From an uncultured Bacteroidales bacterium (GTDB lineage Bacteria; Bacteroidota; Bacteroidia; Bacteroidales; M50B96): 64,000 nt of DNA. Each line of letters begins with the position of its first letter. Positions within the stretch are counted from its first letter, which is position 1. Location: contig CAYLZH010000001.1 in assembly GCA_964388245.1 (NCBI GenBank), positions 774 to 64,773 of the forward strand. Reading direction: 5' to 3'. Under the pieces are notes generated by a model. It did not search any database and had not been told where the DNA came from. It worked only from the letters and a program-made list of their open reading frames with translations. Made by a program: the position numbers and the translations under genes. Of this stretch, positions 1-64,000 are shown one piece after another.

Positions 1-1271
1 GGGCCTGTACCTGTTCCAGCGCCTCCTGCTACACAAGCCGATAATCCTCCGGTGAGTGTGCCAACAACTAATCCGTTATTATTGAATATGGGTGATCCGG
101 ATGAGCCTCCTTCTGTAACACCAGCACCGTTTGCAGTTGAAGTCCATTTTACTGCCCAGTGCGTGTTACCCGAAGAATTTACCAGTGCATTAGTATAGGT
201 TGAAATCTTTTTCACATCACCGGCAGGATGGTGAATTCCGACACCACTTGTCGATGAGGCATTGATGGTTCTCCATCCATTAAAAAACACATCATATTCA
301 ATTGGAATATAGGAGTTAAATAGCACCAGATAGAAATCGGATCCTGACCAACCTCCCCGGGCTTTCTTAGTAGCACCGGTCATTGTATTTGAAGCAGGTT
401 CTGGTTCGTTTGAATCGTTGCAGTTTTGGCGTTCGTAATTAAAATAGAATACCCAAACAAGTAAATCTTCAAAACTTGTTCCATCGGCACAATGATCGGC
501 GGTTAAGAAATAAGGTAAACAATCCTGATCGGTATTATTTACCAACGAACCTGAACACCAGCCAAAACCAGTTCCATGTTTTACTGATATCCTCGCTACT
601 CCCCGTTGTTGATCGCGCCAGTTATTTCCTTCGGAGCAAACTGCATCGACCTCGCAATCCTGTGAGGTTTCATACGTACCTCCTCTCGAGAATCCGGGAC
701 CATAAACTGAACGATAGGCATATGCAATTTCTGATATCTCAATAATAGGTTCCTGATAAACATCTGATGGCTGAAAATATTCTAAAATTACTGTCTCGCC
801 ATAAATTAACTCATTAGCAAATTTTCCACTTGGATGATTATTGATATAGGTAAAGGCGCCAATTACCTGCTCCTTATTTCCTCCATATAAGTACAATTCA
901 CAGCCTTCAGGAATCCAGAAATCACTGTAGTAAACTCCAATTGCAAGAGCTTCTTCGGCATGGATTACAAGTCGCCAAATTCGATCGCCATTTGCAAGCT
1001 GAGTCCAGGTTCCGGCTGAGTTAATTGAAAACCCAGCTTTCTGCGATACACCATATCGGTATAGTTCACCATCAGCATCACGAATTTCGTCTTCAGCTTG
1101 TACTTCTTTAATATTTATCTTTGGAAACTCTTTTACCTCAATTTTGTCATCGAGTTTTAATTCAAAACTCTTAGGTATACCACCAACACTTATTTGTCCA
1201 TTTAATGGATTGCTAATGAACAAAAATGCCGAGATTATCAATATACTCAGCAGACTCAAACTTCTTCTCAT
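1..1271 (-). CDS. Secreted S1-family (chymotrypsin-fold, lysyl/glutamyl-endopeptidase-like) serine protease; N-terminal part only, C-terminus lies beyond the left edge
   Basis: The reverse strand reads ATG at 1271..1269 and gives MRRSLSLLSILIISAFLFISNPLNGQ (signal peptide). The frame stays open to position 1. It contains LTADHC (catalytic His motif) and GGSSGSPIF (catalytic Ser motif). It is missing from the ORF track because no stop codon falls inside the window. Confidence 0.75.
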   Translation of the reverse strand, partial: MRRSLSLLSILIISAFLFISNPLNGQISVGGIPKSFELKLDDKIEVKEFPKINIKEVQAEDEIRDADGELYRYGVSQKAGFSINSAGTWTQLANGDRIWRLVIHAEEALAIGVYYSDFWIPEGCELYLYGGNKEQVIGAFTYINNHPSGKFANELIYGETVILEYFQPSDVYQEPIIEISEIAYAYRSVYGPGFSRGGTYETSQDCEVDAVCSEGNNWRDQQRGVARISVKHGTGFGWCSGSLVNNTDQDCLPYFLTADHCADGTSFEDLLVWVFYFNYERQNCNDSNEPEPASNTMTGATKKARGGWSGSDFYLVLFNSYIPIEYDVFFNGWRTINASSTSGVGIHHPAGDVKKISTYTNALVNSSGNTHWAVKWTSTANGAGVTEGGSSGSPIFNNNGLVVGTLTGGLSACVAGGAGTGTG

Positions 1272-1642
1272 ATTCAGTAATTTCAGATTTTGTACAAAAT
1301 AAAACGCCAAAACTATAATTAATAAATGATAGTTTATACTGTCAAATATCATCAATAGATACACAGTAAACATATTGAAGTACAAATGGTTTCATCTGGC
1401 ATGAATATCAGATGAAAATCTACCATAAATTGCTATATATTCTACTGATATCATGTTAGTTAAATAGATAAACCTGTTGATATTTAAAATTTTGTTATTT
1501 TTTTGCTAAAAAACTTGTCAGTCTCATGTATTTTGTTGTATATTTGAATCATCAAATTTGAAACGTTCTTTTTTATAGAATAAAAATATCACTTTAAGCC
1601 TTCATGGTTTAAATTGTGATGGGGAAAGGTTAATTGAAGGGC

Positions 1643-1677
1643 AAGGCTGTCGAATTTTCGGCAGCCTTTTCTTTTTT
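1643..1677 (+). terminator. Strong intrinsic-terminator-like hairpin with no upstream plus-strand ORF
   Basis: aaggctgtcga/tcggcagcctt forms an 11-bp stem (one G-U pair) with an auuu loop, followed by ttcttttttcc. The U-tract exists only on the plus strand. Confidence 0.5.
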
Positions 1678-1711
1678 CCTATACCTGTAAGAATAAATCT
1701 AAACTAATTAC

Positions 1712-1741
1712 ACAAAAAGGCCGGTTGAACCATTAACCGGC
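1712..1741 (-). terminator. Intrinsic terminator downstream of the PorV/PorQ-like gene
   Basis: gccggtt (1720-1726) pairs with aaccggc (1735-1741). On the minus strand the hairpin is followed by CTTTTTGTG. It lies about 25 nt after the stop at 1766. Confidence 0.55.
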
Positions 1742-1765
1742 TTCAATATTTAAAGTGAGTTTTGT

Positions 1766-2824
1766 TTAATTCCAGAAGTATCGAAGGGAAAAAACGTTTG
1801 AGTATTCTGCAATTGATTGATCGCCGACATCGGTAAATGCATAATCAAGTGCAAAAGATTTTAACTGTAGCCCAAATCCAATGGTAGGCTGAAACGACCA
1901 TGCCTTTTCGTCAAATTCCATTACCTCCTGAAAATTGCCGACACCACATCTTACAAACATGAATTTCTTATATCCCAGTTCCATTCCCATATGAGGATCG
2001 ATTGAAACCAGATTGCTGCTTACAACTGTATGTTTTTCACCGTCGAAAGTCAGGTCGGCATCGAGTTCAACATGCAAATCAAAATTTTTATTCAATGTGA
2101 AATTCCTTCCTGTGCCTAAAAGAAGCTTCGGTAATGTTGCTTCAATCGCACTGGATGATATGGTATTAAACGTTGAGTCGAGAACAGTGACTGCCAATTT
2201 ATCATTATTAAAACTCCAGGCGTTAAACGTACTTGTTGCATCGCGTAGCACAATTCCATAACTCCATTTGTTCTTATGGAACTGAGCCCCTATATCGAAA
2301 CCAAATCCCCATGCCTTGGCAAATTCTCCGACAATCCGGTGAATTATTTTCACATTTGCTCCATACTGCAAGTTTGGATTTTTAGCTTTTTGCGCATACG
2401 AAAATAGAATTCCATAATCAGCAACAGAAAACTTCTTGATCCTGTCGTAATCGAGATTTCCTTCGCTATCGAAAATTTCCAGGGTGTTTTTGATATCATC
2501 AACCCCAAACCGGAGTAGCGTCAGTCCCACAATTCTTTGGTCATCAATTCGATAACTGGCTCCGGCGTAATCATATTTTGCCATTCCTGCAAAATACTCG
2601 GTATGCATCAGGCTAAGTCCATAATTATTACTGATACTGACCAATCCGGCCGGATTCCAGTATCCTGATGATACATCACAAACACTTGCTACAACCGAGT
2701 TGCCCATTGCCAATGCGGGTGCACCTACACCGTTCGACATAAATTCGTTACTATAAATCCTTTGGGCCACAGTCGATTGCCATAGAAAGCATGCTAAAAA
2801 TATTATTCCAATTTGCTTGTGCAT
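1766..2824 (-). CDS. PorV/PorQ-family outer-membrane beta-barrel protein (T9SS-associated, FadL-like)
   Basis: Has a signal peptide (MHKQIGIIFLACFLWQSTVAQ). The motif GVGAPALAMGNSVVASV...GYWNPAGL is typical of this family. Alternating beta-strand pattern with an aromatic C-terminus (...LRYFWN). Confidence 0.6.
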   Translation of the reverse strand: MHKQIGIIFLACFLWQSTVAQRIYSNEFMSNGVGAPALAMGNSVVASVCDVSSGYWNPAGLVSISNNYGLSLMHTEYFAGMAKYDYAGASYRIDDQRIVGLTLLRFGVDDIKNTLEIFDSEGNLDYDRIKKFSVADYGILFSYAQKAKNPNLQYGANVKIIHRIVGEFAKAWGFGFDIGAQFHKNKWSYGIVLRDATSTFNAWSFNNDKLAVTVLDSTFNTISSSAIEATLPKLLLGTGRNFTLNKNFDLHVELDADLTFDGEKHTVVSSNLVSIDPHMGMELGYKKFMFVRCGVGNFQEVMEFDEKAWSFQPTIGFGLQLKSFALDYAFTDVGDQSIAEYSNVFSLRYFWN

Positions 2825-2943
2825 ATTATTCCTTATCAGAAAAACTAAGTTATTAACTAAATAAGAATATTTTTATTGTCGCATTGATAAACAATAAGAG
2901 AGGCCTGGTAAAATATAATCCGGGCAAAATCATCATCTTAAAA

Positions 2944-3969
2944 TCAGGAATAAGCATCGAGGCATTCTTCGAAAAAGATATCATGCTCGATGGGTACAAC
3001 TCCTACTTTCTCGCAAACCAGACCACCAGCAATATTTGCGATAGCAGCAATATTATCAGGCTCTACACCAGAAGCAAGACAAAGACAAGCTACTGCAATA
3101 ACAGTATCGCCGGCACCAGACACATCTGCGATATCGCGAATTTCGGCCGGCAGGGAATGATACTTCTTATTATCACTGATTAAAACACCTGCTTCAGAAA
3201 GTGTTACCATTACATATTTCAGGTTCATATTTTTGTGCAATACTTTGGTCGCTTCAAATATTCCCTGTAAATCGAATTTGTTCAAATCAAGTTTTAAGCC
3301 TTCTACCAACTCTTTAAAATTTGGTTTAAACAAAGTAGCATTTTTGAAATGGTTAAAATTCCTTTTTTTCGGATCGACAAGTATCGGGATATCCATTGAA
3401 TTAGCTCTGTCAATAACTTCTTCAATTATAACCGGAGTAATATTTCCTTTATCGTAATCCTGAAAAATAATTGCATCAATTTTGTCATGATCCAGAATTT
3501 TGTTTATTACATCAATCAGTTGATGCTCGGCTTCTTCGGGCAAACGACCGGTTACTTCTTCATCAACCCTTAATAAATGCTGATTACTACTGATTACCCT
3601 GGTTTTGACAGTAGTAATTCGCTGTTCTGATTGAATAATGCCGGTACTGGTGAGTTTCTGGTTTTTCATCAATTCAAGAAACTCGGCTCCCATATTATCC
3701 TGTCCAATAACCGAACATAAGACAGGTTCTGCCCCAAGCGACATGAGATTAAGACCAACATTGGCAGCTCCACCCAACCTGTTTTCTTTGTGAGTAATGG
3801 CAACGATTGGGATGGGTGCTTCGGGCGAGATTCTGTCTACATTACCCCACATATAAGAATCGATCATAACATCGCCAATTACCATTACTTTCTTTTTATT
3901 GAAAGAATTAAATAGTTTTCTTACTGCGTTTTTATCCACTATTACTGATTTTGTTTTAATCCACGGCAA
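2944..3969 (-). CDS. D-glycero-beta-D-manno-heptose-7-phosphate kinase-like PfkB sugar kinase (RfaE/HldE domain I only)
   Basis: VMVIGDVMIDSYMWGNVDRISPEAPIPIV...RLGGAANV and a C-terminal DVSGAGDTVIAV match the ribokinase/PfkB fold and the RfaE kinase-domain pattern. At 341 aa there is no adenylyltransferase domain. Confidence 0.8.
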   Translation of the reverse strand: MPWIKTKSVIVDKNAVRKLFNSFNKKKVMVIGDVMIDSYMWGNVDRISPEAPIPIVAITHKENRLGGAANVGLNLMSLGAEPVLCSVIGQDNMGAEFLELMKNQKLTSTGIIQSEQRITTVKTRVISSNQHLLRVDEEVTGRLPEEAEHQLIDVINKILDHDKIDAIIFQDYDKGNITPVIIEEVIDRANSMDIPILVDPKKRNFNHFKNATLFKPNFKELVEGLKLDLNKFDLQGIFEATKVLHKNMNLKYVMVTLSEAGVLISDNKKYHSLPAEIRDIADVSGAGDTVIAVACLCLASGVEPDNIAAIANIAGGLVCEKVGVVPIEHDIFFEECLDAYS

Positions 3970-4059
3970 AGATAGTATATCAAATGATTATTCAATTCAT
4001 TGCCGTTGTACCTTCTTACTACAATGGAAATTCCAATTCGAATTTGCACTAATCATAAA

Positions 4060-7000
4060 TTATCTGACTATAACAGAATGTTTTAAATGTATATTCGTAG
4101 TTTCAACCTGTATTATGTAAACTCCTTTTGCCCTGGTTGATAAATCAATTTGAATTGGAAAATTATGTTCTTCCACCACACACAGTTCAATTCCAAGGAT
4201 ATCATAAATCCGGATGTCGATTTTATCCTGGGTTTTAAATTCTGAATCGATAAAGAACAATCCGTTTGTAGGATTTGGATGAATCTTAATTAAATCCGCA
4301 GCATTTATCGAAACAGAATTAAGGTATAACTGTACATTTATTTCGTCGTGGTTCGAACAACCATTCTGATCGGTAATACTTACAGTATAGGTACCTGCCT
4401 CTGAAACCTGAATTGATTGTGTCGTTTCGCCTGTCGACCATAAATATGTTTCCCAGTTTCCGGCATCTAATTCAACAGTATCGCCCTGATTAAAATATAT
4501 GTCAGGACCAAGATCGACCTGGGGAACCACAAAATGGAATAGATTTACCGAATCAACAATCGCATTTCCGCACATGTCAGTAACTGTAATAAAGTATAAT
4601 CCTTCGGAAGAAACAGAGATATGATTAAAAATACTTCCGTTCGACCAAAAATAAGCTGCCACATCGAAGTTTGCCGACACCTGAAAATCCACAAATTCTC
4701 CGGGACATGAAAATTTGTCACTGCCTAAATCAAGTGCCGGAGTATTTGTTATCTGATAATAGCTTAATTGATCATTAAAACTATTAGAATCGTTCATGCA
4801 ATAAATTTTTGCTGAAATGTTTTGAGATCCCTGACCAGAACAATCAGCAGGCGTAGTGAAAGTATAATCTGTTACATTTCCCGGAGCTATTGGAATTAGA
4901 CAAGTTTCCGGCGAAATAGTATCGCCATTAAGCCAGTAGCTTAGTTGATATGAGCTTATTGTTTCGTATCCGAAATTTGCAACTTGTATTGTAATTATTT
5001 CTGATGATGAAAATCCACAACCGGTCCCCTGTGCAAATGATATGATTGCTGCATCGATAGAATTGCCTAAAAAATCTATCGCTCCTCCTTCAGTTAATAC
5101 ATTGGTATTATTTGCAATAAGACCGAAAAAACTTTCAGGTACAGATTGCCCGGGCCAGACCACCTGAGCCGAATCGATCTGGATGTTGTTACCCAAACCG
5201 AAATGAAGTGTAAAAGGCCGTTGCATTTTTTGCCCTCTTCCGGCATTTACCTCCTGTGTTAAAACCTGACCATCGACAAATAGCTTGACCTTTGCACCAA
5301 TTGCAAATTTATTACTGCTGGTTGCCTGGACTTTTACAAAAATCGAATTGCCTGCTTCAATATCTTTATTTTCAAAAATTCTGATATGATTTCCATTGCC
5401 TGCTGCAAGATCAAGCCTGCCATCGCGATTATAATCAAAGCATACTGCATCGTTTCCTGAAACTATATTCTGAATTCCATAATCGAAGGTCTTCAGACTA
5501 AAACTATGGTCGGCATTTTGAATATAAACATCGACAAAACGACAGCCATAATAGGTTGAAATATAAAAATCGGCAAGGCCATCATTGTTGAAATCGCCCC
5601 AGCAAGCACCGGCATGCGTTTCCTCGAATTGAATTCCCTGATCGCCGTCTGCGTCGGAACTACTACCGTGTGTATCAAAAAACGAGTAGCCGGGGGGGCC
5701 GTCGTTCCGGTAAATTGTGGTTCCCCTGTGATCATATGCCACTAAATAACTCGGATGTGCAAATTGTGGTAAAAGAAGATCGAAATCGCCATCATTATCA
5801 TAATCGTACCAATCGGTTCCTGTACCGTGATTTGATCCTCCGTTTGGATTATGATCGATGCCTTTTAAAACACAAATATCGGTAAATGTACCGTCGCCAT
5901 TGTTTTGATAGAACTCGTCCTGTTGAAGAAAATAATTCGTTACAAAAAGATCAGGATCACTGTCATTGTCAAAATCTACCCAGGAGCAGCCCCGGCTATT
6001 CCGGTTTTTTTCGTACACATAAAATGGCGGATTCCAAGCCGCATTCGGATAATTATAAACACCATTGTATTCAGGGTAGATGGTTTTTGTTGTATCAATA
6101 AAACCATTTGCCGTATCGTTAAAAAAAAGATAGTTTAATTCCGGTTCGGGGTAAGTGGCCCATAACTGACACACAAACAGATCGGGAAAGTTGTCGCTGT
6201 TGACGTCAGTAATACTGAATCCGTGAATGGATTTAAAAACCGGTAAAGATGAAATGAAATTTTCGATAAAAATTCCGCTGCCATTGTTGATATAAACAAA
6301 GCTGCTGTCGTTTGAATCGAGAAAAAGAATATCCAGATCATTGTCATTATCCATGTCGAGAAATGTATTTGCTGCCGGGTTACCTCGCAAACCAACCTGT
6401 TGGGTTTTTTCAATAAACTGTCCTGCACCGTTGTTACGGTATAAGCGACCACTTACCATGATGTCCACGTATCCATCTTCATCGTAATCGACCGTTGCAA
6501 TCGACTTGTTACTTAACGATGAGTTAATGCCTGAAGAATTTGTAACATCCTGAAACAAAATGCCTGATGTTAAGTCAGGATAGTCGATTATTGCATCAAT
6601 CTTAAAGCTTTTTTTCGATCCAAGATACCAACTACCATTGCCATAAATGAACTGATAATAATAATCGCCTCCTGATGATGAGGAACAGGACGATTCCGGG
6701 GGCTCTGATGTGGAAATAAGTCGTACACCCGGTTCTATATCGGATATTGCTATAAAAAACTGGTTATTGTCCAGCCAAATAGGATCGGGTAGTTGAACAT
6801 AAATTTGCTCGGTTCCAAATTGAGATTTTTGCAATGTGATCGGTAAAACCAAATCGTGTTGTAATTGAGGAAATGATGTACCACCCTCGTGTCCAAATAC
6901 ATGTAGTTTAACAGTTCCATCTGTGCTTAGCCCGCTTAGCGTTATCATAATTTCCTGAAGATATCCGGGTGCCGGTAGTTCAAAGCGGCCAACATATAAA

Positions 7001-7122
7001 TCATACCCTGAAGGGGCATTGGAATTCGATGAGCCCGGGTTATAATGTCGCAGGGTATCAACAATAGAAAAACTCGATAAACACAGGCACGTTAGTAAAA
7101 CAAGAATACTGATCTTTTTCAT
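4060..7122 (-). CDS. Large secreted FG-GAP/VCBS-repeat protein (ASPIC/UnbV, CRTAC1-like) with Ig-like repeats and a T9SS C-terminal sorting domain
   Basis: Has a signal peptide. Repeated D-x-D/N-x-D-G-x-x-D calcium-binding FG-GAP motifs are present (VDYDEDGYVDI, DMDNDNDLDI, DFNNDGLADF, DYNRDGRLDL). The C-terminus IHPNPTNGLFFIDSEF...KGVYIIQV...VIVR resembles a type A T9SS CTD. Confidence 0.8.
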   Translation of the reverse strand: MKKISILVLLTCLCLSSFSIVDTLRHYNPGSSNSNAPSGYDLYVGRFELPAPGYLQEIMITLSGLSTDGTVKLHVFGHEGGTSFPQLQHDLVLPITLQKSQFGTEQIYVQLPDPIWLDNNQFFIAISDIEPGVRLISTSEPPESSCSSSSGGDYYYQFIYGNGSWYLGSKKSFKIDAIIDYPDLTSGILFQDVTNSSGINSSLSNKSIATVDYDEDGYVDIMVSGRLYRNNGAGQFIEKTQQVGLRGNPAANTFLDMDNDNDLDILFLDSNDSSFVYINNGSGIFIENFISSLPVFKSIHGFSITDVNSDNFPDLFVCQLWATYPEPELNYLFFNDTANGFIDTTKTIYPEYNGVYNYPNAAWNPPFYVYEKNRNSRGCSWVDFDNDSDPDLFVTNYFLQQDEFYQNNGDGTFTDICVLKGIDHNPNGGSNHGTGTDWYDYDNDGDFDLLLPQFAHPSYLVAYDHRGTTIYRNDGPPGYSFFDTHGSSSDADGDQGIQFEETHAGACWGDFNNDGLADFYISTYYGCRFVDVYIQNADHSFSLKTFDYGIQNIVSGNDAVCFDYNRDGRLDLAAGNGNHIRIFENKDIEAGNSIFVKVQATSSNKFAIGAKVKLFVDGQVLTQEVNAGRGQKMQRPFTLHFGLGNNIQIDSAQVVWPGQSVPESFFGLIANNTNVLTEGGAIDFLGNSIDAAIISFAQGTGCGFSSSEIITIQVANFGYETISSYQLSYWLNGDTISPETCLIPIAPGNVTDYTFTTPADCSGQGSQNISAKIYCMNDSNSFNDQLSYYQITNTPALDLGSDKFSCPGEFVDFQVSANFDVAAYFWSNGSIFNHISVSSEGLYFITVTDMCGNAIVDSVNLFHFVVPQVDLGPDIYFNQGDTVELDAGNWETYLWSTGETTQSIQVSEAGTYTVSITDQNGCSNHDEINVQLYLNSVSINAADLIKIHPNPTNGLFFIDSEFKTQDKIDIRIYDILGIELCVVEEHNFPIQIDLSTRAKGVYIIQVETTNIHLKHSVIVR

Positions 7123-7262
7123 TGCAATCCATGGCTTAATTCAAAATAACTACATGTAAAAGTACCAATTTTTACATTAACAGGGAGTAACCTAACCGGT
7201 ATCAGACTTATTGATTCGCCTGATATGAAATGTTCAGCAATAACTGATTGAAAAAGTTAAAT

Positions 7263-8252
7263 TCAGCTTTTCGTACTGTTTCCCCTTTTCATTAAGCTTT
7301 TTATCGAATAAGCCGGCTTTTTATGCTGAACCATAAACATTCGATTGAGGTATTCGCCAATCACTCCAAGGCTAAACAAAATGATACTTGTTGAAAATAA
7401 AACAGTAACAATAATTGCAGTAAATCCGAGGGGTACATTAAATATAATTTTCCGGTATATAAAATATAATCCGATGAAAAATGTAATTAACGACAGAATA
7501 ATACCACCATAGGTGATCATCCTTAACGGAGCTTTTGTATAGTAAATACTTATATTGAAAAACAGCCTCAGTAGTTTACTAAAAGTATAGTTAGATTTCT
7601 GATATTTACGTGGTTCGTGCCGGACAGCAACAAAATCGATATGCTTTGTATACCATAACAGAACCTCATCGATATAAATAAAATTCTGACGATGGGTTAA
7701 AATTGATTCGGCCAGGTTGCGTGTAAATAATTTAAATGAGGATCCTTTTCCCGGTGCCTGGTCATCAATCCTTTTCGATGAGTTTTTAAGTATTTCGCTG
7801 CCCTTATTTCGAATGTATGAATGTTGTTTTTTTATAAGGTCTCCATAAACCAGGTCGGCTTTACTTTTTTCATATTGGCTTATCAGTTTTTTAATTTCTT
7901 CAGGAGGTATCTGGAGGTCATCATCGAGGGTAATCACAAATTTGCCCTGGACATAATTTAAACCACAGAAAATTGCATTGTGCTGTCCGAAATTTTTAGC
8001 CAACTGAATGGCTGTTATCGTCTCAGGGTATTTATCTTTTAATTTAATTATTTCTTCCCAGCTATTATCGTATCCTGAGTCTTCAACAAAAATGATCTCG
8101 AAACTTTTTCCTGTCTCATCAAATGTTGCCTTTGTTCGCAGAAACAATTCATGTAGCGATTCTTCAGAATTATAAACAGGTACAATTACCGAATAGTCTA
8201 CACTTACCGAGGGTCGCCTGCCGTTGTTATGGAAAAAAGATTCGCTATTCAT
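7263..8252 (-). CDS. GT2 polyprenyl-phosphate glycosyltransferase (GtrB/ArnC/DPM1-like)
   Basis: VIVPVYNSEESL, FGQHNAIFCGL and DDDLQIPPEEI (DxD region) are present. Two C-terminal TM helices end in GVIGEYLNRMF, which is typical of GtrB/ArnC-type enzymes. Confidence 0.85.
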   Translation of the reverse strand: MNSESFFHNNGRRPSVSVDYSVIVPVYNSEESLHELFLRTKATFDETGKSFEIIFVEDSGYDNSWEEIIKLKDKYPETITAIQLAKNFGQHNAIFCGLNYVQGKFVITLDDDLQIPPEEIKKLISQYEKSKADLVYGDLIKKQHSYIRNKGSEILKNSSKRIDDQAPGKGSSFKLFTRNLAESILTHRQNFIYIDEVLLWYTKHIDFVAVRHEPRKYQKSNYTFSKLLRLFFNISIYYTKAPLRMITYGGIILSLITFFIGLYFIYRKIIFNVPLGFTAIIVTVLFSTSIILFSLGVIGEYLNRMFMVQHKKPAYSIKSLMKRGNSTKS

Positions 8253-8261
8253 TATTCAAAA

Positions 8262-8993
8262 TTAAAATCCTCCGAGTGGAATATTTATTCCAGTTATCCA
8301 TTTCGAAGCATCCGACAAAAAAAAGATAACTGCATTTGCAACATCTTTGGGTTCTCCAAAACCAAGGGGTGATAACTCCTCAAAGCGTTTAAGTACTTCT
8401 GATGATATAGTTTCTCCTGCTCCTTCAACCATCGGTGTTTTTACGAATGTGGGCAGCAAACAATTCGACCTGATTTTTTTCGGGGCTAATTCCAATGCGA
8501 GGGTTCGCGAATAGGTTTCGATAGCAGATTTTGCACTACTATACAGGGCACCTCCAAAATAAGCCTTTTCCGAAGCTATGGATGACATAAAAATAAATGA
8601 TGCCCCACTGTTTACTTTTTTCTTTTTAAGCAATCGTCCTGCTAATAAAATCGGAGCCTGAAAATTAATCTCAAAAATTTCATTGATATCCTTTTCGCGA
8701 ATAAATTTTACAGGCATATGTGTTGTAATTCCGGCCGATAAAACTACACCATCAAGTTTTTCTGTAAAATTCACCAGTTCGTTTATCTGCTCCTCATCAA
8801 CAAGATCGGCAACAAACATCCGGTGACCTTTGCCCGGGAGCATTTGGAGGCATTCGCTGAGCCTTTCAGGATTGCGTCCAGTAATAAAAAGATTTGCCCC
8901 TGCCTCTGCTACCGAAATGGCAACCTGCCTGCCAATTCCGGACGATGCTCCGGTTACCAGAACTGTCTTTCCTTCAAGCGAAAATTGTTTCAT
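8262..8993 (-). CDS. SDR-family oxidoreductase (FabG-like ketoreductase)
   Basis: Carries the TGASSGIG cofactor motif and the S...YSSAK catalytic tetrad region. At 243 aa it fits a classical short-chain dehydrogenase. Confidence 0.85.
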   Translation of the reverse strand: MKQFSLEGKTVLVTGASSGIGRQVAISVAEAGANLFITGRNPERLSECLQMLPGKGHRMFVADLVDEEQINELVNFTEKLDGVVLSAGITTHMPVKFIREKDINEIFEINFQAPILLAGRLLKKKKVNSGASFIFMSSIASEKAYFGGALYSSAKSAIETYSRTLALELAPKKIRSNCLLPTFVKTPMVEGAGETISSEVLKRFEELSPLGFGEPKDVANAVIFFLSDASKWITGINIPLGGF

Positions 8994-9086
8994 CTTATAA
9001 TCTCCGAATGGTTTTCATTTATTGGTTCAATTCAGCAATATTTTTTAAACTGGTTTTTACTTTCAGGATATCTTATTTTGATGCTT

Positions 9087-10157
9087 TTATTCCTCCTCAA
9101 TAATCATATCAGGCACATGCACATTCTCGGTTTGCAGATAAACAGAACCCCACGATAAACCTACACCAAATCCACTTAACAACAGGCTTAATTTTTTATT
9201 TTTTAAAACATCCTGCATTTCAGACACCATTGTTATCGGAATGGATGCACAGGAAGTATTGCCATATTTATGGATTGAGTAAGGTAGTTTGTCAGACTCA
9301 ATTTTTAATTTTTTTCTAATGACCTCGTTAATCATTTTATTCGCCTGATGTAACAATACATAGTCAATCTTATCCATGGACATATCGATGTGCTTGAAGA
9401 GTTTCTTGACATTTTTTGATACCTCCATCAGCGAAAAATTAAACACCTTTATTCCGTCAAGATGAACATGAAATTTATTTCGATGAATCCCTTCCGAAAT
9501 CTCAACGGTTTCAAATGAGGTGTCTTTATCGTAATAATTCCTTAGGCCACCGTCGGGGATATGAATTGCATCCCATCCCGATCCGTCGGATTGGAGATTA
9601 AAGTGCATGGGCGCAGCGTCGGGATCATATTCCAGGCAAGTTACAGTTGCAGCATCACCAAATAAGGGATACGAGCTTTTATCGTTATAGCAGGTACTCA
9701 ACGACGAAAGATCACCAACCATTAGCAGGGCCTTTTTAAACTGCCCGTGGCTCATGTGGCTTGCAATAGTTGATAAGCCGTAAACATAGGCCGAACATCC
9801 CAGGCTAACATCAAATGACATACAGCTCTTGGGCAAACCCAGCTTGTCCTGCATAATGGTTGAGGTCTGGGGAACAATATAATCGCGCGATTGGGAAACA
9901 AATATCAGGCAATCGACTTCGGACCTGTCCCAGTCGAGATCGCTTAACAGTTTCTCGGCTGCCATAATGCATAAATCAGATGTGGTTGTACTTCGTATGC
10001 CATCAACAACCCGTCTTTTTTCGATACCGGTTTGTTTGATAAAAAGTTCCCGCTCTTCTTTCGATATCCAGTCGTAATCCCAATTATTGATTTCGACTTT
10101 AGGTACAGCCCCGGCCATACCGGTAATTTTTACATTCGGAATTGAAAAAATTGCCAT
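9087..10157 (-). CDS. 3-oxoacyl-ACP synthase III family (KAS III / FabH-like)
   Basis: The Cys-His-Asn triad contexts are intact: SLGCSAYVYG, LHQANKMI, YGNTSCASIP. Its ATG overlaps the stop of the upstream ACP gene by 1 nt (TAATG). Confidence 0.85.
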   Translation of the reverse strand: MAIFSIPNVKITGMAGAVPKVEINNWDYDWISKEERELFIKQTGIEKRRVVDGIRSTTTSDLCIMAAEKLLSDLDWDRSEVDCLIFVSQSRDYIVPQTSTIMQDKLGLPKSCMSFDVSLGCSAYVYGLSTIASHMSHGQFKKALLMVGDLSSLSTCYNDKSSYPLFGDAATVTCLEYDPDAAPMHFNLQSDGSGWDAIHIPDGGLRNYYDKDTSFETVEISEGIHRNKFHVHLDGIKVFNFSLMEVSKNVKKLFKHIDMSMDKIDYVLLHQANKMINEVIRKKLKIESDKLPYSIHKYGNTSCASIPITMVSEMQDVLKNKKLSLLLSGFGVGLSWGSVYLQTENVHVPDMIIEEE

Positions 10158-10393
10158 TATTCTTCCATTTTTGATTTGATAGTATCATATAAATCCTGAA
10201 TTGAAACCGCTTTGCCAATATCATCAGCAGTCATGGTTACATCGTATTCTGTATCGCATAAAGCAATAAATATCAAAGCATTTATTGAATTCCACTCGAA
10301 ATGTTCACGAAATGCTGAATCAGCTTGTAAAACACCCGGTTCAAGGTCTTCAAATTCTACTTCCAATGCTTCAATAAAGTCTTCAATTTTCAT
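10157..10393 (-). CDS. Acyl carrier protein-like (phosphopantetheine attachment)
   Basis: A 78-aa acidic four-helix-sized protein. NSINAL sits at the position of the DSL attachment motif. It lies between two KASIII genes. Confidence 0.7.
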   Translation of the reverse strand: MKIEDFIEALEVEFEDLEPGVLQADSAFREHFEWNSINALIFIALCDTEYDVTMTADDIGKAVSIQDLYDTIKSKMEE

Positions 10394-10425
10394 TTCTTTC
10401 TGTTTATTTTTGATTTATTTGCTAT

Positions 10426-11442
10426 TTACCATTTAATAATTGCTCCGGCCCAGGAAAATCCAACTCCAAAACTTGCTAATAACAATAGATCGCCCGGTTT
10501 TATTTTCCCATCCTGAATATCATGATGCAAGGCAATTGGGACTGATGAGGCAACAGTGTTCCCTATTGTCTCAAGATCGAGCCTGTATTGATCGTCGCGA
10601 AACCCTGTTTTCTTGGCTATGTTTTGTAAAATATATTTACTGGCCTGATGAAAGACGACACGGTTGATGTGTTCAGGCAGGAGGTTTTCTTTGTGTAACA
10701 ATTCATTAACCATTTTTGGAGCCGTTTTTATAGAAAACAGGAAAACGCCGCTGCCGTTCATTTTTATGCAATTATCGTTAACAGTATTGCCATAATTGTC
10801 GGTGAAATCGGGTGTGTTCAAATCTCGTAATGGATATCTTGCCCCTCCGTTTTTTATTATGATATTCTCGTAGCCCCGGCCGTTGGTTCCCAATACAAAA
10901 CTTTTTATTTGTCCAAGGTTGTCATTGGTTTGAGCAGAGACAATGCAAGCTGCTGCACCATCACCGAATAGGGTCCATGTGCTTTTATCGCCCGGGTGCA
11001 GGTATTTGGTTGTAACGTCCGAAGTAATAAAAAGAATATTCTTGCAGGTGCCAGAAGCAACCAATCCGTTGGCAATACTTAATCCGTAAACAAAACCTGT
11101 GCATCCCACATTAAAATCTATAGCTCCGGCATGTGTTGGTACACCTAATTCATCCTGAAGAAAACAGGCAGTATTGGGCGAAATATAATCGGGTGAATAT
11201 GTATTTAGCAGAACAAAATCGATTTCTTTCGGCGATATCCCCGATTCTTCAAACAACTGGTTAGCAACAATAAGGGCATAATCCGAAGCAAGATCATTTT
11301 TGCTGGCAACATGGCGTTGTTTTACACCGGTTACCTTTGCCAGGTCATGAATATTCCAATCGGGGTGCATTTTGTCAAGGTCGTCGTTCGTGACAACTTT
11401 GTCTGGCAGGTATGATGTTATTGCACGGATATATGATTTCAT
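10426..11442 (-). CDS. 3-oxoacyl-ACP synthase III family (second KAS III paralogue)
   Basis: The triad contexts are intact: NVGCTGFVYG, FHQASKYI, IGNTVASSVP. The C-terminus GFGVGFSWAG is typical of FabH-like enzymes. Confidence 0.85.
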   Translation of the reverse strand: MKSYIRAITSYLPDKVVTNDDLDKMHPDWNIHDLAKVTGVKQRHVASKNDLASDYALIVANQLFEESGISPKEIDFVLLNTYSPDYISPNTACFLQDELGVPTHAGAIDFNVGCTGFVYGLSIANGLVASGTCKNILFITSDVTTKYLHPGDKSTWTLFGDGAAACIVSAQTNDNLGQIKSFVLGTNGRGYENIIIKNGGARYPLRDLNTPDFTDNYGNTVNDNCIKMNGSGVFLFSIKTAPKMVNELLHKENLLPEHINRVVFHQASKYILQNIAKKTGFRDDQYRLDLETIGNTVASSVPIALHHDIQDGKIKPGDLLLLASFGVGFSWAGAIIKW

Positions 11443-11529
11443 GTAAAACTTATACTAAAAAGATTATCTTAAATTTACGGTAGTAGTATCATTGCTGTTA
11501 CGATGAATATTGCTCACTTGTTTTTAATC

Positions 11530-13350
11530 TTATTTGTCAGCCATTTTTGCATCGAGTTTTGCTCTTAATTCCCGGCCTTGCTGATTATAATAATTTGCTT
11601 TTTCAATATTTCCTAATTCCTGATATATTTGAAATAATGCTTTAAATGCCTGTAAATGTTCAGGATCATACTCAATTGTTTTTTCAAAGTTGTAAATTGC
11701 TTTATCATATTCTCTTTTCTTTTGATAGCAGTAGCCTAATCCAAAGAAAGCAGGTATATAATCATCCTTTAATTCTAACGATTTGTTAAAATCCTTTACG
11801 GCTTTATCATATTCATTAAAAAAAGTTATGTAAATCGATCCACGCATATCATAAGCCTGGTAGTAATCAGGATATGTTGAAATTGCAAGGTTCAGATGAT
11901 GGATTATATCATCGACAGCTTCTTTATGACGTGGGTCCTTTTTTCCCGATTTGCGAATTGCTTTCATTAATTCTCCCTTCATGGTTCCGGCATAAATAAA
12001 GTTTGCTTTTGCTGAATTCTCCAGGTACTTAATATCATTTTTCAGCAAAGTTGGCTGATCCTTCCAGTCTTTGTTCCTGGTAATAGTTTTCGCCGAATAG
12101 GGAATCAATATGGCAATCACTAACACAATTATTTTATTAATTCCTGCCGGCTTAAGGAATTCTGATGAAGGTTCCTGTTTGAAAATTTTGTAAACCAGAT
12201 AAGCTATCACTACGGAAAATCCCAGCGAGGGAAAATACATAAACCTGTCGCCAACAATTCCCATTGCCTGTTTAAAAACATTTGAGAATGTGGCAATTGC
12301 AATCAGATAGGCTATAATGCCAAATGAAAGGATATGCTTGTCTTTGAGTTTCCAGATTGCCAGCGCTAATAAACCAACATGTATTATTAGTGATACGATA
12401 ACCCATATATTGCTCCAGTCGACAACCGGGATTGTGTTAAAGCCATAGTAAAATCGTAGTGGATGTGGAAAAATCAGCATTTTCAGATAAAAGAATAAAA
12501 TTGATAGACCGGTGGAAGCTTTTATCCAAAAGCTCTCTTCGTAATACAATGGATTCTCGATGAACTGTACTGGCCTGTCTGGCCTTGGCAGGTACATGCG
12601 GGGAATAAAATTCGCGATGTAAATAACCACAAAAACACCGAGAAGGAAAAAAACAACCTGACCTGTTTTCGGTTTCGTAAAAAAGTAAAGCACCACCGGA
12701 TAAATGGGTAAAAACACTGTTACTGTGGGTTTCGACAAATAGGCTAATAAAAACACAGCCAATCCGGCAATACCATAAATAATTTTTTCTTTCTGAAAAT
12801 AAATCAGGAATAAATACAAAGTTGCAATTGCTCCAAGAAAACTTAAAAGTTCGTCGCGGTTTTTTAAGCTGCTAACCACTTCGGTATGTGATGGATGGGC
12901 TATGAAGAGCAGGGTTACCACAAGCGCAAAAAGCTGATGATAACCTTTGAATAATTTTCTCAGGGTTAAAAAAAGTAATAAACATGTTATTGCATACAAT
13001 AAAATATTTATAAAATGGCTAACATGAGGATTGCTGCCAAATGCCGCATACTCCAACACAAATGTAGTTTTAACAACCGGGCGATAGCCAAAGGTTAGCG
13101 GTTTTCCATCCTCATACATGTTGGCATAGAGCGAAATAAATAGCTTCGGAATTATCGATATGCCCTGCTTGACTTCACGATTATTGGTTACATAAACATC
13201 GTCGAAGGAATAATCATTACTGATGGTATTTCCATAAAGCACGAACACATAAAATACGATGATCCCTATAAACCAAACTTTTTGGTTTTTAAGGTTTGCA
13301 ACAGGATCAACCGGTTTCTGTTTTTTACTTACCTGTGCTTTTTTTTCCAT
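11530..13350 (-). CDS. Polytopic GT-C-like (ArnT/PMT/TMTC-type) membrane protein with C-terminal TPR repeats
   Basis: About 10 or more hydrophobic helices occupy the first ~420 aa, and a DD motif lies in the first loop (YSFDDVYV). The C-terminal ~170 aa has TPR-like repeats (YYQAYDMRGSIY, AFFGLGYCYQKKREYDKAIYNFEKTIEYDP). Confidence 0.7.
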   Translation of the reverse strand: MEKKAQVSKKQKPVDPVANLKNQKVWFIGIIVFYVFVLYGNTISNDYSFDDVYVTNNREVKQGISIIPKLFISLYANMYEDGKPLTFGYRPVVKTTFVLEYAAFGSNPHVSHFINILLYAITCLLLFLTLRKLFKGYHQLFALVVTLLFIAHPSHTEVVSSLKNRDELLSFLGAIATLYLFLIYFQKEKIIYGIAGLAVFLLAYLSKPTVTVFLPIYPVVLYFFTKPKTGQVVFFLLGVFVVIYIANFIPRMYLPRPDRPVQFIENPLYYEESFWIKASTGLSILFFYLKMLIFPHPLRFYYGFNTIPVVDWSNIWVIVSLIIHVGLLALAIWKLKDKHILSFGIIAYLIAIATFSNVFKQAMGIVGDRFMYFPSLGFSVVIAYLVYKIFKQEPSSEFLKPAGINKIIVLVIAILIPYSAKTITRNKDWKDQPTLLKNDIKYLENSAKANFIYAGTMKGELMKAIRKSGKKDPRHKEAVDDIIHHLNLAISTYPDYYQAYDMRGSIYITFFNEYDKAVKDFNKSLELKDDYIPAFFGLGYCYQKKREYDKAIYNFEKTIEYDPEHLQAFKALFQIYQELGNIEKANYYNQQGRELRAKLDAKMADK

Positions 13351-13517
13351 TTGGTTGTAGCTTTCAAATTGTATTTAAATCGCGCTAAAGATAAAGCATA
13401 TACCTGTCATAACAAAAGCAAAAAAACCGTTGAACATAATCAATTACCACAAAGCAATATCCCCCAAAGGTTGGAGCGAACTATTTAATTCTTATCAATA
13501 GATTTAAAACCTGAAAT

Positions 13518-14708
13518 TTATTTCTTCGGATTATTGTAGCCAGCAACTAACCACAGCACAATGGTATAGGCTGATAATACAAAAAACACGATCCCTGCCA
13601 GTAACAATGCATTTTGCAGGTTAAATTTATCGGAATACCACCCCAAAAAAGGGCCGATTAAAGCAAACAAAAACCGGATAATAAAACTACGTACCGATAG
13701 TACTGTTGCCCTTACATCAGAAGTTGTGATCTGGTTGATATAATCTTTCAATACCGGTGTTGCAACACCACGCACCATGTAAAAAAGAAATAGAAAACCA
13801 ATTGCCCAAAGCGAACTGAATATTCCAATTGCTGTATATCCAATTGCTATGAAAACAGCGATGAAAATAATGGTTGCTGTTTTGCCCAATCGTTTTTCAA
13901 TGCGGTATGCATACAATGTTACCACTGCAACAGTTAGGTTTAATGCAGCCCAGATGAATCCAATCTTCGAAGGCGTTAAGCCCAATCCCTCTAAGTAAGG
14001 CTGGATAAACCATGCGAATGTAAGCGTGGATGTCCCGATTATGGATGAAAAGAAAATAGTTCTTTTCAAAAGCTTATTAGAAAAAAGTGATGATTTCACA
14101 ATCTGAAGGATTTCCTGAATGCTGCCTTTTCGCTTATGAATGCCCCCTGGTTCGAGGAGTGTTATGGCTGCAGGAATGGCAAGGGCAGCAACAAAAATCT
14201 GAGCGATGAAAGGCGTTCGTAAGCTAATTTCCGCTAAAAAACCACCCGCAACAGCCGCCAGTGTTTCAGAAAAATTTCCGATCGAAATTACTCGACCTTC
14301 CTGTTTCACATATTCCTTTTCACGTTTTTCCTGAACCAGCGAATCATACAACAGAGCCGAATCGGATCCCGATATAAAACTTTGCCCGATTCCCAACATC
14401 AATTCTGCACACAGAAAACCGGTAAAACTTCCTGAGACGGTATAGGTAATAAATCCGAAGGTGCCAAGAATGCTCCCAATAATCATAGTATTTTTCCTTC
14501 CCCACACATCGGCAAAGTAGCCCGATGGAATTTCGAAAATGACTATAGCTATTGAATAAATTCCCTTTAGAAGAAGTACATCGGCCATGCCCAGACCATT
14601 GTCCTCGTAGAAAAGTACTACTATTGGCATAAAAAGCATAAACCATTTCGATATCTTTATCAGATACAGGCGTGGTATGTTTGACATGTAGTTTCTTGCC
14701 ATAAGCAA
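13518..14708 (-). CDS. MFS transporter
   Basis: Has a 12-TM-like hydropathy pattern and the MFS loop motif GYFADVWGRKNTMIIG. The exact start codon is uncertain. Confidence 0.8.
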   Translation of the reverse strand: MLMARNYMSNIPRLYLIKISKWFMLFMPIVVLFYEDNGLGMADVLLLKGIYSIAIVIFEIPSGYFADVWGRKNTMIIGSILGTFGFITYTVSGSFTGFLCAELMLGIGQSFISGSDSALLYDSLVQEKREKEYVKQEGRVISIGNFSETLAAVAGGFLAEISLRTPFIAQIFVAALAIPAAITLLEPGGIHKRKGSIQEILQIVKSSLFSNKLLKRTIFFSSIIGTSTLTFAWFIQPYLEGLGLTPSKIGFIWAALNLTVAVVTLYAYRIEKRLGKTATIIFIAVFIAIGYTAIGIFSSLWAIGFLFLFYMVRGVATPVLKDYINQITTSDVRATVLSVRSFIIRFLFALIGPFLGWYSDKFNLQNALLLAGIVFFVLSAYTIVLWLVAGYNNPKK

Positions 14709-14888
14709 TAATTTGTGGCAAAGATAGGGTTTAGATAAATTTGGGAATTAAGGACATGGGGGAATATTATTCTACCAAAGAGAGGTAAGCCTCGAGTCTC
14801 GAATCATAAGACCTCTATGTTTTAATATTCCTGCAGAATGGTGAAATCAATTGTTTATGTCATTCTGCACAAAGTAAGGACCTTTTTG

Positions 14889-15020
14889 TTATTCCAGATA
14901 TCCCGACACCTCAGATTTCAAAATAGGTAAAATACGAACAATTGTTCCCCAGATAATTTCATTATCAATCTTATCAGATCCATGGATTACACGATTCCTC
15001 TTACTAATAATACCTTGCAT
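14889..15020 (-). pseudogene. C-terminal remnant of a HepT/DUF86 (HEPN) toxin gene
   Basis: The reverse strand encodes MQGIISKRNRVIHGSDKIDNEIIWGTIVRILPILKSEVSGYLE* (43 aa). The R-x4-H core followed by ..D.EI.W..I...LP.LK matches the DUF86 C-terminal pattern. It is far shorter than the usual ~115-140 aa and no MNT partner is visible. Confidence 0.45.
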
Positions 15021-15172
15021 TTAAACTTCATTTTATGAGTCCACTCCGAAAAGTCCAATTTGACCAAATTCTTACTTTTCGGAGTACGCTCATTTTATTG
15101 ATTCAAAAATGAAAAGAACTGGTTCGTTTAAAAAGTCAAACTTTTCCTGCTTTCCAGAGTTTATCCATTTCA

Positions 15173-15877
15173 ATGAACTTTATAAATTATCTTTACACCA
15201 TGGTTGGAACCCTTATTAATGCAGGAGCAATTATTGTTGGAGGCAGTATCGGTATGTTGCTTCATGCTCGTTTGCCCAAACGATTTTCAAAAATTGTTTT
15301 TCAGGCCTTAGGATTGTTTACTGTTTTCCTGGGTGTTTCGATGGCTCTTAATACCAATGAATTTCTGATAATGATATTCAGTCTGTTGATTGGAAGTATC
15401 ATTGGCGAGGCACTTCGGCTGGAGGCTTGGTTAGACCGGTTGAGTGAAAACCTGAAAAAGAAATTTTCGATTAAAGGAGGCCGGTTTTCCGAGGGCCTGG
15501 TAACGGCATTCCTGCTGTTTTGTGTAGGATCTATGACCATTTTGGGTGCTATTGAGGAAGGTCTTGGCGACAAACCCAATCTTTTGCTTGTTAAATCACT
15601 TATGGATGGATTCTCATCAGTTGCTTTGGCAGCAGCAATGGGAATCGGTGTTATTTTTTCAATCATCCCTTTGGTCTTATACCAGGGAAGTTTAACACTT
15701 GCAGCAAGCTGGGCAGGTGATTATTTTTCAGAAGTAATAATAAACGAACTTACTGCTGTCGGAGGAATTATCCTGATTGGATTGGGCCTAAAGATACTTG
15801 AAATTAAAAACATCAGGGTTGTAAACATGTTGCCTACATTAGTGATTGTTGTATTTTTGGCCTGGCTTTTTACATAG
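15173..15877 (+). CDS. DUF554-family membrane protein (YdfK/YqgA-like)
   Basis: The N-terminus MVGTLINAGAIIVGGSIG and a glycine-rich six-helix pattern are characteristic of DUF554. Confidence 0.75.
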   Translation: MNFINYLYTMVGTLINAGAIIVGGSIGMLLHARLPKRFSKIVFQALGLFTVFLGVSMALNTNEFLIMIFSLLIGSIIGEALRLEAWLDRLSENLKKKFSIKGGRFSEGLVTAFLLFCVGSMTILGAIEEGLGDKPNLLLVKSLMDGFSSVALAAAMGIGVIFSIIPLVLYQGSLTLAASWAGDYFSEVIINELTAVGGIILIGLGLKILEIKNIRVVNMLPTLVIVVFLAWLFT

Positions 15878-15935
15878 GTAATCATGTACAGATTAGACAG
15901 GAATCAACAAGAATTAGTCTCAAAATATTGTTATT

Positions 15936-16784
15936 ATGAAAAAGATTAAGTCGGTTACAGCCACTACTTACCGGAAAATCGATGATCAATTGGTTGATCC
16001 GCACAAATCATCGTACCTGGAGTATGATGAGCATGGCAATGTTACTTGTGCATCACAATATCTTCACGACGGTGAAATTGAAAGCAAAACCACATCGAAG
16101 TATAATGAGCAAAATCAGGTAGTAGAACAAACCGAGTATTTTACTGAAGACGAGATAAGCGAAAATGCTATATACGAAAGAAACGACAAAGGTCAGGTGG
16201 AACGAATAAAAAAATCATATGCCGATGGATCGGAGTCAATAATCAAATATGATCGAAATGAAAAGCATTTGACCATAACAACCATCGACGAAGATGAGGA
16301 ACTCGAAGAGAGAGAAATTTTGCAATTCGATGAAAATGATCGTTTAATACTGAAAGAAATTTACGATTATGACAATAAGCTTCAGGAAAAATATAAAATT
16401 GTTTTTGATGAAAAAGGGCACCTGATAAGGCAGGATGAATTTACAAATGCCGGTATGTTTTCACTATCGTCGGAATTAACTTACGATGAAGACGGAAGGG
16501 TTCTTAGCCAGGTAAGCTACAATAACCAGAAAGAGTTAACACATAAAATCATGTTTACATACGACGATAGAGGCCGGGTTGTAAAGCAACAAGTGAGTAA
16601 TGCTTACATTATTTCGTCGAAGTATGATGATGAAAACCATACACAAACTGAAAAAAGGATTAATGCACAGGGTATTGTCGATATGGAGAAATTTTCGAAA
16701 TTCGATGAGAATGGAAATATCCTTGAAGAATACGAAGGACTTACCGTAATCCGCTATGAATATGAGTTTTTCGATGAAAAGTAG
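15936..16784 (+). CDS. Hypothetical cytoplasmic protein built from YD-like repeats
   Basis: Repeats of Y-(D/N)-E-x-G-x-(V/L) occur about every 22-25 aa (YDEHGNV, YDEDGRVL, YDDRGRVV, FDEKGHLI, FDENGNIL). No signal peptide. It is a paralogue of 47581..48636. Confidence 0.5.
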   Translation: MKKIKSVTATTYRKIDDQLVDPHKSSYLEYDEHGNVTCASQYLHDGEIESKTTSKYNEQNQVVEQTEYFTEDEISENAIYERNDKGQVERIKKSYADGSESIIKYDRNEKHLTITTIDEDEELEEREILQFDENDRLILKEIYDYDNKLQEKYKIVFDEKGHLIRQDEFTNAGMFSLSSELTYDEDGRVLSQVSYNNQKELTHKIMFTYDDRGRVVKQQVSNAYIISSKYDDENHTQTEKRINAQGIVDMEKFSKFDENGNILEEYEGLTVIRYEYEFFDEK

Positions 16785-16792
16785 TTGCATCA

Positions 16793-17815
16793 ATGGACAA
16801 AATAGCAATTGTAATACTTAACTGGAACGGGCAGGAATACCTTAATCGATTCGTACCATCGGTTGCTGAACACAGTAAATTGCCAGGAACAAAAATCTGG
16901 GTAGCCGATAACGGATCGACTGATGAATCGGTTCAATTCCTTAAGGATCATTTCCCGGAAATTAATCTGGTAGAACTCGGAAAAAATTATGGATTTACCG
17001 GTGGGTACAATAAGGCGTTAAAACAGATATCTGCTGAATTTTACGTACTCCTGAATTCCGATGTTGAAGTTACTACAAACTGGCTTGAACCATTGCTTTC
17101 GCTGATGGAATCGGATTCTCAGATTGCTGCATGCATGCCAAAGATCAAAGCATATAATGCGAAAACATATTTCGAATATGCAGGGGCAGCAGGTGGTTTT
17201 ATCGACAAGTATGGCTTCCCGTTTTGCAGAGGCCGGATATTTAATCACCTCGAAAAAGATGAAAGACAGTACGATTCATCAAACGAAATTTTCTGGGCAA
17301 CAGGGGCGTGTATGTTTATAAGGTCGAATCTGTTTCATGAATTTAAAGGATTCGATGAAGATTTTTTTGCTCACATGGAAGAAATTGATTTGTGCTGGAG
17401 ATTGAAAAATTCGGGCTATTCCATAATGATCGAACCAAATTCGGTAGTTTATCATGTTGGTGGAGGCACTTTGCCAAACGAGAGCCCGCGAAAGTTGTAC
17501 CTGAATTTCAGAAATAACCTTTGGCTTCTTTTTAAAAATCTGCCGGAACAAAATTTTCGTATAATTCTTTTTAAACGACAAATTCTCGATGGCATAGCTG
17601 CAATTAAATATTTGGCTGGGTTTCAGTACAAATCTTTCTGGGCTGTCCTAAAGGCCCACATTGTGTATTATAAGAAAAAACCCATGCTGATTGAAAAAAG
17701 GAACAATCTGATGAGGATCAGAACTACTGATCAGGTATTTGGAGTTTATCCTAAAAGCATTGTGATATCATTTTTTCTTAAGAAGATCAGGATATTTAAT
17801 GATTTAAAATGGTAA
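16793..17815 (+). CDS. Glycosyltransferase family 2 (WbbL/rhamnosyltransferase-like)
   Basis: IAIVILNWNG, VADNGSTD, LLNSDVEV (DxD-like) and a CMFIR/EEIDLCWR region are typical of this GT2 subgroup. Confidence 0.85.
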   Translation: MDKIAIVILNWNGQEYLNRFVPSVAEHSKLPGTKIWVADNGSTDESVQFLKDHFPEINLVELGKNYGFTGGYNKALKQISAEFYVLLNSDVEVTTNWLEPLLSLMESDSQIAACMPKIKAYNAKTYFEYAGAAGGFIDKYGFPFCRGRIFNHLEKDERQYDSSNEIFWATGACMFIRSNLFHEFKGFDEDFFAHMEEIDLCWRLKNSGYSIMIEPNSVVYHVGGGTLPNESPRKLYLNFRNNLWLLFKNLPEQNFRIILFKRQILDGIAAIKYLAGFQYKSFWAVLKAHIVYYKKKPMLIEKRNNLMRIRTTDQVFGVYPKSIVISFFLKKIRIFNDLKW

Positions 17816-17949
17816 AAATGTCAGTTTGCTGAACAAACACCGGGTTCTCAGGGATATCTAAGTAAGCGTTGTATCACATTTGGTATTAGATAATAAAACA
17901 CAGAAGTATATTATATTGATTATATTGCGGCTACCAAAGAATAATCAAA

Positions 17950-19611
17950 ATGTGTACAAATAACTGGCAGAAATTTTATGACAAAGGAGTCAATTCAAAA
18001 ATAGATTTACCATCGAAAACAATTTACCAGATACTTGTAGATCAGGCTAAAAAGCATGCCGACCTTAACCTGCTTGTATGCATGAACAAAAAGATGAGCT
18101 TTAAAACACTCATCACTCATATCGATAATATTGCGCAAAGTCTTGTTACACTGGGAGTTCGAAAAGGCGACCGGATCACATTTTTACTTCCCAACCTGTT
18201 TCAGTTTCCGATAGTCCATTTTGCTATTCTCAAGATTGGGGCTATATCGGTACCCGTTAATCCATTACTTACAAAGTACGAAATCGAAAAAATAATTCTG
18301 ATAAGTGGCGCCAAACTTTTGATAACCCTCGATAGATTTTATAATAAAATAGATAGGATAAATGAAACTACATCGATCGAAAAAATAGTAATATCAAAAC
18401 CAACAGATTTACTGCCCATCTACTATAAAGTTATTAATCGTTTTGTGAGCAGGAAAATTCAGGCTGATTACAATAATCCAAATATTTATTCTTTCAAGGC
18501 ATTATTAAAAAGTAAAGACTGCCCGGTTGTTCAGGCCGAACCATTGATGGACGAAATAGCTGTGTTGCTTTGTACAGGAGGAACAACCGGTAGCCCAAAA
18601 TTAGCATCATTAACTCACAGGAATCTTATTGCCAATTCAGCACAGGTTGCAGAATGGGTAGCTCCTTTTCGCGAGAATGACGATACAATCTTAGCAGCAT
18701 TGCCATTTTTCCATAGTTTTGGATTAACACTTTGCCTGCACATGAGTTTAATAACAGGTACTCAAACTGTTCTCATACCACGGTTTAGTGTAAAGGCAAT
18801 ACTTAAAGCAATTCAACGCTATAGAATAAATTATTTCCCGGGTGTTCCAACCATGTTTGTGGCTATTAACGATGATAAAAAAAGTACCGGATACGATTTT
18901 TCATCACTTAAAATGTGCATCAGCGGTGGATTTGAGCTAAACCCTGAAGTTCAAAATCGATTCGAGCAATTAAGCAAAGCGAAACTTATCGAGAGTTATG
19001 GACTAACAGAGGCTACACCTGCTGCAATCTCAACACCGATTTCAGGAATCAGGAAATCAAAATCAATAGGAATACCATTGCCCTCGACTGATGCAAAAAT
19101 TGTTGATCAGGTGACATCCGAAGAATTATCATCAGGAGAGATTGGAGAGCTTATAATAAAAGGGCCTCAGGTTATGAAAGGGTATTGGAATAACCCGGAC
19201 GAAACTAAAAATACAATTCGGGAAGGTTGGTTATTTACAGGCGACCTGGCCAAAATGGACGAGGATGGTTTTTTTTATATCGTTGGCCGAATAAAGGAAT
19301 TGATAAAATATAGTGGTTTCAACATATTCCCTCAGGAGGTTGAAGAAGTACTTTTAAAACACGAATGCATATCCGAAGCTGGCGTATCAGGAATCAGTGA
19401 CAAAAAATATGGCGAAATCGTAGTGGCATTTATTAAAACAAAGCCGGAAACAGAAGTAACCGAACAAGAATTGATTGAACATTGTAAACAATACATCGCT
19501 AAATATAAGTTACCGCGAGAAATTCATTTTGTTGAAAATCTTCCTCGAAATTTTGCAGGAAAAGTTTTACGCAGACAATTATCGGAACATATTAACCGAC
19601 AAGAAATCTAA
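17950..19611 (+). CDS. AMP-dependent acyl-CoA synthetase (long-chain fatty-acid-CoA ligase-like)
   Basis: Contains the AMP-binding motifs LLCTGGTTGSPKLASLTH, YGLTEA, TGDLAKMDEDGFFYIVGRIKELI and a C-terminal GKVLRR. Confidence 0.85.
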   Translation: MCTNNWQKFYDKGVNSKIDLPSKTIYQILVDQAKKHADLNLLVCMNKKMSFKTLITHIDNIAQSLVTLGVRKGDRITFLLPNLFQFPIVHFAILKIGAISVPVNPLLTKYEIEKIILISGAKLLITLDRFYNKIDRINETTSIEKIVISKPTDLLPIYYKVINRFVSRKIQADYNNPNIYSFKALLKSKDCPVVQAEPLMDEIAVLLCTGGTTGSPKLASLTHRNLIANSAQVAEWVAPFRENDDTILAALPFFHSFGLTLCLHMSLITGTQTVLIPRFSVKAILKAIQRYRINYFPGVPTMFVAINDDKKSTGYDFSSLKMCISGGFELNPEVQNRFEQLSKAKLIESYGLTEATPAAISTPISGIRKSKSIGIPLPSTDAKIVDQVTSEELSSGEIGELIIKGPQVMKGYWNNPDETKNTIREGWLFTGDLAKMDEDGFFYIVGRIKELIKYSGFNIFPQEVEEVLLKHECISEAGVSGISDKKYGEIVVAFIKTKPETEVTEQELIEHCKQYIAKYKLPREIHFVENLPRNFAGKVLRRQLSEHINRQEI

Positions 19612-19621
19612 ACGAATTCAG

Positions 19622-20902
19622 ATGCTTAAAAACAGGATTTTTTCGATTGACATAATGCGGGGCATTGGAATAATGGTTCTGATTGTAATTCACCGGATCC
19701 ATTACCATTGGTCCGGAATGTTTACAACCGAAACATTAAAACCGTACTTCTCCGGGCCGTGGATGCCATTTATTGTATTTGTAATTGTTCTTTTCTCAAT
19801 GGCAGGCATATTCTATTTTATGACAGGAATTGTCAATACTTTTGCACTGTATCAAAGGGTACAAAAGGGAAAATTACAACCAGGGAAGATTTTTATTTTA
19901 GGATTCGCCGGTGGAGCCTGGATTTTTATATTGAACTACATCCAGCGCCTTTTTTTCATGAACGGCTTTGTATTTGGTGAAGATGGAGGAGTACCAAAAT
20001 ATCCGGCAGGTTTGCTTATAGGTTTTATTCAGGATGCAGAAAATGTAACTTTCCGGTGGCAGCAGGTCACTGAACCTGGTACCTTATCCCTTATCGGATC
20101 GATAGTAATTATTGTTAGTATTGTGCTCAGTATAGTTCTAAGAGAAAAATTCCGAAACCGGATCGATCTGGTACAAATCGTACTGCTGATTCTTGCGGTA
20201 GTATCAATCGGTTTTTCACCATTTAGCAAATTTTACCTGAGGCCATATTTCGATCACTTGATGGCAGACGGTAATTATTTTCAGGCATTGCTAACTGGTC
20301 TTGTGGGTGAGGAATTTGGATTATCACCCTACCTCGGTTATGGCTTTGTTGGAGCTGCAGTTGGTATCAGCCTGGCATCGGGTGAGGACAGAAAACTATT
20401 CCACAGGAAAGGGCTGTATTCGGCTATTGCTTTAATTGTTTCAGGACTTATAATGATTTTGATATTTGACAAAACAGATGATTTTGGCCGGGGTGCCATT
20501 GGAACTGGTATATGCCTTGTCGAGCTTGGATTTTTTATTTTTCTGATTAAGTTATTGTTGAGGCTATTCGATTATATTAATGCTGAGAAACAGCGGATCA
20601 GGCAGGTAAAAACCAAAACCATCCGAAGATTTGGGATGCTTGCATTAACGGTTTATATTTTCGAACCCTTGCTTGCTGAACTATCTAAGAAAGGCATTGA
20701 TTTATTGCTTGGTCCGGAATGGAACGGGCATATTCTCTATGTTACTTTTTTTGGCATTCTTTGTTTATTACTCTGGCATTTAATTCTAAGGCAATGGGAA
20801 AAATACAAATTTGCAGGATCGCTCGAATGGTTAACAGGCATTATCCTTTTTAAACTGATTAAAAAGAAAACCGGTAAAACAAACTTTGAAGAGCTATCAT
20901 AA
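19622..20902 (+). CDS. Polytopic membrane protein, acyltransferase-3/DUF1624/DUF418-like
   Basis: I moved the start to the internal ATG at 19622 (MLKNRIFSIDIMRGIGIMVLIVIH), which removes the overlap with the upstream ligase gene. The SIDxxRG opening and about 10 TM helices fit this superfamily. Confidence 0.5.
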   Translation: MLKNRIFSIDIMRGIGIMVLIVIHRIHYHWSGMFTTETLKPYFSGPWMPFIVFVIVLFSMAGIFYFMTGIVNTFALYQRVQKGKLQPGKIFILGFAGGAWIFILNYIQRLFFMNGFVFGEDGGVPKYPAGLLIGFIQDAENVTFRWQQVTEPGTLSLIGSIVIIVSIVLSIVLREKFRNRIDLVQIVLLILAVVSIGFSPFSKFYLRPYFDHLMADGNYFQALLTGLVGEEFGLSPYLGYGFVGAAVGISLASGEDRKLFHRKGLYSAIALIVSGLIMILIFDKTDDFGRGAIGTGICLVELGFFIFLIKLLLRLFDYINAEKQRIRQVKTKTIRRFGMLALTVYIFEPLLAELSKKGIDLLLGPEWNGHILYVTFFGILCLLLWHLILRQWEKYKFAGSLEWLTGIILFKLIKKKTGKTNFEELS

Positions 20903-21080
20903 CAGGTAATGGGTAATTCCATATATTTCGAACCAATTGATTTTTGATTTGTAAAGTGTCGCTGTTTTTTATAATTTTAATATTGGAAAATTATTTAAAC
21001 AGATGTTATTTGATAATATGCATCAAACTTTTTACAAAATAGAGTTTAGTTAATGAAAACCAGGCAAAGAGGAGGAACCA

Positions 21081-21770
21081 ATGGATAATTTACTGTTGAA
21101 TTATTTTCAAACAAGAATGAACAAGGAATATGCCGGCACTTCGGAAAAAGAAGAACCGGGCCCGGTAATAACTCTGTCGCGCGATTATGGCTGTCCGGGA
21201 AAAAAGATCGCTACCTTGATCTCTGATAAGATCGATGAAAAATACGGGCAGCAATGGAAAATGATCAGCAAGGAAATTCTTGAAACACTTGCCAATGAAT
21301 TAAACCTTAATCCTTCGGTAATACAAGACTTAGCAAATTTCGAAGATCGCCGGATCTCTGATTACATAGCCCTGCTCCTTTCGAGTGATTACTATCCTGG
21401 CGAAATAAAAATAAAAAATACCATCTCGGAAATAATCCTATCGTTTGCCAATAAGGGAAATGCTATTATTGTTGGGCGGGCTGGCTTTTATATTACAAAA
21501 CACATACATCGATCATATCATATTAAACTTTACGCACCCATTGAATGGCGCATCGATTACATGAGCGAAAAAAGTGGTATATCATATCCCGATGCCATAA
21601 AGCTTGTTGAAGAAATGAATCGAAAGCGCGAACAATTTTTGAAGTTTTTTGCATCTCAAAAAAAATCTGAATTCGAATTCGATGCAACCTTTGACTGCTC
21701 ACTTTTAACCAACGAGCAGATTGTATCGAAGGTGTTATCAGATATCGAATCAAGAAATCTTGTAGTGTAA
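21081..21770 (+). CDS. Cytidylate kinase-like family protein (P-loop NMP-kinase fold, function unknown)
   Basis: VITLSRDYGCPGKKIA sits at the P-loop position. The size and the IIVGRAG motif match the 'cytidylate kinase-like family' pattern. Confidence 0.65.
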   Translation: MDNLLLNYFQTRMNKEYAGTSEKEEPGPVITLSRDYGCPGKKIATLISDKIDEKYGQQWKMISKEILETLANELNLNPSVIQDLANFEDRRISDYIALLLSSDYYPGEIKIKNTISEIILSFANKGNAIIVGRAGFYITKHIHRSYHIKLYAPIEWRIDYMSEKSGISYPDAIKLVEEMNRKREQFLKFFASQKKSEFEFDATFDCSLLTNEQIVSKVLSDIESRNLVV

Positions 21771-21906
21771 AATAAACTGATTTTTAATAAAAATTATTAA
21801 TTGATTACCGAATTGCTTTCTACCCCCTCAATTGAGACGCTCAATTCCTTTTCCCGATTCGTAAAATCTTAAAATTATCATTAAAATTGCAGCCTAAACT
21901 ATATCA

Positions 21907-23010
21907 ATGGAAGAAAAAAGAAGCTCTGCAAAAGCCAGAAACACGAGTATAGATATTGCCAAATCAGTGTCTTTTTTTGGGATGGCCATTATGGCTTACA
22001 TTTTGGCCTTTCGCGGTGGTGATGCCTTACAAAGTTTACCCATGAATGTGTTTCACGGCAAGTTTGCAGGATCGCTGATTTTCCTTTTCGGGGCATCGTA
22101 TTTTTTAATGGTAAAAAAATATATCCGTTATGGTAGCATACCGAAATTAACAAAAATCCGAAACCAGGTTATTTACAGAGGCATTTTTTATATCCTTTTA
22201 GGATCACTACTTTTTTCTTTTTGGCCCTTCGACATACTTCATTATTATGGGATTTTTATACTAATCGGAATAATTTTTATGTCGGCTCAGAAAATTGTAC
22301 TTTGGTCAATAGCACTTCTGTTAATTGCCGGTTTTGCAATTGTTTTCGGGGCTCTTGATTTTCCAGCCGATTGGTACGAGTTAACAAATGTACCAACACG
22401 ATTATTTTCTCCTCGTTTTCAGCTGTCAAATATTTTTTACCAGGGAAAGTTTTCGATTCTTCCTTATGGAGCATTCTTTATTCTTGGAATTTGGTACGGC
22501 GGTCTCACTCTTACAAAATCAGCTGTTCACTTGTTTATTTTCCGCCTCGCATTTCCGGTATTTATCATTATTGAATTAGGATCGGCAATTTTTCAGAACT
22601 ATATTCCAATGCTCAACATTGGCGATCTGGAGTGGTTAGTCCGGATACTAACATCAACACGTTCGAATCCACCATTACCTCTTTTTGTAATTTCTACACT
22701 TGCATTTTCATTCAGCCTGGTCTCAGGTTTCAATATTCTAAAAGAAAAATATGACGGTAGTACGCTCTTAAAAATATTCGAACGTGCCGGTCGTATGATC
22801 TTTACATTGTTGGTTTTTCAGGCATTAGCCGGCATAGCAGTGCAGTACATTTTCTTTGACCATACACTGCAAAGCATTGGTTTTCTTGTTACTTTCAACA
22901 TCTTGTTTGTTATACTCTCTCTTCTTATTGTGTTGTTAATATCAAGATCGAACCGGCGTGGACCGATTGAAGGATTAATGCGTAGTTTTACCGGATATAA
23001 AAAGCGATAA
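21907..23010 (+). CDS. DUF418/YeiB-like polytopic membrane protein
   Basis: Has a multi-TM profile. The C-terminal RRGPIEGLMRSFTGY resembles the YeiB-family GPxEWLWRxxTY motif. Confidence 0.55.
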   Translation: MEEKRSSAKARNTSIDIAKSVSFFGMAIMAYILAFRGGDALQSLPMNVFHGKFAGSLIFLFGASYFLMVKKYIRYGSIPKLTKIRNQVIYRGIFYILLGSLLFSFWPFDILHYYGIFILIGIIFMSAQKIVLWSIALLLIAGFAIVFGALDFPADWYELTNVPTRLFSPRFQLSNIFYQGKFSILPYGAFFILGIWYGGLTLTKSAVHLFIFRLAFPVFIIIELGSAIFQNYIPMLNIGDLEWLVRILTSTRSNPPLPLFVISTLAFSFSLVSGFNILKEKYDGSTLLKIFERAGRMIFTLLVFQALAGIAVQYIFFDHTLQSIGFLVTFNILFVILSLLIVLLISRSNRRGPIEGLMRSFTGYKKR

Positions 23011-23086
23011 TATTCCACTTTTATTGACAGATTTCTGAAACAAGATTCGAAAATTTCAGTACATGAAATATTACTATTGACAAAAC

Positions 23087-23926
23087 ATGAAAGTGGATTC
23101 AAAATTTCTCGAAAATCAAAATATTGAAATTGATTTGCTTCTCGAAGGAGTTTACCAGAAGTATGGATATGATTTCAGGAATTACGGAAAAGCACATGTC
23201 AAACGAAGGTTAATGCATCGCCTTAATCTATCAGGGTTCAATAATTTTATCGAATTGCTTAATAAAATTATGTATGATGCTTCATTTTTTGATAAGCTTT
23301 TACTCGATCTTTCAATCAATGTAACCGAAATGTTTCGGGATCCACACTTTTACCTGGCTATTCGAAAAGAAGTTATCCCTTTATTGAAAACATATCCCTT
23401 TTTAAAAATCTGGCATGCAGGATGTTCAACAGGCGAAGAGGTTTATTCAATGGCTATACTTTTAGATGAAGAGGGCTTATACGACCGTACCCAGATCTAT
23501 GCAACCGATTTTAACCAGGTTGTACTAAAAAAAGCAAAAGAAGGCATTTATCCTGTGCGCAATATTAAGGAGTATACGCAGAATTACCAGGATTCCGGAG
23601 GATTAAACTCATTCAGCAACTACTATAATGCTAGATACGATTCGGCTATCATGGATAATAACCTGAAAAGAAACATTGTTTTTGCCGATCACAACCTGGT
23701 ACAGGATGGCGTTTTTGGTGAGATGAATATGATCGTGTGCCGCAATGTATTGATATATTTCGACAGGAATCTGCAGAACCGCGTTATCAATCTTTTTAAA
23801 GAAAGCCTAATTCCGGGAGGTGTACTATGCCTTGGATCGAAAGAATCGATAAAATTTACCAATCATTACCAAAGTTTTGACCCAATTGTTGAGAAAGAGA
23901 AAATATTTAAAAAGATCTACGAATAA
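23087..23926 (+). CDS. cheR: CheR-type protein-glutamate O-methyltransferase
   Basis: TEMFRDP, IWHAGCSTGEEVYSMAILL, ATDFN and VCRNVLIYFD are hallmark CheR SAM-methyltransferase motifs. Confidence 0.85.
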   Translation: MKVDSKFLENQNIEIDLLLEGVYQKYGYDFRNYGKAHVKRRLMHRLNLSGFNNFIELLNKIMYDASFFDKLLLDLSINVTEMFRDPHFYLAIRKEVIPLLKTYPFLKIWHAGCSTGEEVYSMAILLDEEGLYDRTQIYATDFNQVVLKKAKEGIYPVRNIKEYTQNYQDSGGLNSFSNYYNARYDSAIMDNNLKRNIVFADHNLVQDGVFGEMNMIVCRNVLIYFDRNLQNRVINLFKESLIPGGVLCLGSKESIKFTNHYQSFDPIVEKEKIFKKIYE

Positions 23927-24488
23927 ACGCTATGAGGCTATTGTGATTGGTGTTTCGGCAGGGGGGATTAATGCGCTTACAAAAATAATAAGCAACATTC
24001 CCGGCTCATTTCAGTTACCTTTAATTATTGTACAACATATTAGCCCCAAATCCGAAAATTACCTGATCGATATACTTTCTAAAGCATCCGAATTAAAAGT
24101 AAAAGAAGTAGAGGAGAAAGAACCTGTTTCATCAGGAATTATCTATGTTGCCCCACCCAACTACCATGTTCTTGTCGATGATGACCGCACTATTGCACTT
24201 TCAACAGAAGACCGCATTAGTTTTGCACGCCCATCGATTGATGTCCTGTTCGAATCGGCAGCATTTGTTTATACATCGAGATTAATCGGGATAATCTTAA
24301 CCGGGGCAAATAAAGACGGGGCCATTGGTCTTAAATGGATCAAGGATTTAGGGGGTATGGTAATTGTACAAAATCCGGCCACTGCCGAAGTAAACTCTAT
24401 GCCAATTGCAGCCATACAAAACACCAATGTTGATTATATTCTGAACCTTGACGAAATCGGACCTAAAATCGTTGAATTAAGTAGCTGA
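23877..24488 (+). CDS. cheB: CheB-type methylesterase catalytic domain (no receiver domain)
   Basis: Contains AIVIGVSAGGINAL, QHISP and FARPSIDVLFESAA (Ser/His/Asp contexts). The listed ATG overlaps cheR by 50 nt, so the true start may lie further downstream. Confidence 0.8.
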   Translation: MTQLLRKRKYLKRSTNKRYEAIVIGVSAGGINALTKIISNIPGSFQLPLIIVQHISPKSENYLIDILSKASELKVKEVEEKEPVSSGIIYVAPPNYHVLVDDDRTIALSTEDRISFARPSIDVLFESAAFVYTSRLIGIILTGANKDGAIGLKWIKDLGGMVIVQNPATAEVNSMPIAAIQNTNVDYILNLDEIGPKIVELSS

Positions 24489-24496
24489 TTTTAAAA

Positions 24497-25309
24497 TTAT
24501 CCTTCTGTTATTTCCCTTTGTAAAATATCAAAAAAAACATGGTGTGCATATTTCTCTTTCCATGGAGAATGACCACACCTCGGAAGAATTATCATCCTAA
24601 AATCATTAATTAACGATGACAATGGTTTTTCAACTCCTTCCACCGGATGTGGATCGTAATCACCATGAATAGCTACAACCGGACATTTTATTCTCGCTAT
24701 TTCTTTCAATAAACCTCCTGATTTTCGAAGGATTTCTGCTTCGGTCCAAACTGATTGAAACATCTCAGGATCGTAAACTGTTTCTTCGTTATTTACGGAT
24801 TTGAGGTCATACGAATCGGCCTTTGACATAAGTTCACCAAATCGTTGAAATTGATGAGGATTGTCGTTGCCATTCCTGAGCTCCCGAATAATACTTTGAA
24901 TTTTAGTCCTGTCCTTTGCATCTAATCGATTTAACCGGATTTGAGTAAGATTTGTGTTGTACTTCTCGTCAAACGATCCTGCAGAAATTAGTATTAGCTT
25001 TTTAGCCAGATGCGGGTATTTTGCTAATACCAAAACAGCCAGCCAGGCACCCCACGAATGTCCGGCTAACACAATAGGCTGTGATATAAACGAATTCAAT
25101 TGATCATGAACTTCATCGATTAATCCATCAATCGATAATTTTGTTTGAACAAGCTCAAGAATCCCACATTTATCAGCCAATTCTTTTGCTACAGGCATCA
25201 AGTCGCCTTTTGCTCCCGGGCCTCCATGTAGCAGGGCTGCCAAATAGGGTTCTTTGCCATATTTTCTGACTGTTGCTATCATTATTTTACTTTTCTTTAT
25301 CAGCAACAA
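24497..25309 (-). CDS. Alpha/beta-fold hydrolase
   Basis: Has the nucleophile elbow GHSWGAW, HGGPG near the N-terminus and a C-terminal CGHSPW His motif. Confidence 0.75.
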   Translation of the reverse strand: MLLIKKSKIMIATVRKYGKEPYLAALLHGGPGAKGDLMPVAKELADKCGILELVQTKLSIDGLIDEVHDQLNSFISQPIVLAGHSWGAWLAVLVLAKYPHLAKKLILISAGSFDEKYNTNLTQIRLNRLDAKDRTKIQSIIRELRNGNDNPHQFQRFGELMSKADSYDLKSVNNEETVYDPEMFQSVWTEAEILRKSGGLLKEIARIKCPVVAIHGDYDPHPVEGVEKPLSSLINDFRMIILPRCGHSPWKEKYAHHVFFDILQREITEG

Positions 25310-25358
25310 AATTATGTTTTTAAAAGATTCAAATAATTAATTATAAATTGATCCGGAT

Positions 25359-25958
25359 ATGAATATCTGTGTCTTTTGTTCGTCGAGCAATGCACTCGAC
25401 AAAATCTACTTCGAAGCCGCACGGCAACTTGGAGGACTAATGGCCGCGAGGCATCATGATTTAATTTATGGTGGATCGAATGTAGGTTTGATGAATGAGC
25501 TTGCAAATACACTTAAAACCCGTGGAAGAAGCGTCACAGGCGTTATTCCGGAGCTGATCAGGGACAAGGGCTTGTCGCATGCAAATATCGATGAACTAAT
25601 TATAACCCCCGACATGACCGACCGCAAAAAAACCATGGCCCGTTTGTCTGATGCATTTATCGCCATGCCCGGAGGATTTGGTACCCTTGAAGAAACTCTT
25701 GAAATTATCACCCTGAAACAATTACAGGTTCACAACAAGCCTGTTGTTTTTTTAAATACAGATGGTTTTTATGATAAACTAATGGCGTTTTTCGAAGTAT
25801 TTTACAGTAATTATTTTGCTAAAAGAGATTATCGCGAATATTATTACCTGGCCAACACCCCTGATGATGCAATAAATTACATCGAAAATTATTCGGCTCC
25901 TGATTTTAAAGATAAATGGTACTGGGTTGGAGCAGATGAATTCAGGAAAAACGAATAA
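25359..25958 (+). CDS. LOG-family (TIGR00730) nucleotide 5'-monophosphate nucleosidase
   Basis: Contains the LOG signatures GGSNVGLMNELA and PGGFGTLEE. Confidence 0.85.
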   Translation: MNICVFCSSSNALDKIYFEAARQLGGLMAARHHDLIYGGSNVGLMNELANTLKTRGRSVTGVIPELIRDKGLSHANIDELIITPDMTDRKKTMARLSDAFIAMPGGFGTLEETLEIITLKQLQVHNKPVVFLNTDGFYDKLMAFFEVFYSNYFAKRDYREYYYLANTPDDAINYIENYSAPDFKDKWYWVGADEFRKNE

Positions 25959-26017
25959 TATTTTCTCATAATTCTTTTATACCTGAAATTATAAAACCGA
26001 TTACTTCCGGCGGCTAA

Positions 26018-27334
26018 TTACTGTGCAATAGTTTCTTTTTTAAAGACAAATCCAAATTTTTCCATTTCTGCTAAGATGGGCTCGTACATGTCTTTTGTTT
26101 TGGGCATCCAAACACCGCTGGCTTTAATTTTTCCTTCGATAATTAATCGTGCTGCAATTGCTGGTGGCAGCGATACAGCACTGGCCATGGCAGAGTCGCC
26201 AAAGGGGATTCCTTCGTTCAACATGCTGGCAATGCGCTTTTCTTTTCTGTCGGGAAATTCAACCCACATCACGTTATGAACAATTATCATATCTTTTTCA
26301 TAGGGCTCATACGACATCTTTTTCAACATAAGGTCAACAAGCAGGTTCGAATTAGTACCATATTTTAACGAAACCGGAACCTCTTCGAAAAATCCAAGCC
26401 AATCCAGCTTTTTAACAAAATCGTCCTTGATATCCAGATTCGACCAACCGGCAAATTTTTCTTTAATATTTTCTGATGATGATGCGCCAATCAGATCAGC
26501 GATATACCCGGCATAGGTCATGTTTTCGAAATTCCGTTCTTTGGTGTTTTCTATAAGTTTGGTGTTCAGAAGTTGTGAAATGGTATTGCAATATCCAATA
26601 AACCGCAGCAATCCTTTGAAAATTGAAATATTCCTGTCGAGGCCAAATTCGTCAAGGTAACGAGTGCTGTCGTTACTCGGATAGGTTTCGAATGTGCCTA
26701 TTCCATGGATATCAAGCAATTTATGATGTTCAAATTTTTTCAGTACATCAATTTCTTTTCCCGCAACCTGGTATTTCGCCGGCGAAACAGCAGATCGCAT
26801 CAATCCGTTTGGATCCCATGAGAACTTATAATTAAACGGATTCCGGTTATGTTCGAAAGAGGGAAGTCCGGCTCCATACGAATCGATTTTAGTAATTTTT
26901 CCACCGCCTGCATGTACTTCATCAATCATTTGCTTTAGTCCCATGTTATCGAGGCCGGGATCTTCGCCAAGTTCTGTCATGATAAGCGTATCCTGCTTTT
27001 TGGCTTCTTCATCGAAACAAGCAATGCCAGGATGCTTAAAATCGGTTGTAATCATGTTTGTTTTATTTTTTAAACACACTTCGGCAACCAAGGCATGACA
27101 CGACCGTGGTATCATTACAACAACTATATCAACCTCTTTTACAATTCGTTCAAGTTCATCCACCTGGTCGATTGTCCAGCTAATGGCCGTGCCAAGTGAC
27201 CGTCCTGCGATAACTTTATCTGCTTTTGATACTGTTCGCGTTGCTACAATTACTTCATATTTACAAGTGTCGATAAAATAATCAATCATTGGCTTTACTA
27301 CATAACCTGCTCCTAAAACTGCTACTTTTCCCAT
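26018..27334 (-). CDS. Saccharopine dehydrogenase family oxidoreductase
   Basis: Has an N-terminal Rossmann motif (VAVLGAGYVVKP). The length of ~440 aa and the FSWDPNGLMR region are typical of saccharopine reductase-like enzymes. Confidence 0.75.
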   Translation of the reverse strand: MGKVAVLGAGYVVKPMIDYFIDTCKYEVIVATRTVSKADKVIAGRSLGTAISWTIDQVDELERIVKEVDIVVVMIPRSCHALVAEVCLKNKTNMITTDFKHPGIACFDEEAKKQDTLIMTELGEDPGLDNMGLKQMIDEVHAGGGKITKIDSYGAGLPSFEHNRNPFNYKFSWDPNGLMRSAVSPAKYQVAGKEIDVLKKFEHHKLLDIHGIGTFETYPSNDSTRYLDEFGLDRNISIFKGLLRFIGYCNTISQLLNTKLIENTKERNFENMTYAGYIADLIGASSSENIKEKFAGWSNLDIKDDFVKKLDWLGFFEEVPVSLKYGTNSNLLVDLMLKKMSYEPYEKDMIIVHNVMWVEFPDRKEKRIASMLNEGIPFGDSAMASAVSLPPAIAARLIIEGKIKASGVWMPKTKDMYEPILAEMEKFGFVFKKETIAQ

Positions 27335-27568
27335 AGTCTAAATATTTTCTGATTGTTTAATATGCATCATCGGATGGTAAAAATAGTCGAGCTTGGGATA
27401 AAAAACAAATAATGTTCGAATATGAACACTGTGTGTAATGGTATGCAACACTTTTATTTGATTAATTAAATGTTGAATACGATGAAACATTCTGATTGGC
27501 TGTATTATATACCAAGTGGCATATAATATGTAAAACTCCGGCAGTTTATTAACCCAAAATTATTTAAT

Positions 27569-27955
27569 ATGAAAACCTTTAACAAAAAACTAAAAATTTA
27601 CCTGCTGGCCCTTGGTATTGTGTTTGGAGGTACCATTGTAGCTCAAACAACATATTCGAACATGCCACCAGAAGAAAATCCACCCTTAGCAGTTGAAAAA
27701 ATCGACAAATCATTTGATAAGCTGAAGATCTTTGCTGTAAACGGGGAATTAACAATCTCATATGAATATCCTGAAAACGGTAAAGTTAAAATCCGGATGT
27801 TCGATATTTCAGGAAAGGAAATCATGAACAAAAACATTGAAAAAAGCACCAGGAAATTCGAATTAAAACACGATGTGAAATCTTTGTCTTCCTCGATATA
27901 TATTGTTCGGATACTTCAAGACAACAAGCTCATAACAAGAAAATTATATATTTAA
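27569..27955 (+). CDS. Small secreted protein consisting largely of a T9SS type-A C-terminal sorting domain
   Basis: A signal peptide is followed by ...KIRMFDISGKEIMNK...SSSIYIVRILQDNKLITRKLYI, a CTD-like beta-sandwich pattern. Confidence 0.6.
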   Translation: MKTFNKKLKIYLLALGIVFGGTIVAQTTYSNMPPEENPPLAVEKIDKSFDKLKIFAVNGELTISYEYPENGKVKIRMFDISGKEIMNKNIEKSTRKFELKHDVKSLSSSIYIVRILQDNKLITRKLYI

Positions 27956-27992
27956 ATCCCTGTTTCTTATCAGAGACCTCTAATCGAAAAAA

Positions 27993-28030
27993 GACCTGTC
28001 GGATACTATACCGGCAGGTCGCTTTTTTTT
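27993..28030 (+). terminator. Intrinsic terminator after 27569..27955
   Basis: gacctgtcgg (27993-28002) pairs with ccggcaggtc (28011-28020) as a 10-bp stem with one G-U pair, followed by gctttttttt. Confidence 0.7.
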
Positions 28031-28110
28031 AATAGGTGTCCTTTTTTCAATTGAAATAAAATACTTTTTCTAATTTTATTGATTCGTTTTTTTAGACTAA
28101 ACATAGAATT

Positions 28111-31100
28111 ATGAACAAAATCAGACTCTTAATTTCAATAATTATTATTGTCGTTGCATTCCAGTCCATTGCACAGGATGAAGCCCGCTTGTTGAGGTTT
28201 CCCGCAATATCAGGCGATCAGATAGTTTTTACCTATGCAGGCGATTTGTATAGTGTTTCAACCACAGGAGGAGAAGCACGAAAACTGACTAACCATAATG
28301 GTTTTGAGATGTTTGCCCGTTTTTCGCCCGATGGTAAAACGATAGCCTTTACAGGTCAGTACGATGGAAATACCGAGGTTTTTCTTATTCCGGCAGAGGG
28401 AGGTATTCCTGAACGACTAACCCATACAGCAACCTTACGGCGCGATGATATTTCTGACAGGATGGGCCCCAACAATATTGTAATGGCCTGGACCCCCGAC
28501 GGGAATCATATTGTTTACCGGTCACGTAAACAGTCATATAACTCGTTTGTTGGCCAACTTTTTATAGTGTCTGTCGAAGGAGGGATGTCGGAAGAATTAC
28601 CATTACCGACAGGTGGATTTTGTTCGTACAACAACGATGGAAGCAAACTGGCATTTAATCGGGTTTTTCGGGAGTTTCGCACCTGGAAATATTACAAAGG
28701 AGGCATGGCCGATGATGTTTGGATATACGACTTCAAAAGTAAAGAAACGGTAAATATTACTGAGAATGTAGCCCAGGATATTTTTCCTATGTGGTTTAAA
28801 AACGAGGTTTACTTTTTATCTGACCGGGACCGGATAATGAATCTGTTTGCCTACAATATCGAGACAAAGCAAACAAGAAAAGTAAGCAATTTTACTGAGT
28901 ATGATATTAAGTTTCCAAACATTGGCGGAGACAAAATTATTTTTGAAAATGGTGGATATCTGTATGTGTTTAATATTTCAACCCAACAGCAAACTAAATT
29001 AAGTATCAGCATAAAAAATGATTTTATTGAAAGCAGGAATTCCTTAGTTGATGCTTCAAAAAACATCCGGAATGTAGATGTTTCTCCTAATGGGGAGCGT
29101 TTAGTCCTGAGTGCCCGGGGAGATGTTTTTACGGTTCCTTCGAAAGAGGGTATTACCCGGAACCTTACCCAAACTGCCGGAGTTCATGACAGGGAAGCAA
29201 AATGGTCGCCCGATGGAAAGTATATTGCATTTATTTCAGATAAAAGCGGGGAGTACGAAATTTATATACAAAAACAGGATGGAAGTGAAGCTTCTGTACA
29301 GCTAACAAAAAATGCCGATACCTACATCTATTCAATAACATGGTCGCCTGATAGTAAAAAAATCCTCTTTAGTGATAAAAAATTAAGACTTCAGTATATC
29401 GATGTTGAAAGCAAAAAAATAACATTAATTCATCAATCAGGGATTTGGGAAATGCGTAACTACAAATGGTCACCCGATAGCAAATGGATTACATTTGTAA
29501 AACCCGCCGAAAACCGGATGAACAGAGTTTGTTTATACGAACTGGCTTCGAAAGAAATATCAGAAGTTACCGATTATTGGTACAGTTCGGGAAATCCCTC
29601 ATTTAGTAGCGATGGAAAATATTTGTTCTTCACATCTGCCAGAGATTTTAATCCGATTTACAGTGCAACAGAATGGAACCATGGTTACAGAGACATGTCG
29701 AAGATATATTTTGCCACACTGGCCAACGACACTCCATCACCTTTTGCTCCCGAAAACAATGAGGTGGAAATTGCTTTGGACGATGAAAAATCGGAAGAGA
29801 AAAAGAAAACCGAAGAAGACGAAAAAGAAATCTTAAAAGACATTAAAGTAGATGTCGACGGTATTGGTCAACGAATTGTAGCCCTGCCTCTTGGAGCTTC
29901 AAATTACTGGAACATCCAGGTTGTTGATGAAAAAGTTTATTACCGCGAGTATAATGCACAGAAAAATAAAAGCACCTTAAGCATGTTCGATTTTAAAAAA
30001 GAAAAAGAAACTGTTTTAGGTGATGGATTGGGCTACCACATTTCGTCTAACAACAAAAAAATGCTGATTGTGAAAGGTGGCAAGTATTACTTAATGAATT
30101 TACCATCATCAAAGATAAAACTTGAAAAACCTGTAAGTACCTCGAACATGAAAATGTGGATCAATAAGTCTGAAGAATGGGCTCAGATCTATGATGAAAG
30201 CTGGCGACAAATGCGCGATTTCTTTTACGATCCGGGAATGCATGGTGTCGACTGGCCCAAAATGCGCGATAAATATGCTGCCTTGCTTCCGTATGTAAAC
30301 CACCGTGCCGACCTAAATTATTTAATCGGTGAAATGATTGGTGAATTAAATGTCGGACATGCCTATGTTAATGGCGGCGATTATTCTAAACCCCAACGAA
30401 TAAAAACCGGATTGTTGGGAGCAAAAATCAGTAAACATTCATCAGGTTTTTTCAGAATTGATGAAATACTTGATGGTGAGAACTGGAGCAAATCATTGCG
30501 CTCGCCACTTACTGAAATAGGTGTCGATGTTACTGAGGGTGATTTTATTGTAGCTGTAAATGGTCGATCAACCAGCGACATGGCAGACATTTATGAAGCA
30601 TTGATCGATTGTGCCGGAAAGCAGGTTGAACTAACTTTTAATTCGAAACCTGACAGGAAATCAGAAAGGAAAAGCCTGGTTGTCCCAATCGGAGATGAAT
30701 CTTCGCTATACTATTTTAACTGGGTTCGGGGCAACATCGAGAAGGTTGATAAAGCAACCAACGGACAGGTTGGATATATTCACATACCCGATATGAGTGC
30801 CGCCGGACTGAATGAGTTTGTCAAATATTTTTATCCCCAGCTCGATAAAAAAGCTCTTATTATTGATGATCGTGGTAATGGAGGAGGTAATGTTTCGCCA
30901 ATGATAATTGAACGTTTAAAGCGAGAAATTACAAGAGCTAATATGGCTCGAAATGTAACAGTTCCCGGACAAACTCCCCGACAAATGATGGTTGGACCCA
31001 AAGTTTTACTTGTTGACAGGTATTCTGCATCCGACGGCGATTTATTCCCATACTCCTTCAAAAAACATCAACTCGGAAAAGTAATAGGTATGCGAACCTG

Positions 31101-31374
31101 GGGTGGAGTGGTCGGAATTCGTGGATCTTTACCTTTTATTGATGGGGGTAGTTTGCGCAAACCCGAATTCGCCTCCTATTCGTTCGAAGATTCGAGCTGG
31201 ATAATAGAAGGATGGGGCGTTGAACCTGATATTGTTATCGATAATGATCCAGCCAAAGAATATGCCGGCATAGATGAGCAATTGAACAAAGCCATTGAGG
31301 TAATTCTTGAAGAACTTAAAGACTACAAAGTTAAAGTTCCACCGGTACCCGATTTTCCTGATAAGAGTAAATAA
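28111..31374 (+). CDS. Tricorn-protease-like S41 peptidase (beta-propellers + PDZ + S41 catalytic domain)
   Basis: RFPAISGDQIVFTYAGDLYSV, repeated WSPDGK propeller motifs, a PDZ-like region and the C-terminal DRYSASDGDLF S41 serine context match bacterial tricorn homologues. Confidence 0.85.
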   Translation: MNKIRLLISIIIIVVAFQSIAQDEARLLRFPAISGDQIVFTYAGDLYSVSTTGGEARKLTNHNGFEMFARFSPDGKTIAFTGQYDGNTEVFLIPAEGGIPERLTHTATLRRDDISDRMGPNNIVMAWTPDGNHIVYRSRKQSYNSFVGQLFIVSVEGGMSEELPLPTGGFCSYNNDGSKLAFNRVFREFRTWKYYKGGMADDVWIYDFKSKETVNITENVAQDIFPMWFKNEVYFLSDRDRIMNLFAYNIETKQTRKVSNFTEYDIKFPNIGGDKIIFENGGYLYVFNISTQQQTKLSISIKNDFIESRNSLVDASKNIRNVDVSPNGERLVLSARGDVFTVPSKEGITRNLTQTAGVHDREAKWSPDGKYIAFISDKSGEYEIYIQKQDGSEASVQLTKNADTYIYSITWSPDSKKILFSDKKLRLQYIDVESKKITLIHQSGIWEMRNYKWSPDSKWITFVKPAENRMNRVCLYELASKEISEVTDYWYSSGNPSFSSDGKYLFFTSARDFNPIYSATEWNHGYRDMSKIYFATLANDTPSPFAPENNEVEIALDDEKSEEKKKTEEDEKEILKDIKVDVDGIGQRIVALPLGASNYWNIQVVDEKVYYREYNAQKNKSTLSMFDFKKEKETVLGDGLGYHISSNNKKMLIVKGGKYYLMNLPSSKIKLEKPVSTSNMKMWINKSEEWAQIYDESWRQMRDFFYDPGMHGVDWPKMRDKYAALLPYVNHRADLNYLIGEMIGELNVGHAYVNGGDYSKPQRIKTGLLGAKISKHSSGFFRIDEILDGENWSKSLRSPLTEIGVDVTEGDFIVAVNGRSTSDMADIYEALIDCAGKQVELTFNSKPDRKSERKSLVVPIGDESSLYYFNWVRGNIEKVDKATNGQVGYIHIPDMSAAGLNEFVKYFYPQLDKKALIIDDRGNGGGNVSPMIIERLKREITRANMARNVTVPGQTPRQMMVGPKVLLVDRYSASDGDLFPYSFKKHQLGKVIGMRTWGGVVGIRGSLPFIDGGSLRKPEFASYSFEDSSWIIEGWGVEPDIVIDNDPAKEYAGIDEQLNKAIEVILEELKDYKVKVPPVPDFPDKSK

Positions 31375-31721
31375 TATTCGAATAGATAAAAGATACATAC
31401 TCAGACTTATGAATTAGTCAGGTACCAGAGGTACGGGCTATTTCATAAGTCGTGATGGGAAATCGATAATTATGCCTGATCAAAATTTTCTTTCTAACTT
31501 GTGAGATTGGGTTGTAATAGAATTATTTTCTTTGAAGAACAAAACAAAAGTTGTTAAAATATTTCATAATACTTTTAATTTCTGAATCTGATTTTTGACC
31601 AGATTTATTAAAAACCAATGCAAGATATATTGGGTGCAGAATACCTATTCCTGACCATTAGAAATCCAATAAAAATTCTATTTTTACATCACAAAAATTA
31701 CAACTTAAAAATCTAAACCTT

Positions 31722-32489
31722 ATGGAGTTTAAAAACCTGAAAATAGAAGAAAAAGACAACCTCCTGTTTGTGACAATCGACCGACCAAAAGCATTGAATG
31801 CATTAAACACGCGGTTCTTTGAGGAAATGGATGTAGTAGTTAAAAACCATGCTACGAAAGAAAATCTACGGGCATTGGTTATTACTGGTGAAGGGAAAGC
31901 CTTTGTTGCAGGAGCTGATATTGCTGAGATGGTAAACAAAAACGAGAAGGAAGGGAGTGAGTTTTCTGTGTTAGGGCAAAATATATTTGCCAGCCTCGGA
32001 AAGCTTGAGATTCCGGTAATAGCTGCCATTAACGGCTTTGCGTTAGGAGGAGGCCTCGAATTGGCAATGGCATGCGATTTCAGAATTGCAAGTACCAAAG
32101 CAAAATTTGGTCAGCCTGAAGTAAATCTTGGGCTTATTCCGGGTTATGCCGGTACACAGCGTCTTCCACGCCTGGTTGGCCTTGCCGACGCTTTGTTCTT
32201 GCTTCTTACTGCCGAAATGATTGATGCTGCGACAGCCCTCAGAATCGGTTTGGTTCAAAAAGTAGTTGAGCCGGAAGAACTCATGGAAACGGTTACAAAA
32301 ATTGCCAGAACGATTGCTTCTAAAGGGCCTGAGGCTATTAAAAAAGTTAAACTAGTTACTCGTAAAGGACTATGTTCCGATTTTGAATCAGGAAGTAAAT
32401 TAGAATCTGAACAATTTGGGTCGCTCTTTGGCAACGAAGGTACCGAAGGGATGAAAGCATTTTTGGAAAAGAGAAAACCGGAATGGTAG
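31722..32489 (+). CDS. Enoyl-CoA hydratase (crotonase family)
   Basis: Contains crotonase signatures FVAGADI, INGFALGGGLELAMACDFRIAS and GQPEVNLGLIPG. Confidence 0.9.
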   Translation: MEFKNLKIEEKDNLLFVTIDRPKALNALNTRFFEEMDVVVKNHATKENLRALVITGEGKAFVAGADIAEMVNKNEKEGSEFSVLGQNIFASLGKLEIPVIAAINGFALGGGLELAMACDFRIASTKAKFGQPEVNLGLIPGYAGTQRLPRLVGLADALFLLLTAEMIDAATALRIGLVQKVVEPEELMETVTKIARTIASKGPEAIKKVKLVTRKGLCSDFESGSKLESEQFGSLFGNEGTEGMKAFLEKRKPEW

Positions 32490-32626
32490 ATTTGTAATTC
32501 AGTAATTAGGGATTTATGTAAACAAGAATTTTCGGAAATTTATATTAAGTTGATTTAATCTGTCAGTTTAGCTATCTAATTACTAACGCAATGTAAATAA
32601 TCGTAAACTACATAACACAATAAATT

Positions 32627-33964
32627 ATGGAATATATTAATAAACTCGAAAAGGTTTCTGTACTTGGAGCTGCCGGAAAGATGGGAAGTGGTATCCTGTT
32701 ACTTACAGCAGTTGAAATGGCCGATCAGGCTATGAAACCTGAAAACAAAGACAAAAGCTTTGCCCTGAATGCAATTGATGTGTCGTACGATGCCCTCTCT
32801 GGATTAATGCGATACCTTAAAACACAGGTTCAGAAACTGGCAGAAAAGAAAACAGTTGCCCTGCGTGCAATGTATGCCGACCGAAAGGACTTGATCGAGA
32901 ATGGCGAAATTATCGATCAATATGTTTTTGATGTAATGAACTTTGTTAAGCCGACAACCGCTATTGAAGCGGCATACAATTCTTCACTGGTTTTCGAGGC
33001 TGTAAGCGAGAACAAAGATTTAAAAAACAAGCTTTTGTCACAAATCGATAGAAACAGCGAAAACCAGCCATGGTTCCTCACTAACACATCATCTGTTCCG
33101 ATTAATGAGCTCGAATCAGGAGCTGATTTAAAAGGCCGGGTTGTAGGATTTCATTTTTATAATCCACCTGCCGTACAAAAACTGGTCGAATTAATTGTCA
33201 CTGATGAAACAGCAAAAGAGCTCAACGATTTCGCACTTCAATATGCAAAAAACCTTCGGAAAATTATTGTTCCATCGAACGATTTTGCAGGATTTATTGG
33301 CAATGGCCATTTTATGCGTGACGCCCTGCATGGTATTTATACTGTAGAAAAGCTTACAAAAGATCACTCCTTTGTCGAATCCGTTTACATCGTTAATAAA
33401 GTAAGCCAGGATTTTCTCGTTCGTCCAATGGGTATTTTTCAACTGATTGATTACGTGGGTGTCGATGTTGTACAGTTTATTATGAAGGTCATGAATCCTT
33501 ATCTGAAAGATGAAAACCTGCACAGCGAACTGTTAGACAAATACATGACGCTAAATGTAAAAGGTGGTCAATTCTCGAGCGGAGCACAAAAAGACGGATT
33601 TCTGAAATACGAAAAAGGAAGAGTTGCCGGTATTTATGATCCGGACAAAAAGGATTATGTTTCAGTTACAGATATTCAGGATGCATGTGATAAAAATCTT
33701 GGCAAAATGCCAGAAAACATTTTTGCATGGAAATCGATCATCAGAAAAAAAGACAGGAGCAGGGAATTTTCAGCCTTGTTTGAAGAATTGAGGAATATGG
33801 ATACACTGGGTGCCAAACTGGCCCTGGAATACGGAGCAAGGTCGAATGAAATTGGAAAAAAACTGGTAGCCGATAATGTTGCCCATTCCGAAGATGATGT
33901 AAACACTGTTATGCTTACAGGATTCTTTCATGCCTATGGCCCAATAAACGAATATTTTGTGTAA
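32627..33964 (+). CDS. 3-hydroxyacyl-CoA dehydrogenase family protein (long form)
   Basis: Has an N-terminal VSVLGAAGKMGSGI Rossmann motif and VGFHFYNPPAVQKLVE (HAD family N-x-P motif). A C-terminal extension brings it to 445 aa. Confidence 0.8.
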   Translation: MEYINKLEKVSVLGAAGKMGSGILLLTAVEMADQAMKPENKDKSFALNAIDVSYDALSGLMRYLKTQVQKLAEKKTVALRAMYADRKDLIENGEIIDQYVFDVMNFVKPTTAIEAAYNSSLVFEAVSENKDLKNKLLSQIDRNSENQPWFLTNTSSVPINELESGADLKGRVVGFHFYNPPAVQKLVELIVTDETAKELNDFALQYAKNLRKIIVPSNDFAGFIGNGHFMRDALHGIYTVEKLTKDHSFVESVYIVNKVSQDFLVRPMGIFQLIDYVGVDVVQFIMKVMNPYLKDENLHSELLDKYMTLNVKGGQFSSGAQKDGFLKYEKGRVAGIYDPDKKDYVSVTDIQDACDKNLGKMPENIFAWKSIIRKKDRSREFSALFEELRNMDTLGAKLALEYGARSNEIGKKLVADNVAHSEDDVNTVMLTGFFHAYGPINEYFV

Positions 33965-33984
33965 ACTGTTAAAACAAAAAGAAA

Positions 33985-35223
33985 ATGAAATTAAGGAAAA
34001 AAGTATATATGGCAGCCGGCTTTAATACCATTTCGTTAGGTACAGGCCGTAAAGAATTTCATCCAAAAAAAGAACGACCCGGTTTGGAACATTATTTAAA
34101 AGAAGCCGGCCAGGGCACGCTTAATCAAATTGGAGGAGCCGACAATGTTGACGAAGGAGTGGTTGGAAATTTTATGGCCTCACGTTTCAATAAACAGGCA
34201 CATCTTGGAGCCTTTATGCCAATGATCGATGAAAAGCTAATGCACAAGCCGGCAATCCGGACCGAAGGAGCATGTGCGTCGGGAGGTCTGGCACTTATTA
34301 GTGGTATCAAATCTGTTTTGGCCGAATCGGCTGATGTTGTGTTATCGGTAGGTGTTGAAGTACAGAACACACAAAAGGCAATATACGGGGCCGATGTACT
34401 TGCCGGGGCAGGCTGGTTTCAGAAACGAAAAGTGGGTCATGCTTATTTTTTCCCCGGTCAGTTTAGCGACCGTGCAGGAGCGTATTACGAAAAATACGGC
34501 AAAGATTACGCACGGAAAGGTTTAGCCAAATGGTTTGCTAATGCCATAGAAAATGCTCGCCTGTGCGACACTGCTCAGGAATTTCATAATTCAGCTCCCG
34601 ATTTAATGAAACTTGGAATGACTGAACCAAGCGGAAAAGTATTCACCGATCATTTAAATGTATTCGATTGTTCGAAAGTATCGGATGGAGCTTCTGCTAT
34701 TGCCATTCTTTCGGAAGAAGGATTAGAGCGATGTGGAATAAATAAATCTGATGCTGTTGAAGTTGTTGGCATTGGACATGCCGTTGGAAATATCACTGAA
34801 GAACCAGCAGACCGGACCCGGCTCGACACCATCGAGAAGGCTATTCAACTGGCATTCGAATCGGCAGGAATAACAAAAGACGATCTTGCAACCCTGGAAA
34901 TTCACGATTGTTTTACCATTGCCGGAATTCTTACGACCGAGGCACTTGGCTTTGCAAAACAGGGCGAAGGCGCTCAATTTGTTGCTGATGGAAATACCGC
35001 CCGCGATGGCAAAATTCCAATGAACACAACCGGTGGTTTAATCGGATGGGGTCATCCAACAGGTGCCACGGGCGTACATCAGGCAGTAACCATCTGGGAA
35101 CAATTAACAGGAAAGGCTGGTGCAGCTCAAATTGACATCCCTTCTACAAGACCGTATGGTATGACCATAAACATGGGGGGCGATGACAAAACTGTTGTCG
35201 CAATAGTCTATAAAAGAGGATAA
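33985..35223 (+). CDS. Thiolase-fold acetyl-CoA C-acyltransferase (SCP-x-like)
   Basis: Contains TEGACASGGLAL (active-site Cys), HDCF and NTTGGLIGWGHPTGATG (thiolase C-terminal motifs). Confidence 0.85.
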   Translation: MKLRKKVYMAAGFNTISLGTGRKEFHPKKERPGLEHYLKEAGQGTLNQIGGADNVDEGVVGNFMASRFNKQAHLGAFMPMIDEKLMHKPAIRTEGACASGGLALISGIKSVLAESADVVLSVGVEVQNTQKAIYGADVLAGAGWFQKRKVGHAYFFPGQFSDRAGAYYEKYGKDYARKGLAKWFANAIENARLCDTAQEFHNSAPDLMKLGMTEPSGKVFTDHLNVFDCSKVSDGASAIAILSEEGLERCGINKSDAVEVVGIGHAVGNITEEPADRTRLDTIEKAIQLAFESAGITKDDLATLEIHDCFTIAGILTTEALGFAKQGEGAQFVADGNTARDGKIPMNTTGGLIGWGHPTGATGVHQAVTIWEQLTGKAGAAQIDIPSTRPYGMTINMGGDDKTVVAIVYKRG

Positions 35224-35514
35224 TGGACATTCAATTTGATTTCAGGATAAAGACAGCCGAAAAAGACTTATCGATTTAATGCTAACGAATATCAGTCATC
35301 AAAACTGTTTGTCATTATTCTGAAATCAGATTGAACTGTATTTATTCAAATCTGACTTTGAAAATCTTTAAAATTTGCCTTTCAATTAATGCTTCCTGAT
35401 TTTACACGTAAGGGCTCAACTAATTAAATTAACAATAAGGTTTGTCAACTGAATACATCAAGTATTTAGGCGATGTGAAGTTAAAATAGAAATATTTAAA
35501 TTAGCATTCATAAT

Positions 35515-36303
35515 ATGAAAGATCTTTCTGGACAAGGAAATATAGCAAAAGTAAACGATCTCGAAATCTATTATGAACTCTTTAACGGGCAGGAATTACA
35601 ATCACATAAACTATTACTGATCCTGCTTCACGATGGCTTGGGTAGCACAAAGCAATGGAAAGACATACCAGGAATCTTATCTTCAAAGTTGAATATTCCC
35701 ACAGTTACTTACGACAGGCTGGGGTATGGAAAATCGAGTACTGTTGAGAAACGTAGTAATACATTCTTAAACTATGAGGCAGAATGTGTTTTACCATTGC
35801 TTTTGAAACATTTGGATTATGATGGCAAAGTAATTCTGTTCGGACATAGCGATGGGGCTACCGTAGCTCTTTTATACGCCGCATTGTATCCAGGAAAAGC
35901 AAAAATGGTTATTGCCGAAGCTCCTCACGTTATTATTGAACCCGAAACAATATCGGGGGTAAAAAAAACCATTCAGGATTATAAGGAAGGAAGCTTGAAG
36001 GAGAGGCTTGAAAAATATCATTCGTCACAAACCGACAATATGTTTTGGGGTTGGGCGAATTTTTGGTCAAATAAAAGCAGCAGAAGTTGGAACATGCTCT
36101 CACTTTTGTCGCGGATCGAAAGCCCGGTGTATTATATACAGGGGGACAAAGATGAATTCGGAACCCGGAAACAAGGCGAAGAAATCGAAATTAACATTAT
36201 GGGCGACTTCGATGAATTGATAGTTGAAAATTGTGGCCATGTCCCGCATTTCGAGGCAAAACAGGAAGTTCTTTCAGCAATAGTTGATTATATTAAGAAA
36301 TAG
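35515..36303 (+). CDS. Alpha/beta-fold hydrolase
   Basis: Has the nucleophile elbow GHSDGATVAL, HDGLGS and a C-terminal CGHVPH. Confidence 0.75.
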   Translation: MKDLSGQGNIAKVNDLEIYYELFNGQELQSHKLLLILLHDGLGSTKQWKDIPGILSSKLNIPTVTYDRLGYGKSSTVEKRSNTFLNYEAECVLPLLLKHLDYDGKVILFGHSDGATVALLYAALYPGKAKMVIAEAPHVIIEPETISGVKKTIQDYKEGSLKERLEKYHSSQTDNMFWGWANFWSNKSSRSWNMLSLLSRIESPVYYIQGDKDEFGTRKQGEEIEINIMGDFDELIVENCGHVPHFEAKQEVLSAIVDYIKK

Positions 36304-36437
36304 ATCCTTCCTGTAATTATTATTTCTTAAGCTTATTCTGAAACCTGAGAATTTCATCGGTTTCAGTTTATTAAAAATGAAGCAAAACTTCCCATCAATC
36401 GAACTCCTATTAAAATTCAAGTTTTAATTTTCATCAT

Positions 36438-37538
36438 ATGAATACTGATTCTCTACTCCTTCAACCAATCCAATTAGGACCATACGAATTGTCAAACCGT
36501 GTTGTAATGGCACCATTAACCAGGCGAAGGGCAGGAGCTGGCAATGCTCCAACTGCAATGAATGCTGAATATTATGCACAGCGGGCGAGTGCAGGACTTA
36601 TAATCGCAGAAGGAAGTCCTATCTCGCAACAAGCAACGGGCTATCCCGATGTCCCCGGTATATATACACAAAAGCAAATCGATGGATGGAAGCTTATTAC
36701 TAAAGAAGTCCATAAACATGAAGGCAGGATATTCCTTCAGCTATGGCATGTAGGGAGATTCTCGCATAACGATTTTCAACCAAACGGGAAACTACCTGTT
36801 GCACCATCAGCAATACCTTACCGGGGAAGAAAAATTAATACCGGGGAAAATGGGCATCAGGAAGTACCGGTTCCTCATCCGCTTAGTAAGGACGAGATAA
36901 AGTCGATAATAGGTGATTATTGGCAGGCTGCCAAAAATGCCTTGGAGGCCGGCTTCGATGGTGTTGAGCTTCATGCAGCTAATGGTTATCTTATCGATCA
37001 GTTCTTAAATGACATATCTAATAAAAGGACCGATGAGTATGGAGGAAGTTTCGGCAACAGGTACAGATTTTTAGCTCAGGTAACAGATGCTTTATGCTCG
37101 GTTTGGGGAAGCAAAAGGGTTGGTGTCAGGCTTTCGCCCGGAGGAGGAAGCCTGGGGATGCGCGATAACGATCCTCTTGGTCTGTTTTCATATGTTGTCT
37201 CAAGATTGAATGACCTTAATCTTGGGTATTTGAGCATACTTGAACAACTTGGGGAAGTTGAAAACTATCCGGCCGAAATTCAGAATCTTACACCGTATTT
37301 CAGAAAATTTTACGATGGACTTCTGATAACTAATCACGGTTTCGATTTTAATAAGGCAAATAAAATAATAGAAGAAGGCAATTCCGACATGGTTGCATTT
37401 GGTAAATGGTATATATCGAATCCAGATTTGGTTGAGCGTTTCGCTGTCGGTGCTCCGATTGCCGAACCAGACACGAAAACCTATTATGGTGGCAACGAGC
37501 ATGGGTACACTGATTATCCATTCATGGTAAAAGAATAG
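36438..37538 (+). CDS. Old Yellow Enzyme family NADH:flavin oxidoreductase / alkene reductase (NemA-like)
   Basis: Contains OYE signatures VMAPLTR, LWHVGR, GFDGVELHAANGYLIDQFL and SNPDLVERF. Confidence 0.9.
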   Translation: MNTDSLLLQPIQLGPYELSNRVVMAPLTRRRAGAGNAPTAMNAEYYAQRASAGLIIAEGSPISQQATGYPDVPGIYTQKQIDGWKLITKEVHKHEGRIFLQLWHVGRFSHNDFQPNGKLPVAPSAIPYRGRKINTGENGHQEVPVPHPLSKDEIKSIIGDYWQAAKNALEAGFDGVELHAANGYLIDQFLNDISNKRTDEYGGSFGNRYRFLAQVTDALCSVWGSKRVGVRLSPGGGSLGMRDNDPLGLFSYVVSRLNDLNLGYLSILEQLGEVENYPAEIQNLTPYFRKFYDGLLITNHGFDFNKANKIIEEGNSDMVAFGKWYISNPDLVERFAVGAPIAEPDTKTYYGGNEHGYTDYPFMVKE

Positions 37539-37794
37539 GATTTTTTTCAACAATCCGATCCTTTTAAACAAATTTACTCTTGTAAAGGTTCTTTTGTAAT
37601 ATTGAGTTCATCTCGTGTAACATTTATCCTCTTAACCAGTCTTTGAGAGCAAATTCCAAAACTATGCTCTACAACAGGATAAGATATTACTTTTCAATAC
37701 AAAAACTTCTTACTTTTAACTCCAATAAGACTTTCTGCTTTTCAGGAAAAAAGGATCAATCAGAAGGAAGTAACACCAACAAATACCATTTGCT

Positions 37795-38481
37795 ATGAAA
37801 GAACTGTTTGAAGCTTCATTTTCGGCCATTAACATAATCCCTACTGTATTACTGGTACTATCTCTCATTTATTGGCTCATAGTTATCTTTGGCATTTTCG
37901 ATCTCGATACCGTGGATCTTGATGTGGAGGCGGACGTTGATATTGATGTAGATGTAGAAGCAGACATTGACCTTGATGCCGATGCAGACCTTGATGCTGA
38001 TAGTGAAATAAGCGTAAGTGGTTCGGTTCTGTGGCTCAACTCAGTGTTATCGTTTTTCAATATTGGTCGTGTACCAGTTATGATTGTCGTTAGTTTCTTT
38101 TCTCTTTCACTTTGGATTATTTCCGTAATGCTGAATCATTGGCTGAGTAATACATCTTTTCTGATTTCTTTTATACTTCTTATACCAAATATGGTGGCAA
38201 GTTTATTTGTGGCCAAAATCATTACTATTCCGTTTGTTAAGGTTTTTAAGAAGGCCAACGAAATTCAAAACAATACAGGTTTGGAAGGTAAAATCTGCAA
38301 AGTGACCATTCCGGCCAGCCACGATAGGATGGGGCAGGCACTGATCCGAATTAATGGAGATACTTTTAATGTAAATATAAAAACCCAACCTGACGTTTCA
38401 CTGCAAGTAGGAGAGCAGGCGCTGGTAATCGAATATCAAAAAGACAATAAAATATATATAGTTGAACCTTATAAAGAATAA
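37795..38481 (+). CDS. YqiJ/DUF1449-like inner-membrane protein with C-terminal NfeD-like OB-fold domain
   Basis: An N-terminal TM helix is followed by an acidic tract (DLDTVDLDVEADVDIDVDVEADIDLDADADLDADSE) and further TM helices. The C-terminus is a beta-rich soluble domain (GLEGKICKVTIPASHDRMGQALIRINGDTFNVNIK...ALVIEY). Its stop lies 2 nt before the flotillin ATG. Confidence 0.7.
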   Translation: MKELFEASFSAINIIPTVLLVLSLIYWLIVIFGIFDLDTVDLDVEADVDIDVDVEADIDLDADADLDADSEISVSGSVLWLNSVLSFFNIGRVPVMIVVSFFSLSLWIISVMLNHWLSNTSFLISFILLIPNMVASLFVAKIITIPFVKVFKKANEIQNNTGLEGKICKVTIPASHDRMGQALIRINGDTFNVNIKTQPDVSLQVGEQALVIEYQKDNKIYIVEPYKE

Positions 38482-38483
38482 TC

Positions 38484-40619
38484 ATGGGAGCAAATGTAAT
38501 AGCTACTTCAACAGTATTACTGGTGATATTTTTTATCGCCATCGTGATACTCGTAATTAAAACCTACAAAAAGGCCGTCCAGGGCCAGGCCATTGTCCGA
38601 ACAGGCTCGGGTGGCACAAAAGTTTCCTTCAGTGGATTTTTTGTAATTCCCGTTCTGCACAAAATGGAAGTGATGGACATTACCATCAAAACAATCGTGA
38701 TTTCACGATTAGGGGTCGATGGGTTGATCTGTAAAGACAATATGCGGGCTGATATCAAGGTGTCGTTCTTTGTGCGGGTAAACAAAACCGTCGAGGATGT
38801 AATCCAGGTGGCACAAACGATCGGTTGCTACCGGGCTTCTTTCCAGGAATCGCTGGAAAATCTTTTCGATGCCAAATTCTCCGAGGCATTGAAAACCGTC
38901 GGTAAGCAGTTCGATTTTGTGGAGTTGTACAATTCGCGTGTGAAATTCAAAGAAGAGATTCTTCACACCATTGGCACAGACCTCAATGGCTATGTGCTCG
39001 ACGATTGTGCCATCGACTATCTCGAACAAACTCCTCTCGAAACTTTAAAAAGTGGTAATATTCTCGATGCTGAGGGTATAAAGAAAATTACCCAGCTTAC
39101 CGCCGAACAGATAGTGCTTGCCAACCAAATTGAACGCGACAAAGAAAAGACGATCAAGAAGCAGGACGTGGAAGCCCGGGAAACTATTCTTGAACTTGAA
39201 AAGCAACTGGCCGAAAAAGAGGAACAGCAAAAGCGCGAGATAGCATCGGCTGTAGCTCGTGAAGAAGCTGCCACTAAAAAAATTCAGGAAGAGCAACGAC
39301 AATTATCAGAGCAGGCCCGTATTGCTGCCGAAGAAGAAATCCAGATTGCCGAGCAGAATAAAGAGCGTCAGGTGATTGTGGCTGAGAAGAACAAGGAAAA
39401 GACCGAGGCCATCGAAACCGAGGCAGTACTGAAAGACAAGGAATTGGAAATTACCGAGCGCGAAAAAATCGTTACCCTGGCACAGATCGCAAAAGAGAAA
39501 TCGGTTGAGGAAGAAAAGAAAAACATCCAGGATGTGATCAAGCAGCGTGTAATGGTTGAAAAGGCAGTGGTTGAAGAAGAAGAAAAGATCAAGGATACCA
39601 AAGCTTTTGCCGGAGCAGAACGTGAGAAATCGGTTGCCATAAAATTGGCAGAAAAAGATGCTGAGGAAGGTTTGGTGAAAGAAATTAAAGCTGCTGAGGC
39701 TGATAAAACTGCTTCCGTTTTCAAAGCAGAACAAAAGCAGATTGAAGCAGAAGCTCAAAAACAAGCTTCATCGAAAGAAGCAGATGCGATAAAAATTATG
39801 GCCGAAGCAAAAGCTGCACAGGAGGCTGCCATTGGAATGGCTGAAGCACAGGTGATTGAGGCCAAAGCTGAAGCCAATCAAAAACAAGGTGAAGCCGAAG
39901 CTAATGTAATAGAGATGAAAGCAGTTGCCGAGGCTAAAGGAATAGAGGTTACCTCGGAGGCTGAAGCCGGAGCCACAAAGAAAATTGGTGTATCAGAAGC
40001 GGAGGTTATTAGTGCTAAAGCTGTTGCCGAAGAAGAAAAAGGTATGGCCGAAAATCGTGTGGCTCAAGAAAACTTTACCGTTGAGGCCAAGGGTATTGAA
40101 GAAAAAGCAGGAGCCATGAAGAAACTCGATGGTGTGGGCAAAGAGCACGAAGAATTCAAAATCCAGATTCAGAAAGAAAAAGATATCGAACTAGCCGAAA
40201 TCAATATTCAGAAAGATATCGCCGAGGCTCAGGCCAAAGTTATTGCCGAAGCCCTCAAAGCTGCTAATATCGATATCGTAGGCGGTGAAACCATGTTCTT
40301 TGAGCAAATAATGGGCGCCATCACCAAAGGTAAAAAAGTTGACCGTACTGTTGACAACAGCCATGTGTTAGCCGATTTAAAAGAACAGTTCTTCAACTCA
40401 GAAGGAGGCAAATCCTTCAAGGAAAATTTCCGTCACTTCATCGATCAGTTTGGCGTAAGTTCTGAAGACTTGAAAAACCTGAGCCTTTCGAATCTGCTAC
40501 TAAAGTTAAGCACAGAAGCTGATTCCGCTGAAGATAAAAGTATGTTCAGTGGTTTGCTCAACTCGGTAAGCTCTTTGGGACTGGCTGATAAAACTGCAAA
40601 AGAAATAGGTTTGGAATAA
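38484..40619 (+). CDS. Flotillin-family SPFH/Band-7 protein (YqiK-like) with long E/A/K-rich coiled coil
   Basis: An N-terminal TM helix (VLLVIFFIAIVILVI) is followed by an SPFH-like domain (QAIVRTGSGG..., MDITIKTIV..., ADIKVSFFVRV). About 350 aa of AEAEA/KEKE coiled coil follows, then a flotillin-type C-terminus. Confidence 0.85.
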   Translation: MGANVIATSTVLLVIFFIAIVILVIKTYKKAVQGQAIVRTGSGGTKVSFSGFFVIPVLHKMEVMDITIKTIVISRLGVDGLICKDNMRADIKVSFFVRVNKTVEDVIQVAQTIGCYRASFQESLENLFDAKFSEALKTVGKQFDFVELYNSRVKFKEEILHTIGTDLNGYVLDDCAIDYLEQTPLETLKSGNILDAEGIKKITQLTAEQIVLANQIERDKEKTIKKQDVEARETILELEKQLAEKEEQQKREIASAVAREEAATKKIQEEQRQLSEQARIAAEEEIQIAEQNKERQVIVAEKNKEKTEAIETEAVLKDKELEITEREKIVTLAQIAKEKSVEEEKKNIQDVIKQRVMVEKAVVEEEEKIKDTKAFAGAEREKSVAIKLAEKDAEEGLVKEIKAAEADKTASVFKAEQKQIEAEAQKQASSKEADAIKIMAEAKAAQEAAIGMAEAQVIEAKAEANQKQGEAEANVIEMKAVAEAKGIEVTSEAEAGATKKIGVSEAEVISAKAVAEEEKGMAENRVAQENFTVEAKGIEEKAGAMKKLDGVGKEHEEFKIQIQKEKDIELAEINIQKDIAEAQAKVIAEALKAANIDIVGGETMFFEQIMGAITKGKKVDRTVDNSHVLADLKEQFFNSEGGKSFKENFRHFIDQFGVSSEDLKNLSLSNLLLKLSTEADSAEDKSMFSGLLNSVSSLGLADKTAKEIGLE

Positions 40620-40626
40620 TTTGTAA

Positions 40627-40798
40627 ACGCAGAGACACAGAGACGCAGAGGAATTGTTAGTGTCCTCTGTGTCTCTATCGTGCAACTTCGTGATAAAACT
40701 ATTTCACTCTGTTTCACAAAGAACCACAGAGTTTCAAAAAGAAATATGAATCAATTCAAAGTATTAAAGTCCTTCTCTGCACCTCTGTATCTCTACGT
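40627..40798. mobile_element. MITE-like 172-bp element with ~24-bp terminal inverted repeats made of (A/G)CNCAGAG units
   Basis: The left end is acgcagagacacagagacgcagag (from 40627). The reverse complement of the right end (40798 back to 40775) is acgtagagatacagaggtgcagag, 20/24 identical by my hand alignment. TA flanks both ends. An internal 14-bp hairpin joins 40639-40652 and 40663-40676. Confidence 0.5.
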
Positions 40799-40812
40799 TA
40801 AAACAATAAACA

Positions 40813-43800
40813 ATGTCGTTGGAAGAAAAAAATAACATACAGGAAGCAATGAGTTCGGGTGTAGGACTCGAACAGGGAACTTATGAGATAATCCGAAACC
40901 GTTTGCTGGCCCAGGGCAAGGACTTGTACACCCGTCTTGGTAAGCTGAACGAAGAGCGCAAGCGTGTGTTTGGGGCTGTGGCAACCCAGCTATTGGCAAC
41001 CGAGCGCGTTACGACCGATAACAACTGCGTGCCGGTCGACATGTTCGCCTTCGACCATTCCTTCCTCTTTGGCTATAATGTGCTGATAGGCTTGAAAAAG
41101 GAGGTGGATATCTCGGATGTGTTCTCAATCTATGAGTATAGTGACCAAAACTTTCACCAGAAGGATTTGACTGTTTTGAGGGATGAAGAATTTCTGAAAG
41201 ATTTCAAAAATCTATACAAATATTACAAAGACACCAGGTTTCGAAAGTTTGCTTATATCGATTCGCACCTCTACATGGTGTTCCGTACAGGCAAGGGCAT
41301 GGCCGATGTCAAAACCTTTAAATGGCTGGTGGATGGTACAACGCTGGTTTATATTGACAACCGTAGCGACCATGAATATACCTACCCCAACCAACATGAG
41401 TTCGACTGGAAAAAGACCACACGTGATCAACAGCAAAAGGGGCAACACCCACATATTTCCATCGAAGATGAGGTATTTGTAGAAACCACCGAGGGTGACC
41501 TTACAATTAAAATTGAAAACAATACCGACACTGGGCAGGGAATTTTTGAGGAAGAGGTAGAACATAAAACCCAAACCCTCGACGATGCCGAAATCTATTA
41601 TGCCATCATCGACTCGTTGGTGGTGCTTAAAATAAAGCCTTACCATGAAGAAGATTTTCGCTACATCGTATATAACCAAAAGGTGAAGCAGGCCCACCGC
41701 ATCGACTCGCTGGAGGATAGCTGTGTGCTGTTGCCCGACGACCACGGGATTATCTTTGCCAATGGCTATTATTTACAAACAGGCGAGCTTAAGGTTTTCG
41801 ACCAGCAAATAGACGATATGTTGTTCGAAACCCGTATTGCTGCACCAAATGGAGAGGATTTTCTCTATGTCTTCTTCAATAAATCGACAGGAACTTACAT
41901 TCTTCTGTCGTACAATTTGATCGACCAAAAGGTGGACAAACCCATCGTTTGCCATGGTTATTCCATTTTCGATAATGGCGAATTGTGCTATTTCAAATCC
42001 GATGATGATCCAAAAAAACACCACGCCCTCCAGATTTGGCAAACGCCTTATTTAAGCCCCAATTATCAGCCTCCTGTGCAAAACGAAAGTTTTCTGTACA
42101 AGATCGGCAACAAGGATATTGTGAAGGGGATGGCCGAATGTAATGAGGTGCAGAACCTGATAATCAAGGACGAGACTTATGCCAATCTTTATTTCGATAT
42201 CCTGAAAAAGGCCACTGATGTGCTCGATTCCTATTATTGGATCGACAAGGAGGAATGTTTCCGTTTGGATGAACCATTGGCCGGCATAAAGGAAGCTTCG
42301 TCGATGGCTATTGGCGAGTACGAGAAAGTGGTGCAGATCAGGCAGTCGACACAAAAAGAATTCAACCGTGTTGTGGGCTTGTTTGATGAACTGAACCATT
42401 CCATCTTGGCTTCATCGCTCAAAGAGATTAACGATTTTGTAAACTTCCTTTCGGAGATCCGAAAGTTGCGGGGTGAGATTATTTCATTGAAAGACCTGCG
42501 CTATGTCGATCTGGATGCCGTGCAAAAGTACGAATCGCAGATGGTGGAACGCAACGAAAACCTGTCGATGGCTTGTGTTGAATTCCTTTTGAAAGAGGAA
42601 GCCCTGAACCCCTACCGCGAAAAAGTTGAGGCTGTGAACGACCGGGTTTCGGAAGTTGGCAAGGTGGTAGATGCTGATGAATTGGACGAGGAACTGGCCG
42701 CTATTGCCACCGAGTTGGAGATGCTCATCGAGATAGTGGGCAACCTGAAAATCCACGATGCCACTGAAACCACTCGCATCATCGATAATATCTCGGGCAT
42801 TTACGCCGAGTTTAATCTAAGTAAGGCGGCACTAAAAAATTGTAAGCGCGATCTGTTGGCCGTGGAAGGCAAGGCCGAGTTCAACTCGAAAATAAAACTC
42901 ATCCGCCAGGGCATTGTCAATTACATCGACCTGGCCGACTCGCCCGAAAAATGCGACGACTACCTGGCCAAGATAATGGTGCAGTTGGAAGAGTTGGAGG
43001 GAAAGTTCTCGGAGTTTCCCGAGTTTCTCGAAAAGCTGGCCACCGAGCGCGAGGAGAGCTACAATTCCTTTGAGTCGAAGAAAGTGAACCTGGTCGAAGA
43101 GCGCAACCGAAAGACTAATGCACTGTTCGCATCTGCGGAGCGCATTCTAAAGTCGATTGGCAACAAGGCATTTCAATATAAATCAACCAGCGAGATAAAC
43201 GGCTATTTTGCTTCCGATCCGATGATCGAAAAATTACGCTCGATCGTAGAGCAATTGATCGAGATGGAGGACAGCGTAAAGGCTGATGATATTCAAAGTC
43301 AGTTAAAAAGCATCCGCGAAGAATCCGTCCGTCAGTTAAAAGACAAGTCGGAGCTCTTCTTGCAGGGCGACAATGTGATCAGTTTTGGTCAGCACCATTT
43401 CCTGGTCAACACCCAACAATTGGGACTAACGATGGTGTACCGCAACAAGGAAATGTTCTATCACCTTACAGGAACAAACTTTTTCGAGACCGTTCAGGAC
43501 GAAGGTTTTGCTGCTACTCGTTTAGTTTGGGAACAAAGCCTGGTTTCGGAAAATCAAGATGTGTATCGGGGCGAGTACCTGGCATACAAAATATTCCAGA
43601 CAGCTAACTCGAACGAAGAAAACAGTGGTGGCCAAGGTGTCACCCTCAGTCAGTTAAAAGAATTTACGGATGAGGAGTTGATCGAATTTATTCGCAGATT
43701 CATGGCCACCCGCTACAACGAAGGCTATTTGAAAGGCGTACACGATGCGGATGCCGGAATCATTCTCCGATCTTTATTGAATATTCATTCGCATGCTGGA

Positions 43801-45735
43801 CTATTGCGATATGCAAGCCAAACCCGTGCTGCTGCCCAGTTCTTCTGGCAGGTAGGACTTCCGCAAAACGAAAAGCAAAACATAGTAAACAAACTGAATG
43901 GGGTTGGGGCTATTTTGGCCGTATTCCCTGACAGCAAAGAATTCCGATATATTGTGGATGGATTGGTAGAGAAAAATCATGAATATTCTCTACATCAGAA
44001 TATATTCCCTAACCTGAACATTGAAGGTGCCGCCAATTACCTTTTCGAAGAATTGATAGAGGACGAATCCTTTGTGATTGCGCCCGAGGCCTATCAACTG
44101 TTTGAATCCTTCCAGAAGTTCCTTTTTGAAAAAAAGGCGCGAAAACAATTTGCTGAATCCTTGGCAGCAGTTGAAGAACATTCTGAAACACGCTATAAGT
44201 TGATCTGCAATTGGGTGAATTCCTTCTTGCAACAATACAAATTGAAGAACCTGTTTCCGTATGCCTACGAGGTGGCCATGCTTATTTTCAATGGCACCCC
44301 AAACAAGGCGAAGGTTGTGGAAGTGTCGATCCATGAAGAGTTGAATGGCTTAAGTGGTTCGCACAGCATGATTGAGGAGGGCAAGCTCGAACTGCGCTAT
44401 GATAGTTTTATGCAATGCTTGTCTGATTACGAAAACACGGTAGTTAAGCAGTTCGGTCAGTTCGAGGGATTGAAAAAATCCCTGCTGAAAAACTATGAAT
44501 ACGAATTGCGATTGAACGAGTTTAAGCCTCGCATCCTGTCCTCCTTTGTTAGAAACCAGTTGATTAATGAAGTCTATCTACCTATTGTTGGTAGTAATCT
44601 AGCCAAGCAAATCGGTACGGCTGGCGAAAGCAAACGAACCGACCTGATGGGGCTTCTCCTTTTGATCTCTCCTCCGGGATATGGTAAAACCACTCTGATG
44701 GAATACATCGCCAATCGTCTCGGCATTATCTTTATGAAGGTGAACGGCCCGGCTCTTGGGCATAAAGTGGTATCGCTCGACCCGGCCGAGGCCAACAATG
44801 CGAGTGCCCGCGAAGAACTTGAAAAGCTCAACCTGGCCTTCGAGATGGGCGACAATGTGATGATTTACTTAGACGATATCCAGCACTGTAATCCTGAGCT
44901 TTTACAAAAGTTTATCAGCCTCTGCGATGCCCAACGAAAGATAGAGGGTGTGTATAAAGGCCGTGCCAAGACCTACGATTTCAAGGGTAAGAAAGTCTGT
45001 GTGGTAATGGCGGGAAATCCTTACACCGAGAGTGGCGAGAAATTCCAAATCCCGGATATGTTGGCCAACCGTGCCGACATTTACAACCTAGGGGATATTA
45101 TTGGCGACACCGAGGATGCCTTCAAGCAAAGCTATATCGAGAATGCCGTTACCTCCAACCTTGTGCTGGGCAAACTGGCAGCCAAAAGTGCCAAGGATAT
45201 TTATCCGCTCATCCGTTTAGCTGAAACGGGCAACAAGGAAGGATTGGAGTTCGAGGCTGATCATTCCCCTGCCGAATTGGGCGATTATGTCGAAATTCTG
45301 AAAAAGCTCTTTGCTGTTCGCGATGTCATCTATCGGGTAAACAAGGAGTACATTGCCTCGGCGGCCCAGTCGGACGAATTCCGAACAGAGCCAGCTTTCA
45401 AGCTCCAGGGCTCGTACCGCAACATGAACAAGATAGCCGAAAAGGTAGTGGCCGTGATGAACGACAAAGAATTGCAGACCCTTATCGAAGCCCACTACGA
45501 AAGCGAATCGCAAACATTAAGCAAGGACAGCGAGGCCAACATGCTCAAGTTCCGCGAGCTCATTGGCAAGCAAAGCAAAAAGGACAGCCTTCGATGGAAC
45601 GAAATCAAAGACACCTTCATGGAACACCAAAAAAGCAAGATGTACGGTGGCGATGCCGTTGGCCGTGTAGTAGCCGAAATGCAAAGCCTAAACCTGGGCT
45701 TGGAAGGTATTGCGAAGGTGATTGGGGGGAGGTAA
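40813..45735 (+). CDS. 1640-aa soluble protein of unknown function with a single C-terminal AAA+ ATPase core
   Basis: One long uninterrupted ORF. Walker A is PPGYGKTT (aa 1287-1294, nt 44671-44694). Walker B is VMIYLDD (aa 1349-1355, nt 44857-44877). VVMAGNP is sensor-1-like and LANRADIY is a possible Arg finger. I see no signal peptide or TM helix. The N-terminal ~420 aa are beta-rich and the central ~800 aa helical. Confidence 0.8.
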   Translation: MSLEEKNNIQEAMSSGVGLEQGTYEIIRNRLLAQGKDLYTRLGKLNEERKRVFGAVATQLLATERVTTDNNCVPVDMFAFDHSFLFGYNVLIGLKKEVDISDVFSIYEYSDQNFHQKDLTVLRDEEFLKDFKNLYKYYKDTRFRKFAYIDSHLYMVFRTGKGMADVKTFKWLVDGTTLVYIDNRSDHEYTYPNQHEFDWKKTTRDQQQKGQHPHISIEDEVFVETTEGDLTIKIENNTDTGQGIFEEEVEHKTQTLDDAEIYYAIIDSLVVLKIKPYHEEDFRYIVYNQKVKQAHRIDSLEDSCVLLPDDHGIIFANGYYLQTGELKVFDQQIDDMLFETRIAAPNGEDFLYVFFNKSTGTYILLSYNLIDQKVDKPIVCHGYSIFDNGELCYFKSDDDPKKHHALQIWQTPYLSPNYQPPVQNESFLYKIGNKDIVKGMAECNEVQNLIIKDETYANLYFDILKKATDVLDSYYWIDKEECFRLDEPLAGIKEASSMAIGEYEKVVQIRQSTQKEFNRVVGLFDELNHSILASSLKEINDFVNFLSEIRKLRGEIISLKDLRYVDLDAVQKYESQMVERNENLSMACVEFLLKEEALNPYREKVEAVNDRVSEVGKVVDADELDEELAAIATELEMLIEIVGNLKIHDATETTRIIDNISGIYAEFNLSKAALKNCKRDLLAVEGKAEFNSKIKLIRQGIVNYIDLADSPEKCDDYLAKIMVQLEELEGKFSEFPEFLEKLATEREESYNSFESKKVNLVEERNRKTNALFASAERILKSIGNKAFQYKSTSEINGYFASDPMIEKLRSIVEQLIEMEDSVKADDIQSQLKSIREESVRQLKDKSELFLQGDNVISFGQHHFLVNTQQLGLTMVYRNKEMFYHLTGTNFFETVQDEGFAATRLVWEQSLVSENQDVYRGEYLAYKIFQTANSNEENSGGQGVTLSQLKEFTDEELIEFIRRFMATRYNEGYLKGVHDADAGIILRSLLNIHSHAGLLRYASQTRAAAQFFWQVGLPQNEKQNIVNKLNGVGAILAVFPDSKEFRYIVDGLVEKNHEYSLHQNIFPNLNIEGAANYLFEELIEDESFVIAPEAYQLFESFQKFLFEKKARKQFAESLAAVEEHSETRYKLICNWVNSFLQQYKLKNLFPYAYEVAMLIFNGTPNKAKVVEVSIHEELNGLSGSHSMIEEGKLELRYDSFMQCLSDYENTVVKQFGQFEGLKKSLLKNYEYELRLNEFKPRILSSFVRNQLINEVYLPIVGSNLAKQIGTAGESKRTDLMGLLLLISPPGYGKTTLMEYIANRLGIIFMKVNGPALGHKVVSLDPAEANNASAREELEKLNLAFEMGDNVMIYLDDIQHCNPELLQKFISLCDAQRKIEGVYKGRAKTYDFKGKKVCVVMAGNPYTESGEKFQIPDMLANRADIYNLGDIIGDTEDAFKQSYIENAVTSNLVLGKLAAKSAKDIYPLIRLAETGNKEGLEFEADHSPAELGDYVEILKKLFAVRDVIYRVNKEYIASAAQSDEFRTEPAFKLQGSYRNMNKIAEKVVAVMNDKELQTLIEAHYESESQTLSKDSEANMLKFRELIGKQSKKDSLRWNEIKDTFMEHQKSKMYGGDAVGRVVAEMQSLNLGLEGIAKVIGGR

Positions 45736-45767
45736 GTCACGGATTGTAATTGGTGCCAAGATTTGAC

Positions 45768-45804
45768 AAAACCACGAGTGAGGAAATTCGCGGCAACACG
45801 GGGA
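45768..45804 (+). repeat. Hairpin repeat copy R1
   Basis: aaaccacgagtgaggaaattcgcggcaacacggggag aligns without gaps over 34 nt with R2 and with the reverse complement of R3. Confidence 0.6.
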
Positions 45805-45878
45805 GATTACAGGAATGAATTGTATATATGATTGGATTGAAGTAAATTTGAAGAAGATTTATCAAATGAGTGTGAAAT

Positions 45879-46205
45879 ATGAAATTGCCATCAAAAGCAG
45901 TAATTGCAGATGAAAAGATCAAAGCATATCTTTTATCCTATCGTAGAAGAAATGATAAATCTAAATGGCTTGAAAGAGCGGGCTATAACCAGGAAAACTG
46001 GAGTATCTTAAAAGTGGACATACAGGATCAGCTTCTTCCTTTGGATGCTGTTCCTGTAGAAGAGAATGAATACGGACAGATGTACAAGTTAATTGGCAGA
46101 CTTACTGGCCCAAACGGTAAGACCTTATTGGCATGTACAATTTGGATGGTGGAAAATGAAACGAAGTTACTTAAGTTTATCACGATGTTCCCATTTAAAA
46201 ATTGA
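45879..46205 (+). CDS. DUF6883-like small protein (first gene of a putative two-gene toxin-antitoxin-like cassette)
   Basis: At 108 aa it shows the pattern KI.AYLLS....KSK.....GY...NW..L........YGQMYKLIGRLTGPNGKTL...T.W, which matches my recollection of DUF6883. The next gene starts 6 nt after its stop. Confidence 0.6.
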   Translation: MKLPSKAVIADEKIKAYLLSYRRRNDKSKWLERAGYNQENWSILKVDIQDQLLPLDAVPVEENEYGQMYKLIGRLTGPNGKTLLACTIWMVENETKLLKFITMFPFKN

Positions 46206-46211
46206 ATTGAT

Positions 46212-46454
46212 ATGAAATATGAATTATACAAGGAAGTAGTCTTACTAAAAGACATTCCTGAAAAAAAATTAAAAAAGGGAGATGTTGCAACTATTGTGGA
46301 ATACCATCCATCAAAAACATCCAGCGATGGATATACCTTGGAGGTATTCAATACAATTGGAGATACGATAGCGGTATTGTCAGTGTCCGAAGCAGAAATC
46401 GAAACATTAAAGAAAAGTGAGGTCTTTAGTGTACGTCCTTTAGAAGTGGCATAA
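46212..46454 (+). CDS. DUF4926-like small protein (second gene of the cassette)
   Basis: At 80 aa, MKYELYKEVVLLKDIPEKKLKKGDVATIVEY....DGYTLEVF...GDTIAVLSV matches the DUF4926 SH3-like pattern as I recall it. Confidence 0.65.
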   Translation: MKYELYKEVVLLKDIPEKKLKKGDVATIVEYHPSKTSSDGYTLEVFNTIGDTIAVLSVSEAEIETLKKSEVFSVRPLEVA

Positions 46455-46494
46455 TATCTTTTTTCAACACTGCACCATGGATCCTTTCATTGAT

Positions 46495-46530
46495 AAACCA
46501 CGAGTGAGAACACTCGCGGCAGCGCGGGGG
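46495..46530 (+). repeat. Hairpin repeat copy R2, abutting the duplicated gene fragment
   Basis: In aaaccacgagtgagaacactcgcggcagcgcggggg the arms ccacgagtg and cactcgcgg pair at 8 of 9 positions. Its last base is the first base of the 210-nt duplicate. Confidence 0.65.
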
Positions 46531-46739
46531 ACAGCGAGACCAATATACTTAAGTTCCGCGAGCTCATCGGCAAGCAGACAGAAAAGGACAGCCTACGCTG
46601 GAACGAAATAAAAGACACCTTTATGCAACACCAAAAAAGCAAAATGTACGGCGGCGATGCTGTTGGAAGAGTTGTTGCAGAAATGGAAAGTTTAAATGTA
46701 GGGTTGGAAGGTATTGCAAAAGTGATTGGGGGGAGGTAG
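46530..46739 (+). pseudogene. Orphan diverged copy of the last 69 codons plus stop of the 1640-aa AAA+ gene
   Basis: It aligns without gaps to 45526..45735. By my hand count 177/210 nt and 62/69 aa are identical, with the stop at the same position. Of 29 differing sense codons, 22 are synonymous. No in-frame start codon lies at its 5' end, and an in-frame TAA lies at 46494-46496. Confidence 0.85.
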
Positions 46740-46859
46740 AAGTTAGATAAAGGCATGAATTACAAATTCGGGCCTTGGGGGGAGGAAGGAATGACATAAA
46801 TGTGATAGTAGTCTGCTGAGAATGCAATTATATTCGCACAATATAAAATTGGAATTTAT

Positions 46860-47426
46860 ATGAAAAATGCGTTTGTCATTGTTACATTTTGGTTAGCAAG
46901 CTATTCATCTTTTGGACATCCTTTGATATTACGAAGCCTTGTCTTTTCCTATGTTTCAGAAATAGGCAATGAGAAATTAATCAACTCTTATCAACTTGAT
47001 TTGGTAAGCGAGTGTGTGTTTTATTGTACCTACCATGTATATTATTCAATTGGTGCTAATTGCAAATACTCTGACAATTTTAAATCTATTGGAATGTCTT
47101 ATACAGCTGTACCCAGATTCTTTAATGGATTTGGGTCAGGTTGGAACTCAAATTACGAACCTCTATTAAGTATAAAATCCTCTGTAATAATTGATAAAGT
47201 AGATAAATCAATATCACTATCTTCTGATTTTGGAGTTGGTGCTATTGCTTTTTACGAAATAAAAAATGTACATGTATATGTAAAATTATTATACAACTAC
47301 CAGTTACCTGCTAAATCATATTTAAGGATGAATCAGCATTTTATTTCGTTCTCAGTAGGATCAAATTTTGGTTTTGTCCTCGACCACAGACATGGGTTTA
47401 GACACCGTTTTTTATTTAGACATTGA
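46860..47426 (+). CDS. Hypothetical protein (possible small secreted or outer-membrane protein)
   Basis: A 188-aa ORF in very AT-rich DNA. The N-terminus is hydrophobic (MKNAFVIVTFWLASYSSFG) and aromatic/Gly-rich segments alternate. No motif is recognisable. Confidence 0.35.
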   Translation: MKNAFVIVTFWLASYSSFGHPLILRSLVFSYVSEIGNEKLINSYQLDLVSECVFYCTYHVYYSIGANCKYSDNFKSIGMSYTAVPRFFNGFGSGWNSNYEPLLSIKSSVIIDKVDKSISLSSDFGVGAIAFYEIKNVHVYVKLLYNYQLPAKSYLRMNQHFISFSVGSNFGFVLDHRHGFRHRFLFRH

Positions 47427-47448
47427 TCTATCTCCAGGGCAGTTTTGT

Positions 47449-47487
47449 CCCCCATGCTGCCGCGCGTGTCCTCACGCGTGGTTCGGG
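47449..47487 (-). repeat. Hairpin repeat copy R3 (inverted orientation)
   Basis: The reverse complement is cccgaaccacgcgtgaggacacgcgcggcagcatggggg. The stem arms ccacgcgtg and cacgcgcgg carry a compensatory A-T to C-G change relative to R2. Confidence 0.6.
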
Positions 47488-47490
47488 AAA

Positions 47491-47522
47491 GTTACACGAA
47501 GTGCTACACAAAGTTGCACGAA
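47491..47522 (+). repeat. CACGAAG/CACAAAG heptamer-type repeat block
   Basis: The block gttacacgaagtgctacacaaagttgcacgaa contains cacaaagttgcacga. This matches the reverse complement of 40679-40694 (cacgaagttgcacga) at 14/15 positions. Confidence 0.55.
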
Positions 47523-47580
47523 TAAAAAAAATAGGATTTCAGTTAACAGGATCTACTTCAACAAATTAAATAATCATACA

Positions 47581-48636
47581 TCACTTGCCGGCCATGTCCT
47601 TTCCATAAGTAAGGGTGATTTTGCGGGTTATTTTGCCATCGCCTTTTATTGATTTGAATTCAGTGAGGAGCTCTTCATCATAGGTATATTTCTGTTGCCA
47701 GGTTTGCTTCCCCTTTTTGAATCCGGTTCGGGATAAGACTAATTCTCCATCATAGGTGTACAGATATTTATACTTTTCCCTGCCTTTTTTATTATAGCCT
47801 ATCGATGTAAGTTGTTTGCTGTAACTTCCATCGAATGTAGATTCCCAAAGAAGTCGGTCGTTGCCATCGTAACTTTTTCGTTCAACAATTGAAGTGTCAG
47901 CAGCATTATACTTTGTTACATATTTCCTGATGTGCCCTTTTTCATCGAACGATTGATATACCTTAATCAAGTAATCCTTCGATGACTCGTCCCATTGGCA
48001 AACCTGGGTTTCGTTTTTACGCTTCTCGAGAACTTCACCCTCACTCTTGCATTCATACGACCATATCTTCTTTACTTTCCCACGGCGATTATATAAGGTA
48101 GTCCGTTTAAGCTCATCCTTTTTAAAATATTCATATGCCCACTTGTGAGAAATTTTCCCGTCCGAATCAAACCAGGTATAGGTTGCTAATGTACTATCAG
48201 GATTATATACCCATTCTTGGTGATGAACGACCATACCTTTCGAATTGATTTTCTTTTTCTCCCCAATCTTACCGATAGCATTATACTTCATCAATATGGT
48301 TTGATTGAGCTTTTCTTTTTTATACTTTTTAGCCTCCACAACACGTCCGTCTTCATTATATTGAAACTCGAACATGGGTTTGCTTACACCATCTTTGTTG
48401 AATTTTGATAAACAGATCAACGATCCATTATCGTTATATTCTTTAGTGTATCGCTTTATTTTCCCACGTTTAAGTACTACCTTGAAATTGATTTGGTCAA
48501 CCAGAGTAGTTGGTTCATATGCCAGGGGAGTATGTTTCGATTGGGAAAACTCCCAACCTAAGGTGTAATTGCATTGGGCAAAAGAATTAGTTACTATCAA
48601 CACAATGCTAATATGAAATAGGAATACACTTTTCAT
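47581..48636 (-). CDS. Secreted protein built from YD-like repeats (paralogue of 15936..16784)
   Basis: Has a signal peptide (MKSVFLFHISIVLIVTNSFAQ). Repeated Y-N/D-x-x-G motifs are present (YNDNGSL, YNEDGRVV, FDSDGKI, FDEKGHI, YDGNDRLL, YTYDGELV). Confidence 0.55.
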   Translation of the reverse strand: MKSVFLFHISIVLIVTNSFAQCNYTLGWEFSQSKHTPLAYEPTTLVDQINFKVVLKRGKIKRYTKEYNDNGSLICLSKFNKDGVSKPMFEFQYNEDGRVVEAKKYKKEKLNQTILMKYNAIGKIGEKKKINSKGMVVHHQEWVYNPDSTLATYTWFDSDGKISHKWAYEYFKKDELKRTTLYNRRGKVKKIWSYECKSEGEVLEKRKNETQVCQWDESSKDYLIKVYQSFDEKGHIRKYVTKYNAADTSIVERKSYDGNDRLLWESTFDGSYSKQLTSIGYNKKGREKYKYLYTYDGELVLSRTGFKKGKQTWQQKYTYDEELLTEFKSIKGDGKITRKITLTYGKDMAGK

Positions 48637-48720
48637 GTCAGTTTAATTAGCTTTTATTTTCGTGTTAAAGATAATTGATACTATGTGAAATTAACCTTAA
48701 TGCAAAGAAGAATTAAGCCT

Positions 48721-48745
48721 GTTCGTGTGGTTGCAGCAGCGGGGG
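48721..48745 (+). repeat. Possible degenerate partial fourth copy of the hairpin repeat
   Basis: gttcgtgtggttgcagcagcggggg resembles the right arm plus tail (..cgcggcagcgcggggg) of R2. The alignment needs small indels. Confidence 0.3.
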
Positions 48746-48868
48746 TGTTTGCTGGCTATGCATTGAATTCGATGCATGTATTTTGTCATTATTACCGTCG
48801 GGGGGGTACTATAGGCGTCAAAGGTTGAAGATGAAAATACGCATATGCCAGCGCCAATTGCTGAAAAA

Positions 48869-48909
48869 CTTTGTGTAACTCTTTGCCTTCTCTGTGTCGC
48901 TTTGTGAAA
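48869..48909 (-). repeat. CACAAAG/CACAGAG heptamer-type repeat block (inverted)
   Basis: The reverse complement is tttcacaaagcgacacagagaaggcaaagagttacacaaag. It uses the same unit family as 40627-40798 and 47491-47522. Confidence 0.5.
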
Positions 48910-49082
48910 TAGCTTGTATGTACAACTCGACTTTAGATTTAGCTATATCTCATTGGTACACTAAAGATCACAGGGGATCATAGAGTAGTTGTGATATTTA
49001 TTGCTTGTGGAGGCTATACGGTACCAATGTATAAATCTGTATCAGTGTGGGGATTAAATCAATGTTAATAAATAGCAGCTAT

Positions 49083-50429
49083 CTAACTACTATACCTGAT
49101 CCATTTCCATAACTCCTTGTAGTTGACTTTTTTGCCGTACATTAATATGCCGGTTCGGTATACTTTTGAAGCTACCCAGGTTGTAAAAATAAAGGTAACA
49201 ATCAGCAATCCCATCGATAAGAAGAGCTCCCACAAGGGTACTTCGAAAGGTATTCGTGCCAGCATTACAATGGGCGATGTAAAGGGTATAATCGAAAACC
49301 AAAAGGCTAAGGCTCCATCAGGATTTTGAATGGCATTGATCATTACAAGCAATGCGATGACCAATGGTATGGTTATAGGCATCATAAACTGTTGGGTATC
49401 GGTTTCACTGTCAACTGCCGATCCAATAGCTGCAAAAAGTGAGGCATACAATAAATATCCTCCGAGGAAAAAGAACAAAAAGGATAAAACTACACCGATG
49501 AAATTTATTGAGTTTAGTGTTGAATCGATTAACTGCTGGATATCGTTTCCTTCTACAGCAATGGTGCTTATATCCATTTCCTTTGCTATCCCCTGGGTCG
49601 ACATAACATCCATTGCGGAATCCTGTTGGATTAATTTATCGGGACTATAGTCGGGGCCAAAGATAGATATCCCAAGCCATACAAATAAAGCGATCAGGAT
49701 TACCCAGGCTAAAATTTGAGTAAGACCAACAAATGCAATCCCGACAATTTTCCCTAACATTAACTGAAAAGGTTTCACCGATGAAATTATTACTTCGACT
49801 ATCCGGCTTGTTTTTTCTTCGATTACACCACGCATAACCTGGGCGCCGTAGATAAAAATGAACATGTAAATAAGGAATCCGGCAATGTAGCCAAGCCCCA
49901 TTGTAATACCGGTATTGCTTTTTACTTCTTTGCCATCATCTGTCCATTTTATGGTATCGACATTGAGTCTTACTTTCAGGCTTTCGAGCAGTTCGCGGCT
50001 TATCCCTTCGTCAACAATATTTTTATCTTCGAGGTAGGTCTCGATTGAATTTTCGATATACATTATTACTGCCTGGCTTGGCTGTTTTTCAGAGTACAAC
50101 TGTATCTTTTTTGAATTTACAACATTCGAAGGGATGTACAAGATCGAATAATATTCGCCTGATCCATAGGCATCACGTGCATCATTCAGTGTTTTTCCCG
50201 ACAGTAGTTCAAATTTTATTATGTCAGTATTCCTAAGCGATTCGAATACTACCATCGACTCATCAATAATACCTATGTTTTTTTCTTCGGTATCTTCAGC
50301 AAAAATCAGGTAAACATATCCTACAATAAATGCAGCCATAATGAGTGGCGACAGCAGGGTCATTATTATAAAGCTCCGTTTGCGGACCCGGCTCAGATAT
50401 TCTCGTTTTAAGACTATGGAGGTCTTCAT
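49083..50429 (-). CDS. ABC-2 type transporter permease (NatB-like)
   Basis: An N-terminal TM helix is followed by a large extracytoplasmic loop and then 5 C-terminal TM helices. It sits directly downstream of the ABC ATPase. Confidence 0.8.
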   Translation of the reverse strand: MKTSIVLKREYLSRVRKRSFIIMTLLSPLIMAAFIVGYVYLIFAEDTEEKNIGIIDESMVVFESLRNTDIIKFELLSGKTLNDARDAYGSGEYYSILYIPSNVVNSKKIQLYSEKQPSQAVIMYIENSIETYLEDKNIVDEGISRELLESLKVRLNVDTIKWTDDGKEVKSNTGITMGLGYIAGFLIYMFIFIYGAQVMRGVIEEKTSRIVEVIISSVKPFQLMLGKIVGIAFVGLTQILAWVILIALFVWLGISIFGPDYSPDKLIQQDSAMDVMSTQGIAKEMDISTIAVEGNDIQQLIDSTLNSINFIGVVLSFLFFFLGGYLLYASLFAAIGSAVDSETDTQQFMMPITIPLVIALLVMINAIQNPDGALAFWFSIIPFTSPIVMLARIPFEVPLWELFLSMGLLIVTFIFTTWVASKVYRTGILMYGKKVNYKELWKWIRYSS

Positions 50430-50446
50430 CTTTTCTTTGATCTTTT

Positions 50447-51382
50447 CTACAATAATTCGTTTCCGGTGTTGGTTTCTTCAACAACCTTAATAAAAATGTC
50501 ATTCATCGAAGGAATTATTTCATTAAAGCCAATTATATTCCCTAAGGGCAACAGCATTGATATTAGTTCATTCGTTGTAAGGTGTTTCAGCAGTCTTACT
50601 TTGATCGAATGGATATCTTCTTCCTGTGCGGCTGCAACAATTTCGTATTCGGCCGATAGGGTTGCCTGTAGTTTATTAAACTGCCCAAGAAATTTCACCT
50701 CATAGGTGTTCGATTTATAATCATCCCTTATTTTATCGATGCGTCCGTCCATTATCACTTTCGATTTGTTGATCAGGCTGATATTATCGCACAGTTCTTC
50801 AACTGATTCCATGTTATGGGTCGAAAAAATAATTGTGGCCCCTTCATCTCTTAAAGCCAGGATTTCCTTTTTCAGGATATTTGCATTGATGGGATCGAAT
50901 CCGCTAAAGGGTTCATCAAAAATAAGTAGTTGAGGCTTGTGCAAAACGGTAACTATAAATTGTACTTTCTGTTGCATACCTTTCGAAAGCTCTTCGACCT
51001 TTTTATCCCACCAGGCTTGTATTTCAAATTTTTCGAACCAGTATTTAAGCCTTTTAAGGGCATCGTTTTTTGATAATCCTTTGAGCCTGGCCAGGTAGAG
51101 TGCCTGCTCTCCCACTTTCATTTTTTTATATAAACCCCTTTCTTCGGGCAGGTAGCCAATTTGTGCTATATGATGGGGTTTTAGTTGTTTCCGGTTAAAA
51201 AACAATTCACCGGTGTCGGGGGCAAAAATCTGGTTAATTATCCGGATTAATGTTGTTTTGCCGGCGCCATTGGGTCCAAGCAATCCATAGATGCTTCCCT
51301 GGGGAACAATCATGTTGACATTGTTGAGGGCGACATGATTGGCGAAGCTTTTATATATATTTTCTGCTTTAAATAATTCCAT
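50447..51382 (-). CDS. ABC transporter ATP-binding protein (NatA-like)
   Basis: Walker A is GPNGAGKTT, the signature is LSKGMQQK, and Walker B is LLIFDEPFSGFD. Confidence 0.9.
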   Translation of the reverse strand: MELFKAENIYKSFANHVALNNVNMIVPQGSIYGLLGPNGAGKTTLIRIINQIFAPDTGELFFNRKQLKPHHIAQIGYLPEERGLYKKMKVGEQALYLARLKGLSKNDALKRLKYWFEKFEIQAWWDKKVEELSKGMQQKVQFIVTVLHKPQLLIFDEPFSGFDPINANILKKEILALRDEGATIIFSTHNMESVEELCDNISLINKSKVIMDGRIDKIRDDYKSNTYEVKFLGQFNKLQATLSAEYEIVAAAQEEDIHSIKVRLLKHLTTNELISMLLPLGNIIGFNEIIPSMNDIFIKVVEETNTGNELL

Positions 51383-51496
51383 TCATTCAGAAATTAAGGC
51401 GTGAAGATAATTATTTTATGCTGATGGAAAAAGTGGAATTTCAAGCAAATACGGGTTTCGGATGATTGTTCGTTTAGCAAACATGAATTAGGCAGG

Positions 51497-52639
51497 TTAG
51501 AAAAAATCTTTCACTTTATTGAAGAAACCTTTTTCATGTTGGCCTGGTACAGGTCTGAAATTTTCGGAACTTTGTAATTGTTCCAAAAGTCGTTTTTCAT
51601 CACGATTTAAATTCTTCGGAACCCATACATTGATATTTACCATTAGATCGCCCCTTCCGTAGCCATTTACATCAGGGATGCCCTTACCTCGCAGCCGGAG
51701 GACTTTCCCGGGCTGGGTTCCGGGTTCAATTTTAACTTTAACTTTTCCATCTATTGTTGGGATCTCGACAGGTATTCCGAGTGCAGCTTCTGGAAAACTA
51801 ATAAACAAATTATAGTGAAGGTCGTTTTCTTCCCTGATCAGTTCGGGGTGCGATTCCTCAGAAATGTATACCAGCAGGTCTCCGTTGATACCTCCTCTTC
51901 GTGCTGCGTTTCCTTTACCACTTACTGATAATTGCATTCCTTCTGCTACACCAGCCGGAATGTTGATACTGATAACTTCGCTGTCCTGGACGATTCCTTC
52001 GCCATAACATTCGGTGCATTTATTTACTACAATTTTTCCTTCGCCGTTACAACTCGGACAGGTCGATGTTGTTTGCATTTGACCCAACAGCGTATTTGTT
52101 ACTCTTGTTACCTGTCCTGATCCACGACATGTTGAACAGTTTGAATGGCCCGATCCGCGCTTGGCTCCACTACCTGAACAGGCTTTGCAGCTAACATATT
52201 TCTTGACTTTTATTTTTTTCTCAACACCTTCGGCTACTTCTTTCAGGTTAAGTTTAACTTTTACCCGTAAATTTGATCCTTTGTTTACCCGTTGTTGCTG
52301 ACGTCCACCACCGAATCCACCAAATCCACTGAAATGTCCGCCAAAAATATCTCCGAAATGCGAAAAGATATCATCCATCGACATACCACCACCGAAACCA
52401 CCTCCGGCAGCACCACCTAATCCTGCATGGCCAAACTGGTCGTACCTCGAACGTTTTGAGTCGTCGCTTAAAACTTCGTAGGCTTCTGCTGCTTCCTTGA
52501 ATTTTTCCTCAGCTTCAGTGTTTCCCGGATTTTTATCAGGATGGTATTTTATTGCCTGTTTACGATATGCTTTTTTAATTTCATCCTTCGGTGCTCCTTT
52601 TGCAACACCAAGTACTTCGTAATAGTCTCTCTTCGCCAT
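51497..52639 (-). CDS. dnaJ: Molecular chaperone DnaJ
   Basis: Has a J domain (DYYEVLGV...KYHPDKN), a G/F-rich region, four CxxCxGxG zinc-finger motifs and the C-terminal domains. Confidence 0.95.
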
Positions 52640-52688
52640 ATTATTTCTTTACATCGTTTTTTTCCGGGTATAAATATATTGTTCTTGC

Positions 52689-53369
52689 CTATTCTCCTAT
52701 TACTACTTTTGAGAATCTGATGACTTTATCGTGTAGTTTATATCCTTTTTCTACTACATCAACCACTTTGCCTTTGAGTTTTTTCTTGGGTGCAGGAATT
52801 TTTGTGAGTGCCTCGTGTACGTCGGTATCGAAGTCTTCATGCATTGCGTTAATTTCGGCTACTCCCTGCTGGGTAAGAAATTCCTTAAATTTATTGTATA
52901 TAAGATTAATTCCGTCGAGAATTGCGTTGCAATCGTTCGCATCTTTCATCGATACCATTGCCCTTTCGAAATCATCGATTACCGGAAGAACTTTCAAGAT
53001 AATTTCCTCGCCTGCAGTTTTGGTCATATCCATTTTTTCCTTTAGTGTGCGTCGGCGGTAGTTGTCGAATTCAGCCAAAAGGCGAATATACTTATCTTTC
53101 GAATCAGCCAGCTCGCTGAGTAAGCGTTCCAGTTCATCTTCGCGCGATGGTTGTTCTTCTTCAGGAATTGATTCTTGCTTTTTTGTTTTCTGATCAGATT
53201 CCATTTTCTCTGGTTCATCAGGTTGGTCGTCTTCCTTATTTTGCTCTTCATCAGAAGTCTTTTCTTCCTTTATATCAGATTCCTGCGTCTCCTGGTTTAT
53301 GCCATTCTGGTTATTATCTTCATTATCCGATACCTTTTCAGAAATGTCTTTTTTGCTCATCTCAATCAA
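52689..53369 (-). CDS. grpE: Nucleotide exchange factor GrpE
   Basis: An acidic N-terminus is followed by DKYIRLLAEFDNYRRR and the C-terminal GYKLHDKVIRFSKVVI. It lies directly upstream of dnaJ. The start could be the second ATG (MSKKD). Confidence 0.9.
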   Translation of the reverse strand: MIEMSKKDISEKVSDNEDNNQNGINQETQESDIKEEKTSDEEQNKEDDQPDEPEKMESDQKTKKQESIPEEEQPSREDELERLLSELADSKDKYIRLLAEFDNYRRRTLKEKMDMTKTAGEEIILKVLPVIDDFERAMVSMKDANDCNAILDGINLIYNKFKEFLTQQGVAEINAMHEDFDTDVHEALTKIPAPKKKLKGKVVDVVEKGYKLHDKVIRFSKVVIGE

Positions 53370-53537
53370 ATTAAGGGTTTTACATTGTGGCTGCCCCCCG
53401 ACAAAATTTTTGCCATCTGTTTTATCAGGACATTATGGCACAAATTTGCAGGTTGGCATAGTTCAATATGACACAGAGGGTGTCCAATTTAGTAAAATCG
53501 AACACCCCCTGTCAAATAATCAGTAAAACTAATATTC

Positions 53538-54098
53538 TTAACGTCTCTTTTTCAGCAAGCTCTCAAGTGTAACATGAAGTCGCTGGCCCCGAAGGTTTTT
53601 CTCAATAATCACCCCGTTGCCATCAATAAGTACGTTCGACGGAATGCTACTGATTTTATACATGGCTGCTGCTTCTGATCTCCATTGTTTTAGATCGCTA
53701 ACATGATAATCCCATGATAATTTATCTTTTTTTATAGCTTCGATCCATCGGTTTTTATCACGGTCGAGCGATACACCATATATTGTAAATCCATCACCAT
53801 TTTTGAAATCCTTGTTTTTGTACTCCTGATAAGCAGAAACAACATTTGGATTTTCCCTTCTGCAAGGTCCGCACCATGATGCCCAAAAATCGATTAACAC
53901 CATTTTTCCACGCAAATCGGAAAGTTTTAAGATTTTTCCATCGGGCGATGCAAAGGCGAGTTCAGGAGCCTGGTCACCAATTTTTAATCCAACGTTTGGA
54001 TCTCCCTGAGAACCGGATTTGGAATAATCGGAAAAAATGAATCCCGAGACCACAACCGTAGTCAGAATCAACAATGCAAGAACTTTTACTTTACTCAT
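53538..54098 (-). CDS. TlpA-family thiol:disulfide oxidoreductase (thioredoxin fold)
   Basis: Has a signal or anchor helix and the WASWCGPCRRE active site. Confidence 0.85.
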   Translation of the reverse strand: MSKVKVLALLILTTVVVSGFIFSDYSKSGSQGDPNVGLKIGDQAPELAFASPDGKILKLSDLRGKMVLIDFWASWCGPCRRENPNVVSAYQEYKNKDFKNGDGFTIYGVSLDRDKNRWIEAIKKDKLSWDYHVSDLKQWRSEAAAMYKISSIPSNVLIDGNGVIIEKNLRGQRLHVTLESLLKKRR

Positions 54099-54236
54099 TT
54101 TTCAACTTTTTTTTGTGCCTCAAAAATATTTAAAACTATTGAGTAAACAACAAACATGGAATTAAATTGTTTTGAAAGCTTTTGATGACTGCAAATTTTT
54201 AACAATTTGGTACATTAGCCGGATATTTTTTTCAGG

Positions 54237-55019
54237 ATGCAAAAGTTTCAGCCGGTTCATATTACATTTAGTTTCTTAGGTGGACTTGTTTTACTTTTCA
54301 TCGTTGCACCGCTTGTAGGGCTTGTTTTTGCCACTCCACTCGAAGACTTGTTCGAAACCGCTTACGACAAGGAGGTTACAGACAGCATTGTTCTAACCTT
54401 GAGTACTTCATTTGTTGCAACATTGGTGTTTGCCATTGCAGCCATACCGTTTTCGTACATATTGGCACGAAAGGATTTTCCATTGAAGAAATTGGTTGCC
54501 GGGATTATTGATATTCCTATTGTAATACCTCATTCGGCTGCAGGGATTGCTGTATTAGGTTTTATAGCCCGCGATTCTGTTCTTGGAAGCATGGCCGATA
54601 AAATAGGGCTTAACTTTGTTGGTCATCCGCTTGGAATTGGCATGGCAATGGCCTTTGTAAGTATTCCTTTTTTAATAAATGCTGCACGCGATGGATTTGA
54701 ATTAGTTCCTGAACGGCTTGAAAAAGCTGCAATGAATCTGGGTGCATCGCATATCCGTGTGTTTTTTACTATCTCGTTGCCTCTGGCCTGGCGCTCGGTT
54801 GTTACCGGCCTGATAATGATGTTTGCCAGGGGGATGAGTGAATTTGGCGCAGTAGTTATTGTTGCCTATCATCCGATAATTACACCAGTTTTAATTTACG
54901 AGCGATTTGGAGCTTTTGGATTAAAATATGCCCGCCCTGTAGCTGTTTTATTCATCGTTGTATGTCTTGTGTTTTTTGTATTATTACGATGGCTGGCCGA
55001 TCCATCGAGGAGAAAATAA
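54237..55019 (+). CDS. ABC transporter permease, CysTW/ModB/WtpB (oxyanion) type
   Basis: Six TM helices with the EAA-loop region AAMNLGASHIRVFFTISLPLA. The IPIVIPHSAAGIAVLG motif resembles tungstate/molybdate permeases. No adjacent binding protein or ATPase gene. Confidence 0.7.
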   Translation: MQKFQPVHITFSFLGGLVLLFIVAPLVGLVFATPLEDLFETAYDKEVTDSIVLTLSTSFVATLVFAIAAIPFSYILARKDFPLKKLVAGIIDIPIVIPHSAAGIAVLGFIARDSVLGSMADKIGLNFVGHPLGIGMAMAFVSIPFLINAARDGFELVPERLEKAAMNLGASHIRVFFTISLPLAWRSVVTGLIMMFARGMSEFGAVVIVAYHPIITPVLIYERFGAFGLKYARPVAVLFIVVCLVFFVLLRWLADPSRRK

Positions 55020-55092
55020 TTTTTCAGAAAAAGCAAGATTGGGCAACTTATTTTAATGTATATCGATTTTTTTTGAAGAAAATCAAATTACC

Positions 55093-55557
55093 ATGATTTT
55101 AGAAATTGAGTTCAGTATTAACCCAATCGGATTTGTTAAAAAACAGGTGTCAGGTAATACCCTTGAGATTTTTGAGACCTATCGCGCCGGATTAGCCGAA
55201 TTGGAAAACTACAACTACATGCATGTATTGTGGTGGGCCAATAAATTTGATTCGCCTGCTCAAAGACAATTACTTCAGGTCGAGATTCCTTATTCAAATG
55301 AAGAAATTAAGGCAGGAGTTTTTGCATGTCGGAGTCCACAACGCCCCAACCTTATTATGAATTCAATTTGCAGGATTGGTGGCATAAATCATAAAAAGGG
55401 AAGAATTTTTATCGAACAAATCGATGCAGATAACGAAAGCCCGGTTATTGATATTAAACCATATATTCACTGCAACGACAGGGTAAAGGATGCAAAAGTT
55501 CCAAGGTGGTTTCCAAAAGAATGGGGCGAATGGTATCCCAAGGGAGGAATAGCCTAA
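55093..55557 (+). CDS. TsaA/TrmO (YaeB, UPF0066)-like domain protein
   Basis: INPIGFV...H.....W.......GVFACRSPQRPN......C.I......I....IDA.N.SPVIDIKPY is the TrmO beta-barrel pattern. Confidence 0.7.
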   Translation: MILEIEFSINPIGFVKKQVSGNTLEIFETYRAGLAELENYNYMHVLWWANKFDSPAQRQLLQVEIPYSNEEIKAGVFACRSPQRPNLIMNSICRIGGINHKKGRIFIEQIDADNESPVIDIKPYIHCNDRVKDAKVPRWFPKEWGEWYPKGGIA

Positions 55558-55730
55558 TTATTATTTCTGATGTATTCATGAAACTCATGTTTTAAAAACA
55601 GTGTATCCCGTCGATGATTTGGGAAGTGGAATTTTGTCGGACACCCCTGTTTGATCCCTCGTTAGCTTGCTAAAAGGTAATTCATTAACTTTACTGCTGA
55701 GTAGTAACAATATTATAAAAGGATTGAAAT

Positions 55731-57383
55731 ATGAAGAATATAAGTTTGACTTTGTTAGTTGGAGTACTTGGAGCGTTAAGCATGTCGGCACAAGCCCCTC
55801 ATGGATTTAAATACCAGACTGTAGTGCGTGACAGCTCGGGCAGTTTAATTACAACACAAGCCGTATCGTTTCGCATTGGGATAGTGCAGGATAGTATTTA
55901 TGGAGTAACAGTTTTTAGTGAAACCCACCTGAAAACTACCAATCAGTTTGGCATTGTTTCTATGGATATAGGTATGGGAAATGTTGAATCAGGAGTTTTT
56001 GAAAATATAAACTGGAGCATTTCTCCACATTTCCTGAAAGTAGAAATGGATGCAAGCGGTGGTTCAAATTATCAGTTTATGGGAACATCACAACTATTAA
56101 GCGTTCCATATTCATTGAACTCTGGCTCATTAACACTGGTTTCGCCAAATGGAACCAATTATGAGATTACGGTTGATGATTTTGGGAACTTAAGCACAGA
56201 CTGTGTCCCTGATCCATCAATTTCATTTGCCGGTCCGCAACAAGACAGTGCTTGCAATCCGGCAATACTTCAGGCCAACTCACCACAATACGGACAGGGT
56301 GTTTGGAGTATTGTGAATGGTACAGGTGGTAGTTTTGTTAATCCAAACGATCCGACAACCCAGTTTTCAGGCCAGCCAGGAAATACATATACGTTGCGAT
56401 GGACAATAACAAATGAGTGCGGAACATCTGTTGATGGTGTAAATATCAGTTTTATGGCATCTCCAACAACTGCTGATGCAGGGCCCGACCAGCTCAATAT
56501 TTCATCACCCGCAACACTGGCCGGCAATAGTCCTGGGTATGGGACCGGCTCATGGTCTATAGTAAGTGGAATAGGAGGATCCATTACTGATCCATCAGAT
56601 CCCTTCAGCTTATTTTCAGGTATTGCTGATAGCTCGTATACATTACGATGGACTATTTCAACAGTATGCGACAATAGTTCCGATGAGGTTGATATCAGCT
56701 TTACGGGGAGTGGTGGCGGATGCCCTGCCACGGTTACAGATATTGATGGTAACACTTACAATACTATCCAGATTGGAAATCAATGCTGGATGAGGGAGAA
56801 CCTTAAAACCACTACATACCGCAATGGTACAGCTATTCCCATTGTAACGAATAATACCACCTGGTCGAACCTGACTACTGGTGCTTATTGCTGGTGGGAT
56901 AATAACATTGCGTGGAAGAACAAATATGGTGCTTTATACAATGCATTTGCCGTTGTAAACCCAAATGGTCTCTGCCCAACTGGTTGGCATATCCCATCAT
57001 TTGCCGAATGGAACACATTGGAAAATAGCATCAGTGGACCAAATAAGGGGGACAAGTTGAAATCGTGCCGGCAGGAAAACTCTCCATTGGGCGGACCATG
57101 CCTGACTTCTGATCATCCCCGGTGGAATGCAAGCGGAATAGCCTGGGGAACCGACTATTATCAATTCACTGCACTTCCAGGCGGATGCCGGTATCAAACC
57201 GGAGAATTTCCTGGCTGGTCAAGCATGAATTCAATAGGTCAGATTGCACGTTGGTGGACTTCCAATGAAGTTAATTGGAGTCATCAATGGTCGAGAAGCA
57301 TCGATTTTAATAATAATAACTTTACTAACTATAATGGCTGGTACAAACAGTACGGTGTATCGGTGCGTTGTGTAAAGGATTAA
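55731..57383 (+). CDS. Secreted protein with C-terminal FISUMP domain (Fibrobacter succinogenes major paralogous domain)
   Basis: Has a signal peptide. Two internal ~95-aa repeats are present (..GSWSIV.G.GGS...P.DP...FSG......YTLRWTI...CG.S.D.V.ISF). The C-terminus VTDIDGNTYNTIQIGNQCWMRENL...WHIPS..EW..L...GVSVRCVKD is typical of FISUMP. Confidence 0.8.
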   Translation: MKNISLTLLVGVLGALSMSAQAPHGFKYQTVVRDSSGSLITTQAVSFRIGIVQDSIYGVTVFSETHLKTTNQFGIVSMDIGMGNVESGVFENINWSISPHFLKVEMDASGGSNYQFMGTSQLLSVPYSLNSGSLTLVSPNGTNYEITVDDFGNLSTDCVPDPSISFAGPQQDSACNPAILQANSPQYGQGVWSIVNGTGGSFVNPNDPTTQFSGQPGNTYTLRWTITNECGTSVDGVNISFMASPTTADAGPDQLNISSPATLAGNSPGYGTGSWSIVSGIGGSITDPSDPFSLFSGIADSSYTLRWTISTVCDNSSDEVDISFTGSGGGCPATVTDIDGNTYNTIQIGNQCWMRENLKTTTYRNGTAIPIVTNNTTWSNLTTGAYCWWDNNIAWKNKYGALYNAFAVVNPNGLCPTGWHIPSFAEWNTLENSISGPNKGDKLKSCRQENSPLGGPCLTSDHPRWNASGIAWGTDYYQFTALPGGCRYQTGEFPGWSSMNSIGQIARWWTSNEVNWSHQWSRSIDFNNNNFTNYNGWYKQYGVSVRCVKD

Positions 57384-57625
57384 CTTCAAACGGGGTGTGA
57401 TATAGTTGCGTGCCTTAAATGGTAACAGATTGAGCGCTAATGTTATCTGAATGAATTATTAAGTTGATGACCTGAGCTGTTATGGTTAATTCAACATAAA
57501 TTCGCGGTTTCTATTTCGTATTTATTTACAGTTTAAGTTTTCTTGCTGACAAATTTTTGATACTCTTACATGAGATAATTTCATTTCAACATGATGAACA
57601 TTTTATAATTCATAAGGATAAGATC

Positions 57626-59869
57626 ATGAAATCAGACAAAATATACCTTACTGGCGCCCGGACACATAATTTAAAGAATATCAGTGTTGAGATACCGAAA
57701 CATAAATTAGTTGTTTTCACAGGTGTATCCGGTTCCGGTAAATCTTCCATCGTGTTCGATACCATTTATACAGAGGCACAGAGACAGCTCATTGAAACCT
57801 TCTCGACATTTGCACGGGCCAGAATGCCAAAATTATCACGTCCTGATGTTGATGAAATCCGCAATATGTCAACAGCCATTGTCATCGATCAAAAACGTAT
57901 GGGACGAAACCTTCGAAGCACTGTGGGTACTGCATCGGAAATCAACACATATTTGCGCCTGCTCTTTTCAAGATGCGGTACGCCTTTTATTGGTCCGTCG
58001 TTCCTTTTCGGTTTTAATCATCCGCAGGGAATGTGTACCGATTGTAAAGGATTAGGCAAGCGAATAAGAGTTGATATCGACCGGTTGATTGACCCGGAAA
58101 AAACAATCCGGGAAGGGGCTGTCGATCATCCTGATTACAAGGTTGGAGGTTGGAACTGGCGTGAAATAGTAGCCATCGATTTGTTCGATGTAGATAAAAA
58201 ACTGAAATATTATTCTGCTGAAGAACTGGATAGGTTTCTTTATACTTCCGGGATTCCGGTGACGAAAAAGCATGGGGCAGGCACCTATACCAAAAACTAC
58301 GAAGGAATTGCCTATAAATTGGAAAGGCTCCATATTAATAAGGCCGAGGAGGAACTTTCTGAAGCAAGAAAGAATGCTTATCAGAAATATTTTACATACA
58401 CCGATTGCGAAAGCTGCGGCGGGAGTCGTTTGAACAGCCGGGCGCTTTCAGTAGAATTTAACGGGGAAAATATTGCCGGCTTGTGCCGTATGGAATTAAC
58501 CGGTTTGTACAAGTTTCTCGACATTGAGGCAGATTCAATGGCACAACCACTCTTGTCTAAAATAAGGCAAATATTATCATTATTGATTGACATAGGTGTG
58601 GGTTATCTTTCTCTCGACCGGGCAGTTGCCACCTTATCAGGAGGTGAAAGCCAAAGGGTAAAAATGGCACGTCAGCTCGATTGCGATCTGGTTGATATTA
58701 TGTATATCCTTGATGAACCATCGATTGGTTTGCATTCGCGGGATATCGATAATTTGATTTCTATGCTTCGTAAACTCAGGGATAAAGGAAATTCGGTTTT
58801 GGTTGTGGAGCATGATCCTGAAATAATCAGATCTGCAGACTGGATAATTGATATCGGACCAAAAGCAGGTTCGAATGGAGGAGAATTGATATTTACCGGG
58901 AATATATCTGACCTGTTAAAGAGCCGGAGCATTACCGGAAAACTTTTAAATAATCACGAACAAAGGCAGGTTATTCCAAAGGCTGCATCATCATATATCG
59001 AATTAAAAAATGTAAATGTCAATAACCTTATGAATGTTTCAACAAAAATACCAATTGGTGTTTTAACATGTGTGACCGGTGTGGCCGGATCGGGCAAGAG
59101 TAGCCTGATAACCGATTTTTTTGTAAAAACCCACCAGGATGTTATTGTTGTTGATCAAAGCCCTGTAGGCAGAACTGTAAGATCGAATCCGGCTACCTAC
59201 ATCGGGGCCTTCGACTATATTAGAAAAGATTTTGCCAAAGCGAGTGATGTTCCGGCTTCTATGTTTAGTTTTAACTCGAAAGGAGCCTGCCCGAAATGTA
59301 AAGGCAAAGGATATATCGATGTTGAAATGAGTTTTCTGGATGCGATAAAAGTTACATGTGATGAATGCAGTGGAAAGCGCTACATAGATGAGGTCCTTGA
59401 AGTAAAGTTAAACGGAATAAACATCTATGAGGTGTTGAATATGACCGTTGACATAGCTATCGGATTTTTTAAATTACCTGCGGTTTCGAAAAGGCTAAAA
59501 TTATTGTCCGATGTTGGTCTTGGCTACCTCGGACTAGGGCAACCACTATCGACTTTGTCTGGTGGCGAGGCACAAAGGATAAAGCTTGCTTCTGAGCTAC
59601 ATAAAAAAGGGAATATTTATGTATTGGACGAACCAACAACCGGCCTTCATCTATTCGATATCGGCAAATTAATGCAATTAATAAGAAAGCTGGTTGAAAA
59701 CGGAAATACTGTAATAATTATTGAACATAATATTGATGTTATCCGGCAGGCCGACTGGATTATCGATCTCGGACCCGAAGGCGGGACCAAGGGCGGAGAG
59801 ATAATTTTCGAAGGTACGTCCGAAGAAATTGTCAGGTGCAAAAGAAGCTACACCGGTAAGTATTTGTGA
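57626..59869 (+). CDS. Short UvrA-family ABC ATPase (UvrA paralogue, ~747 aa)
   Basis: I moved the start to the ATG at 57626 (MKSDKIYLTGARTHNLKNISVEIP). It has two ABC modules (GVSGSGKSS and GVAGSGKSS, LSGGESQR and LSGGEAQR) and zinc-finger motifs (CTDCKGLG, CPKCKGKG). It is about 190 aa shorter than canonical UvrA. Confidence 0.85.
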   Translation: MKSDKIYLTGARTHNLKNISVEIPKHKLVVFTGVSGSGKSSIVFDTIYTEAQRQLIETFSTFARARMPKLSRPDVDEIRNMSTAIVIDQKRMGRNLRSTVGTASEINTYLRLLFSRCGTPFIGPSFLFGFNHPQGMCTDCKGLGKRIRVDIDRLIDPEKTIREGAVDHPDYKVGGWNWREIVAIDLFDVDKKLKYYSAEELDRFLYTSGIPVTKKHGAGTYTKNYEGIAYKLERLHINKAEEELSEARKNAYQKYFTYTDCESCGGSRLNSRALSVEFNGENIAGLCRMELTGLYKFLDIEADSMAQPLLSKIRQILSLLIDIGVGYLSLDRAVATLSGGESQRVKMARQLDCDLVDIMYILDEPSIGLHSRDIDNLISMLRKLRDKGNSVLVVEHDPEIIRSADWIIDIGPKAGSNGGELIFTGNISDLLKSRSITGKLLNNHEQRQVIPKAASSYIELKNVNVNNLMNVSTKIPIGVLTCVTGVAGSGKSSLITDFFVKTHQDVIVVDQSPVGRTVRSNPATYIGAFDYIRKDFAKASDVPASMFSFNSKGACPKCKGKGYIDVEMSFLDAIKVTCDECSGKRYIDEVLEVKLNGINIYEVLNMTVDIAIGFFKLPAVSKRLKLLSDVGLGYLGLGQPLSTLSGGEAQRIKLASELHKKGNIYVLDEPTTGLHLFDIGKLMQLIRKLVENGNTVIIIEHNIDVIRQADWIIDLGPEGGTKGGEIIFEGTSEEIVRCKRSYTGKYL

Positions 59870-59951
59870 ACATAACTTTCGAAATTGTTCAGGCTGCCCA
59901 AATGCGACCTGAAACATTCTTTTGCTTATATTCAGCAAAAATTTATTTGCC

Positions 59952-62234
59952 ATGAAAAATCAAACTGAATCAATACAAAACCTAATGAAACTATTGGTGC
60001 TATGTTTCGTTGTGATTGCCTTTCTGGCCTGTGATTCCAGCCAAAAGCAAGGATTTATTGTTGAAAATAGAAAATCAGAATATAAGATACTGATTGACCA
60101 GGATTCCGATAGCCTGACCAAAAAAGCCGGAGACGAACTACAATATTATCTGAAACAGATATCAGGCTGTTCTATTGAGATTACATCAAAAACACAATCA
60201 GGTAGTAAATACATCAAAATCGGTAAAACAGCTATCCAGGATAGTTTGCTTTTATCTGATTTGCTTAAGCTTAAACGGGATGGCTTTATAATCAGATCAT
60301 CGGGCAACGACCTCTTGATTGCCGGAATGAACAGTCGTGGAAACTTATATGGTGTTTACACTTTTCTTGAAGAATACCTTGGGTGTATGCGATTTCCGTA
60401 TGGCGAAGAGTATCTGCCTAAATTATCCACGATTGCTTTACCTGAAATCGATAAAACTTTTAATCCATCGTTCTCATACCGGCATATTTATCTTCATGAC
60501 AAAAAAGATCAAAAACTCATTGACTGGTATAAAATTGAAAACCTCGATGAATGGGGCATGTATGTCCATACATTTCAGAAACTTATTTCTCCGGAGGATT
60601 ACTTTAAAGAACATCCCGAATATTTTTCCCTCGTAAATAACAGGCGCATAAAGGATGGGCAATTGTGTTTAAGCCATCCCGATGTTATTCCATTATTAAC
60701 CGAAAATCTAAGAAATGAAATAGCAAAGAAACCGGATTACGAATATTGGTCAGTTTCACAAAACGATTGCATTAATTATTGCGAATGTGAGGGCTGCAAT
60801 AATCTATATAAAAAATACAACAGTTACTCGGGCGCATATATCGAAATGGCCAACAGTATTGCAAAAGAATTTCCCGATAAACAGATTTCAACCCTGGCAT
60901 ATCAGTTTACACGATCGGCACCGGAAAATATAACCCCCCTGGATAATGTAAACATCATGTTTTGCTCGATCGAATGTAACCGGAGCATGCCACTTACTGA
61001 TGATCCCCGAAGCGATGATTTTGTAAAAGACATGAAAGACTGGAGTGCGCTTACTGATAATATTTATATGTGGGATTATGTGGTTCAGTTTGAAAATTAT
61101 CTTTGCCCTTTTCCGAACTTTCACACACTTCAGTCGAACATACAATTCTTCCACAACCATGGTGTCGATATGATATTCGAACAAGGATCAAATGTTAGTT
61201 GGTCTGATATGAAAAACCTGAAGCTTTTCCTGCTTTCGAAACTGGCATGGAATGTTGATGCTGATATCGACTCACTTACCGGCCGTTTTTTCGATTTATA
61301 TTATCAGAAGGCTGCCAGGCCAATCCGGACATATTATAATCTTGTTCATCAACGCCTGATTGAAAAACAGGAAGATGAGTTTCTAAACATCTATGGTTTT
61401 CCGATAAATTACGTGAATTCATTCCTCAAACCTGAATACATGATTGAATATAAGGCCCTGATGGATAGCGCCGAACAAATTGCCCGGCATGATCAGGTTT
61501 TATTAACACGGATTTGGCGTGCTCGCTTAGCCGTCGATTTTGCGTATCTCGATCTTGCATTAAATTACAATAATCCGTTATTAAGTTTTATTACTGAACA
61601 AGGTGGGTTGAAGGAACTGGATCAGGGAATGTTGGATTATTTAGACCGATTTATTGAAATCGGGAACAAAACAGGCGTAACAAAGGTGAATGAGAAAAAC
61701 CTTACTCTAAATGATTATCGTGATTATGTAATGCGAAATTTGCGCTGGAAAACTAAAGAAAACCTGGCAAAGGATACAAAAATCGAAATCCTGACAAAAT
61801 ACTCTGAAAAATATCCTGTGGGAGGAGAGGCTGCATTAAGTGACGGATTAACTGGTGGACTTAATTTTTCGTTCAACTGGCTGGGTTTCGAAGGCGAAGA
61901 TATGGAACTGATTATTGACTTCGGACAAGAGATTACGATTGAGAAGATTAGTATGAATTTCCTCAAAGCCCTTGTTTCCTGGGTGTTTTTACCAAAGGAA
62001 ATAATTATCGAGTCGTCGGGCGATAAAAAATCGTACGAATCAATTGGCAAAGCAAATCCCGATGTTGATAACAGGAATTTTCGGGTCGAATCGTTCCCCT
62101 TTGAGTTTATAACAGGAGGAATTGAATCCCGCTATTTGCGAATAACAGCTAAGTCGCTGAAAACCTGCCCCGACTGGCACAGGGGCTTCGGACAACCTTG
62201 TTGGATTTTTATCGATGAAATTATAGTTGAATAA
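59952..62234 (+). CDS. DUF4838-like putative glycoside hydrolase lipoprotein with C-terminal F5/8 type C (discoidin) domain
   Basis: I moved the start to the ATG at 59952, which gives the lipobox ..IAFLAC. GFIIRSSGNDLLIAGMNSRGNLYGVYTFLEEYLGCR matches the DUF4838 N-terminal pattern. The C-terminal ~150 aa resembles a discoidin domain (RYLRITAKSL...WIFIDEIIV). Confidence 0.65.
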   Translation: MKNQTESIQNLMKLLVLCFVVIAFLACDSSQKQGFIVENRKSEYKILIDQDSDSLTKKAGDELQYYLKQISGCSIEITSKTQSGSKYIKIGKTAIQDSLLLSDLLKLKRDGFIIRSSGNDLLIAGMNSRGNLYGVYTFLEEYLGCMRFPYGEEYLPKLSTIALPEIDKTFNPSFSYRHIYLHDKKDQKLIDWYKIENLDEWGMYVHTFQKLISPEDYFKEHPEYFSLVNNRRIKDGQLCLSHPDVIPLLTENLRNEIAKKPDYEYWSVSQNDCINYCECEGCNNLYKKYNSYSGAYIEMANSIAKEFPDKQISTLAYQFTRSAPENITPLDNVNIMFCSIECNRSMPLTDDPRSDDFVKDMKDWSALTDNIYMWDYVVQFENYLCPFPNFHTLQSNIQFFHNHGVDMIFEQGSNVSWSDMKNLKLFLLSKLAWNVDADIDSLTGRFFDLYYQKAARPIRTYYNLVHQRLIEKQEDEFLNIYGFPINYVNSFLKPEYMIEYKALMDSAEQIARHDQVLLTRIWRARLAVDFAYLDLALNYNNPLLSFITEQGGLKELDQGMLDYLDRFIEIGNKTGVTKVNEKNLTLNDYRDYVMRNLRWKTKENLAKDTKIEILTKYSEKYPVGGEAALSDGLTGGLNFSFNWLGFEGEDMELIIDFGQEITIEKISMNFLKALVSWVFLPKEIIIESSGDKKSYESIGKANPDVDNRNFRVESFPFEFITGGIESRYLRITAKSLKTCPDWHRGFGQPCWIFIDEIIVE

Positions 62235-62259
62235 TTAATAAAACAAATCACTATTAATG

Positions 62260-64000
62260 ATGAAAAAAATATTGATAATAATTCTCATTTCATACCTCTT
62301 GTTCTCTTGCAGCGAACAAGATGTGGTGTTCGAAACATCAGGATTTCGAATTTCTATCGATGACAAAGGAAACCTTTCTTCGATAATCGAAAAAAAATCG
62401 GGAAAGAACTTTCTTTACTCCGATTCGGTATCGCCCCTATTGTCGATCAGGAAGAATCAGAAATTCATTTATTCTGAAAGTATGTCGGTCGATGACGAGC
62501 AACAAAACATTATGTTTACTTTTCCTGGTAAAATTTTGGTTACAATAAATATTAACGAGAACATTGATTACCTGAAATTTGAATTGATTTCGGTTGATAA
62601 TCCTGAAGGAATTGACCTGGTCGTTTGGGGGCCATTTTGCACCGGTATTAATAATGTGATTGGTGAAACTATCGGAGTTGTTCAGGATAATGAATTCGCA
62701 GTCGGGCTCCAGGCTCTTAATCCAAAAACACTTGGCGGATATCCCTGGAACGAGAACGACTGCCTGCCCCAGCTCGATATTTTCGAAGGTGATGATTTCA
62801 GCGATATCAGTGAGAAAAACAAGCGGCATGTCCTGTATCGTGTCGAGGCGGCAAAGCCAACAGAATTTGGCAGTAGCCTTCAGGCCTATTGCAGAAACAG
62901 GAATAAAGAGCGTATTGTTGAAAATTGGGGGCATCAGAAATACATCACTCCGGCCTTTGATGATGGAGGAATTATAGGCTCGAAAATCGCATTGTTTGGA
63001 TGTTCCAGGGATGATATACTTTCAACCATCTCAAAAATCGAACTTAATGAAGGCCTGCCACATCCATTAATTCAGGGAGAATGGGGTAAAATTTCGAGGG
63101 AAGCTTCATCGGCATATCTAATTCTTGATTTCTCGGAGTCGGATATCGAAAAGGCTGTTGAGATAACCAGGCTGGCTGGATTAAAATATATGTATCATTC
63201 GGCACCTTTTGAGAGCTGGGGGCATTTTCCACTCAAAAAAAACTTTTTTCCAAACGGTTGGGATGGAATGAAAAAATGCGTTGATTATGCAGCCAGGCAT
63301 GGAATTTCCATTGGTGTGCACACCCTGTCGAACTTTATCACAACAAACGATGCCTACGTCTCGCCTGTTCCTGATAAACGTCTCGCCTTTTCAGGGAAAA
63401 CAGCCCTGACAAATGCTATCGATGAAAAAACTACAGACATACAAATTAAGTCATCCGATTTTTTTAATAAAACAGACAAAAGCCATTTAAAAACAATCAG
63501 GATTGGAAACGAACTAATCCGTTATTCCGGGATAAGCGAATCGGAACCATGGATTTTATCAGACTGCCAGCGCGGGCAATTTGGAACACAGGCTGCAAAT
63601 CATGATCAAAACAGTGAGATTTTCGAGTTAGCCGATCATGGTTATAAAGTCTTTCTTTCCAATCCCGAACTCACCTTCGAAATAGCTGAAAATATTGCCA
63701 GACTTTTCAACAATACCGGATTAAGGCAAATCTCTTTCGACGGGCTGGAAGGATGCCGATCGACAGGAATGGGAAATTACGGCGAAATCTTAATGACCAC
63801 AACATGGTATAAGAACTTATCCGACGATATCAAACAACATTTTATTGCAGATGCCAGTCGTACATCACATTTTTTCTGGCATATCTATTCGCGGATGAAT
63901 TGGGGTGAACCCTGGTACGACAATTTTAGGGAAAGTCAGCAGGAGTACAGGCTGAAGAACCAGAAATACTTCAAAAGAAATTTCATGCCGGGAATGTTGG
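62260..64000 (+). CDS. Uncharacterised lipoprotein, partial (continues beyond the right edge)
   Basis: ATG at 62260 gives MMKKILIIILISYLLFSCSEQ (lipobox LFSC). The frame is open for 580 codons to the window end. It is missing from the ORF track because there is no stop. No motif is recognisable by eye. Confidence 0.6.
   Translation, partial: MKKILIIILISYLLFSCSEQDVVFETSGFRISIDDKGNLSSIIEKKSGKNFLYSDSVSPLLSIRKNQKFIYSESMSVDDEQQNIMFTFPGKILVTININENIDYLKFELISVDNPEGIDLVVWGPFCTGINNVIGETIGVVQDNEFAVGLQALNPKTLGGYPWNENDCLPQLDIFEGDDFSDISEKNKRHVLYRVEAAKPTEFGSSLQAYCRNRNKERIVENWGHQKYITPAFDDGGIIGSKIALFGCSRDDILSTISKIELNEGLPHPLIQGEWGKISREASSAYLILDFSESDIEKAVEITRLAGLKYMYHSAPFESWGHFPLKKNFFPNGWDGMKKCVDYAARHGISIGVHTLSNFITTNDAYVSPVPDKRLAFSGKTALTNAIDEKTTDIQIKSSDFFNKTDKSHLKTIRIGNELIRYSGISESEPWILSDCQRGQFGTQAANHDQNSEIFELADHGYKVFLSNPELTFEIAENIARLFNNTGLRQISFDGLEGCRSTGMGNYGEILMTTTWYKNLSDDIKQHFIADASRTSHFFWHIYSRMNWGEPWYDNFRESQQEYRLKNQKYFKRNFMPGML

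Follow-up and report, generated by a model that had tools for sequence, protein, structure and literature searches.

The 64-kb stretch of DNA analyzed here (hereafter, the window) contains three co-oriented genes that encode, in this order, a YqiJ-like membrane protein, a flotillin and a 1640-aa AAA+ protein (Table 1). The stop codon of the yqiJ-like gene is separated by 2 nt from the flotillin ATG, and the flotillin and ATPase genes by a 193-nt spacer (40620-40812), exactly the arrangement given in the original prediction. Within the window, the trio is flanked by genes of housekeeping type, coding for a thiolase, a hydrolase, OYE, an ABC transporter and DnaJ; the last two are located downstream of the trio. 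A scan for sigma-70 promoters and terminators, which does not model Bacteroidota promoters, performed no better on this DNA than on shuffled sequences.

Table 1. Coordinates of the genes, predicted protein regions and spacer element (positions in the window)
Feature	Position	Strand	Basis
yqiJ-like gene, 228 aa, short NfeD-type (DUF1449 family) membrane protein	37795..38481	+	ORF, TM windows, profiles
Flotillin gene, 711 aa	38484..40619	+	Band_7, YqiK and BacD matches
174-bp element, imperfect 25-nt terminal inverted repeats and inner hairpin	40626..40799	.	most of the 193-nt spacer
Gene for 1640-aa soluble AAA+ protein, DUF3686 family	40813..45735	+	Pfam, BacE match
Predicted beta-propeller, aa 59-410, ~26 strands, inside DUF3686	40987..42042	+	AF2 m76b94f785992, pLDDT 83
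Predicted long helical/coiled-coil region, aa 427-848 (~420 aa)	42091..43356	+	AF2 secondary structure
Predicted middle region, aa 855-1268	43375..44616	+	AF2 m1b59ce18b129, pLDDT 81
Predicted AAA+ module, aa 1270-1640	44621..45732	+	Pfam, AF2 model, Foldseek, homologue alignment

The terminal inverted repeats of the spacer element (40626-40650 and 40775-40799, 21/25 matches) align with a score of 34, compared to 12.2 ± 2.5 (maximum 24) in 500 shuffles, and an inner 12-14-nt hairpin is located at 40631-40676; the predicted length of 172 bp came close to the one found. No second copy of the element was detected within the window, so that its mobility stays putative. In the closest relative (L081), the corresponding spacer contains similar repeats rich in CAGAG/CTCTG.

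As the spot check behind the prediction had indicated, the locus is richer in G+C than its flanks (0.425-0.462 over 38-46 kb vs 0.36-0.41), and the GC3 of the large gene is anomalous in the window (0.57 vs 0.37 ± 0.03). A recent swap-in of this gene from a GC-richer donor was considered, but this idea is weakened because the gene of the closest relative likewise has the top GC3 of its contig (0.60), and because the GC3 of the relic gene end is raised as well (0.51). Across most loci, GC3 follows the host genome, with a median z of ~1.

Domain architecture of the three proteins

Default Pfam and NCBIfam scans produced no hits for either the YqiJ-like protein or the full-length flotillin; identification required a profile of orthologues in the first case and splitting of the sequence in the second. 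The YqiJ-like protein has approximately three TM segments in Kyte-Doolittle windows, a loop of acidic D-x-D repeats (aa 37-70) and, at the C-terminus, a beta domain. The single sequence matched Pfam YqiJ_N only at E = 0.02, and 10 of 40 orthologues match this family; the 40-orthologue profile aligned with Escherichia coli YqiJ (hhalign, 96.8% probability, E = 2.5e-10) and with Pseudomonas aeruginosa BacC (E = 1.9e-37). PGAP assigns the orthologue from Hymenobacter to the DUF1449 family.

The flotillin consists of an N-terminal hydrophobic anchor (one TM segment in hydropathy windows), an SPFH/Band-7 domain (Pfam Band_7, E = 1.5e-12 with aa 1-209 alone), a long coiled coil rich in Ala and Glu, and an extension at the C-terminus. 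It shows 31% identity to E. coli YqiK (E = 4e-48) and 46% identity over 638 aa to P. aeruginosa BacD. It is about 160 aa longer than YqiK, with which the C-terminal extension does not align; the extension was rejected as a proven docking motif, its conservation among 59 linked flotillins being only moderate (0.4-0.5). A PDB search with the N-terminus yielded nothing useful.

The large protein matches Pfam DUF3686 (E = 1.6e-187), a domain essentially confined to the N-terminus of 1600-2000-aa proteins, along with DUF7902 (aa 596-679, in the coiled-coil region, E = 1.9e-26) and AAA (aa 1282-1402). It is 78% identical to a protein from a Bacteroidales MAG and 41% identical over 1646 aa to P. aeruginosa BacE (PA3728/PA14_16190). 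In agreement with the prediction of a soluble protein with one AAA+ core, no TM-like segment was found (maximum Kyte-Doolittle 19-mer, 1.15). In the AF2 models, a helix at aa 21-53 precedes the propeller, for which Foldseek retrieved prolyl-oligopeptidase, WD40, clathrin and Nup propellers at E ~1e-6, and the middle region comprises a small beta-hairpin subdomain and, after it, an all-helical domain without recognizable relatives; the Foldseek matches listed are AAA+ proteins, none of them specific to this region. When the complete 1640-aa sequence was searched against the PDB, the matches were limited to generic P-loop similarity to p97/Cdc48, with no solved homologue.

Judged by sequence and model, the C-terminal module belongs to the AAA+ class, with conserved catalytic residues in a predicted alpha/beta core followed by a helical lid. 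The core includes a Walker A motif, SPPGYGKT (K1292; SPPGYGKTT at aa 1286-1294), a Walker B motif (D1354-D1355; YLDD at aa 1352-1355), sensor-1 (N1402) and, in the AF2 model, a pre-sensor-1 beta-hairpin. R1420 is likely to be the Arg finger, and R1536, in the lid, sensor-2; none of K1292, D1354/D1355, N1402, R1420 and R1536 varies among 12 homologues. With Ser in place of the first Gly of Walker A, and DD instead of DE in Walker B, the ATPase kinetics may be unusual.

Foldseek matches of the module (E ~1e-5) include RuvB, MoxR-type CbbQ/NorQ, dynein, Clp and MCM. The features of the MoxR/AAA_5 subfamily give a mixed picture. Pfam AAA_5 matches at E = 8.2e-6, the top folds include CbbQ and NorQ but also RuvB, and the pre-sensor-1 hairpin is modeled; where MoxR/AAA_5 proteins carry a helix-2 insert, the model shows a loop between beta2 and alpha2, and the VWA partner usual for these proteins was not found in the loci.

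The expectation that homologues of the large protein would be auto-labeled “DNA repair ATPase” was borne out: both NCBI naming and the Pfam description of DUF3686 carry this label. If the label were correct, the flotillin adjacency would be incidental. In its favor, one could cite the weak resemblance to RuvB in sequence and fold, and the LexA-family regulators that adjoin some of the operons. However, the RuvB NCBIfam model scores 23.4 bits against a cut-off of 282, over aa 1270-1317 (the P-loop region) only, family scans (Pfam, NCBIfam) find no DNA-binding, nuclease or helicase domain, and a literature search on DUF3686 (PF12458), or on “DNA repair ATPase” together with flotillin, retrieved no papers from the library searched, and hence none backing the label. 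The linkage to membrane-protein genes described below cannot be incidental either, so that we consider a role in DNA repair close to refuted, and the DUF3686 family to be misnamed throughout the databases.

Conservation of the operon and its published counterparts

Of 66 homologous loci for which 3 kb or more of upstream sequence was available, 63 have a flotillin gene directly upstream of the ATPase gene, on the same strand, and a YqiJ-like gene was found in 55. These loci represent seven phyla (Bacteroidota, Planctomycetota, Verrucomicrobiota, Desulfobacterota, Clostridia, Omnitrophota and Kiritimatiellota) and have unrelated flanks; the trio is also present in Pseudomonas, pQBR103, Streptomyces, Deinococcus and Hymenobacter. 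Thus, the co-occurrence beyond chance on which the prediction hinged is observed, and the three genes are one conserved module shared across more than 10 phyla. The ATPase family encompasses over 5000 sequence clusters and is present in at least 565 species genomes. In P. aeruginosa, where it forms a 90%-identity cluster with 3222 member sequences, the large gene appears to be widespread.

In many genomes, the trio lies directly behind cesT/yjfI-pspA. The Bacteroidota loci include 22 with pspA, 18 with CesT_Tir_1 and 20 with an HTH+S24 regulator, the usual order being a divergent HTH+S24 repressor followed by CesT_Tir_1, PspA, YqiJ, flotillin and the ATPase; four loci extend into DUF4178-lipoprotein-DUF350-spermine synthase. 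On pQBR103, the trio is fused to yjfI-pspA-...-glutathionylspermidine synthase, and the order in P. aeruginosa is DUF2170-PspA-NfeD-SPFH-DUF3686-PLD. Tblastn with the PspA, CesT, S24 and PLD clusters found none of these in the 64-kb window, which makes this locus an abbreviated three-gene form.

The original prediction held that NfeD-SPFH pairs have no described ATPase partner and that the trio has no characterized function. The first claim fails: Ravi et al. 2024 (mSystems, PMC11237479; preprint 2020) already describe, in a purely computational analysis, an operon of YqiJ/YuaF, a Band-7/flotillin protein and a beta-propeller/coiled-coil AAA+ protein (for example, in Dokdonia donghaensis, ANH61663.1) as a partner of PspA, together with CesT/Tir, and mention an abbreviated three-gene form. 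The window trio agrees with this operon in all three architectures and in gene order, and the full order is reproduced by ~20 of the sampled Bacteroidota loci; of the full form, the cesT/Tir-pspA dyad and the cHTH+protease regulator are absent from the window. The second claim survives in part, in that no biochemical function is known. The window trio is, accordingly, a further copy of a known, biochemically unsolved operon rather than a discovery.

The operon also has a counterpart in the co-transcribed and co-regulated “biofilm-associated cluster” bacABCDEF of P. aeruginosa (PA3732-PA3727; Wallart et al. 2024, PMC10948618). By the comparisons above, the YqiJ-like protein, the flotillin and the ATPase are the respective orthologues of BacC, BacD (PaFlo3) and BacE, encoded in the same order (PA3730-PA3728); the PaFlo3 gene has also been reported to form an operon with a short NfeD gene. 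The cluster adds BacA (DUF2170/YjfI), BacB (PspA) and BacF (PLD), all missing at the window locus, as is the sigma-54-binding site proposed upstream of bacA (PMC10948618). E. coli yqiJ-yqiK and Bacillus subtilis yuaF-floT share the tightly coupled NfeD-flotillin core; the E. coli locus contains no ATPase gene, and yqiK is followed by the sibD/ibsD loci.

Possible functions of the operon

The original prediction of a mobile stress-response or defense-type module holds with respect to stress, which is supported by the repeated pspA linkage and by expression data on the Pseudomonas orthologues; defense and mobility derive mainly from the neighbors. Under a defense or abortive infection scenario, the flotillin/YqiJ pair would sense phage at the membrane, and the ATPase, with a PLD partner where present, would execute the response. 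PA3728-PA3732 were up-regulated in all phage-infected P. aeruginosa samples, although a phage-shock membrane-stress response would be induced by phage as well. Some genomes combine the operon with a PLD-family gene that matches DrmC models, LexA/CI-like or CII-like regulators flank it, and about 5 of the 149 immediate neighbors gave strongly defense-specific matches, a count without a baseline for comparison. TA- and Abi-type cassettes adjoin the trio in the window and in its closest relative, but they were inserted separately and have duplicated gene ends on either side; in the window, a cassette made up of the TA-like pair and the gene-end duplication has entered independently where the large gene ends (3'). 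The anomalous GC3 of the large gene in the window is compatible with defense as well, whereas the agreement with host GC3 in most loci, the housekeeping flanks and the apparently wide spread of the gene in P. aeruginosa are not what this scenario would suggest. The proposed check against PADLOC came out negative: in PADLOC-DB 2.0, no model fits any of the three proteins, with generic P-loop hits only (mad8, 2.9e-4; IetA, 4.6e-3). As for mobility, the window contains no recognized tRNA gene, the four ORFs downstream that gave Pfam hits include no integrase domain, no direct repeats bracket the trio, the DUF3686 region has no phage copies, and only 13 of 72,556 plasmid records matched, mostly megaplasmids or chromids. 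We therefore regard a dedicated anti-phage function as unlikely.

Partnerships between SPFH proteins and AAA+ proteases, such as HflK/C-FtsH, are established, and the trio could by analogy with these or with prohibitin-m-AAA be engaged in quality control of membrane proteins, the AAA+ protein extracting or refolding damaged or unfolded membrane proteins confined by the flotillin microdomain. The beta-propeller would be plausible for client binding, and the unfoldases Clp and Lon are among the closest AAA+ folds; the best matches, however, are to remodelers (RuvB, MoxR type) and not to unfoldases that thread their substrates. Flotillin/NfeD microdomains of Staphylococcus aureus are reported to stabilize unfolded proteins (PMC11222466). 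Against this possibility, the large protein has neither a protease domain (by Pfam) nor a TM anchor, no aromatic-hydrophobic pore-loop motif was seen after beta2 on reading the sequence, and the recurrent partner of the operon is PspA, not a protease. Hence, quality control, too, seems improbable.

The best explanation, to which we assign about an even chance, is that the trio represents an abbreviated form of an envelope-stress operon in the PspA network, with the ATPase remodeling flotillin and/or PspA. YqiJ and flotillin would together form a membrane scaffold facing the cytoplasm, onto which the AAA+ protein, probably a hexamer with propellers on long helical arms, would dock; recruitment of the ATPase by the flotillin, as originally suggested, would be a reasonable expectation and agrees with the published one (PMC11237479). 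ATP would then power the assembly, remodeling or recycling of flotillin and/or PspA (ESCRT-III-like) polymers under membrane stress, a step drawn from the analogy with Vps4 acting on ESCRT-III; in the window genome, the ATPase might act with PspA encoded elsewhere or on flotillin alone. The lack of pspA, cesT and the S24 regulator in the window and the small effect of flotillin deletion on biofilm in P. aeruginosa count against this explanation. The choice of substrate (flotillin, PspA or another) is a guess from gene context, and only synteny and co-transcription in Pseudomonas suggest interactions among the trio proteins and with PspA.

The analogy with ESCRT-III/Vps4 and HflK/C-FtsH is functional only, in that each combines a polymer- or cage-forming membrane scaffold with an AAA+ motor. 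The core of the large protein is closest to RuvB and MoxR-type folds; features of the classical clade of Vps4 are missing, and the lack of an MIT-like domain, together with that of a visible pore-loop motif, gives no indication of Vps4-style threading. Ravi et al. (PMC11237479) raise the question of how assembly is regulated by PspA homologues that have no associated AAA+ ATPase. The dynamic control of bacterial flotillin and PspA assemblies remains such a question, for which the DUF3686 family is a strong candidate. That this ATPase is the missing ATP-driven remodeler of PspA/ESCRT-III-like polymers and/or flotillin cages is a tentative proposal, conceivable but rather doubtful at present. 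If true, it would be a functional counterpart of Vps4 in bacteria that comes from a different AAA+ lineage, with the propeller on a coiled-coil arm standing in for the MIT domain, and the phage induction would reflect membrane repair or containment of infection.

As a clean three-gene example of the published system, the window locus ties the computational description (Ravi 2024) to the genetically tractable bacABCDEF, where BacE is directly testable. In that operon, inactivation of bacA raises the protein levels of BacB-F 6-13-fold (PMC10948618). Phenotypes are known for bacA, bacB and, weakly, bacD only, and deletion of the flotillin orthologue reduces biofilm by only ~20%.

Composition of the trio and its linkage across genomes

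The three genes of the trio were recovered as ORFs at the positions and in the shared plus-strand orientation assigned to them in the original prediction, whose account of their anatomy is accurate: the yqiJ-like stop codon lies 2 nt from the flotillin ATG, and a 193-nt spacer separates the flotillin gene from the large gene. Default Pfam and NCBIfam scans are misleading, in that they yielded no accepted match for the YqiJ-like protein or for the flotillin. Residues 1-209 of the flotillin, which contains a single, N-terminal hydrophobic segment, match Band_7 when searched alone (E=1.5e-12), and a 444-residue alignment of the whole protein with E. coli YqiK shows 31% identity (E=4e-48). In the YqiJ-like protein, about three TM segments are accompanied by a loop of acidic D-x-D repeats and by a beta region at the C-terminus. 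As a single sequence, it matches YqiJ_N weakly (E=0.02), and 10 of its 40 orthologues pass this model; the profile of these 40 aligns with E. coli YqiJ over almost the full length (hhalign, 96.8%, E=2.5e-10), and the Hymenobacter orthologue and E. coli YqiJ carry the same PGAP name, "DUF1449 family protein". The D-x-D pattern is kept in the consensus of the 40 orthologues, with a much shorter loop in E. coli YqiJ; a putative role in cation or polyamine binding is conceivable.

Features of the trio and the adjacent cassette (nucleotide positions in the window; structural regions of the large protein from AlphaFold2)
Feature	Position (nt)	Strand	Position (aa)	Description
yqiJ-like gene	37795-38481	+		ORF, 228 aa
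Acidic D-x-D loop	37903-38004		YqiJ-like 37-70	DLDTVDLDVEADVDIDVDVEADIDLDADADLDAD
Flotillin gene	38484-40619	+		ORF, 711 aa
TIR element	40626-40799			174 bp bracketed by imperfect 25-nt terminal inverted repeats (40626-40650 and 40775-40799, 21/25)
Large AAA+ gene	40813-45735	+		ORF, 1640 aa
Helix			large protein 21-53	
Beta-rich domain			large protein 59-410	~26 strands
Long helices			large protein 427-848	
Small beta subdomain and all-helical middle domain			large protein, up to ~1268	
AAA+ alpha/beta core, then helical lid			large protein, after middle domain	core with pre-sensor-1 hairpin
Walker A	44668-44694			SPPGYGKT; Ser replaces first Gly
Walker B	44860-44877			hhhhDD (YLDDIQH); DD instead of DE
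DUF6883 and DUF4926 genes	45879-46454			between intact gene end and relic; bracketed by 35-nt repeats

A scan for homologues of the large protein, with one genome per species, yielded at least 565 confirmed loci, 80 of which were kept (from Bacteroidota, Planctomycetota, Verrucomicrobiota, Desulfobacterota, Clostridia, Omnitrophota and Kiritimatiellota). Upstream sequence of 3 kb or more is available for 66 loci, and 63 of them have a gene for a flotillin homologue (37-65% identity) directly upstream on the same strand, the exceptions being L028, L030 and L048, and a YqiJ-like gene precedes the flotillin gene at 55 loci; therefore, the proposed linkage of the large protein to SPFH/NfeD genes decisively exceeds chance. 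In seven of the shorter loci, a flotillin gene, complete or reduced to its 3' part, lies at the edge of the contig. The other flanking genes differ between phyla and are unrelated. The trio is present also on the Pseudomonas fluorescens megaplasmid pQBR103, a Hymenobacter plasmid, and Streptomyces and Deinococcus replicons. DUF3686 (734 clusters at 50% identity) forms the N-terminus of proteins of 1600-2000 aa; the shorter entries look like fragments.

A published operon type and its partner genes

The trio and its PSP operon system have been described by Ravi et al. (2024; PMC11237479, preprint 2020), with a Dokdonia example of the same gene order in their Table S3, and the trio in the window very probably belongs to this operon type. 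The novelty originally ascribed to the trio is superseded by published comparative genomics (PMC11237479) and by work on the bac operon; the window locus is an abbreviated form of a known system, that is, the three-gene version without adjacent cesT and pspA. Clustering of all neighbouring ORFs identified three further conserved partners: pspA (22 Bacteroidota loci; PspA_IM30, E=3.9e-41), a gene for a CesT_Tir_1 protein (18 loci; E=4.2e-54) and a divergent HTH_3+Peptidase_S24 regulator (20 loci), the usual order being the divergent regulator followed by cesT-pspA-yqiJ-flotillin-ATPase. Six loci also contain a PLD-family gene. At four Bacteroidota loci (L002, L007, L034 and L050), the ATPase gene is immediately followed by DUF4178-lipoprotein-DUF350-spermine synthase genes, and on pQBR103 (L083 1034-6158), yjfI-pspA-rhomboid-DUF2491-DUF350-DUF1190-glutathionylspermidine synthase precedes the trio; therefore, two PSP partner modules that are separate in Ravi et al. 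are physically joined to the trio. The operon is repeatedly accompanied by genes for polyamine synthesis. In three loci from Verrucomicrobiota and Kiritimatiellota (L039, L043 and L064), a CII-like Phage_CP76 regulator (E=4.4e-7) adjoins the yqiJ-like gene, in the place of the LexA-family HTH+S24 regulator of Bacteroidota; this operon seems to have acquired phage-repressor-like regulators of more than one kind.

The Pseudomonas aeruginosa homologue (P0273, 1746 aa, with 3222 member sequences in its 90%-identity cluster) is encoded in the order DUF2170-PspA-213 aa-688 aa-DUF3686-PLDc_2-YaeQ-RecJ-LasB, which is the order from PA3732 to PA3724, and these genes are therefore bacA to bacF. The window proteins share 41% identity with BacE and 46% with BacD, and the YqiJ-like profile matches BacC with E=1.9e-37. 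All six bac genes are co-transcribed as determined by RT-PCR, the BacB-F proteins increase 6-13-fold in a bacA mutant, and a sigma-54 promoter has been proposed (Wallart et al. 2024, PMC10948618). BacD (PA14_16180) corresponds to the SPFH protein PaFlo3; its gene shares an operon with that of the short NfeD PA14_16160, and its deletion causes a biofilm loss of about 20%; PA14_16190 is among the genes most strongly repressed by RsmA. Upon phage infection, PA3728-PA3732 are among the 17 genes up-regulated in every infected sample. This induction of orthologues, together with the PLD partner and the variable genomic contexts, would fit a defence or abortive-infection system, a role that we consider unlikely given that PADLOC produced no match to the trio.

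The large AAA+ protein and a possible mechanism

The large protein comprises DUF3686 (aa 37-475, E=1.6e-187), DUF7902 (596-679) and AAA/AAA_5 (1282-1407) domains. AlphaFold2 models were built from 41-sequence alignments (pLDDT 83 and 81). In Foldseek searches, the N-terminal domain resembles beta-propellers (prolyl oligopeptidase, WD40, clathrin terminal domain and nucleoporins; E ~1e-6) and the motor resembles RuvB, MoxR-type CbbQ/NorQ, dynein, Clp and MCM (E ~1e-5); no solved structure resembling the entire protein was found by PDB sequence search or Foldseek. Residues K1292, D1354/D1355, N1402, R1420 and R1536 are invariant among the homologues compared, as are the non-canonical Walker A and B forms, and DDIQH is found also in P. 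aeruginosa BacE. The labels "DNA repair ATPase" and "ATPase involved in DNA repair", attached to thousands of entries, have no experimental or domain-level basis; a DNA-repair function, for which the one favourable point is a 23-bit P-loop match to RuvB, is highly improbable, and the JGI name "MoxR-like ATPase" agrees better with the fold evidence.

The composition and synteny of the trio are established, as are the co-transcription and the stress and phage induction of its orthologues. Mechanistically, YqiJ and flotillin could form a scaffold at the cytoplasmic face of the membrane, to which the soluble AAA+ protein would be recruited via its propeller and coiled-coil arm, with ATP hydrolysis driving the remodelling of flotillin and/or PspA assemblies; as a whole, this scheme is tentative, with a somewhat less than even chance of being correct. 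Quality control of the HflK/C-FtsH kind appears doubtful by comparison because the large protein contains no protease, no TM-like segment was found in it, and an aromatic pore-loop motif was not seen when its sequence was read by eye.

Insertions and codon composition

The spacer element that carries the terminal inverted repeats stands out from shuffled sequence (inverted-repeat score 34 vs 12.2 +/- 2.5 in 500 shuffles) and contains a 12-14-nt hairpin; no second copy was found in the 64-kb window. In L081, the Bacteroidales MAG locus that is the closest relative (64%, 89% and 78% identity for the three proteins in order), the spacer (L081 9341-9939) contains similar CAGAG/CTCTG-rich repeats and a 97-aa ORF. 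About 15 other loci have 0.5-2.4 kb of inserted small ORFs in this spacer, one cluster of which (c11) is DUF559-like as judged by eye; this spacer seems to be either permissive for insertions or prone to them.

The predicted gene-end duplication is real: a copy of the final 210 nt of the large gene (45525-45734), 85% identical, lies at 46529-46738 and encodes the last 69 residues (63 identical) in frame to the stop. Because 25 of the 33 differences between the copies are at third codon positions, the second one is the remnant of a formerly functional gene end. The duplication explains the presence of the TA-like pair; DUF6883 and DUF4926 genes lie between the two copies. At the same site in L081 (14726-16776), there is a different cassette, which encodes an AbiLi-like ATPase (E=7.6e-63) and a PDC-M38B-like protein and has a 136-nt duplication of the gene end (94% identical) on its two sides. 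Cassettes insert recurrently at the 3' end of the large gene, a site occupied in only 2 of 82 loci (the window and L081), with no recombinase found near either cassette. Therefore, the defence-like neighbours represent cargo that entered at a lineage-specific insertion site; their presence is no demonstration that the trio itself serves in defence. The flanks consist of housekeeping genes, with thiolase-like, alpha/beta hydrolase and OYE genes upstream and genes for an ABC-2 transporter and DnaJ downstream, and no tRNA gene was found in the 64-kb window.

The G+C content is 0.425-0.462 across 38-46 kb vs 0.36-0.41 on either side. At 0.57, the large gene has a GC3 that is 6.9 SD above that of the 35 other genes of the window (0.37 +/- 0.03), with an intermediate value for the flotillin gene (0.44) and a typical one for the yqiJ-like gene (0.345); among large-gene homologues at 62 other loci, GC3 tracks the respective genome (median z ~1). 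The large gene of L081 shows the same bias (0.60), which is therefore older than the split of the two genomes and could reflect an old transfer or codon selection.

Follow-up and report, generated by a model that had tools for sequence, protein, structure and literature searches.

INTRODUCTION

What is the role of the soluble ATPases of about 1640 residues that, by the thousands, bear the name "DNA repair ATPase" in sequence databases? The question is raised by a gene located in the window, i.e., the stretch of 64,000 nucleotides from an uncultured Bacteroidales bacterium (contig CAYLZH010000001.1) analyzed here. The original prediction portrayed its product as having an unusual layout, with some 1250 unassigned residues ahead of a lone C-terminal AAA+ core. 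The strongest clue to its function is the pair of genes coding for a flotillin and an NfeD-like protein directly upstream (Table 1), which was absent from that prediction.

Table 1. Features of the giant ATPase locus (nucleotide positions in the window; residue numbers refer to the protein concerned).
Feature	Position	Strand	Evidence or remark
YqiJ/NfeD-like membrane protein, 228 aa	37795..38481	+	hhalign, weak Pfam match, hydrophobicity scan
YqiK-like flotillin, SPFH2 type, 711 aa	38484..40619	+	hhalign; N-terminal TM segment aa 1-33, SPFH domain, E/A-rich coiled coil
Spacer between flotillin and giant gene, 193 nt	40620..40812		imperfect inverted and direct copies of CAGAGACACAGAG-type motif
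Giant soluble ATPase gene, 1640 aa	40813..45735	+	DUF3686 + DUF7902 + AAA family; "DNA repair ATPase" in databases
Predicted beta-propeller, aa 59-410, about seven four-stranded blades	40987..42042	+	AlphaFold2 (pLDDT mostly 80-90), Foldseek, Pfam
Predicted long-helix region, aa 427-848, helices up to 58 residues	42091..43356	+	AlphaFold2, Pfam
DUF7902 inside long-helix region, aa 596-679	42598..42849	+	Pfam E = 2e-26
Small conserved beta domain, aa 855-893	43375..43491	+	AlphaFold2 strands
Second helical domain, aa 897-1160	43501..44292	+	AlphaFold2; invariant motif G975-x-H977-D978-x-D980
AAA+ alpha/beta core, aa 1276-1450	44638..45162	+	AlphaFold2, Foldseek, alignment, hhalign
Core motifs			Walker A GYGK1292T; Walker B LD1354-D1355; predicted pre-sensor-1 beta-hairpin aa 1376-1389; sensor-1 N1402; Arg finger R1420
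AAA+ helical lid with insertion, aa 1451-1571	45163..45525	+	sensor-2 in GSYR1536NMNK
C-terminal tail, aa 1572-1640, two helices then low-confidence end	45526..45735	+	the duplicated part
35-nt repeat, copy 1 (AAACCACGAGTGAG...CGGGG)	45769..45803	+	33 nt past stop codon
Inserted cassette, DUF6883 (108 aa) + DUF4926 (80 aa)	45879..46454	+	Pfam E = 2e-18 and 3.8e-14
35-nt repeat, copy 2	46495..46529	+	abuts remnant tail
3'-end remnant of giant gene, 69 codons + stop, in frame	46529..46738	+	no start codon, no upstream gene body

AN ORDINARY MEMBER OF A WIDESPREAD FAMILY

The gene is a single open reading frame running from ATG to stop, and the peptides originally quoted are genuinely encoded: FLYVFFNKSTGTYILLSYNLIDQKVDKPIVCHGYSIFDNGELCYF occupies residues 350-394 of the protein, and both VVMAGNP and NRAD occur in its translation. 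The region reported as unassigned contains two catalogued Pfam domains, DUF3686 (residues 37-475; 623.9 bits for a cut-off of 25; E = 1.6e-187; profile positions 1-448 of 448) and DUF7902 (92.5 bits for a cut-off of 26), although both labels designate domains of unknown function.

More than 5285 homologues of the giant protein were found. The best 120 are mostly 1630-1670 residues long, carry the same Pfam domains and cover 95-100% of the query; homologues are colinear over their full length, distant members covering 98-100%, and members of the DUF3686/DUF7902 family align with the window protein end to end at 33-78% identity. The propeller alone accounts for 523 clusters at 50% identity. One member, WP_011922896.1, encoded by plasmid pQBR103 of Pseudomonas fluorescens SBW25, has the same domain order, length, catalytic residues and upstream flotillin. 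Judged from these alignments, the layout taken to be unusual is the standard full-length architecture of a widespread family, of which the window protein is an ordinary member.

The protein was modeled with AlphaFold2 as two halves (pLDDT 81 each). The models predict beta strands (residues 59-410), long helices (427-848), a small beta domain (855-893), further helices (897-1160), a single alpha/beta P-loop core (about 1276-1450), and helices down to the C-terminus. The beta-rich, sensor-like region anticipated at the N-terminus is predicted to be a beta-propeller, which constitutes the core of DUF3686 and resembles in Foldseek searches the 6/7-bladed propellers of CyRPA, PON1, prolyl-oligopeptidase and the clathrin terminal domain (E ~1e-5). 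The description of the middle region as mainly long helices also agrees with the model. In the small beta domain, G859, F863, V865, N866, Q868, L872, G887, and T888 are invariant across phyla. Neither this domain nor the second helical domain has a Pfam match, and searching Pfam with four sub-segments at E <= 10 returned nothing for residues ~850-1240 and 1440-1640. A degenerate second AAA+ domain in residues 900-1230 was considered and rejected, the model being all-helical there. The giant protein has no transmembrane segment (top 19-residue hydropathy of 1.15).

A literature search found no paper on the DUF3686 (PF12458)/DUF7902 family, nor was the family retrieved by searches on SPFH + NfeD + AAA+, YqiK + AAA+, or flotillin + anti-phage. 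It is not mentioned in the available portions of PMC2636767, PMC13086221, PMC9239133, PMC11188069, and PMC7159879.

A RUVB/CLPX/LON-LIKE AAA+ MODULE

The C-terminal module harbors all the features of the AAA+ superfamily, namely Walker A and B, sensor-1, arginine finger, sensor-2, and an alpha/beta core followed by a helical lid. Its AAA+ topology is borne out by structure prediction, and the sequence was rightly read as containing a single such module with a sensor-1 asparagine: N1402 and the arginine finger R1420 do not vary among 12 sequences representing at least five phyla, nor do K1292, D1354, D1355, and R1536. Conservation of the arginine finger, which acts in trans, implies that the giant ATPase would assemble as a ring oligomer. 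Walker B is a DD rather than DE variant and may confer slow, switch-like hydrolysis. The pore-loop region reads NGPALGH-x-V and lacks the aromatic residue that protein-threading AAA+ motors carry at this position.

Comparison of the ATPase profile by hhalign yielded probabilities of 95% for RuvB (E = 1.8e-8), 90% for ClpX, 85% for Lon, 40% for DnaA, and 12% for the MoxR protein RavA. The core model matched NorQ, RuvB, MCM, Lon, and CbbQ in Foldseek at E ~1e-6, with a probability of 1.00 for the first four. The predicted model places the hairpin of residues 1376-1389 between helix 3 and strand 4, and has only a short helix and a loop from strand 2 to helix 2, with no helix-2 beta-hairpin. As modeled, the core would fit the HslU/ClpX-Lon-RuvB group. 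It has an AAA+ core with sensor-1, arginine finger, and sensor-2 in common with E. coli RuvB, ClpX, and Lon, and probably also their pre-sensor-1 beta-hairpin, at 12-17% identity and with scores below every family cut-off. Unlike these proteins, the giant ATPase has a DD Walker B and lacks an aromatic pore loop, a protease domain and a RuvA partner (no ruvA-like neighbor gene was found), and about 1275 residues of unrelated domains precede its core.

Other searches were less discriminating. Pfam AAA (PF00004) scores 31.9 bits for a cut-off of 21.2, through a match spanning only positions 1-109 of the 131 of the profile. A search of PDB sequences with the single protein matched p97/Cdc48 over no more than ~60 residues around Walker A, and a search with the family profile returned nothing at E <= 0.001. 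In PADLOC, PHROGs, and NCBIfam, the matches of the giant protein are generic P-loop ones. The classical AAA clade (p97/FtsH/Vps4) was rejected, since a hairpin is predicted ahead of sensor-1 and aromatic residues are missing from the pore-loop region.

THE THREE-GENE MODULE

The 711-residue protein encoded upstream was found to be a flotillin of the SPFH2 (YqiK, FloT) type, matching E. coli YqiK with an hhalign probability of 99.95% (E = 8.8e-38; 32% identity over 394 columns). Pfam Band_7 matches 1 of 29 members of this flotillin family (2.7e-8), and does not match the window flotillin itself. Two nucleotides ahead of the flotillin gene lies the stop codon of the NfeD-like gene, whose product combines three hydrophobic segments with a linker of acidic D-x-D repeats and, at the C-terminus, a soluble domain. 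Its 29-sequence family profile matches E. coli YqiJ (hhalign probability 93%; E = 3e-7), and weak matches were obtained with Pfam YqiJ_N and, in the PDB profile search, with the Bacillus subtilis NfeD protein YuaF. Homologues of these two genes occur in the same order in the E. coli yqiJ-yqiK and B. subtilis yuaF-floT operons, presented as NfeD2 + SPFH2 pairs by Hinderhofer et al. (2009; PMC2636767). These operons differ from the window locus in having no giant ATPase gene downstream, and in flotillin length (553 residues, vs. 711 here).

Among the 74 Bacteroidota loci whose upstream DNA extends over 2 kb or more, a flotillin gene lies upstream of the giant gene on the same strand in 71, and an NfeD-like gene also in 68. 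The same gene order recurs, with flotillins 33-45% identical, in Pseudomonas pQBR103, Proteus, Vibrio, Streptomyces, Nonomuraea, and Deinococcus, such that the succession NfeD-like, flotillin, giant ATPase is held over at least five phyla. RefSeq labels the flotillin neighbor in distant relatives as "SPFH domain-containing protein" or "flotillin family protein." On pQBR103 the triad comes after a PspA/IM30 cluster, a membrane-stress context. At two loci, L021 and L057, the 10 kb upstream of the giant gene contain no flotillin gene. The spacer between flotillin and giant gene varies from 59 to 3060 nt in related loci and often contains unrelated genes, indicating that co-transcription of flotillin and ATPase is not required. 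Rfam had no match at E <= 1 in positions 37000-47500, and a scan for sigma-70 promoters, a model ill-suited to Bacteroidota, and terminators gave hits at chance level.

A REARRANGED 3' END

The ~190-residue tail originally described is helical, yet it is not a separate appendage, since its first ~120 residues are the AAA+ lid that contains the sensor-2 arginine R1536. The last 210 nt (45525-45734) are repeated downstream at 46529-46738 with 85% nucleotide identity, 63 of 70 codons being identical and the frame intact. This copy is a remnant of another allele, and the DUF6883 + DUF4926 cassette lies between it and the giant gene. The two copies diverge with a dN/dS of 0.05 (dS about 1.1), supporting purifying selection on the tail between alleles, and to this extent the constraint first proposed holds. 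Across the family, however, alignments show the C-terminal tail to be one of the least conserved regions: mean pairwise identity is 75% in the AAA+ core vs. 24% in the last 35 residues, where no residue is invariant, and family-wide invariance in the tail is limited to R1594, W1595, and a few further residues of its first half.

The 35-nt repeat occurs twice in the window, none being expected by chance. GC3 is 0.30-0.37 in the inserted cassette vs. 0.57 in the giant gene, and we take the DUF6883 + DUF4926 pair to be toxin-antitoxin-like. Relative to other family members, the window gene has had its 3' end exchanged, with a remnant of an earlier allele downstream, and shows otherwise no essential difference.

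A PROPOSED MEMBRANE ROLE RATHER THAN DNA REPAIR

The gene linkage to flotillin and NfeD points to a membrane role rather than DNA repair. We favor, with a probability of about one half, the view that the giant protein is an AAA+ ATPase of the cytoplasm that belongs, with the NfeD-like protein and the flotillin, to a conserved three-gene module and acts on the scaffold that these two would build. Both partners have transmembrane segments, whereas the giant protein is soluble, and we infer their partnership from gene order. The flotillin and NfeD proteins would form a membrane-attached scaffold or cage, at the cytoplasmic face of which the giant protein could dock via its propeller and helical stalk. 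ATP would then power remodeling of the scaffold, or else the extraction or unfolding of its clients. By analogy, this would be the same pairing of SPFH scaffold and AAA+ machine as HflK/C with FtsH, minus the protease domain. That pairing is established, according to the abstract of PMC13220708. The likeness consists in an SPFH-family membrane scaffold genetically paired with an AAA+ ATPase. The flotillin here nevertheless belongs to the YqiK/FloT (SPFH2) type rather than to HflK/C, and its partner is an NfeD2-type protein; the giant ATPase, unlike FtsH, is soluble, without protease domain and from another AAA+ group.

The variable spacer, the L021 and L057 loci, the pore loop devoid of an aromatic residue and the DD Walker B count against the flotillin model, as does the fact that E. 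coli YqiJK works without a giant ATPase partner.

A bolder version, which we advance only tentatively, would make the triad an undescribed and ancient membrane machine: a YqiK/FloT-type flotillin cage with a dedicated hexameric RuvB/ClpX-like motor on a propeller-and-stalk arm. Comparable to HflK/C-FtsH but lacking a protease, this motor would assemble, open or empty the cage.

ALTERNATIVE ROLES

It seems rather unlikely that the triad is instead an anti-phage or conflict system, in which flotillin/NfeD would sense membrane perturbation during infection and the ATPase would act as sensor or effector. Several phyla have copies located on plasmids and megaplasmids; small defense-like cassettes lie next to the system, namely DUF6883 + DUF4926 in the window and, at locus L001, AAA_15/AAA_21 + DUF3226 with a RloB gene further downstream; apart from the triad, the window and its closest relative share no synteny; and propeller-bearing large ATPases are common in conflict systems (PMC7159879). 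Yet the three proteins have no specific match in PADLOC-DB 2.0, the giant protein having only generic P-loop matches (mad8, E = 2.9e-4; IetA, 4.6e-3) and the flotillin-like and NfeD-like proteins none, and no effector domain is recognizable. Conservation across Bacteroidota orders is high and even (57-89% identity for the flotillin, 51-78% for the ATPase), unlike that of fast-diversifying sensors, and the other neighbors in the window are housekeeping genes (DnaJ, ABC transporter, thiolase, oxidoreductase). The GC3 of the giant gene, far higher than that of its neighbors, could also suggest mobility. It is however high in L001 as well, and is thus inherent to the gene, not an indication that it was recently transferred. 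Recent horizontal transfer as its cause was set aside, the closest relative having the same bias.

The name given by NCBI and Pfam ("DNA repair ATPase," "ATPase involved in DNA repair") would make the protein a DNA repair or DNA-translocating enzyme, a RuvB-like hexameric motor on DNA, which we consider improbable. RuvB is the nearest profile match of the core, RuvB and MCM rank among the top Foldseek matches, and a pore-loop region without aromatic residue suits a DNA motor. The RuvB matches are nonetheless weak, restricted to the stretch from Walker A to Walker B and far below cut-offs (RuvB_N, 23 bits vs. 27; NF000868, 23.4 vs. 282; TIGR00635, 20.1 vs. 299), and ClpX, Lon, and NorQ match about equally well. 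Moreover, domain searches across the 1640 residues detected no nuclease, helicase or DNA-binding domain, and the conserved neighbors are membrane proteins, not repair genes. Literature searches yielded no paper that names DUF3686 or PF12458, and our search found no paper on "flotillin" or "NfeD" that also uses the name "DNA repair ATPase."

The MoxR- or STAND-like switch ATPase suggested by the original prediction is very improbable: Pfam AAA_5 just exceeds its cut-off (26.3 bits vs. 22, over the core only), Foldseek ranks the MoxR proteins NorQ and CbbQ near the top, and a large repeat-type domain is present at the N-terminus, as it is at the C-terminal end of STAND proteins, but Pfam models of STAND proteins match the P-loop alone (E = 0.03-0.08, and 0.035-0.056 for the nSTAND models, below cut-offs), RavA trails RuvB widely in hhalign, the helix-2 hairpin is missing from the model, no VWA gene (the MoxR partner) occurs in the window or related loci, and the arginine finger in AAA+ position and the sensor-2 arginine are invariant.

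CONCLUSION

The layout of the giant protein is in itself no discovery, as it belongs to a catalogued family; what is new is the cross-phylum tie to flotillin and NfeD. Support was not found for the name that thousands of ~1640-residue ATPases now bear, and the flotillin link would put right an annotation now propagating through genome records. If the triad is indeed such a membrane machine, bacterial flotillins, whose function is still debated, would gain a defined enzymatic partner, and a conserved ATP-driven partner would offer a direct experimental handle on these proteins.

Family membership of the giant ATPase

The region 40813-45735 of the window (forward strand) is a single open reading frame of 1640 codons, the translation of which contains every peptide quoted in the original prediction. 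A chance origin of such an ORF in DNA of 38-46% G+C is excluded, and full-length homologues are counted in thousands. A database search returned more than 5285 homologues; the best 120 of these are mostly 1630-1670 aa long (range 1578-1848), share the same Pfam domains with 95-100% query coverage, and are named 'DNA repair ATPase', 'AAA family ATPase' or 'hypothetical' at their source. The closest relative, with 78% identity, comes from a Bacteroidales MAG (locus L001). Using the propeller alone as query, 523 clusters were recovered (50% identity; E ≤ 1e-10), in all of which the propeller is N-terminal, complete proteins being 1600-1930 aa long. The giant protein adds one member to a known, uncharacterised family; its layout, initially regarded as unusual, is the norm across the homologues. 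The GC3 of its gene (0.57, versus 0.30 to 0.44 for flanking genes) looks like a trait of the gene itself rather than a mark of recent transfer, because the L001 orthologue has the same bias (0.60).

Domain organization

The layout first described from the sequence, i.e., a beta-rich N-terminal part read as a propeller or beta-sandwich, long helical central segments and a lone C-terminal AAA+ core, was confirmed by two AlphaFold2 models (mean pLDDT 81), each relying on a 56-sequence alignment; its interpretation was supported only in part. The domains ahead of the AAA+ core, presented as unassigned, match DUF3686 and DUF7902 in Pfam, while sub-segment scans of aa ~850-1240 and aa 1440-1640 matched no Pfam family. 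In Foldseek, the N-terminal half retrieved only generic 6/7-bladed propellers at E ~1e-5 (CyRPA, paraoxonase, prolyl-oligopeptidase propeller, clathrin terminal domain). The protein is soluble, a hydrophobicity scan having detected no transmembrane segment. The second helical domain also carries a G-V-H-D-x-D-A motif (aa 975-981, window 43735-43755), invariant or nearly so in at least five phyla, which could be involved in metal binding or interface formation.

Features of the giant ATPase (aa) and of its locus (window nucleotides)
Feature	Position	Strand	Evidence or remarks
NfeD-like (YqiJ-like) protein, 228 aa	37795-38481	+	three hydrophobic segments, acidic repeat
YqiK-like flotillin, 711 aa	38484-40619	+	one N-terminal transmembrane segment, E/A-rich coiled coil
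35-nt repeat, copy 1	45769-45803		
35-nt repeat, copy 2	46495-46529		directly abuts tail remnant
DUF3686	aa 37-475		Pfam E 1.6e-187
DUF7902	aa 596-679		Pfam E 2e-26
AAA, AAA_5, AAA_22, RuvB_N	aa ~1270-1407		weak generic Pfam matches
Disordered start and one long helix	helix aa 21-53		AlphaFold2
Beta-propeller, ~seven four-stranded blades	aa 59-410		AlphaFold2
Long helices, up to 58 residues	aa 427-848		AlphaFold2
Small beta domain	aa 855-893		AlphaFold2
Second helical domain	aa 897-1160		AlphaFold2
Two long linker helices	between second helical domain and AAA+ core		AlphaFold2
AAA+ alpha/beta core	aa ~1276-1450		AlphaFold2
Helical lid and tail	C-terminal of AAA+ core		AlphaFold2

The ATPase module

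The catalytic site is intact. The following are all invariant in the 12 sequences aligned, which represent Bacteroidota, Planctomycetota, Pseudomonadota, Actinomycetota and Deinococcota: the Walker A (GYGK1292T), the Walker B D1354-D1355 (window 44872-44877; D-D in place of the usual D-E), the sensor-1 N1402, the arginine finger R1420 (the R of the 'NRAD' first reported) and the sensor-2 R1536 within GSYRNMNK. Mean pairwise identity is by far highest in the AAA+ core (75%), compared with 49% in the propeller and 32% to 46% in the helical regions.

Comparison by hhalign of the family's AAA+ region with E. coli representatives, in alignments covering mainly Walker A to Walker B, ranked RuvB first (probability 95%, E 1.8e-8), followed by ClpX (90%, 1.3e-6), Lon (85%, 6.2e-6), DnaA (40%, 3e-4) and the MoxR protein RavA (12%, 2.3e-3). 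In the predicted model, a pre-sensor-1 beta-hairpin (aa 1376-1389) separates helix 3 from the sensor-1 strand, and helix 2 has no hairpin. According to this ranking and the modelled hairpin pattern, the group closest to the module would be HslU/ClpX-Lon-RuvB. Top Foldseek matches in the PDB were NorQ, RuvB, MCM, Lon and CbbQ (E ~1e-6, 12-17% identity). Membership of a named AAA+ family was rejected, as RuvB models score far under their cut-offs and the family profile matches no PDB sequence at E ≤ 0.001. Unlike protein-threading motors, whose Walker B is DE, the giant ATPase has DD, and its strand-2 to helix-2 loop (NGPALGH-x-V, largely invariant) lacks an aromatic residue. A DD Walker B is also found in DnaA, a slow ATPase; by analogy, hydrolysis by the giant ATPase may be slow or regulated.

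Linkage with flotillin and NfeD genes

Two partner genes lie directly upstream of the giant gene on the same strand. The 228-aa product resembles E. coli YqiJ (29-sequence profile; probability 93%, E 3e-7). The 711-aa protein has no Pfam match of its own, and its profile matches the E. coli flotillin YqiK (probability 99.95%, E 8.8e-38, 32% identity over 394 columns). Both genes correspond to the NfeD2 and SPFH2 pair as described by Hinderhofer et al. (PMC2636767).

This gene order is conserved across phyla. Among 81 related loci obtained by scanning species-representative genomes, 74 have at least 2 kb upstream; by tblastn, a same-strand flotillin gene precedes the ATPase gene in 71 of these 74, and an NfeD-like gene in 68. 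Searches by tblastn of plasmid and mis-filed chromosome records revealed the same order in Pseudomonas fluorescens pQBR103 ('SPFH domain-containing protein' then 'DNA repair ATPase'), in a Streptomyces plasmid ('flotillin family protein' then 'DNA repair ATPase'), and in Deinococcus grandis, Proteus mirabilis, Vibrio campbellii and Nonomuraea. On pQBR103 (L083 1-12238), the three genes directly follow a same-strand cluster encoding PspA/IM30, a rhomboid protease, DUF2491, DUF350, DUF1190 and a glutathionylspermidine-synthase-like protein, which is a membrane-stress context.

Variable slots around the ATPase gene

The gap between NfeD and flotillin genes is tight (usually 1-20 nt). The flotillin-to-ATPase spacer is 59-3060 nt long, unrelated genes being frequent in it; besides the 3' end of the giant gene, it is a second variable slot. 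Genes for DUF3800 proteins, small endonuclease-like proteins, lipoproteins, a CPBP-like membrane protein and an ABC transporter were observed in such spacers (L003 8681-9844; L006, L011, L019, L041, L044, L063 and L067). In the window's spacer (40620-40812), a CAGAGACACAGAG / CCTCTGTGTCTCT motif, for which Rfam has no family, occurs in imperfect copies, both inverted and direct.

The last 210 nt of the giant gene (45525-45734) recur 1004 nt downstream (46529-46738) with 85% nucleotide identity. Between both copies lie two copies of a 35-nt repeat and the DUF6883 and DUF4926 genes, which we take to be a toxin-antitoxin-like pair. The 33 nucleotide differences between the tail copies translate into only 7 changed residues out of 69 (dN/dS 0.05, dS ~1.1), so that they must have diverged within functional genes of different lineages; the downstream copy is what remains of an allele that was either earlier or foreign. 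The proposed constraint on the C-terminal tail holds between these two close alleles but not family-wide, where conservation is lowest in the last 35 aa (24% identity, no invariant residue). The duplication may have arisen by allele replacement plus a cassette or by site-specific insertion. L001 (14863-16777) has the same arrangement with another cassette (AAA_15/AAA_21 ATPase and DUF3226) in the same place, its remnant being shorter, frameshifted and nearly identical to its own functional tail. No remnant was seen in loci L003-L081, and the window and L001 share no synteny around the three genes beyond the genes themselves. In this lineage, the 3' terminus of the ATPase gene may serve repeatedly as a landing site for cassettes. 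Further downstream, an ORF of 351 aa (47581-48636, reverse strand) lacks any significant match in Pfam; its product starts with a signal-like sequence and contains numerous short repeats of the K-Y-x-x-x-G type.

Functional considerations

The best-supported reading, to which we give a probability of roughly 0.5, is that of a cytoplasmic AAA+ motor functionally coupled to a flotillin/NfeD membrane scaffold. A role in a defence system is unlikely. A DNA motor, as the database name implies, is more doubtful still: our literature search found no paper on which 'DNA repair' could be based, RuvB models score far under cut-offs, and the name most likely reflects a faint RuvB likeness. The STAND- or MoxR-like switch of the original prediction is highly improbable; the RavA score and the helix 2 of the model speak against MoxR, and the invariant arginine finger and sensor-2 arginine against STAND.

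As a scaffold-coupled motor, the giant ATPase would assemble as a ring, since its arginine finger is invariant, and would dock on the scaffold through its propeller and stalk. It could then drive ATP-dependent remodelling of the flotillin/NfeD scaffold or its clients, by analogy with the HflK/C-FtsH pairing, established according to PMC13220708. The interest of this protein resides in its linkage with flotillin and in its unsupported database name rather than in its layout.

What the first reader, a model, noticed from the sequence alone, without database searches (positions are those of the whole stretch)
45526..46739. The giant gene's last 210 nt are duplicated 1 kb downstream as a selection-shaped relic, bracketing a two-gene cassette
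Seen directly: 46530-46739 aligns without gaps to 45526-45735, and both end in a stop at the same codon position. By my hand count 33 of 210 nt differ. Of 29 differing sense codons, 22 are synonymous and 7 change the amino acid (62/69 aa identical). So the two copies diverged as parts of functional homologous genes, not as a decaying local duplication. Eighteen differences are G/C in the intact gene versus A/T in the relic, against 6 the other way. The relic therefore looks more like the AT-rich host background. Between the copies lie a hairpin repeat (R1), the DUF6883/DUF4926-like pair and a second repeat (R2) that abuts the relic exactly. Inference, option (a): an incoming DNA segment carried its own version of the gene's 3' end plus the cassette and integrated into the resident gene, displacing the old 3' end. 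This is the classic signature of islands that target gene 3' ends. Option (b): a foreign allele of the whole locus replaced the resident one, with an illegitimate right-hand junction. No integrase is present in the window.
Basis: partly seen in the sequence, partly recalled or inferred. Interest (0 to 1): 0.7.

Follow-up and report, generated by a model that had tools for sequence, protein, structure and literature searches.

The report
Displaced gene tail beside inserted cassette
The last 210 bases of a 1,640-codon ATPase gene reappear 1 kb downstream as a dead copy from a different allele, a recombination scar left when foreign DNA replaced the gene's end; similar scars occur in other Bacteroidota, so this is a known kind of footprint at a new locus.

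Summary
46530-46739 aligns without gaps to 45526-45735, with 33/210 mismatches, 22 synonymous and 7 replacement codons, and stops in register. dN/dS is 0.05 at dS about 1.1, so the downstream copy is the tail of a second allele that was functional until recently, not a decaying local duplicate.

The gene (40813-45735) is a DUF3686/DUF7902/AAA+ "DNA repair ATPase". Between the copies lie a DUF6883/DUF4926 toxin-antitoxin-like pair and two copies of a REP-like hairpin (R1, R2). A third copy (R3) lies inverted 0.7 kb further on.

The architecture recurs. Of 81 loci with this gene, three others (a Bacteroidales MAG and two Hymenobacter isolates) carry a same-sense tail relic beyond different cargo, and two carry short tail repeats with no cargo. 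The relics start at different positions, two of the three are synonymous-biased, and no cargo holds an integrase.

The best reading is recombinase-free allele displacement, as in rhs C-terminal displacement or homology-facilitated illegitimate recombination: homologous on the left, illegitimate on the right at the edge of R2. The left junction, the donor and whether the cassette arrived with the new tail are unresolved, because no close relative is available. This is a new member of a known kind, of moderate interest.

The parts
37795..40619 (+). Two upstream genes of the operon (228 aa and 711 aa), conserved together with the giant gene
   Evidence: Neither has a Pfam hit. The block 37612-45734 is colinear with L001 at 74-76% nt identity. 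In a Hymenobacter plasmid the equivalent genes are annotated as a DUF1449 family protein and a hypothetical protein, preceded by PspA/IM30.
40813..45735 (+). Giant gene, 1640 aa: DUF3686 + DUF7902 + AAA+ ATPase (annotated 'DNA repair ATPase' in RefSeq plasmid records)
   Evidence: Pfam E-values are 1.6e-187 (DUF3686), 1.9e-26 (DUF7902) and 2e-7 (AAA). GC3 is 0.57 against a background of about 0.36.
45526..45735 (+). Working tail of the giant gene (copy A), last 69 codons plus TAA
   Evidence: GC3 is 0.667.
45769..45803 (+). R1, a REP-like hairpin 33 nt after the giant gene's stop
   Evidence: The covariance model hit at 45762-45810 scores 56 bits.
45879..46205 (+). DUF6883 gene (108 aa), first gene of the toxin-antitoxin-like pair
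   Evidence: Pfam E=2e-18. The pair with DUF4926 is conserved in unrelated contigs, including toxin-antitoxin arrays.
46212..46454 (+). DUF4926 gene (80 aa), second gene of the pair
   Evidence: Pfam E=3.8e-14. GC3 is 0.30, like the host.
46495..46529 (+). R2, a REP-like hairpin 40 nt after the DUF4926 stop. Its 3' edge is the junction with the relic
   Evidence: The covariance model hit scores 62.5 bits. R2 and R3 both end in GGGGGACA, and the gene reads AAGGACAGCGAG at the equivalent point.
46530..46739 (+). Relic (copy B): displaced tail of a second allele, 69 codons plus TAG, with no start codon
46775..46800 (+). Short repeat of the relic's last 12 nt plus its flank (TTGGGGGGAGG...). It may be an older, smaller relic
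   Evidence: the repeat finder family D4: 26 nt at 81% identity, with an exact 11-nt core. Not tested further.
47446..47483 (-). R3, a third REP-like hairpin, inverted, 97 nt after the stop of the convergent 351-aa gene (47581-48636)
   Evidence: The covariance model hit scores 64.7 bits. R3 has a C-G pair where R2 has A-U.

Best explanation
The relic is the tail of the allele that used to end this gene.

Inferred sequence of events: DNA from a related bacterium carried at least the 3' part of its own allele and the hairpin (R-type) that follows it, possibly already with the DUF6883/DUF4926 pair and a second hairpin. This DNA recombined into the resident operon. The left crossover was homologous, somewhere inside the gene or operon. 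The right end had no homologous partner, because this operon sits in a different neighbourhood in almost every species. It was therefore joined illegitimately, at the outer edge of R2, to a point 210 nt before the resident stop, probably through the 5-nt microhomology GGACA.

The gene stayed intact with the foreign tail. The resident tail was pushed downstream, lost its start and is now a silent fragment. No site-specific recombinase is needed.

Shown: the duplication, its allele-type divergence, its recurrence in other genomes, and the absence of recombinases.

Inferred: the direction of replacement (which copy is foreign), the homologous left crossover, the microhomology, and whether the cargo came in the same event.
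For: 1. dN/dS is 0.049 at dS 1.08. A copy that decayed neutrally after a local duplication should give about 0.5.
2. The relic is intact over 69 codons with its stop in register, but has no start. This points to recent inactivation.
3. The architecture recurs. A self-comparison of 81 loci finds direct, downstream copies of the gene's tail that run to the stop codon (within about 12 nt) in the window, L001, L057 and L074, plus short cargo-less repeats in L054 and L036. No relic of the operon's 5' end was found.
4. Other relics are also synonymous-biased. L001 has 6 synonymous and 0 replacement changes plus a 2-nt deletion. L057 has 9 synonymous and 1 replacement. L074 has 10 and 8, with an in-frame stop, and looks older.
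5. Relic start points differ: 210, 136, 112 and 108 nt before the stop.
6. Cargo differs: a toxin-antitoxin-like pair here; AbiLi/PDC-M38 in L001; RusA-like plus AHJR-like nuclease in L057; hydrolase, histidine kinase and glycosyltransferase in L074. None contains an integrase.
7. Most downstream ORFs of the gene have no homologue at the same position in any other of the 76 loci compared, so right-hand homology is normally absent.
8. R2 and R3 both end in GGGGGACA, and the gene reads AAGGACAGCGAG at the join.
9. In L057 the relic is closer to the tails of related species (88, 85 and 83%) than the working tail is (85, 83 and 78%).
10. The same model has been published for rhs and T6SS loci (PMC5361080).
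Against: - No donor and no empty site is available. The nearest genome is 74% identical, the best protein hit is 72% identical, and the source contig is not retrievable.
- The left crossover cannot be seen. Synonymous divergence from L001 is saturated along the whole gene, and GC3 runs parallel in the window and L001.
- The microhomology rests on a single comparison with R3.
- The right junction sits exactly at the end of a repeat in two genomes: R2 here, and a 12/14-nt repeat in L001. A purely random illegitimate join would not do this. It hints at a defined DNA end or an active site.
- All relics are on the 3' side (6 to 0). A symmetric process does not predict this.
Confidence: 0.6

Rival explanations
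1. Campbell-type insertion with a portable homology arm. A circular or linear molecule carrying [tail + cargo (+ relic)] integrates by homologous recombination within the tail alone. Once a cargo is bracketed by a tail and a relic, it can move into any genome that has this gene, whatever lies downstream. The relic would then be the functional right-hand arm of a cassette that needs no recombinase.
For: - Single-crossover integration produces exactly this topology: a direct duplication of the target that brackets the insert.
- The operon's right flank differs in most species, so the tail is the only shared homology.
- The architecture recurs with four different cargos.
- All relics are 3', direct and run to the stop codon.
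Against: - No cargo was seen in more than one genome (downstream ORFs are mostly singletons).
- The arms are short (108-210 nt), and here only 85% identical with a longest exact run of 17 nt. That is poor substrate for RecA.
- Nothing explains how the first circle forms.
- Two loci have tail repeats without cargo.
Confidence: 0.15
2. Two separate events, the second site-specific. The relic arose from an allele replacement that ended just past the gene's hairpin. Later the toxin-antitoxin pair entered at that hairpin through an activity that recognises R (a REP-associated or Xer-like enzyme encoded elsewhere), duplicating R into R1 and R2.
For: - R1 and R2 are direct repeats that bracket exactly the toxin-antitoxin pair.
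- R is a conserved, structured hairpin family. It has compensatory stem changes and a conserved A.C mismatch, and it occurs in two other unrelated contexts, one of them next to a YafQ toxin-antitoxin pair.
- L001's cargo is also bracketed by a 12/14-nt repeat that starts at the stop codons.
- L054 and L036 look like cargo-free tail repeats.
- The toxin-antitoxin genes have host-like GC3 (0.30-0.37), unlike the gene tail.
Against: - No recombinase or transposase is present in the window.
- The only nearby candidate is a 63-aa HUH-like fragment in L087 with no Pfam hit.
- Homologous DUF6883/DUF4926 pairs elsewhere carry no R.
- The L001 repeat is not significant on its own (shuffle p=0.096).
- L057 and L074 show no bracketing repeats.
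Confidence: 0.15
3. A local tandem or segmental duplication of the gene's own tail, followed by decay of the downstream copy.
For: Direct orientation, close spacing and register of the stops.
Against: dS is 1.08 with dN/dS 0.049. Only 7 of 29 differing codons change the amino acid, and there is no frameshift or stop in 69 codons. Neutral decay of one copy predicts about half the changes per site to be replacements, plus indels, as seen only in the old L074 relic.
Confidence: 0.03
4. An assembly artefact or strain chimera, or the end of a separate intact paralogue cut off by misassembly.
For: The source is probably a metagenome-derived contig of 66 kb.
Against: - The copies share no exact run longer than 17 nt, too short to mislead an assembler.
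- The relic is preceded by R2 and two in-frame stops, not by gene sequence.
- The same architecture occurs in assemblies of cultured isolates, L057 and L074.
Confidence: 0.02

Closest known systems
C-terminal displacement in rhs/CDI loci and sequential displacement of T6SS effector-immunity modules (Jackson et al. 2009 and Koskiniemi et al. 2014, as cited in PMC5361080; Kirchberger et al. 2017, PMC5361080)
   Same: Incoming DNA is anchored by homology in the conserved upstream part of a long gene. It supplies a new 3' end plus downstream genes and pushes the old 3' end downstream as an orphan. No dedicated recombinase is known. Homology-facilitated illegitimate recombination is the proposed mechanism.
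   Different: In those loci the displaced piece is a different toxin domain with its immunity gene, and the variability is the point. Here the displaced tail is the same domain (90% aa identity). The gene is an AAA+ ATPase of unknown role, not a secreted toxin. The cargo is a free-standing module placed after the stop codon.
Homology-facilitated illegitimate recombination in transformation and conjugation (de Vries & Wackernagel 2002; Prudhomme et al. 2002; Meier & Wackernagel 2003, as cited in PMC5361080; PMC3240628)
   Same: A one-sided homologous anchor with an illegitimate join at short microhomology. Here the candidate microhomology is the 5 nt GGACA.
   Different: Those are laboratory events of known donor and recipient. 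Here both are inferred. The join coincides with the end of a hairpin repeat, which the laboratory cases do not require.
Integrase-mediated genomic islands at the 3' ends of tRNA or protein genes
   Same: The island brings a replacement 3' end, and the displaced native end lies at the far border as a direct repeat.
   Different: There is no integrase. The repeat is 85% identical rather than sharing an exact core, and the border position varies between genomes.
Partial duplication of the 3' conserved segment around ISCR1 in complex class 1 integrons (recalled from the literature, not checked here)
   Same: The topology is conserved segment, inserted genes, then a partial second copy of the segment. 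It is explained by homologous integration of a circular intermediate.
   Different: No ISCR or IS91-like gene is present here, and the repeats are diverged alleles rather than near-identical copies.
REP elements and REP clusters (for R1-R3 only)
   Same: Imperfect palindromes of about 35 nt with a conserved mismatch. They are extragenic, lie just downstream of genes, occur in both orientations and cluster. REPs are recalled as join points of duplications and as mRNA 3' stabilisers.
   Different: The genome-wide copy number is unknown. No RAYT gene was found. There is no Rfam family.

Membership tests
Integrase-mediated island at a gene 3' end | Tyrosine or serine recombinase gene inside the inserted segment or adjacent to it | tested here: not met
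   The 1,004-bp insert holds only DUF6883 and DUF4926. No recombinase domain was found in any ORF of at least 120 aa in the 64 kb window. None was found in the cargo of L001, L057 or L074.
Integrase-mediated island at a gene 3' end | Identical core sequence at both borders, at a fixed position in the target gene | tested here: not met
   The longest exact run is 17 nt within a repeat that is 85% identical. Relics begin 210, 136, 112 and 108 nt before the stop in four genomes.
Integron cassette array / attC | attC sites with R''/R' boxes (RYYYAAC...GTTRRRY), all in one orientation, with an IntI integrase | tested here: not met
   R is 35-45 nt and has no GTTRRRY box. R3 is inverted. No integrase is present.
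Allele / C-terminal displacement by one-sided homologous recombination (HFIR-like) | The displaced fragment carries divergence of the kind found between functional alleles, not neutral decay | tested here: met
   dN/dS is 0.049 with p=2.6e-11. The L001 relic has 6 synonymous and 0 replacement changes, and the L057 relic has 9 and 1.
Allele / C-terminal displacement by one-sided homologous recombination (HFIR-like) | Homology between donor and recipient on one side only | tested here: inconclusive
   Most downstream ORFs have no homologue at the same position in any other of the 76 loci compared, and the window and L001 share only the operon. The actual donor is unknown.
Allele / C-terminal displacement by one-sided homologous recombination (HFIR-like) | Short microhomology at the illegitimate join | tested here: inconclusive
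   GGACA is shared by the R2/R3 end (GGGGGACA) and the gene (AAGGACAGCGAG). This is inferred from R3, not from a donor sequence.
Allele / C-terminal displacement by one-sided homologous recombination (HFIR-like) | A detectable left crossover (mosaic gene) | tested here: inconclusive
   Sliding pS against L001 is 0.6-0.9 throughout. GC3 profiles are parallel in the window and L001. Comparisons among Hymenobacter species show no step.
Diversity-generating retroelement (template/variable repeat at a gene's 3' end) | Mismatches confined to adenines of the non-coding template repeat; a reverse transcriptase nearby | tested here: not met
   Only 13 of 33 mismatches have A in the relic. 25 of 33 fall at codon position 3. 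No reverse transcriptase domain is present.
REP element family (R1-R3) | Short imperfect palindrome, extragenic, in both orientations, with a conserved structure | tested here: met
   The stem is 9 bp with a conserved A.C mismatch. 91.8% of cells are paired. Two pairs show changes on both sides, and 1 of 500 shuffles reaches the observed covariation score. Three different stems occur in the same frame in L087.
REP element family (R1-R3) | Many dispersed copies per genome and a cognate RAYT transposase | tested here: inconclusive
   There are three copies in 64 kb, all within 1.7 kb. Five metagenome contigs carry R, in two distinct contexts. The only candidate enzyme is an HUH-like 63-aa fragment in L087 with no Pfam hit. 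The source genome is not available.
Type II toxin-antitoxin module (DUF6883/DUF4926) | Two small, adjacent, co-oriented genes that recur as a pair | tested here: met
   The same pair occurs in four unrelated contig contexts, one of them a toxin-antitoxin array. A fused form, P0173, exists. Toxicity and neutralisation are not testable here.

The most novel reading that the evidence does not exclude
The tail of this DUF3686/AAA+ gene is a recombinase-free landing pad. Cargo bracketed by a working tail and a relic would form a self-contained cassette whose two arms both target the same about 100-200 nt of the gene. Defence and toxin-antitoxin modules could then hop between unrelated Bacteroidota genomes and plasmids that share only this operon. 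Hairpin elements such as R would mark or create the cassette's right end.
Probability: 0.15. Interest if true: 0.6.

Novelty: new member of a known kind. Interest (0 to 1): 0.35.

Why it matters
The finding shows that C-terminal displacement is not restricted to polymorphic toxin genes. That process has been described mainly for rhs, CDI and T6SS loci. Here it leaves datable scars at an uncharacterised three-gene AAA+ operon that is widespread in Bacteroidota and also found on plasmids.

In at least three lineages, the space just after this gene has accepted toxin-antitoxin or candidate phage-defence genes: the DUF6883/DUF4926 pair in the window, AbiLi/PDC-M38 in L001, and nuclease genes with a PDC-S73 gene just beyond the relic in L057.

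Such relics are practical markers. They reveal horizontal replacement events that composition statistics miss, and they preserve a sample of the previous allele.

If the portable-arm reading were right, it would be a simple mechanism, independent of any recombinase, for spreading accessory cassettes between distant genomes.

Tried and rejected
- Source genome. Exact look-ups of the giant protein and of the DUF6883 protein found no retrievable contig. Only the contig length of 66,372 nt is on record.
- Empty site. The closest of 80 species-level genome loci is 74% nt identical. The best hit in the protein database is 72% identical. The window's downstream ORFs have no homologue next to any other copy of the gene.
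- Left junction. GC3 profiles, sliding pS against L001 and sliding identity among Hymenobacter species show no step.
- Diversity-generating retroelement. Rejected.
- Integron, attC or Xer-like site. Rejected, or without support.
- Known RNA family for R. None found.
- R as an intrinsic terminator. There is no T-run and no terminator call.
- R in viral contigs. Only chance matches in GC-rich contigs.
- The operon in viral contigs. No hits.
- R next to homologous DUF6883/DUF4926 pairs elsewhere. Absent.
- R-like hairpins at the relic junctions of other genomes. None found by the covariance model.
- Bracketing repeats in L057 and L074. None above chance.
- PADLOC and NCBIfam for the operon proteins. 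Only generic AAA hits.
- PDB. Only the Walker region of Cdc48/p97 matched.
- Literature on DUF3686. No papers. One preprint that mentions DUF6883 among BECR ribonucleases was listed but could not be opened.

Full report
OBSERVATION

46530-46739 aligns without gaps to 45526-45735 with 33 mismatches in 210 nt, 25 of them at codon position 3. Of 29 differing sense codons, 22 are synonymous and 7 are replacements (62/69 residues identical). Both copies end in a stop at the same codon (TAA and TAG). There are 18 changes from G/C in the gene to A/T in the relic, against 6 the other way (binomial p=0.023). Two independent tools find the same pair (blastn E=2e-64).

Nei-Gojobori estimates are dS=1.08, dN=0.053 and dN/dS=0.049. 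The excess of synonymous change has p=2.6e-11. The relic's frame is closed upstream by two stop codons and has no start that would give more than about 34 codons. It is a fragment, not a paralogue.

ANATOMY

The gene (40813-45735, 1640 aa) carries DUF3686, DUF7902 and an AAA+ domain. RefSeq plasmid records call its relatives 'DNA repair ATPase'. No solved structure or defence-system model matches beyond the Walker region. It is the last gene of a three-gene block (37795-45735) that is colinear with L001.

After the stop come, in order:
- 33 nt of spacer;
- hairpin R1 (45769-45803);
- a DUF6883 gene (45879-46205) and a DUF4926 gene (46212-46454), a pair that recurs in unrelated contigs, including toxin-antitoxin arrays;
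- hairpin R2 (46495-46529);
- immediately, the relic.

No ORF of at least 120 aa in the window has a recombinase or transposase domain. The flanks are housekeeping genes: beta-oxidation genes upstream, and an ABC-2 transporter, DnaJ and GrpE downstream. T9SS sorting domains place the organism in Bacteroidota.

WHAT R IS

R has no Rfam match and no T-run. It folds into a 9-bp stem with a conserved A.C mismatch. A pattern scan of metagenome contigs found the same core in five AT-rich contigs, representing two further contexts.

A covariance model and a frame search then showed several copies in one of those contigs (L087). They lie in both orientations and have three different but self-complementary stems inside the same conserved frame. 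On eight copies, 91.8% of cells pair, two pairs change on both sides, and only 1 of 500 shuffles reaches the observed covariation score.

These are the properties of a REP-like extragenic palindrome family. Copy number per genome and a cognate enzyme remain unknown. R does not accompany DUF6883/DUF4926 pairs elsewhere, and it is absent from the 80 other loci that carry the giant gene.

THE KEY COMPARATIVE RESULT

I fetched 80 species-level genome loci encoding the gene's last 399 residues and compared each with itself. Direct, downstream copies of the gene's own tail that run to the stop codon (within about 12 nt) occur in:
- the window (210 nt, 85%);
- L001, a Bacteroidales MAG (136 nt, 94%, 1.8 kb downstream);
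- L057, Hymenobacter sp. H14-R3 (112 nt, 91%);
- L074, H. arizonensis (121 nt, 80%, 5.8 kb downstream).

Two further loci have short tail repeats with no cargo: L054 (about 45 nt with its own stop) and L036 (in frame). No locus shows a relic of the operon's 5' end.

The cargo differs each time:
- L001 carries an AbiLi/PDC-M38-type ATPase with a DUF3226 partner.
- L057 carries a RusA-like and an AHJR-like nuclease, with a PDC-S73 gene (Mrr_cat plus nSTAND3) just beyond the relic.
- L074 carries a hydrolase, a histidine kinase and a glycosyltransferase.

None contains an integrase. The relics begin 210, 136, 112 and 108 nt before the stop. Their differences from the working tail are again mostly synonymous in L001 and L057: 6 synonymous and 0 replacement plus a 2-nt deletion in L001, and 9 and 1 in L057. 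The L074 relic has 10 and 8, an in-frame stop and a deletion, as expected of an older relic.

Two of these genomes are cultured isolates, which, together with the 17-nt limit on exact identity here, rules out an assembly artefact.

MECHANISM

A copy that had decayed neutrally since a local duplication would show dN/dS near 0.5 and indels. The observed 0.05 means that both copies spent nearly all their divergence time as ends of working genes. The downstream copy is therefore a displaced allele.

Most ORFs downstream of the gene have no homologue at the same position in any other of the 76 loci compared, and the family also occurs on plasmids. Incoming DNA carrying the operon will therefore usually find homology only on its left. 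The most economical model is a homologous crossover inside the gene or operon plus an illegitimate join on the right. This is the model already proposed for rhs C-terminal displacement and for T6SS effector-immunity arrays in Vibrio cholerae (PMC5361080; see also PMC3240628).

The join here lies at the outer edge of R2. R2 and R3 both end in GGGGGACA, and the gene reads AAGGACAGCGAG. A 5-nt microhomology (GGACA) is therefore plausible but inferred. In L057 the relic is closer to the tails of related species than the working tail is, which fits 'relic = resident'.

WHAT REMAINS OPEN

Synonymous sites against the nearest relative are saturated along the whole gene. The high GC3 of the gene (0.57 against a background of 0.36) is shared by L001 in its own AT-rich setting, so it is a family trait and not a junction marker.

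(ii) The cassette need not have come with the new tail. R1 and R2 bracket exactly the toxin-antitoxin pair. L001's cargo is bracketed by a 12/14-nt repeat that starts at the two stop codons and abuts the relic; this repeat is not significant on its own but is striking in its position. Two loci have tail repeats without cargo. A two-step history is therefore possible: allele replacement that ended just past the gene's hairpin, followed by cargo entry at that hairpin.

(iii) A right junction that coincides with the end of a repeat in two genomes, and the 6-to-0 excess of 3' relics, are not predicted by random illegitimate joining.

(iv) A Campbell-type or portable-arm mechanism fits the topology but lacks its decisive evidence, namely the same cargo in two genomes.

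COMPARISON AND VERDICT

The feature works like C-terminal displacement or homology-facilitated illegitimate recombination. I file it as a new example of that kind, at a non-toxin gene and with free-standing cargo.

It fails the defining tests for three other families:
- an integrase-mediated island (no recombinase, no fixed core);
- an integron cassette (no attC boxes, an inverted copy, no IntI);
- a diversity-generating retroelement (mismatches not at adenines, and at codon position 3).

Interest is moderate.

Noticed in passing
window 45762-45810 (+), 46488-46536 (+), 47443-47491 (-); L087 1433-1480, 1596-1625, 1611-1659, 1711-1758; L082 4987-5035: R is a REP-like hairpin family. Its frame, AAACCA-[arm]-loop-[arm]-CGG-(C/T)AGC, is conserved, with an invariant A.C mismatch and stems that vary by compensatory changes. 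In L087 four copies cluster just downstream of a YafQ toxin-antitoxin pair.
   Followed up: partly
L087 367-790 and 1990-2241: The YafQ toxin-antitoxin pair and its R cluster are bracketed by direct repeats of local sequence (148 nt at 96% identity, plus 57 nt and 29 nt), upstream of a cold-shock gene. Copy 1 holds an extra 142 nt encoding an HUH-like fragment (…CWCMMSNHLH…) with no Pfam hit. This may be a second case of 'toxin-antitoxin pair + R inside a duplicated target'.
   Followed up: partly
window 46775-46800: The relic's last 12 nt plus its 3' flank are repeated 49 nt downstream (TTGGGGGGAGG is exact, and the stop is lost). This may be the trace of an earlier, smaller displacement.
   Followed up: no
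window 47339-47351 (-) versus 46601-46613 (+): A 13-nt exact inverted match, GAACGAAATAAAA (local alignment p about 0.01-0.02), lies about 95 nt beyond R3. It covers the same conserved W-x-E-I-K motif at which the relics of L001, L057 and L074 begin. It may be a tiny third tail fragment or it may be chance.
   Followed up: partly
window 40695-40741 (+) and 48868-48914 (-); L001 6184-6230: An element of about 47 nt upstream of the giant gene (CTATTTCAC...TTTCACAAAG..CACAGAG) recurs in the same relative orientation upstream of the 351-aa minus-strand gene. It is conserved upstream of the giant gene in L001. It may be a shared promoter or operator that links the 351-aa gene to the operon.
   Followed up: no
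window 40813-45735; L001 6278-11200: The giant gene is a strong compositional outlier (GC3 0.57-0.60) in two AT-rich genomes, where neighbouring genes have GC3 of 0.27-0.44. The first gene of the operon is host-like (0.35) and the second is intermediate (0.44-0.48).
   Followed up: partly
L099 (Hymenobacter sp. DG25B plasmid NZ_CP010056.1) 884-10197; NC_009444.1 (Pseudomonas fluorescens SBW25 plasmid): The operon occurs on plasmids. In the Hymenobacter plasmid it is preceded by genes annotated 'molecular chaperone Tir', PspA/IM30 and DUF1449. This hints at a membrane-stress system rather than the 'DNA repair' role given in the annotation.
   Followed up: no
L036, about 11150-11310: In a Desulfobacterales genome the tail motif (…GFQDGLESIKEVL…) is duplicated in frame with a 34-residue period, so the second copy is read through as part of the protein.
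   Followed up: no
L029, L053, L067, L075 (Hymenobacter), about -5600, -5000 and -1500 nt from the gene's end: Repeats of 42-58 nt at 88-100% identity, in both orientations, recur at the same three positions of the operon. Many database homologues are only about 490 aa long. In some species the AAA+ part may therefore be a separate gene preceded by such a repeat.
   Followed up: no
L057 12478-14847: Immediately beyond the L057 relic lies a low-GC gene for an Mrr_cat + nSTAND3 protein that matches the PADLOC candidate PDC-S73 (E=1.7e-152). The site has therefore accumulated defence genes on both sides of the relic.
   Followed up: no
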